Below, in pieces: positions 1-22,761 of a stretch of DNA of 22,761 bases. Every line of letters starts with the position of its first letter. Position 1 is the stretch's first letter. The DNA comes from Acidobacteriota bacterium. GTDB lineage: Bacteria > Acidobacteriota > UBA4820 > DSQY01. The notes beneath the pieces are model-generated. The model ran no database searches and was not told the DNA's origin. It worked only from the letters and a program-made list of their open reading frames with translations. The stretch covers positions 1 to 22,761 of the forward strand of contig JBMFSH010000037.1 in assembly GCA_049967655.1 (NCBI GenBank). Reading direction: 5' to 3'. Position numbers and translations under genes: made by a program.

Positions 1-143
1 GAGGGGTTTACAGGGAGCCGGCCCATCCGGTGCCGGACTTCGCTGAGCGCCGGGGCGGCCATTTTGGCCCTGTTCACCAGGGCCTGGTCAGCCCGAAAAG
101 CCTTTCCGTCCAGCGCCAGGAATTGGAAGGCCGAAGGCTCCCC

Positions 144-185
144 AAAAAACGGAAGGCGCCCGACTTGGCGTCGGGCGCCTCCCCG
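144..185 (-). terminator. Rho-independent terminator downstream of the secreted-protein gene
   Basis: Minus strand reads CGGGGAGGCGCCCGAC-GCCAA-GTCGGGCGCCTTCCG-TTTTTT: a long GC stem, 5-nt loop and U6 tract, about 90 nt after the stop at 273. Confidence 0.85.
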
Positions 186-272
186 TGAAAAACCGGCTCG
201 GAGGGTACTGAACTCATGAGCCTACTACTGGTCCTCGGTCTCCTCCGCGCCTCTTGGATCAGGGGCGAGTAT

Positions 273-866
273 TTACCAGTTTTCCGCGGGCTGGGGTGCC
301 GCTTGGGCGGCGGACGGCTCCGGCGTCAGAGCGTCCTGGAGATCCTGGAGCATGCCCGCCTCGGCCGACGCGGAGGCCTTCTTGCTCTTGAGGATCACCA
401 CCTTGACGCCGGGCCCCGCTCCGAGTTTGGCACCCGCTTGGGGCATGGCCTTGATCTTCACGCTCAGCCTCTTGGTGTGACTGTAGTCGCCCGGCGCCAC
501 GGTGACGGTGACTTGGGCGGAGGGGGTGTCGGTGGCCTCATTGAAGGTCACCGAGGCGGGGTCGATGGTGGACTGGAGATCGGAGCTACCGGTTACGTTG
601 AAATCGGCGTTGATGGGGTAGCTCAGCTTGCTGGCGTGCTTGCCGGCGTCCAGGCCGAGGGTGAAGGAGAAGGTATCGCCGGCGGTGATGGCCGCCTCCT
701 TGAAGATGACCACCGTCTCGCCGTTGCGGGAGACCACTGTGGCGGCCGGGTTGGTGCTGGAGGCGCTGACCGAGTAGCGAATGCGAGAGGGACTGCCCGC
801 CAGAACGGCGGTGGCCACCAGCAGGAGCGGGAGTGCGAGAGCCAACGATTTCATCTTGTTTCGCAT
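273..866 (-). CDS. Hypothetical secreted protein (197 aa), probably beta-sandwich/Ig-like
   Basis: GAGGAGG RBS at 871-877; signal peptide MRNKMKSLALALPLLLVATAVLA-G; alternating beta-strand pattern (TFSFTL, AQVTVTV); GC3-biased codons; own promoter and terminator. Confidence 0.85.
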   Translation of the reverse strand: MRNKMKSLALALPLLLVATAVLAGSPSRIRYSVSASSTNPAATVVSRNGETVVIFKEAAITAGDTFSFTLGLDAGKHASKLSYPINADFNVTGSSDLQSTIDPASVTFNEATDTPSAQVTVTVAPGDYSHTKRLSVKIKAMPQAGAKLGAGPGVKVVILKSKKASASAEAGMLQDLQDALTPEPSAAQAAPQPAENW

Positions 867-942
867 GGTGCCTCCTCAGAAAACGGTAGATTCCTTTCCT
901 TCGATGACAACGAACCGACACTCAACCACATGGCCTTGGCGA

Positions 943-958
943 AGCAAGGCCTATGCCA
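943..958 (-). promoter_or_regulatory. sigma54 (RpoN) -24/-12 promoter for the secreted protein
   Basis: Minus strand TGGCATAGGCCTTGCT has exact GG-N10-GC spacing and matches TGGCAC-N5-TTGCW; about 75 nt upstream of the ATG. Confidence 0.75.
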
Positions 959-1058
959 TACTCTCTGGCCGTTGCCCTTCGTCTCCACTCCTCCCGCGGG
1001 CGGGCTCGTTTTGAACCTAGTCCCGTGGCCAGCGGCGCCTCCAGAGGGTCCGAATGGC

Positions 1059-1076
1059 CGTCCGTTCTTTCGGACG
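1059..1076. promoter_or_regulatory. Palindrome, candidate enhancer (UAS) for a sigma54 activator
   Basis: CGTCCG-TTCTTT-CGGACG: perfect 6-bp arms with an AT-rich spacer, about 130-145 bp upstream of the predicted start site near 932. Confidence 0.35.
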
Positions 1077-1414
1077 CCGCTGTTCCGGGAAGGCGACAAG
1101 GGGGGCCTCCAACTTGTCTTGCTTTTGGGAAGTCGGAGGCGGCCACCGGAGGCGGTGGAGGAGGGGGACACCCGCCCCCTCCTTCCGGGCATCGGGCCGG
1201 GCCGCTGTCCTCATTCGCACCGGGATGTTTCGGCGGGAAGGACGAGTGGGTTGGAGGCTTCAGAGCCAAGTCACCGGAAACAAGCCCGCGAAAACCGCCG
1301 CCCTTGGATTCATGATTCCGCCTTCCCGGCCCTCAAGGGCCCTTCCGTCCGCCCGGTCCGCCGCGGCCGTGGACCCCCAACCGCACCGGACCGTGATCTT
1401 CCAGGAGGCTGTCT

Positions 1415-1431
1415 CGCAAGGGACGTACCAG
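1415..1431 (-). promoter_or_regulatory. Second sigma54 -24/-12 promoter
   Basis: Minus strand CTGGTACGTCCCTTGCG closely matches YTGGCACG-N4-TTGCW with exact spacing; intergenic and in the same orientation as the first. Confidence 0.65.
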
Positions 1432-1545
1432 GCGAAACCGTCGCGCGGTTGGCTGAAGGGAAAGGGCGGGGCCGGCGGTTTCGGGACGCCGGAGGCCCGC
1501 TGCACCAGCAGCCTGACCAAGCAAGAGGAGAGAGAAGGCCGCCGC

Positions 1546-1606
1546 AAAAAATTCCCCCGCCGGGGAGGCCGCAGGGAAAAAGCGCCCTTCCGGCGGGGAT
1601 TTTTTT
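1546..1606 (-). terminator. Probable terminator of the SDR-aldolase unit (A/T-flanked inverted repeat)
   Basis: Minus strand TCCCC-GGCG-GGGGA-A-TTTTTT (1566-1546), within a larger imperfect inverted repeat AAAAAATTCCCCCGCCGG / CCGGCGGGGATTTTTTT. Confidence 0.5.
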
Positions 1607-1665
1607 CCAGGGGAACCGGCCCCGCCCTCGCTTGGGGACAGCAGGGGCCCTCGCCCTCGCGTGGG

Positions 1666-3108
1666 TCAATCGGCCCTGGGATTCTCCTCGGCCTTGGCGG
1701 GCATCCGCGGCGCGCCGCAGGCGGCGATCTCGGCCGCCGCGTCGGGAGAGGGTGGCTGGGGCAATACGAAACGGCGGACCACGTCGTGGGTGCCGGCCAC
1801 GTTTAACTGGTCGATGAGGAAGGCGAACTTGGCCTGGAGAGCCTGCCCGATCTCCTCCCGCACGGGGGCCGGCAGGCCCCACCACTCCCGCTTGAGCTCC
1901 CCTCCGAAGCCCTTCTTGCGGGTCTTGTAGAGGAACTGGTCCTCCGTTTCTCCGGCCTTCCTCTCTTGCGCGAAGGCCCTCTTCAGGTGCTGGTAGACGT
2001 GCTCTCGGAAGTCGGCGGGCAGGGCCGGGTGGTCGTAGATCATGTTCTGGAAGCCCGTGGCCAGGTGCACCTCGCAGGCCTTGTGCCGCGGGAACTGGTG
2101 GAAGGCCTCGTCGGGCAGGGTGGAGGCGCCGTGCTGGACCGTCCCCGCCATGCCATAGCGCTCCTGGGCCATGGCGGCGATGGAGGAGAGGACGCTGAAG
2201 TCGAGCTTCACCTCGGCCACCGTTCCGTCGGGAAGGACCACGCCGCCGTGGCTCGTGCCCGTCTGGACGGAGATCTTCTTGATCCCCTCCGCTTCGCCGA
2301 GGCCTCGCTGGTACTCGCCCATGAAGGCCTCGAACTCCTCCACCGTGCTGTTGTGGCCCCCCACCTCGCCGATTTCCCCGCCCACGGAGACGGTGGTGCC
2401 TTCGGGCTCGTGGTCGCGGATGAAACGAGTGAGCAGGGCGCAGACCTCACCGTTGTCGCGCTGCTGCGAGGGCAAGTCCGGCCGCTCGAGGACCACGAGG
2501 GTGGAGGAGTCGATGTCGATGTTGTAGAAACCCGCCGCGAGCGCCTCGCGGATGAGGGCCTTCAAGCCGCCGATCTCCTTCTCACGGTCGGCGAAGTAGC
2601 CCTTGGCCGAGGCCTGGAAGTGGTCGCCCTGGATGAAGAGGGGGCCCGAGTAACCCTCGCGCAAAGCCGCCCCGATCATCACCGCCACGTACTCGTGGGG
2701 CCGCTGGTCGGTGTAGCCCATCTCGCTCTTAGCGATCTCGAAGAGGAAGGCGCCGCAGCCCTTGGGGATGGCGGCGCGGAAGAAGGCCCGGGCCGAGTCG
2801 TAGGCCAGCCCGCGGATGTTCATGGCGGGAACCGTGAAGCCTCCCGTCTCCTTCTGGCCCATGGCGGCGTAGAGGGAGTGGATGGAGGCGAGGTGGACAC
2901 CGAGCTGTGCCGCCGCCGTCTTGAGAGCGAAGCGCGCCCGCCCTCTCACCTGGGGGTCCTTGGCGAAGACGGCGGTCTGCACGAGGTCGTCCGTGAGCGG
3001 ACCCCGGAAGGCTTCTGGGTGGGCCACCCTCGGCGCGCCGCCGGGCCCAGAATGTTCAATGGCGATAGACAGCCGCTCCTTCAAGCTATCCACGGTTTGG
3101 ATGATCAT
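1666..3108 (-). CDS. Class II fructose-bisphosphate aldolase family protein (long form, 480 aa)
   Basis: Motifs FTVPAMN, QGDHFQ, DIDSS, GGEIGEVG, GTSHGG, VQHGAST. Start set at ATG 3108 behind RBS GAAGGAGAGG, not at the ORF-track start 3222. Confidence 0.9.
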   Translation of the reverse strand: MIIQTVDSLKERLSIAIEHSGPGGAPRVAHPEAFRGPLTDDLVQTAVFAKDPQVRGRARFALKTAAAQLGVHLASIHSLYAAMGQKETGGFTVPAMNIRGLAYDSARAFFRAAIPKGCGAFLFEIAKSEMGYTDQRPHEYVAVMIGAALREGYSGPLFIQGDHFQASAKGYFADREKEIGGLKALIREALAAGFYNIDIDSSTLVVLERPDLPSQQRDNGEVCALLTRFIRDHEPEGTTVSVGGEIGEVGGHNSTVEEFEAFMGEYQRGLGEAEGIKKISVQTGTSHGGVVLPDGTVAEVKLDFSVLSSIAAMAQERYGMAGTVQHGASTLPDEAFHQFPRHKACEVHLATGFQNMIYDHPALPADFREHVYQHLKRAFAQERKAGETEDQFLYKTRKKGFGGELKREWWGLPAPVREEIGQALQAKFAFLIDQLNVAGTHDVVRRFVLPQPPSPDAAAEIAACGAPRMPAKAEENPRAD

Positions 3109-3218
3109 GGCCTCTCCTTCGCGAGGGAGCGGGAACCGGGTACCAGGAGCACCTCCGCCCAGCGGTTTCTCCGAAATCCATCTCTCTCTGTGCCTCTGTG
3201 GTTTGTCTTGGTTTTTCC

Positions 3219-3953
3219 TCACACCGTGTTGATCCCGCCGTTGAGCGGGATGTACTGTCCCGTGATCCAGCGGGCCTCGTCGCTGCAGAGGAAGGCCACG
3301 ACGGGGCCGATGTCCTGCGGCTGGCCGTTACGTTTGAGGGGCGTGAGCATGGCGACGAACCGCTTCTGTTCCGCGGACTGGCGGGAGGTGGCGTCGGTCT
3401 CCACGAGGCCGGGCGCTACCACGTTGACGGTGATGCCGTGCGGCCCCGCCTCCCGCGAGAGCACCCGGCACGCCCCGTCGAGGGCGGACTTGGCCGCGGC
3501 GTGGGCGCCGAAGCCGTCGCTCGCGAAGCGCGAGAGGGAGGAGGAGACGGCCACGATGCGGCCCCACTTGCGCTCCACCATGCCCGGCACCACCGCGGCG
3601 GTGAGGGCGTGGAAGGCGCCCAGCTCGCCCAGGAGCTTGGCCGACACGCCCTCCCAGGGTAGCTGCCAGAAGGGCCCCATGGGGAAGGTGATGTTGGCGT
3701 TGTGCACGGCGGCCTCCACGGGCCCCAGCTGCTTCTCCACCGCCCTCACCATGGCGGTGAGCGCCCTCGCGTCGCGCACGTCCGCCGGGAAGACCGCGCC
3801 CTCGCCGCCCGATTCCGCCAGCACGCGCTCGGCCATCTCCACGTTCGCGAGGCAGTTCACCGCCACGCGGAAACCCCGCTGAGCCAAAGCCTTCACGATG
3901 GCGGCGCCGATGCCCCGGCTCCCGCCCGTGACCAGTGCGACCTTCCTGTCCAT
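3219..3953 (-). CDS. Short-chain dehydrogenase/reductase (FabG-like fold) with HxxxK in place of YxxxK
   Basis: TGGSRGIG Rossmann motif, VSS, GITVNVVAPG, WITGQ; RBS AGGAGG; active-site segment reads AHAAAK. Confidence 0.92.
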   Translation of the reverse strand: MDRKVALVTGGSRGIGAAIVKALAQRGFRVAVNCLANVEMAERVLAESGGEGAVFPADVRDARALTAMVRAVEKQLGPVEAAVHNANITFPMGPFWQLPWEGVSAKLLGELGAFHALTAAVVPGMVERKWGRIVAVSSSLSRFASDGFGAHAAAKSALDGACRVLSREAGPHGITVNVVAPGLVETDATSRQSAEQKRFVAMLTPLKRNGQPQDIGPVVAFLCSDEARWITGQYIPLNGGINTV

Positions 3954-4073
3954 GGATGACCTCCTGCTCTGGTTAGAACTTCAGCATACCGGATGGCCCC
4001 GCGGGAAACAACCGGGAGGGCTGAAAGGAAGAACTTCACCACCTGTCCCTCTGTTTCCCTGTCTCCATCTCTT

Positions 4074-4082
4074 TGCTACACT
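4074..4082 (+). promoter_or_regulatory. Extended -10 promoter (TGnTACACT) for trpS
   Basis: TGCTACACT 27 nt before the ATG; the same TGCTACnnT motif recurs at 6030 and 19147. Confidence 0.55.
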
Positions 4083-4108
4083 CGCCTCCGTTGAGGAGGG
4101 CCGTCTCC

Positions 4109-5074
4109 ATGCGCATTCTCTCGGGCATCCAACCGTCGGGTAAACTCCACATCGGGAACTATCTGGGCGCCATGCGCCAGCACCTGGAGCTCCAGGACAA
4201 GGGCGAGGCCTTCTACTTCATCGCCGACTTCCACGCCCTCACCACGGTGAAGGAGCCCGAGGCGCTCCGCGAACACGTGCGCGACGTGGCCCTGGACTAC
4301 CTGGCCCTCGGGCTGGACCCCGCGCGCTGCACCTTCTACCGGCAGTCCGACATCCACGAGGTGCCCGAGCTCACGTGGCTGCTGACCACCGTGACCCCCA
4401 TGGGCCTCCTCGAACGGTGCCACTCCTACAAGGACAAGCTGGCCAAGGGCCTCTCGCCCGATCACGGTCTCTTCGCCTATCCGGTGCTCATGGCCGCCGA
4501 CATCCTCATCGTGGACTCCAACGTCGTCCCCGTGGGCAAGGACCAGAAGCAGCACGTGGAGGTGACGCGGGACATCGCCCAGCGCTTCAACAACACTTAC
4601 GGCCAGGAGGTCTTCGTCATCCCCGAGGACCGCATCCTTCCGGAGACGGGCGTGGTGCCGGGCCTCGACGGCCAGAAAATGAGCAAGTCCTATGGCAACG
4701 ACATCGGCATCTTCCTGGAGGGCAAGGCCCTCAAGGAGCGCGTCATGGCCGTGGTCACCGACTCGGCCCCCGTGGAGGCGCCCAAGGACCCGGATGCCAA
4801 CAACGTCTTCAACCTCCTCAAGCTCTTCGTCTCCAAGGAGGAGGAGGCCGAGTGGCGGGAGCGCTTCCTCAAGGGCGGCCTCAAGTACTCGGACGCCAAG
4901 AAGCGCCTCATCGCCGTCCTGGACGAGACCTTCGGCCCCGCCCGCGAGCGGCGCAAGGAGCTCGTTCGACGCCCGGACTACGTGGCGGACGTGCTGCGGG
5001 AGGGGGCGGAGCGGGTAAGGCCCATCGCCAAAGCAACCCTGGAGCGGGCCCGAAAGGCCTGCGGCATCGACTAG
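4109..5074 (+). CDS. trpS: Tryptophan--tRNA ligase
   Basis: MRILSGIQPSGKLHIGNY (HIGH motif), YPVLMAADIL, VPVGKDQKQH, KMSKS; RBS GAGGAGG. Confidence 0.97.
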   Translation: MRILSGIQPSGKLHIGNYLGAMRQHLELQDKGEAFYFIADFHALTTVKEPEALREHVRDVALDYLALGLDPARCTFYRQSDIHEVPELTWLLTTVTPMGLLERCHSYKDKLAKGLSPDHGLFAYPVLMAADILIVDSNVVPVGKDQKQHVEVTRDIAQRFNNTYGQEVFVIPEDRILPETGVVPGLDGQKMSKSYGNDIGIFLEGKALKERVMAVVTDSAPVEAPKDPDANNVFNLLKLFVSKEEEAEWRERFLKGGLKYSDAKKRLIAVLDETFGPARERRKELVRRPDYVADVLREGAERVRPIAKATLERARKACGID

Positions 5075-5130
5075 CTTGCAGGGAAAGGAGAGTTTCCCCG
5101 AGGACCATCCTCTGTCCAAGGAGGCGATTC

Positions 5131-5457
5131 ATGGATGAGCGCCGTCGCCATGTCCGATACCCCGTCTCCGTCCCAGGCCGCTGCGCGCAGCCAGGCCAGC
5201 CTGAAACCTCCATCCAGGTGCTGAACCTCTCGGCGGCCTCCCTGCTGGCCAGGTCCCCCCAGCCCTTTCTCCAGCTCAAGACCGCCCACCTCAAGGTGGA
5301 ACTCCAGGAGGGGCTGGTGGAGTGCGAGGCGGTGTGCGTGAGGGCCACCACGGCCCCGCCCTGGGAGGGCGCGTTCCTCTTCACGGAGGTGGCGCCCGAA
5401 TCAGCCGAGCGGCTGGAGTCGTTCCTGGAGCGCCTGCGAGGGCACCGTCACACCTGA
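5131..5457 (+). CDS. Stand-alone PilZ domain protein (108 aa)
   Basis: RBS AAGGAGG; N-terminal ERRRHVR (RxxxR), NLSAAS at the second motif position, beta-barrel pattern and C-terminal helix. It is the 3' part of ORF 4375..5457. Confidence 0.8.
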   Translation: MDERRRHVRYPVSVPGRCAQPGQPETSIQVLNLSAASLLARSPQPFLQLKTAHLKVELQEGLVECEAVCVRATTAPPWEGAFLFTEVAPESAERLESFLERLRGHRHT

Positions 5458-5510
5458 GGCCCCGCGGGCCTCCTGGCCGCTCCGCCTCGAGCCCCGGTGA
5501 GAAAGTCGGG

Positions 5511-5855
5511 CTAGCTCTCGTCCACCCCGAGCAGGCGGTTGATCTTGGCCGCGCAGATGAAATCGTTCTGCGAGAGCCCGCCGATGGCGTGGGTGTGGTA
5601 GCGGACCACGCAGCGGTTGTAGCCCACCTCCAGATCGGGATGGTGCCCCTCGCGGTTGGCGAGGTAGGCCACCGCGTTCACAAAGCCCATCGTCTCGTAG
5701 AAATCCTTGAAAAGGAAGGTGCGGACGATCTCGCCTCCGTCCTTGCGGAGCTTCCAAAGGGGGACCTCGCGCATCAGCTTCTCCGCCTCGGCGCGGGTCA
5801 GGGGTTTCACGCCTCCCTCGCAGGGGGTGCAGCGTTTCGAGCTCAGCGGCGGCAT
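5511..5855 (-). CDS. phhB: Pterin-4-alpha-carbinolamine dehydratase (PhhB/PCD family)
   Basis: LSSKRCTPCEGG, FKDF, EGHHPDL, THAIGGLSQNDFICAAKI; RBS GGAGG before ATG 5855. Confidence 0.95.
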   Translation of the reverse strand: MPPLSSKRCTPCEGGVKPLTRAEAEKLMREVPLWKLRKDGGEIVRTFLFKDFYETMGFVNAVAYLANREGHHPDLEVGYNRCVVRYHTHAIGGLSQNDFICAAKINRLLGVDES

Positions 5856-6029
5856 GACCACCTCCATTCGGAACCAGACAGAACAACGCCGCGCCGGGCG
5901 GGCCTGTTCCTCGACGAGAGGAGCGCCTGGCCCTAAAGGCATCCCTCCTCGTGTAGGAGCGCTCTCCAGAGCGCGTCGGCCGGCTTCCCGCACCCGCCCG
6001 CCACGCCCGCGCCGACCTTGTGCCTCCTT

Positions 6030-6038
6030 TGCTACAAT
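6030..6038 (+). promoter_or_regulatory. Extended -10 promoter (TGnTACAAT) for SDR-recQ
   Basis: TGCTACAAT 27 nt before ATG 6065. Confidence 0.6.
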
Positions 6039-6064
6039 GGTGCCTCACCATAGGAGAGACGATC

Positions 6065-6886
6065 ATGGGCGACCTGAAGGGAAAGACGCTGTTCATCACC
6101 GGCGCCAGCAGGGGCATAGGCAAGGCCATCGGCCTGAGGGCGGCCCGCGACGGGGCCAACGTGGTCATCGCCGCCAAGACCGTGGAGCCACACCCCAAGC
6201 TGCCCGGCACGATCCACACCGCCGCGGCCGAGATGGAGGCCGCCGGCGGGAGGGCCCTGGCCATCGCCGTGGACATCCGGGACGAGGAGTCGGTGAGGGA
6301 GGCCGTGCGCCGAGCGGCGGAGGTCTTCGGCGGTCTGGACATCCTCGTGAACAACGCCAGCGCCATCGACCTTAGGGGCACCCTCGACCTGCCCGTCAAA
6401 AAGTGGGATCTCATGCACGGCGTCAACGCCCGGGGCACCTGGCTCTGCTCGAAGATGGCCCTGCCCCACCTGCTCAAGGCCGAGAACCCGCACATCCTCA
6501 ACATCTCGCCTCCCCTCAACCTGGAGGCGCGCTGGTTCGCCCCGCACGTGGCCTACACCATGGCCAAGTTCGGCATGAGCCTCTGCGTGCTCGGCATGGC
6601 CGAGGAGTTCCGCGAAGCGGGCGTGGCCGTGAACGCCCTCTGGCCCAAGACCACCATCGCCACGGCCGCGGTCATGAACCTGCTCGGCGGTCAGGAGCTC
6701 GTGGAGCGCTCGCGCACGCCCGAGATCGTGGCCGACGCCGCCCACGCCATCTTCACGAGGGCGAGCCGTCAGTGCACGGGGAACTTCTTCCTCGACGAGG
6801 AGGTTCTTCGCGCGGAGGGGGTCACCGACTTCGCCCGCTACGCCGTCAAGCCCGGCACGGAGCTCATGCCCGACTTCTTCATCTGA
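6065..6886 (+). CDS. NAD(P)-dependent SDR, HSDL2-like / citronellol dehydrogenase-like subfamily
   Basis: ITGASRGIG, AAKTVEPHPKLPGTI, NNASAI, YTMAK, NALWPKT, CTGNFFLDE; RBS AGGAG. Confidence 0.93.
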   Translation: MGDLKGKTLFITGASRGIGKAIGLRAARDGANVVIAAKTVEPHPKLPGTIHTAAAEMEAAGGRALAIAVDIRDEESVREAVRRAAEVFGGLDILVNNASAIDLRGTLDLPVKKWDLMHGVNARGTWLCSKMALPHLLKAENPHILNISPPLNLEARWFAPHVAYTMAKFGMSLCVLGMAEEFREAGVAVNALWPKTTIATAAVMNLLGGQELVERSRTPEIVADAAHAIFTRASRQCTGNFFLDEEVLRAEGVTDFARYAVKPGTELMPDFFI

Positions 6887-6975
6887 GGGAGGGCGTGGCC
6901 TGGGCCTGCGGCGGAACCGCGCCGGGGGAGAGGCCGGGACGATGGATGGAGTCGCACGCGGGCAGAGGGGGTGAG

Positions 6976-8781
6976 GTGAACGAGGCGCTCGAAGCGGCGA
7001 TGAAGCGGCACTGGGGGTACGACCGCTTCCTCCCTCTCCAGCGGAAGGCCATGGAGTGCGTCCTCGCGGGGAGGGACTCGGTGGTCGTGCTGCCCACCGG
7101 CGGGGGCAAGTCGCTCTGCTACCAGGCCCCCGCGCTCGTCGCGAAGGGCCCGGCCGTGGTGGTCTCTCCCCTCATCTCGCTCATGAAGGACCAGGTGGAC
7201 GGCCTCAGGGAGCGCGGCGTGGCGGCGGCCCGGCTGGACAGCAGCCTGACGGAGGAGGAGCGGCGCCGCGTCTACGCCGGCCTCAGGGAGGGCGGGCTCC
7301 AGCTCCTCTACGTCTCGCCCGAGCGCCTCCTCATGGAGGGCTTCCTGGACCACCTGCGTGGCGCCCGCCCCGCCTTTCTGGCGGTGGATGAGGCCCACTG
7401 CATCAGCCACTGGGGCCACGACTTCAGGCCCGAGTACCGGCGGCTCGGGCTCCTCCGCGAGGCCCTGCCGGGGATCGCCCTCCACGCCTACACGGCCACG
7501 GCCACGCCCAAGGTGCGGGAGGACGTGGCCCTCCAGCTCCGGCTCGAGAACCCCGCCGTGCTCGTGGGCTCCTTCGACCGGCCCAATCTGGTCTACCGGG
7601 TGGCCCCGGCGGACCGAGGCCGCCGCCTGCTTCGGGAGGCGCTGGACCGCCACAGGGGGGAGGCCGGCATCGTCTACGCCATCCGCCGCGCGGACGTGGA
7701 CGCCCTCGCCGCGGAGCTCTCCAGCCTGGGCTACCCCGCGCTTCCCTACCACGCGGGCCTGTCCGACGAGAAGCGGCGGCTCAACCAGGAGCGCTTTCTC
7801 AGGGAGGAGGCCGTGGTCATGGTGGCCACGGTGGCCTTCGGCATGGGCATCGACCGGCCTGACGTGCGCTTCGTCCTCCACGCGGGCATGCCCAAGTCCC
7901 TGGAGCACTACTTGCAGGAGAGCGGGAGGGCCGGGCGCGATGGCCTGGAGGCGGAGTGCCTGCTCCTCTACTCGGGAGCCGACTTCCTCACCTGGAAGGC
8001 GCTCCTCGGCGGCCTGGAACCGGAGGTCCACGAAGCGGCTCTGCAGAAGCTCAACGAGATGGCCGCCTACTGCCGCGGCACCACCTGCCGCCACCGGGTG
8101 CTCGTGGGCTATTTCGGCCAGGAGCTCGGCGGCGATGAGTGCGGGGCCTGCGACGTCTGCCTGGGAGAGCTGGAGGTGGTCCCGGCTGCCCGCGAGACCG
8201 CCCAGAAGATCCTCTCCTGCGTGCTGCGCCTCAAGGAGCGATTCGGCGCGGACTATACGACCCAGGTGCTGACCGGCTCATCGGAGCAGAGGATTCTCGC
8301 CAACGGCCACCAAGCCCTCTCCACCTATGGCCTCCTGGCGCAGGTTCCCCGGCAGAGCGTGCGGGACTGGATCGAGCAGCTCTGCGGCCAGGGCTTTCTG
8401 GTCAAGCAGGGCGAGTACGGCGTGCTGGGCGTGACGCCCGAGGGCTGGGCCCTCCTCAAGGGGGGGCGGGAGCCCCGCCTCCTGAAGCCGGCGGCCAAGC
8501 GCGCCCGCCGGGAATCGAAGGCGGCCCGGGCCGGCTGGGAGGGCGTGGACCGCCCGCTCTTCGAGGAGCTGCGCGCCCTGCGCAAGCGCATCGCGGCCGA
8601 GCGCGGCCTCCTGGCCTACATGGTCTTCGGCGACGAGACCCTGCGGGACATGGCCCGAAAGCGGCCCCTCACCCGGCAGGCCTTCCTCGCCGTCCGGGGC
8701 GTCGGCGAGGTCAAAGCGGCCCAGTACGGCGAGCGGTTCCTCGCCCTGATCCGGGACCACGGGGCAGGTGGGGGCCCCTGA
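6976..8781 (+). CDS. recQ: ATP-dependent DNA helicase RecQ (helicase, Zn/RQC, HRDC)
   Basis: PTGGGKSLCYQ, DEAHCISHWGHDFRPEY, TATAT, ATVAFGMGID, QESGRAGRDG, CRH...CGACDVC, C-terminal HRDC. GTG start at 6976 (ATG 6946 is an alternative). Confidence 0.96.
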   Translation: MNEALEAAMKRHWGYDRFLPLQRKAMECVLAGRDSVVVLPTGGGKSLCYQAPALVAKGPAVVVSPLISLMKDQVDGLRERGVAAARLDSSLTEEERRRVYAGLREGGLQLLYVSPERLLMEGFLDHLRGARPAFLAVDEAHCISHWGHDFRPEYRRLGLLREALPGIALHAYTATATPKVREDVALQLRLENPAVLVGSFDRPNLVYRVAPADRGRRLLREALDRHRGEAGIVYAIRRADVDALAAELSSLGYPALPYHAGLSDEKRRLNQERFLREEAVVMVATVAFGMGIDRPDVRFVLHAGMPKSLEHYLQESGRAGRDGLEAECLLLYSGADFLTWKALLGGLEPEVHEAALQKLNEMAAYCRGTTCRHRVLVGYFGQELGGDECGACDVCLGELEVVPAARETAQKILSCVLRLKERFGADYTTQVLTGSSEQRILANGHQALSTYGLLAQVPRQSVRDWIEQLCGQGFLVKQGEYGVLGVTPEGWALLKGGREPRLLKPAAKRARRESKAARAGWEGVDRPLFEELRALRKRIAAERGLLAYMVFGDETLRDMARKRPLTRQAFLAVRGVGEVKAAQYGERFLALIRDHGAGGGP

Positions 8782-8835
8782 CCGGCCGGGGACCTGCGGC
8801 CCCGTTCGCCTCCTCCACCGCCGGGTCCCTCGCCA

Positions 8836-10017
8836 CTACGCCAGCAGCGCGGGCAGCTCCCCCTGAACCTTTCCGGTGACGACGGCGTCGGAGTCGCGGA
8901 CGAGGAGGTTGACCTCGGAGCGGAAGCCGAAGCGGCCGGGCAGGTAGACGCCGGGCTCCACGGAGAAGAGGGTGTGGGGCAGGAGGCGCCGCGTGTCGCG
9001 GGTCTCGTAGTCGTCCATGTTGGCGCCGTTGCCGTGGTCCTCCTCGTGGATCGAATGGCCCGTACGGTGGATGAAGAACTCGCCGAAGCCCGCCTTCTCG
9101 ATCACCTCGCGCGTGGCCCGGTCCACCTCGAAGCCCCGGACGGGGCCGGAGGCCACCGAGAGGGCCTTGGCGATGCCGGCGTCGCGCCCGGCCGTCACCG
9201 TCTCCCAGACCTTGCGCTGCTCCTCGGGGACGGCGCTGCCCGTCCAGGCGCACCAGGTGATGTCGGCGTAGACCGAGCCCGGCGCCGTCTCCTTGCCCCA
9301 GAGGTCCAGCAGGAGCACCTGATCGGGCCGGATCGCCGAGCTGCCAGAGGGGCCCGGCTCGTAGTGCGGGTCGGCGGCGTGGGCGTCCACACCGACGATG
9401 GGAGGATCGGTGCTCGTGAGGCCCCGTCCTCTCATGAATTCCACCATGGCCTGCTGGAGCTGGTACTCGGTGAGCGGCTCGTGCGCGAGGAGGGCGGCGC
9501 GGACTTTGGCGAAGGCCATCTCCACGGTGTCCAGAAGGACCGCCATGGCCCGGTAGTGGCCGGCCTCCTGCTCGGGTGTCAGGGTCACCTCGAAGCGGGC
9601 CACGAGGTCGCCCGAGGAGGCCAGCTCCACGCCTGCGGAGCGCAGGAATTCGGCCAGCCCCGCATCCAGCCGCCCCAGCGCGGGGATCACGCCGTCGGGG
9701 GAGTACTGGCAGGCCAGGCGCTTCACGCCGGCGAGGGCCTCCTTCAGGCGCGCCTGCCAGCTCTGCCAGGGGCCGTAGGTGAGGAGCCGGCCGGGCAGGC
9801 TGTCCAGGCTGTGGGGCTCGATCTGGTGGCAGAGCCTCAGCGGCTCGCCCTGGGCGGGGATCAGGTAGAACCAGCGGCGGGTGACCATGGCCTTGGAGGA
9901 GAGCCCCAGCACGCTGAGGGCGATGGGGTCCGTGCCCTTGAAATCGGCGAAGAACCAGGCGTCCATACCCTCGTCCCTGAGGGCCGCCTGGATGCTTCTG
10001 AGGCGTTCGTCGTTCAT
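8836..10017 (-). CDS. M24 family metallopeptidase (Xaa-Pro aminopeptidase-like)
   Basis: DPHY, LLLDLW, YADITW, HRTGHSI, FSVEPGVY, RSE metal-ligand motifs. Confidence 0.93.
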   Translation of the reverse strand: MNDERLRSIQAALRDEGMDAWFFADFKGTDPIALSVLGLSSKAMVTRRWFYLIPAQGEPLRLCHQIEPHSLDSLPGRLLTYGPWQSWQARLKEALAGVKRLACQYSPDGVIPALGRLDAGLAEFLRSAGVELASSGDLVARFEVTLTPEQEAGHYRAMAVLLDTVEMAFAKVRAALLAHEPLTEYQLQQAMVEFMRGRGLTSTDPPIVGVDAHAADPHYEPGPSGSSAIRPDQVLLLDLWGKETAPGSVYADITWCAWTGSAVPEEQRKVWETVTAGRDAGIAKALSVASGPVRGFEVDRATREVIEKAGFGEFFIHRTGHSIHEEDHGNGANMDDYETRDTRRLLPHTLFSVEPGVYLPGRFGFRSEVNLLVRDSDAVVTGKVQGELPALLA

Positions 10018-10131
10018 GATAGGATGAACCTCCTGAAGGGATTATGACGCAAAGGCCCGCCGGGAGAAAGCGGCCGCGCCGAAGGGCGGCCGGTCATCGG
10101 ATTACCGGATCACCGACGCTGGAGGGAGTCC

Positions 10132-10548
10132 TTGGAATCCTTTCCCTTTGAGACGGCCGTGGAGGTCCGGTTCAGCGACCTCGACCCCATGGGCCACGTG
10201 AACAACGCCGTCTACGCCACCTATTGCGAGCAGGGCCGCGTCGCCTTTTTTTCCGAGGTCTTCGACGTGCGGGAGGCCGCGGGTTTCGAGTTCATCCTGG
10301 CGCGCCTGGAGATCGACTTCCGCCGTCCGGTCTTGATGGGCGATCCGCTTCGGGTGGGCCTGCGCGTCTCCTCGGTGGGGACCACCTCCTTCGCCTTCGA
10401 GTACCGCCTCACGGTGGGCGGCGAGGTGGTGGCCGAGGCGCGCTCCGTCCAGGTCTTCTACGACTACCGACGACACGCCAAGGTGCCCATCCCCGATTTC
10501 TTCCGCGACAGGGTGCGGCCCTACCTCGCCCCGGGGGTGTCATGCTGA
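10132..10548 (+). CDS. Acyl-CoA thioesterase (4HBT/YbgC/FadM hot-dog fold)
   Basis: VRFSDLDPMGHVNNAVY motif; TTG start behind GGAGGG. Confidence 0.92.
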   Translation: MESFPFETAVEVRFSDLDPMGHVNNAVYATYCEQGRVAFFSEVFDVREAAGFEFILARLEIDFRRPVLMGDPLRVGLRVSSVGTTSFAFEYRLTVGGEVVAEARSVQVFYDYRRHAKVPIPDFFRDRVRPYLAPGVSC

Positions 10549-13500
10549 GGCTCAGGGAGGTCGAGCTCTTCGGGTTCAAGTCCTTCGCCGACCGGACCCG
10601 CATCCCTCTTCCCGACGACCTGCTCGTGGTGGTGGGCCCCAACGGATCGGGCAAGAGCAACGTCACCGACGCCGTGCTCTGGGCCCTGGGGGAGCAGAGC
10701 GCCAAGACCCTGCGCGGCCACAAGATGCAGGACGTGATCTTCTCCGGAAGCCACCGCCGGCCCGCCTCGGGCATGGCGGAGGTGCTCCTCTCCTTCGAGG
10801 ACGGCGAGGGGATGAAGGTCCAGCTCGGCCGGCGCCTGTTGCGCTCGGGAGAGAGCGCCTACCTCATGGACGGCCGGGGCGTCCGCCTGAAGGACGCCCA
10901 GGAGTTCATGATGCGCTACGGCATCTCCACGCAGGGCACCTTCCTGGTGGAACAGGGGAGGGTGGAGGCGCTACTCACCGCCAGCGCCGAGGAGCGCCGC
11001 CTCATCTTCGAGGAGGTGGCGGGCATCGCGCACTACAAGGAGAACCGCCGCTCGGCCCTCTCCAAGCTCGAGGCCACGCAGGGAAACCTCCTGCGCCTCA
11101 ACGACATCGTCGCCGAGGTGGAGACCCAGATGGCGGGGCTGAAGCGCCAGGCGGCCAAGGCCGAGCGCTTCATCCGCCTCTCGGAGGAGCTGCGCACCCG
11201 GAGGAGGGCCTTCTGGGGCCGTCTCTACGCGCGGCTGAACGGCCGGCGCGAGGCCCTGGCCCGGGACCTGGAGCTCCTCCACGCCGAGCGGCAGCGGCGC
11301 GACACGGCCCTGGCGCAGGTCCAGTCCGAGCTGGAGGAGGCCCGCGAGCACCTGGCGGAGCACGAGAGCTCCCTCCAGGACCTCATCCAGCTCATCCACC
11401 AGAAGGAGCTGGAGTGCGAGCGCGCGGAGCAGGAGAACAAGCGCCGCACGGAGCACATCCTCACGAGCCGCCAGAGGCTCCAGCAGATCGCCTCCGACCG
11501 GGAGGATCTCAAGCAGAGGGTCCAGTCGGCCGACACCGAGCGGGAGAAGCTCCAGGAGGAGGTGGGGATCCTGGCCGAGGCGGAGGCCGATGCGTCGGCC
11601 CAGGCCGAGCGGGTGCGGGAGGCCCTCGAGGGCAGGCGGGCCGGTCTCCAGGCCCTGGAGCAGGCTCAGGAGGCCCACCGGCAGAAGCTTTTCGCCTGCG
11701 CCCAGGAGCACTCCCGCCTCTCCGAGTCGCTCTCGCGGTTGGAGGAGGACCTCCGGCGCCAGGCCGAGCGCGAGCGCCGCCTCGCCCGGGAGGAGGAGAG
11801 CTTGGCCGCCCGCGAGCAGGCCCTCGAGGAGGCCATCGCCGAAAAGGAGTCCGCCCGGCAGGAGGCGGAAGAGCGGCAGCTCCTCCACCGCCGCGACCGC
11901 GAGGAGGCCCAGGCCGAGGTGGACCGCCTGGAAAGGGAGCTGGAGCGGGCGGCCTCCGACCAGGCCTCGGCCCGGGAGCGGATGGCCGCCGCCGAGAGCC
12001 GGCAGAAGGTCCTCATGGACCACGAGCGCTCCGTCCGCTCCCAGGCGCATGCCTTCCTCCGCGAGCGGGCACCCGACGAGATCGAGAGCACGCTGGCCGA
12101 GGGGCTGGCTGGCGCGCCGGAGGAACTCGTGCCCGCCCTGTCGGCGGCCCTCGGGGACCTGCTGGAGGGATACGTGGGCGGCCGGTGGGAGTCGGTGCCG
12201 GGCCTGCTGGGCGACCTCCGCGAGGCCAAGGCCGGGCAGGCCCTCTTCTTCCTCGGCTCTTCCCGCTGGAGCCAAAGGCCCGCGCAGAAGCCCCAGGACG
12301 CAGGCTTCGGGGGGTGGCTCCACGAGGCTCCCGGCATCCAGAGCGAGCTGGCCGCCCTCCTTCCGACCGTGGCCCTGGCGGCCGATGCCGAGGCGGCTCG
12401 CCGTATCGCCGAGAGCGAAGGGATCCCGGCGGTGGGCCGGGAGGGCGTGCTCGTTCACCCGGACGGCTGGGCCCGGGGCGGGGCGGGCGGGCCCGGCGGG
12501 GCCTCCCTACTGGAGCACCAGAGGGCGCTGCGCTCGGCCGGCAAGGCCCTGGCCCGGGAGCGCTCCGCCCTCGAGGCCGCGGCGGCAAGCTGGGCGGAGC
12601 TCAGGGCGGGCCTGGAGAGGGCCCGAACAACCCTGGCCGCTCTCGGCGAGGAGGAGGCCTCCTCCCGAGAGGCGCTCGCCGCCCTCGAGCGGGAACTCGA
12701 GCAGCTCGACGGCGAGCGGCGGCGCTTCTCCGCCTCCCGCCAACTCCTGGAGGGCGAGGCGGCCCAGGCCCAGGAGGAGAGGGAGGCCTGGGAGGAGCAG
12801 CGCGAGGAGACCCGGCGCTCCATGGAGCGGGCCAAGAAGGAGCAGGCCGCCGCGGAGCGCGAGGCCCACCAGGGCGAGGCGGCCCTACAGGAGGCACGCC
12901 GCGCCCTGGAGGCGGCCCACGAATCGGTGGCCGAAAGCCGGGCCCGCCTCGGTGAGACCGGCCAGCGCCACAAGGCTGCGCGCGAGGCCCTGGAGCGCGC
13001 CACCGAGTTCCGGGCCCAGCTCGGCGCCACGGACCTCCGCCTGGCCCAGGAGGCGGACGGCCTCAAGGCGCGAATCGAGGCCCTCACCCAGGAGGTGACC
13101 GCGGGGGACCGGACCCTGCGCACGCTTCTGCTCGCCATGGAGGAGCAGCGGGCGCGCAAGGGCCGCTTCGAGGAGGACCTGGTGCGTCTCCAGGAGGAGC
13201 TGCAGGTGGTGATCCGGAGGGTGCGGGAGGCCCAGGAGGCCCTGGAGGAGGTGCGAGCCGAGGTCTCGCGCAACGAGCCCGCCCTGGCCGCCGTGGAGGC
13301 CGACCTCCGGAACCTCACGGAGCGCATGGGGGAGGTCTTCGAGGAGAGCCCCGAAACCCTCGCCTCGGAGGCCGCACAGCTCCCGCCCCTCTCGGAGGAG
13401 GAGCGGCAGGAGGAGCAGAAGGCGCTGGCCCGGCTGGAGGAGAAAATCCAGGAGATGGGCGCCGTAAACATGCTCGCCCGGGAAGAGTACGCCGAGCTGG

Positions 13501-14081
13501 AGGCGCGCTTCGGCTTCCTCTCCGGCCAGCGCAAGGACCTGGAGGAGTCGCTCGCCTCCCTCCAGGAGACCATCCGCAAGATCAACAAGACCACCAGGGA
13601 CCGCTTCATGGAGGCCTTCGAGGCCGTGAGGGAGCACTTCGCCGTCCTCTTCCGCGAGGTCTTCGAGGGGGGCGAAGCGCGCCTGAGCCTGCTGGACGAG
13701 CAGAACCCTCTGGAGTCGGGCGTGGAGATCTTCGCCCAGCCGCCCGGCAAGAAGCTCCAGAGCCTCCAGCTCCTGTCGGGCGGCGAGAAGGCCATGGTGG
13801 CCCTGGCTTTACTCTTCGCGCTCTTCCGCTACCGCCCCCAGCCCTTCTTCATCCTGGACGAGGTGGACGCTCCGCTGGACGAGGCCAACATCAACCGCTT
13901 CAACCGCCTGCTCCTCCAGTTCAGGGGGCAGACGCAGTTCCTCGTGGTGAGCCACAACAAGCGCACCATGGAGCTGGCCGAGGTGCTCTACGGCGTCTCC
14001 ATGGGGGAGGGCGGCGTCTCCCGGCTGGTCTCCGTCCGGCTGGCCGAGGTGGAGGCGAGCCTGGGCATCGGGCGGGCGTGA
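10542..14081 (+). CDS. smc: Chromosome segregation protein SMC (1179 aa)
   Basis: GFKSF, Walker A GPNGSGKSN, long coiled coils, central hinge region, signature LSGGE, Walker B ILDEVDAPLD, SH switch. ATG 10542 overlaps the thioesterase stop. Confidence 0.95.
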   Translation: MLRLREVELFGFKSFADRTRIPLPDDLLVVVGPNGSGKSNVTDAVLWALGEQSAKTLRGHKMQDVIFSGSHRRPASGMAEVLLSFEDGEGMKVQLGRRLLRSGESAYLMDGRGVRLKDAQEFMMRYGISTQGTFLVEQGRVEALLTASAEERRLIFEEVAGIAHYKENRRSALSKLEATQGNLLRLNDIVAEVETQMAGLKRQAAKAERFIRLSEELRTRRRAFWGRLYARLNGRREALARDLELLHAERQRRDTALAQVQSELEEAREHLAEHESSLQDLIQLIHQKELECERAEQENKRRTEHILTSRQRLQQIASDREDLKQRVQSADTEREKLQEEVGILAEAEADASAQAERVREALEGRRAGLQALEQAQEAHRQKLFACAQEHSRLSESLSRLEEDLRRQAERERRLAREEESLAAREQALEEAIAEKESARQEAEERQLLHRRDREEAQAEVDRLERELERAASDQASARERMAAAESRQKVLMDHERSVRSQAHAFLRERAPDEIESTLAEGLAGAPEELVPALSAALGDLLEGYVGGRWESVPGLLGDLREAKAGQALFFLGSSRWSQRPAQKPQDAGFGGWLHEAPGIQSELAALLPTVALAADAEAARRIAESEGIPAVGREGVLVHPDGWARGGAGGPGGASLLEHQRALRSAGKALARERSALEAAAASWAELRAGLERARTTLAALGEEEASSREALAALERELEQLDGERRRFSASRQLLEGEAAQAQEEREAWEEQREETRRSMERAKKEQAAAEREAHQGEAALQEARRALEAAHESVAESRARLGETGQRHKAAREALERATEFRAQLGATDLRLAQEADGLKARIEALTQEVTAGDRTLRTLLLAMEEQRARKGRFEEDLVRLQEELQVVIRRVREAQEALEEVRAEVSRNEPALAAVEADLRNLTERMGEVFEESPETLASEAAQLPPLSEEERQEEQKALARLEEKIQEMGAVNMLAREEYAELEARFGFLSGQRKDLEESLASLQETIRKINKTTRDRFMEAFEAVREHFAVLFREVFEGGEARLSLLDEQNPLESGVEIFAQPPGKKLQSLQLLSGGEKAMVALALLFALFRYRPQPFFILDEVDAPLDEANINRFNRLLLQFRGQTQFLVVSHNKRTMELAEVLYGVSMGEGGVSRLVSVRLAEVEASLGIGRA

Positions 14082-15823
14082 GGCGTTCCGGCGGGACGCT
14101 CTGGAGAGAGATCGGCTTGGACAGGCGCAGGCGCCCCACCTCTCTTTTTTGGCTGCTTCTCCTCCTCGCTCTCCCGCTGGGGGCGCAGGAGCTGAGGGTC
14201 AGCTCGACGGTGGACCGCACCCGGCTGCGGGTGGGGGAGACGCTGGTCTTCACGCTCAGAATCCAGGGGACCAGCCTGGCCATCCCCCAGCCCGCCCTCC
14301 CGCCCCTGCCCGGCTTCAAGTCGGTGGGCACCTACCAATCCCTCGACAACACGGGGAATGGCCGGGTCCTAGCCTTCCACTACCTGCTGACCCCCACCAC
14401 CTCGGGCCACCTGGAGGTGCCGGACGTGGCCCTGCGGATCGGCGGGCAGAGCGTCACCGTGCCGGGCTTCGCGGTGGACGTGGAGACGCCGGCCCCCCTC
14501 GCCGCCCCCCAGGCCGCTCCCCTCCCTCCGCGGCCGAGCGCCGCCATCGGGCGGGAGATCTTCCTGACGGGGACCCTATCCGCCTCCCAGGCCTACGTGG
14601 GCGAGCCCGTGCTCTACACCCTGCACCTGTTCACGCGGCGCTCGGTGCGGGGGCTGGACATCGTCCAGAGTCCCGATTTTACGGGCTTCCGAAAGGTGGA
14701 GGACCCCAACGCGACGCACTCACCGACCCACCAGGTGACGCGGGATTCCCGCGTCTATCTGGACGCCGTCGTGATCCGGGCCATGCTCTTCCCCCTGGAG
14801 GCCGGGCGCCTGAGCGTGGGCCCTTACAGCGCCGAGCTGAAGCTGGAGCCGGACCGGTTCGGCGGCCCGACCCTCGTCACGGTGGAGGGCGGCGCGGTGG
14901 ACCTGCAGGTTCTCCCCATCCCGCCGGCTCCGCCCGGCTTCACCGGAGCGGTGGGCTCCTTCCGGCTCACGGAGGTGACGCCCATTCCCGCCCGCGCCGA
15001 GCTGGGCCAGCCCTTCACCCAGACCGTGCGCATCGAGGGCACCGGCTTCCTGCCGGACCAGCCGCTCACCTGGGCCGTCACGCCCCTCTTCGACGCCTAT
15101 CCCCCCACCTCGGAGGACAGCAGCGGCTTCGACCGCGGGAGTTACCGGACCCGGCGGCTCATCAGCCGCTCCTTCCTCCCCAAGGTGGCGGGGGACGCCA
15201 CCTTCCCTCCCGCCGTCCTAGTGGTCTTCGATCCCGAAGCCAGCGCCTTCAAGACCTTCCAGGCGGGGGGAGGGCGCCTGGTGGTGGCGGGCGGGAGCGC
15301 GGGCGCCCCCGCGAGCGTCGAGCTCATGCCCCTCGTCGCGGAGCCGGTGGCCGGAGCGCCGCCGGAGGCTCCCATGCCCCTGAGGCTCTTCCTCACGCTG
15401 GCGGCCCTCCCCTTTCTCTGCACCGCCGCCGTGGGGGCGGGGCTCTGGCTCTACACCGTCTTCCTCATGGCCCCCGAGAAGCGCCGGCGGCGCGGCCTCC
15501 ACCACCGCGCCCGCAAGGCATTGCGGCGGGCCCACCGCCTCATGGACGTGCGCCACGCGGAGGCCTTCCACGAACGGCTGTCGGTGGCCATGTCGGCCAC
15601 CCTCGACCTCTGGACCGGGCGGCCCACGGCGGGCCTCCAGCGGCCCCAGCTGGGCGAGGCCCTTCGGGAGGCGGCGGTGCCCGAGAGGACGGTGGAGAGG
15701 GTGATCGGCGTGGTGGACATCCTCGAGAGGGCTCGCTACGCCCAGGAGCGTCCCACGCGCAAGGAGATGCGGGAGCGCTACGCCGAGGTCTCCCGCTGGG
15801 TGAAAGGGGGCCCCGGTGCGTAG
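14078..15823 (+). CDS. BatD family protein
   Basis: Signal peptide, repeated Ig-like units (VDRTRLRVGE..., AYVGEPVLYT..., FTGAVGSF, RIEGTG), one TM helix and a helical tail ending ARYA. Exact start uncertain. Confidence 0.8.
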   Translation: MRRSGGTLWREIGLDRRRRPTSLFWLLLLLALPLGAQELRVSSTVDRTRLRVGETLVFTLRIQGTSLAIPQPALPPLPGFKSVGTYQSLDNTGNGRVLAFHYLLTPTTSGHLEVPDVALRIGGQSVTVPGFAVDVETPAPLAAPQAAPLPPRPSAAIGREIFLTGTLSASQAYVGEPVLYTLHLFTRRSVRGLDIVQSPDFTGFRKVEDPNATHSPTHQVTRDSRVYLDAVVIRAMLFPLEAGRLSVGPYSAELKLEPDRFGGPTLVTVEGGAVDLQVLPIPPAPPGFTGAVGSFRLTEVTPIPARAELGQPFTQTVRIEGTGFLPDQPLTWAVTPLFDAYPPTSEDSSGFDRGSYRTRRLISRSFLPKVAGDATFPPAVLVVFDPEASAFKTFQAGGGRLVVAGGSAGAPASVELMPLVAEPVAGAPPEAPMPLRLFLTLAALPFLCTAAVGAGLWLYTVFLMAPEKRRRRGLHHRARKALRRAHRLMDVRHAEAFHERLSVAMSATLDLWTGRPTAGLQRPQLGEALREAAVPERTVERVIGVVDILERARYAQERPTRKEMRERYAEVSRWVKGGPGA

Positions 15824-16565
15824 GCGACCGTCGCTCCTCCTCCTTTGTCTCCTGGTCCTCGCCGGCGTCGGCGCGCCCCTCAGGGCATCGGGCGGCCTTA
15901 TGGCGAGTCAGGCCGCCCAGGCCTACGCCGAGGGCCGCTACGCCGAGGCGGCACGCCTCTACACGCTCATGGAGGGGTCCGGCCTGGAGGGGGCCGGCGT
16001 ACACTACGACCTGGGCAACTGCTACCTCAAGCAGGGCGACCTGGGGCGGGCCATCCTGGAGTACCACCGGGCCCTCCTCTACGATCCCTCCATGAAGCCC
16101 GCCCTGCACAACCTGGAGGTGGCGCGAAGGCTCCTGCCGGCCAGGGTCGCGCGCTGGGAGCCCTCGCCGTGGGAGTCGCTCCTGAGCCGCGTCCCGGTCC
16201 GCTGGCTTGAGGTGTTCGTGCTCCTGCTCGTCTTCCTCGGGAACGGGGCGCTCTGCGCGGCGCTCTTCGTGAACGGCGGCCGGCTGCGGCGGACCCTGGC
16301 CGCGGTGGTGCTCGCCTCCCTGGTGGGGGCCGGGATCGCCGGCGGCCTGCTGGCCTACGCGCGCACGGTCCTCCCGACGCACCGTCCCGCCGTGATCCTC
16401 AAACCCGCCTCCGTCTACCCGGGGCCCGACGCCGCGGGCCAGCCCATGGCCGTCCTGCCCGCGGGTTCCGAGGTCGTGCGGATCGCCCAGAGCGACGAGT
16501 GGAGCCTGGTGCTCTGGGGTGAGGGCCGCGGGTGGACCCGCTCCGCCGCCGTGGGAGTGCCCTGA
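15816..16565 (+). CDS. BatE-like protein (TPR, two TM helices, SH3-like C-terminus)
   Basis: AYAEGRYAEA, YDLGNCYLKQGDLGRAILEYHRAL, HNL; two hydrophobic segments; LPAGSEV...WS...GRGW; directly follows batD. Confidence 0.82.
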   Translation: MRRRPSLLLLCLLVLAGVGAPLRASGGLMASQAAQAYAEGRYAEAARLYTLMEGSGLEGAGVHYDLGNCYLKQGDLGRAILEYHRALLYDPSMKPALHNLEVARRLLPARVARWEPSPWESLLSRVPVRWLEVFVLLLVFLGNGALCAALFVNGGRLRRTLAAVVLASLVGAGIAGGLLAYARTVLPTHRPAVILKPASVYPGPDAAGQPMAVLPAGSEVVRIAQSDEWSLVLWGEGRGWTRSAAVGVP

Positions 16566-17848
16566 TGCGTCTCTGGAGGCTGGCGGCCCTGGTCCTGGGA
16601 GGCGTGCTCCTCTGCCTGGCGGCGCTGGGAGCCTTTGTGGTCTGGAAGCGGAGGGACCTCGTGTGGCTGGCGGCGCCCCCTCCGCCTGCGGTTCGGCCCG
16701 CGCCGCGAATCCCGGCTCCTCCTCCCGCGCCCGTTCCCGCACCCGTTCCCCACCCCGCGCCCATCCCGCCTCCGAAGCCCAGGGTTCTCTCGCTGGACGG
16801 CCTCGTTATCCAGCCCTACGACGGGGAGCTGCGACTCGACCCCAACGTGATGAAAGTCACGGGCGTCATGGACCAGTCGCTGGTGGGTGCCGTGAAGGAT
16901 CTCAAGGACGCCGCCGGGCTCTTCCCCACGGCCGATGACAAGATCACATTCGTGCTCGTCTCGCAGAAGGACGCCACCTTCCGGCAAGCCTTCCAGGCCG
17001 CCGCCGTGCCGGGAGGGGCCCGCGTGGAGCTGGCGCTGGAGCCCATGGTCCTGGGCTGGTGGGCGCCGCGGCAGGTGCTCGCGGCGGGCCTTGCGGCCGG
17101 GATCCTCGTGCAGGAGGTGCCCTCCTTCGCCCAGGCCCCCACCTGGCTGCGGTACGGCATGGCCCTGTACCTCTCCGGCTTTGGGGATCTTTACGCCCGG
17201 CGGGCCTTCGTGGACACGGACCTCCCGCCCCTCCAGCTCGTGCACCCCCTCGACGAGGCGGGCGACGACGCCTGGGTGGACGGCTGGCTGGCCCTCAGGG
17301 CCTTCACGGCGACCAAGGGGGACGCCATGGTGGACTCCTGGGTCTCCGCCATGCACGCCGGAGAATCCTGGGACCGGGCCCTGGTCAGGACCTCCGGAGA
17401 GAGCGCGCAGGCCTTCGACGCCCGCTATCAGAGCTGGAGCAACGCCTATCTCACGGGCCTCTCGGCCAACCGGCAGGCCCTCCTGGACGCCGTGGCCCTA
17501 CTCAGGCGGCAGCAGGAGCAGGAGGCGCTCCCCCTCCTGGAGCACTTCGTGAAGGAGTACCCCCTCGACCTCTACGCGGGGAACGCCCGCTACTTCCTCA
17601 ACTACGCCCGCTACCGGCTGGGCCGCTACGACCGGGCCATCGACGGATTCACCGACCTGCTGACGAACTTTTCCGCCACCACCTGCTTCCAGGGCAAGGC
17701 GCACTACTTCCTGGGGCGATGCTACGAGCTGTCGGGCTACGGCCCCCTGGCCGAGCAGCAGTACCAGATCGCCGAGCTGGACGCCCGGAACGCCCTCCTG
17801 CTCAAGCTGTGCAAGCGGCGCCTGGCGGAGATCAGGGAGAACCCATGA
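16565..17848 (+). CDS. Membrane-anchored protein: Pro-rich linker, degenerate peptidase-MA-like domain, C-terminal TPRs
   Basis: TGATG coupling to the upstream gene; N-terminal TM; PAPP-rich linker; PTWLRYGMALYLSG; TPR-like AHYFLGRCYE. Confidence 0.75.
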   Translation: MRLWRLAALVLGGVLLCLAALGAFVVWKRRDLVWLAAPPPPAVRPAPRIPAPPPAPVPAPVPHPAPIPPPKPRVLSLDGLVIQPYDGELRLDPNVMKVTGVMDQSLVGAVKDLKDAAGLFPTADDKITFVLVSQKDATFRQAFQAAAVPGGARVELALEPMVLGWWAPRQVLAAGLAAGILVQEVPSFAQAPTWLRYGMALYLSGFGDLYARRAFVDTDLPPLQLVHPLDEAGDDAWVDGWLALRAFTATKGDAMVDSWVSAMHAGESWDRALVRTSGESAQAFDARYQSWSNAYLTGLSANRQALLDAVALLRRQQEQEALPLLEHFVKEYPLDLYAGNARYFLNYARYRLGRYDRAIDGFTDLLTNFSATTCFQGKAHYFLGRCYELSGYGPLAEQQYQIAELDARNALLLKLCKRRLAEIRENP

Positions 17849-18411
17849 AGAACCCGCCTCGCCCTCTCGTCATCGGACTCACCGGTCCCAACGCCGCGGG
17901 AAAGGGGGTCGTGGCCTCGGCGCTCGCGGAGCTGGGCTTCGCCTACCACAGCCTCTCGGACGTCGTCCGAGAAGAGGCCTTGGCCCTGGGCCGCACCGTG
18001 GGGCGGGACGATCTCATCCGGACCGGCAACGAACTGCGCCACCGGGGGGGCGCGGCCGTCCTCGCCGAGCGGATGATCGGGCGGCTGGGATCGCGCGACG
18101 TGGTGGACTCCATCCGCAACCCCGCCGAAGTGGAGGCGCTGCGCCGCGTGCCGGGTTTCGTGCTCGTGGGGGTCTGGGCGCCCGCCGAGCTGCGCTACGA
18201 GCGAGCACGCGCCCGCCAGGGGCGGGGGGACGCGGTCCAGAGCCTGGAAGCTTTCCTGCGGAAGGAGGCCGAGGAGAACACCTCGGATCCCGGGGCCCAG
18301 CGGCTGGAGGCCACCTTCGCGCTGGCCGACCGGGTGGTCCGCAACGACGCCACCCTGGAGGAGCTCCGCCGGAGCGTCGCGGCCCTGGCCGCCGAGCTGG
18401 AGCGGGCCTAA
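17845..18411 (+). CDS. P-loop nucleotide kinase (dephospho-CoA kinase-like / UPF0200-like)
   Basis: VIGLTGPNAAGKG, SLSDVVR, VVDSIRNPAEVEALR, RGD, ADRVVRNDATLEEL; ATGA overlap with the upstream gene. Confidence 0.85.
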   Translation: MKNPPRPLVIGLTGPNAAGKGVVASALAELGFAYHSLSDVVREEALALGRTVGRDDLIRTGNELRHRGGAAVLAERMIGRLGSRDVVDSIRNPAEVEALRRVPGFVLVGVWAPAELRYERARARQGRGDAVQSLEAFLRKEAEENTSDPGAQRLEATFALADRVVRNDATLEELRRSVAALAAELERA

Positions 18412-18420
18412 GCCCGTGGA

Positions 18421-18463
18421 GCGGGGAGGGAGTGGCCCTTCCCGCCGAAGAGAAAACTCTTTT
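18421..18463 (+). terminator. Possible terminator after the smc operon
   Basis: GCGGGGAGGG-AGTGG-CCCTTCCCGC stem (one G-U pair), then a small AAGAG-AAAA-CTCTT hairpin ending in a short T run. Confidence 0.35.
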
Positions 18464-18533
18464 CCCCGTTGAAGGACAACTTGTCTCGAAGGCAAAGCCC
18501 TTTGAATGGGGGAATTTGGGCGTAGGAGGGCCC

Positions 18534-18940
18534 TTGCGGAAGAGCCTCACCGTTCCCCGAGAGCTGGCCGGCTCCCGCCTGGATCAGGCCCTGGCCGTCC
18601 TGGCGGAGGGCCTGAGCCGCCGGGCCGCCCGCGCCCTCATCGAGCGGGGAGCCGTCTACCTGGACGGGCGGCGCTGCCGGACGGCCTCGCGCGCCGTGAC
18701 CGAGGGCGCCAGCATCGCGGTGGAGGAGGGGCCGGCCCCGCCGCCCGAGGCGCCCGATCTGACCGTTCTGTGGCGGGCGTGCCCATCCTCGGGGACGTCA
18801 AGTACGGCCGTCCCGACCCGCGCTTCCACCGCCCCCTCCTCCACTCCCGCCGCTTGATCTTCCCTTTGCCGGGAGGCGGCGAGGCGGCGGTGGAGGCGCC
18901 CCTGCCGGCCGACATGGTGACCCTGCCCGGGAAGAAGTGA
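18534..18940 (+). pseudogene. RluA/RluD-family pseudouridine synthase, internally deleted and frameshifted
   Basis: TTG start behind AGGAGG. S4 domain (RLDQALA...LSRRAARALIERGAVYLDG) up to LTVLW, then in another frame the family C-terminus GVPILGDVKYG...LLHSRRLIFP...EAPLPADM. No KPxG, HRLD or TGRTHQIR motif in any frame. Confidence 0.85.
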
Positions 18941-18949
18941 GGCCCAGCA

Positions 18950-18977
18950 GGCCGGGAGGGGCGCGCCCCTCCCGGCC
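18950..18977. repeat. Perfect 28-bp palindrome
   Basis: GGCCGGGAGGGGCGCGCCCCTCCCGGCC equals its own reverse complement; starts 10 nt after the Rlu stop. Confidence 0.85.
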
Positions 18978-19146
18978 GTTCCCCTCCGCCCCCGTTCTCC
19001 CGCCGGCGCTCACCACGGACCGGCTCACCTCCATGGGCGCCATCGGGGGCGTGGCCCCATCAGCCGGTGCAGCCGATAGCCGGTGAGAAATCCGGGCCAA
19101 GGCCGCCCGGGGCCGGCGGGCGGACCGGCCTTCCGCCCCGGGGCTG

Positions 19147-19155
19147 TGCTACCAT
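19147..19155 (+). promoter_or_regulatory. Extended -10 promoter (TGnTACCAT) for the FHA-cyclase gene
   Basis: TGCTACCAT 17 nt before ATG 19172. Confidence 0.5.
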
Positions 19156-19171
19156 CGGAGCGGAGTCCACC

Positions 19172-19978
19172 ATGCACCGGCTGACCTTTATCCTGAACGG
19201 GGAGCCCCGGACCTTCATCCTCGAGAGGGAGCGCGTCTGCCTGGGCCGGCAGGCGGAGAACGACCTCGCCATTCCCGACCACACCGTCTCCAGGCGCCAC
19301 GCCGAGATCCTCAAGACCGCCGAGGGCTGGAGGATCGCCGATCTGGGCTCGCGCAACGGCACGGCCGTGAACGGGGAGCCGGTCCAAGAGTCCCCCCTCA
19401 ACCCCGGCGACGAGATCACCCTGGGCACCTTCGCCCTCCGCTTCGAGGAGGAGGCGGAGGAGTCGGTCCGGCTGGAGGCGGACGGCCTGGAGGGGGTGCT
19501 GGAGAAGGTCATGGAGGTGATCTTCGCCAACGGCGGCACCCTGGACAAGTTCATCGGCGACGCCATCATGGCCATCTTCGGCGCGCCCGTCCTCACCACC
19601 GACCACGCCCACCGCGCCGTGCGGTGCGCCCTGGGCATGCGCGAGGCCCTCGGGCGGCTGAACGCCGAGAACCCCGACGGCCCCCCGCTCCTCTTCCGCA
19701 TCGGCATCAACACGGGCCCCGTGGTGGCCGGCGACATCGGGAGCGTGCGGCGCATGGACTACACGGTCCTGGGCGCCGCGGTGAACGCCGCCTCCCGCCT
19801 CGAATCGGAGGTGGCCAAGCCCGGCCAGATCGTGGTGGGGGAGGCGACCTACCGCCAGCTCAAGTACGCCTTCGCCTTCCACAAGGCCGGCAAGGTCCCC
19901 GTGAAGGGGCTCTCCCGGCCCCTGGCGGTCTACGAGGTGAAGGGCGAGCTGGGCGTGGACGACGTCCTCAAGCTCTGA
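19172..19978 (+). CDS. FHA domain plus N-terminally incomplete class III adenylate cyclase domain (268 aa; possible in-frame deletion product)
   Basis: FHA motifs LGR, VSRRHA, DLGSRNGT; cyclase motifs GTLDKFIGDAIMA, RIGINTGPVVAG, DYTVLG, VNAASRLE, VKG. The first-Asp motif (FxDIxGFT) is absent. Confidence 0.85.
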   Translation: MHRLTFILNGEPRTFILERERVCLGRQAENDLAIPDHTVSRRHAEILKTAEGWRIADLGSRNGTAVNGEPVQESPLNPGDEITLGTFALRFEEEAEESVRLEADGLEGVLEKVMEVIFANGGTLDKFIGDAIMAIFGAPVLTTDHAHRAVRCALGMREALGRLNAENPDGPPLLFRIGINTGPVVAGDIGSVRRMDYTVLGAAVNAASRLESEVAKPGQIVVGEATYRQLKYAFAFHKAGKVPVKGLSRPLAVYEVKGELGVDDVLKL

Positions 19979-20005
19979 CGGGAAGAGGCGACGGCCCGGT
20001 TTCGC

Positions 20006-20692
20006 TCAGGCCTGCTCGCCCTCGCCTTGGGGGGGCGGCGGCGCGGGCGCGGCCTCGGCCTGCCGGCGGTGGTGGCGCCTCTCCTTGAGCACCTCCACCA
20101 CGCCGGGGACGATGGAGATCACGATCACCAGGACGATGATCAGGTGGAGGTAGCGGTCCACGCCGGGCAGCCGGCCCAGGAAGTAGCCCGCCGAGCTCAT
20201 GGCGACGATCCAGCCGATGCCGCCGAAGACGTTGAAGGAGAGGAAGCGGCGGTAGTGCATCCGCCCCACCCCAGCCACCACGGGCGCGAAGGTGCGGATG
20301 ATGGGGATGAAGCGCGCCAGCACGATGGTCTTGCCGCCGTACTTCTCGTAGAAGCGCTGGGCCCTTAGGAGGTGCTCGGGGTTGAAGAGGAGCGATTTGG
20401 GGCGCTTGAAGATCATGGGCCCCGCCTTGTGGCCGATGGCGTAGCCCGTGCTGTCGCCCGCGATGGCCGCCGCCGAGAGCAGCAGGAAGAGGTGCCAGAG
20501 GTTCAGGTAGCCCTGCCCCGCCAGGATCCCCGCCGTCACCAGGAGCGAGTCCCCCGGCAGGAAGAATCCGATCAGCAGCCCCGTCTCCGAGAAGACGATG
20601 GCGAAGAGCACGGGGTAGCTGCCCCACAGGATGAGGGCCTTCAGCTTCTCCGGGTCGTGCAGAAGCGCCAGCGCTTCCTTGAGCAGCTCCAT
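20006..20692 (-). CDS. DedA family (VTT domain) membrane protein
   Basis: FSETGLLIGFFLPGDSLLVTAG, AIAGDSTGYAIG, ARFIPIIRTFAPVVAG; start at ATG 20692 behind GGAGGGGAG. Confidence 0.95.
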   Translation of the reverse strand: MELLKEALALLHDPEKLKALILWGSYPVLFAIVFSETGLLIGFFLPGDSLLVTAGILAGQGYLNLWHLFLLLSAAAIAGDSTGYAIGHKAGPMIFKRPKSLLFNPEHLLRAQRFYEKYGGKTIVLARFIPIIRTFAPVVAGVGRMHYRRFLSFNVFGGIGWIVAMSSAGYFLGRLPGVDRYLHLIIVLVIVISIVPGVVEVLKERRHHRRQAEAAPAPPPPQGEGEQA

Positions 20693-20734
20693 CGGGATCT
20701 CCCCTCCGTCCGCGCCGAAGCGTCCGGCGCCTGC

Positions 20735-20763
20735 ATACTGCCCGAAAGGCTGGGGGCTGTCAA
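20735..20763 (-). promoter_or_regulatory. Candidate sigma70 promoter for the DedA gene
   Basis: TTGACA-N17-CAGTAT on the minus strand; perfect -35, weak -10. Confidence 0.45.
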
Positions 20764-20829
20764 TCGCACGGCACGCGCACCCCCGCGTCGGATCGTTGCT
20801 CCTCTCACCTCCCGCGGCCCCGGGAGGCG

Positions 20830-20859
20830 TTGACCCCCGCACGCCGCCGGGCCTATAGT
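20830..20859 (+). promoter_or_regulatory. sigma70-type promoter facing the integrase
   Basis: TTGACC-N18-TATAGT; both hexamers 5/6 consensus, conspicuous in GC-rich DNA. Confidence 0.6.
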
Positions 20860-21094
20860 CAATCCGACGCACCACAACCGGAGGGGATGGGGCATGGGAG
20901 CCTCACTATCGGAACGCACAGCCGGCCGCGGGTAGGCCGCTCCGCCCACGGGCGGAGGCCGCCGGCATCCGCACCACACCCCCTCCGCGTCCCATCGGAG
21001 GCCGCCTCACGGCCAAGGGCGGAGTCTGCGCCCCGCCTCGATCTCCAAATCGGTAATTCGTGAAGTCCCCCGCCGGGGGCGTGCGGGGGGGCCC

Positions 21095-21199
21095 GGGAGC
21101 TGAACGGTCTCCGACGGGAGCTGAACGGCCTCCGACGGGAGCGGAACGGTCTTCGACGGGAGTCGAACGGCCTCCGGCAGGAGCTGAACGTTCTCCGAC
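21095..21199. repeat. Tandem repeat, 5 x 21 bp, consensus GGGAGCTGAACGGYCTCCGAC
   Basis: Units start at 21095, 21116, 21137, 21158 and 21179; no spacers; a degenerate sixth unit follows. Confidence 0.95.
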
Positions 21200-21300
21200 G
21201 AGAGTTTGGCGTTTCCCTGAGGGGCGCCGGCGGACGAAAGGCGCCGCCGCGCGCAAGATCGTGAATGAGTGGGGGGAGGTACCCGAGGGAGGAGAAACCG

Positions 21301-22443
21301 ATGGTTCGCGAGACCGACCCGAGAGGATACCCGTCCGGGCCAGCCGCGCATGGCCCCGAGCCGGCCGCCATGGTATTGGACCCGGCGGGAGCCTACGAGG
21401 CCGGCGGCGGCAAGAAGCTCATGGAGTGCGTGCGCGAGGCGATCCGCGCGCGGCACTATAGCTACCGCACGGAGCAGACCTACTGCCAATGGATCCGGCG
21501 CTACATCCTCTTCTTCGGCAAGCGGCATCCGCTCGACATGGGCGAAGGGGAGATCAACACCTTCCTCTCCCACCTCGCCACGAAGGGCAGGGTCGCTGCA
21601 TCGACCCAGAACCAGGCCCTCTCGGCCCTGCTCTTCCTCTACCGTGAGGTGCTGGGACGGGAGGCCGGCCAGCTCGAAGGGGTAGTCCGCGCCAAACGCC
21701 CCCAGCACCTACCGATTGTGCTCAGCCGCAACGAGGTCCAGCTGGTCCTGTCCGCCATGGAGGGGGTCCACAAGCTGATGGCGGCCCTCTTGTACGGCTC
21801 AGGGCTTCGGCTCCTGGAGGGTCTCGGGCTCAGGGTCAAGGACCTCGACTTCGACCGGGGCGAGCTCACCGTCAGGGGAGGCAAGGGGAACAAGGACCGG
21901 GTCACCGTCCTTCCTGCCGCGCTCCGCGGCGAGCTTCAAGCCCACCTTCAGCGGGTGCGCGAGGTCTACGAAAGGGACCTTGCCTCCAACAGCTCCGGGG
22001 TCCCCCTGCCCGGCGGGCTGGCCCGCAAGTACCCCAACGCGCCCAGTGAGTGGGGCTGGTACTGGGTCTTCCCCTCGTCCACCTTGTGCAAGGATCCCCG
22101 CACCGGCTTCCTCGTGAGGTACCATGCCCACGAGTCGGGGCTCCAGAAGGCGGTCGGCCGCGCGGCGAGGAAGGCGAAGATCGCCAAGCACGTGACTCCC
22201 CACATCTTCCGCCACTGCTTCGCCACCCACCTGCTCGAACGAGGGCAGGACATACGTACCGTCCAGGAGCTTCTCGGTCATAGCGACGTAAAGACCACCA
22301 TGATCTACACCCACGCGCTCAACCGGGGCGGCCGGGGAGTCCTGAGCCCGGCCGACGACCTGGGTAGCGCGCTTTTGTTCGAGGGGACGTCCACGAATGC
22401 GGTGGACGCTCCCACTGACGAGAAGAATGGGCACCGGGACTGA
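21301..22443 (+). CDS. intI: Integron integrase (IntI-family tyrosine recombinase, 380 aa)
   Basis: [46 protein letters not shown], IntI-specific insert [51 protein letters not shown] before ATG 21301. Confidence 0.96.
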
Positions 22444-22457
22444 AGCCGGCGGCATAA

Positions 22458-22485
22458 CAGCGCGGGCTATCAGCGCGGACTATCA
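22458..22485. repeat. 13-bp tandem duplication just after the intI stop
   Basis: CAGCGCGGGCTAT CAGCGCGGACTAT CA (12/13 identical). Confidence 0.75.
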
Positions 22486-22548
22486 TGCCGGAGTGGAATA
22501 TGGTAAGTTTTGCAGGGGATAGCTGATGATCGGAGTCCGGTTTCTAAG

Positions 22549-22623
22549 GCAGGATGGGCGGAAACCTAGCAGGATAGGCCGAAAAACGACGTGCCTATTC
22601 CGTCGGTCTAATATGCGTTAGCC
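22549..22623 (+). mobile_element. Putative attI site on the 3' side of intI (crossover G/TT at 22617/22618)
   Basis: GGTCTAATATGC-GTTAGCC resembles the attI simple site (CTAA...GTT core). Two upstream direct repeats GCAGGATGGGCGGAAA (22549-22564) and GCAGGATAGGCCGAAA (22569-22584). A lower-GC ORF starts 47 nt after the core. Confidence 0.55.
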
Positions 22624-22663
22624 TCCCGAACCACCGCATGACGAAACCGACAGGTAGGACTTG

Positions 22664-22761
22664 ATGGCACCAAAGACAAAGACCACGACTAAACGACCGA
22701 TTGAATCTTACGAGCATCGGGACAAAGAGCGCGTCAACAACCCGCCGGTGGGGTTGGTGAC
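22664..22761 (+). CDS. N-terminus of a probable site-specific DNA methyltransferase (type III R-M Mod-like); runs off the window edge
   Basis: Not in the ORF track. Hand translation MAPKTKTTTKRPIESYEHRDKERVNNPPVGLV; RBS-like AGGTAGGA. The IExYxH..K.R.NNPPVGLV pattern is one I recognise from the N-terminus of large Mod-type adenine methyltransferases. Only 32 codons are visible. Confidence 0.65.
   Translation, partial: MAPKTKTTTKRPIESYEHRDKERVNNPPVGLV

Follow-up and report, generated by a model that had tools for sequence, protein, structure and literature searches.

The window, by which we mean the whole 22,761-nt stretch of DNA analyzed, is the complete contig C37 of a 3.14-Mb Acidobacteriota assembly of 147 contigs with a completeness of 99.3%; the nearest named record is an Acidobacteria assembly, at 74% identity. 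Near its right-hand end it carries an integron integrase gene (intI), flanked on one side by a dedA-family gene and on the other by a putative attI site and the beginning of an ORF. The features are as follows, with a slash marking the predicted crossover point.

20006-20692, reverse strand: dedA-family housekeeping gene (PRK10847), the genus-fixed 5' flank of the integron, divergent from intI
20830-20859, forward strand: sigma-70-like promoter TTGACC-18-TATAGT, candidate Pint
21018-21060, forward strand: bipartite motif GGCGGAG-N30-AATTCG, integron-associated, located with a matrix
21094-21204, forward strand: 21-bp tandem repeat of 5.3 copies in the intI leader (TRF score 152)
21301-22443, forward strand: intI, 380 aa (392 aa from the ATG at 21265), pointing toward attI, assigned by TIGR02249 and alignment to VchIntIA
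22458-22485, forward strand: attI-proximal 13-bp direct repeat of 2.2 copies (TRF)
22501-22509, forward strand: extended -10 element TG-G-TAAGTT, candidate Pc
22608-22621, forward strand: predicted attI core CTAA-TATGC-G/TTAG, crossover between 22617 and 22618, placed by conservation, junction test and strain breakpoint
22638-22664, forward strand: mini-ORF of 8 codons, with its TGA overlapping the following ATG (TGATG), read from the sequence
22664-22761, forward strand: first inserted ORF, cut by the contig end after 32 codons, N-terminus or remnant of a Mod-like methyltransferase

The intI frame (21265 or 21301 to 22443) is free of internal stops, and its product scored 443.2 bits against the TIGR02249 integron integrase model (cut-off 265), with the XerC and XerD models scoring under their own cut-offs. 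Residues 49-364 align with VchIntIA (PDB 2a3v, E 2e-89); the alignment shows the IntI-specific insertion, and R182, K207, H313, R316, H339 and Y348 (392-aa numbering) make up the R-K-H-R-H-Y set. The intact IntI proposed in the initial annotation was therefore borne out. The ATG at 21301, which is preceded by an AGGAG ribosome site, appears likelier to be the start than that at 21265.

The 5' side had been described as holding only dedA and no cassettes. The dedA gene is there, although its product scored 203 bits against NCBIfam PRK10847, under the cut-off of 236, and neither an attI nor an attC was found 5' of intI in the window; an attI in that position had been named beforehand as evidence against a reverse integron. 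The gap between the two genes did not turn out to be empty, as it is occupied by the sigma-70-like promoter, the conserved motif and the 21-bp tandem repeat. A promoter scan of 20650-22761 returned 20830-20859 as the sole site (0.2 +/- 0.4 in shuffled sequences), and this promoter is also kept in two relatives, G003 and G001. The tandem repeat was not seen in G003, G017 or G009 and has no special fold (z -0.44), and an Rfam scan of 20000-22761 gave four matches, all far under their gathering scores. The repeat also differs among close strains.

Two further genes of the window depart from their counterparts. An ORF with FHA and adenylate/guanylate cyclase domains at 19067-19978 is about 1 kb shorter than in G003 and G001, the missing stretch falling between 19500 and 19507 with a 54-bp repeat match flanking the gap, and this is either an internal deletion or an assembly collapse. 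At 18432-18940 lies a pseudouridine synthase gene, presumably of the RluA family, that seems shortened and frameshifted; G003 carries about 450 bp extra between positions corresponding to 18775 and 18772.

The putative attI lies 174 bp 3' of the intI stop. The window has a single CTAA-N5-GTTAG, and the 3.14-Mb genome has three. The 13-mer TAATATGCGTTAG is identical in G003, of the same genus, and in G017, 165-180 bp past the intI stop, and the DNA before it aligns poorly and that after it is unrelated among the three. Variants of the pattern are present at the G011, G010 and G022 loci, giving a family-wide core of CTAA-T(A/T)(T/A)GC-G/TTAG. An attI has been characterized by L and R boxes 4-5 bp apart and a G/TT crossover (in the portion of PMC12614218 consulted); the site in the window has this spacing and a G/TT, and adjoins intI. 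Folding of the attI region was not unusually stable (z -0.35, 0.87 and -0.44), as is expected because attI is a double-stranded site.

Since the first bases of any cassette that has entered attI have to be complementary to the R'' of its own attC, the GTT used at each locus can be recognized by a junction test, in which the 12 bases from each GTT were compared with the reverse complement of the R'' region of the first attC. The candidate attI GTT was the best of 11 in G003 (11/12), the best of 22 in G011 (10/12) and the best of 13 in G022 (9/12); it tied for best among 13 in G030 (8/12) and was second-best of 23 in G017 (9/12). The test did not point to attI in G009, G010 and G023, and we regard these three as uninformative, the first attC having been overlooked or given a wrong start. 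Locus L115 provided an internal comparison, as its attI region is present twice at a distance of 7,168 bp, with a 3' remnant of intI preceding the second copy. Similarity between the copies ends directly after GTTAGG, and an ORF and an attC come next in both cases.

On the reverse strand of L115 the two copies lie at 833 and 8001 in flipped coordinates, putting the second attI 7.2 kb into the array, and L099 is alike. These second sites are tandem duplicated or acquired platforms.

In a search of public sequencing runs, none contained more than 0.11 of the window's words. Four runs were also compared with the window. Three of them, from three studies, yielded contigs that are 96-99% alike and whose match to the window ends at 22621, 22621 and 22623. 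The contig from run X2 continues for 560 unlike letters past this point at a depth of 4.8, and those from X4 and X9 end two letters and one letter after 22621, respectively, which fits branching of the assembly graph without demonstrating a different cassette. Positions 22632-22700 were without cover in the compared runs, which is not counted as evidence by itself. In independent runs the 3' end of intI through GTTAG is present on single contigs.

Taken together, conservation, the junction test, the L115 duplicate and the strain breakpoint place the crossover at 22617/22618. It is thus very probable, as judged by comparison of sequences, that CTAA-TATGC-G/TTAG at 22608-22621 is attI and that the platform is real. 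The attI-like core had been proposed at this place, together with a core/accessory boundary and a break in synteny at 22617/22618, and both proposals held: close strains and relatives diverge at GTTAG. The 13-bp direct repeat at 22458-22485 may be an accessory integrase site, by analogy with DR1 and DR2 of attI1.

To see what lies behind attI where contigs extend further, attC hairpins of relatives were found heuristically and 27 of them aligned to build a covariance model, which was run over the window and 16 relatives' loci; the 27 match by construction, and G011 and G023 lie outside the training set. Of 24 other family genomes, 13 carry IntI. Eight of these 13 have attCs 3' of intI and co-oriented with it, none has attCs 5' of intI, and in the other five the contig runs no more than about 1 kb past the intI stop. 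Within the stretches covered, the counts were 2 in G003, 3 in G009, 9 in G010, 1 in G011, 5 in G017, 1 in G020, 14 in G022 and 3 in G023, and the attCs are mostly 100-130 bp in length. On a single contig of G022 (C24:81820-123204) about 60 co-oriented, closely similar attCs stand behind a frameshifted intI. A pattern scan of metagenomes returned one contig only, with a g3-type platform, and G034, of another family in the same phylum, has the canonical layout.

The window shows the reverse layout itself, with intI on the same strand as the first ORF and attI 3' of intI. The layout claimed for the locus therefore stands, and is seen in relatives; its supposed rarity does not hold within this lineage, where it is the only layout found in the family.

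First inserts of two relatives look defense-like on inspection: G020 (L104:7794-9442) has a DNA adenine methylase and a partner gene, followed by an IS, and G009 (L101:10808-12226) has a P-loop ATPase. About 300 bp 5' of intI in G011 (L102), half of an attC-like sequence follows a glyoxalase-like gene on the intI strand, below threshold.

The drop in GC noted 3' of intI is real, but it does not start at the GTT: GC is 0.67 in intI and 0.55 both from 22444 to 22617 and from 22618 to the end, so that the drop begins already at the intI stop. Only 1.8% of 21,011 stretches of 144 nt across the genome have GC as low as the stretch past the crossover. The co-oriented ORF reported there is present, starting at 22664 on the intI strand and running off the contig after 32 codons. 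The overlap of the mini-ORF with its start codon could possibly allow translational coupling or may be due to chance.

The first ORF was matched in 6 of 300 other genomes of the phylum and by a plasmid entry, 'DNA methylase, putative'. The homologue in G233 is 875 aa long and is followed by a 928-aa endonuclease of the BPTD_3080 family (NF046055, 1089 bits). Long Mod-like and Res-like genes are found at three of the six homologue loci (G233, G009 and G223), short remnants with the same starting peptide at two (G178 and G296) and a 53-codon frame at one. The ORF thus looks like the N-terminal part, or else what is left, of a methyltransferase that works with a BPTD_3080-family endonuclease; such restriction-modification (R-M) systems are labeled 'type III-like'. 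The assembly holds neither a continuation of the methyltransferase nor a partner endonuclease. No other contig shares an end overlap of at least 15 bp with C37, and the small contigs of low GC proved to be rRNA or unrelated. The short N-terminus, the mixed homologue loci and the absence of a continuation together indicate that the insert at attI may be a large R-M cassette, a cassette remnant or DNA that is not a cassette.

The attC model matched nowhere in the window, in agreement with the initial annotation, and no attC is visible because the contig ends 144 bp after the crossover. Thus, of the candidate reverse chromosomal integron, the platform is confirmed by the intact IntI, attI and the relatives' arrays, and an array is not seen here, where the contig ends. 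The DNA past the crossover is rather probably an attC-bounded cassette, although we are less sure of this than of the platform.

A single attC match was found in the whole assembly (39.9 bits, E 1.6e-5), on contig C29 and unlinked to intI, and it does not beat shuffled sequences in folding (z -0.86). This solitary attC-like site (C29:32519-32604, L114) lies after an acyl-CoA dehydrogenase gene; behind it come a truncated ORF resembling a methyltransferase and a transposase-like remnant. Scattered through the genome is also a repeat, roughly 200 bp long and constant at one end (52 regex matches, for example on C5, C6, C7, C12 and C20). It stands at 42 of 170 ends of contigs longer than 3 kb, and copies lie close to the intI locus of G003 and G001. 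It is MITE- or REP-like and probably a main cause of the assembly breaks. It resembles an attC arm but was rejected as an attC, having no score with the attC model.

These data suggest, with a probability that we put at roughly 0.8, that the locus is a sedentary chromosomal integron of inverted layout, resident beside dedA in an Acidobacteriota genus. The features of a sedentary integron that can be seen are a fixed core-gene flank, a lack of flanking mobility genes and sharing within the genus, with the 5' flank being the one contained in the window. The DNA after the crossover is variable between strains, and by sequence comparison the relatives' attC-bounded cassettes lie on the intI strand.

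The strongest alternative, which we consider unlikely, is that the platform is a genuine reverse one but is In0-like in this genome, an R-M island or remnant having entered attI non-canonically, through an attG-like or secondary site, or having replaced the array, without an attC. The attC content of the assembly would agree with this, its one unlinked site comparing with 5, 7 and 15 matches in three genomes of the same genus, as would the homologues of the first ORF, which lie outside arrays at all six loci with no attC or intI match near any of them. A full R-M system would also be unusually large for a cassette, since a Mod and Res pair would take at least 6 kb, compared with a spacing of 0.3-1 kb in the relatives' arrays. 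Against this, the foreign DNA begins exactly at G/TTAG, in cassette orientation and with a 46-bp leader resembling those of relatives' first cassettes; GTTAGCC is the R' of a family attC; and the first insert of G020 is likewise a methylase with a partner gene. The contig moreover stops within the ORF, and binning of assemblies commonly loses array contigs of low GC.

Much less probable is a canonical integron whose parts were reordered by rearrangement, or a contig end made chimeric in assembly. The site lies only 144 bp from the end of a contig in a metagenome-type assembly, yet G003 has the same order of dedA, promoter, intI and attI with attCs downstream, the independent runs span the junction from intI to GTTAG, and nothing attI- or attC-like stands 5' of intI. 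Least credible of all is a phage- or ICE-type tyrosine recombinase at an island edge with a chance GTT motif since, although R-M genes often lie within integrase-flanked islands and the bare motif occurs three times in the genome, TIGR02249 is far over its cut-off with Xer and other models under theirs, the IntI-specific insertion is present, and attC arrays lie behind the orthologues, with a first R'' that matches this GTT.

In the inverted sedentary integron that we favor, events at the locus would follow established biochemistry, in which recombination by IntI takes place at G/TT between attI, as double-stranded DNA, and an attC folded from its bottom strand (as described in parts of PMC12614218 and PMC8352920). 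The intI gene would be transcribed from the promoter at 20830-20859, and its product would join attI to a folded bottom-strand attC at G/TT, so that each new cassette lands directly behind intI. The first cassette would owe its expression to read-through or to a weak promoter close to 22501. No terminator-like site was found in 20650-22761, and read-through could therefore express the first cassette; the promoter scan likewise showed no sigma-70 consensus between intI and attI, having missed the extended -10 element at 22501-22509, which aligns with TG-G-TAAAAT of G017 and is weakly suggested to be the cassette promoter Pc. The newest insert would be an R-M methyltransferase gene or its remnant, with a closing attC, from approximately GGCTAAC, past the contig end.

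The order dedA, promoter, intI, attI is common to the window's genome (G000) and G003, with attCs downstream in the latter. In G001 the dedA gene, the promoter and the upstream motif are kept and intI is reduced to a 3' scrap, and a contig in run X1 shows a similar intI deletion. G002 gave no dedA match, and in other genera intI is found at other loci. Comparison of G000 with G003 showed dedA to be 96.5% identical and the intI cores 74.3%; the corresponding values were 79.0% and 79.5% for G000 and G017, and 92.8% and 69.6% for G017 and G009. A tree forcing the IntIs of G000 and G003 together was rejected (AU p 0.02, 14 rows), and over its first 100 bp intI agrees with the genus (70 vs 43 matches), with the rest of the gene and the attI region leaning to G017. 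The mismatch between dedA and intI identities, the rejected tree and the split signal all point to replacement of the intI body, which was apparently swapped between genera at fixed loci.

A quick tree of 96 IntI rows, with a very long outgroup and no Treponema sequence among the rows, was used unrooted only. Labeling of 80 more distant loci by attC matches gave 7 reverse, 18 canonical and 55 unlabeled. A single branch of 67 rows (SH-aLRT 92) takes in every row labeled canonical and none labeled reverse. The window lies outside this branch as sister to G017 (99) and, with the root being unreliable, groups with reverse-layout loci of Acidobacteriota, Planctomycetota, Omnitrophota and a Vulcanococcus.

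A bipartite motif was found beside intI across the family. A matrix trained on ten relatives' sites, with the window excluded, scored 42.1 bits at 21018-21060, and the next best site in the genome reached 20.8, so that the motif is nearly exclusive to the integron. The consensus is GGCGGAG-N29/30-AATTCR across the window and L099, L100, L101, L105-L108, L110, L013 and L131, and it is conserved between genera whose intI genes are 63-80% alike. In genera g1 and g3 the motif lies on the 5' side of intI, and in g4 on the 3' side, ahead of a small accessory gene; no copy was seen at the g5 and g6 loci. The accessory gene (for example L106:10628-11218 in G010) lies between intI and attI in 5 of 25 family genomes, all of g4 (G010, G006, G014, G018 and G022), and one query did not find it in the window's genome.

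With regard to LexA/SOS control, neither a canonical LexA gene nor a box at Pint was found: the best TIGR00498 match in the genome scored 31 bits (cut-off 111), and six LexA-box patterns had no match 5' of intI. In soil and freshwater integrons, loss of LexA control and frequent integrase decay are presented as the norm in the part of PMC3108266 consulted. The sole LexA-like match in the genome (C32:8025-8555, L154) is an XRE-HTH and S24-type repressor beside a DUF72-like gene, and it could be a non-canonical SOS regulator.

We offer, as a tentative and on balance doubtful extension, that the integron belongs to a LexA-less lineage and is controlled by its own cis-element, GGCGGAG-N29/30-AATTCR, with intI, attI and the first cassettes forming one unit under an SOS-independent switch. 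The 3' block, consisting of the catalytic domain, the cognate attI and the array, would then be exchanged between genera through recombination within intI, with the promoter and leader of the host retained.

The reverse layout is not new. The integrons of the Treponema denticola type are, like that of the window, chromosomal with intI directed toward attI and in the cassette direction (PMC3607928 and PMC4889954), and in T. brennaborense the attI R box is described as a GTTAG about 200 bp past intI, as here. They differ in that the present host belongs to the Acidobacteriota and in the family attCs of mostly 100-130 bp. The layout had been attributed to a minority clade with co-oriented intI; such a group exists, but 'clade' overstates it because it is reported to be paraphyletic in the relevant passage of Cury et al. 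2016 (PMC4889954). Inverted IntIs are a sub-clade of the soil/freshwater clade according to a passage of Ghaly et al. 2021 (PMC8352920), the consulted portion of which also shows that chromosomal integrons of Acidobacteria and taxon-specific attC models already exist, and gives neither their orientation nor an attI sequence for Acidobacteria. A recent preprint treats the reverse layout, in the part seen, as the standard second one (bioRxiv 2025.02.12.637893). Archaeal integrons (extracts of Ghaly et al. 2022, PMC9668308, and its preprint) also have a putative attI 3' of intI with a canonical insertion point; they come from a different domain.

Inverted-integrase integrons are a recognized category in IntegronFinder-based work, and the layout alone adds little. 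The ilvD-linked integron of Xanthomonas has the canonical layout. It resembles that of the window in being flanked by a fixed core gene, and in that intI often decays and has been exchanged, with ilvD 97.1% and intI 68.2% identical compared with 96.5% for dedA and 74.3% for intI here (excerpts of PMC12444791); in the window's family, by contrast, the exchanged 3' part of intI is contiguous with attI and the array. A term search of the available text of PMC8618304 and PMC2426708 returned no statement on integron orientation. Among titles and the beginnings of abstracts we found nothing describing reverse integrons of this family or the bipartite motif. The integron is therefore of an already described type, and only the upstream motif hints at anything more unusual.

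Conservation of attI sites is poor and few have been defined; here comparison has placed the core to the base, so that a reverse-layout IntI/attI pair becomes directly testable. The lineage also offers arrays of up to about 60 cassettes, with defense-type genes in first position, and a candidate non-LexA control element. If the motif does control the integron, this would address the question, raised in the part of PMC3108266 consulted, of how the integrases of soil and freshwater bacteria are restrained without LexA.
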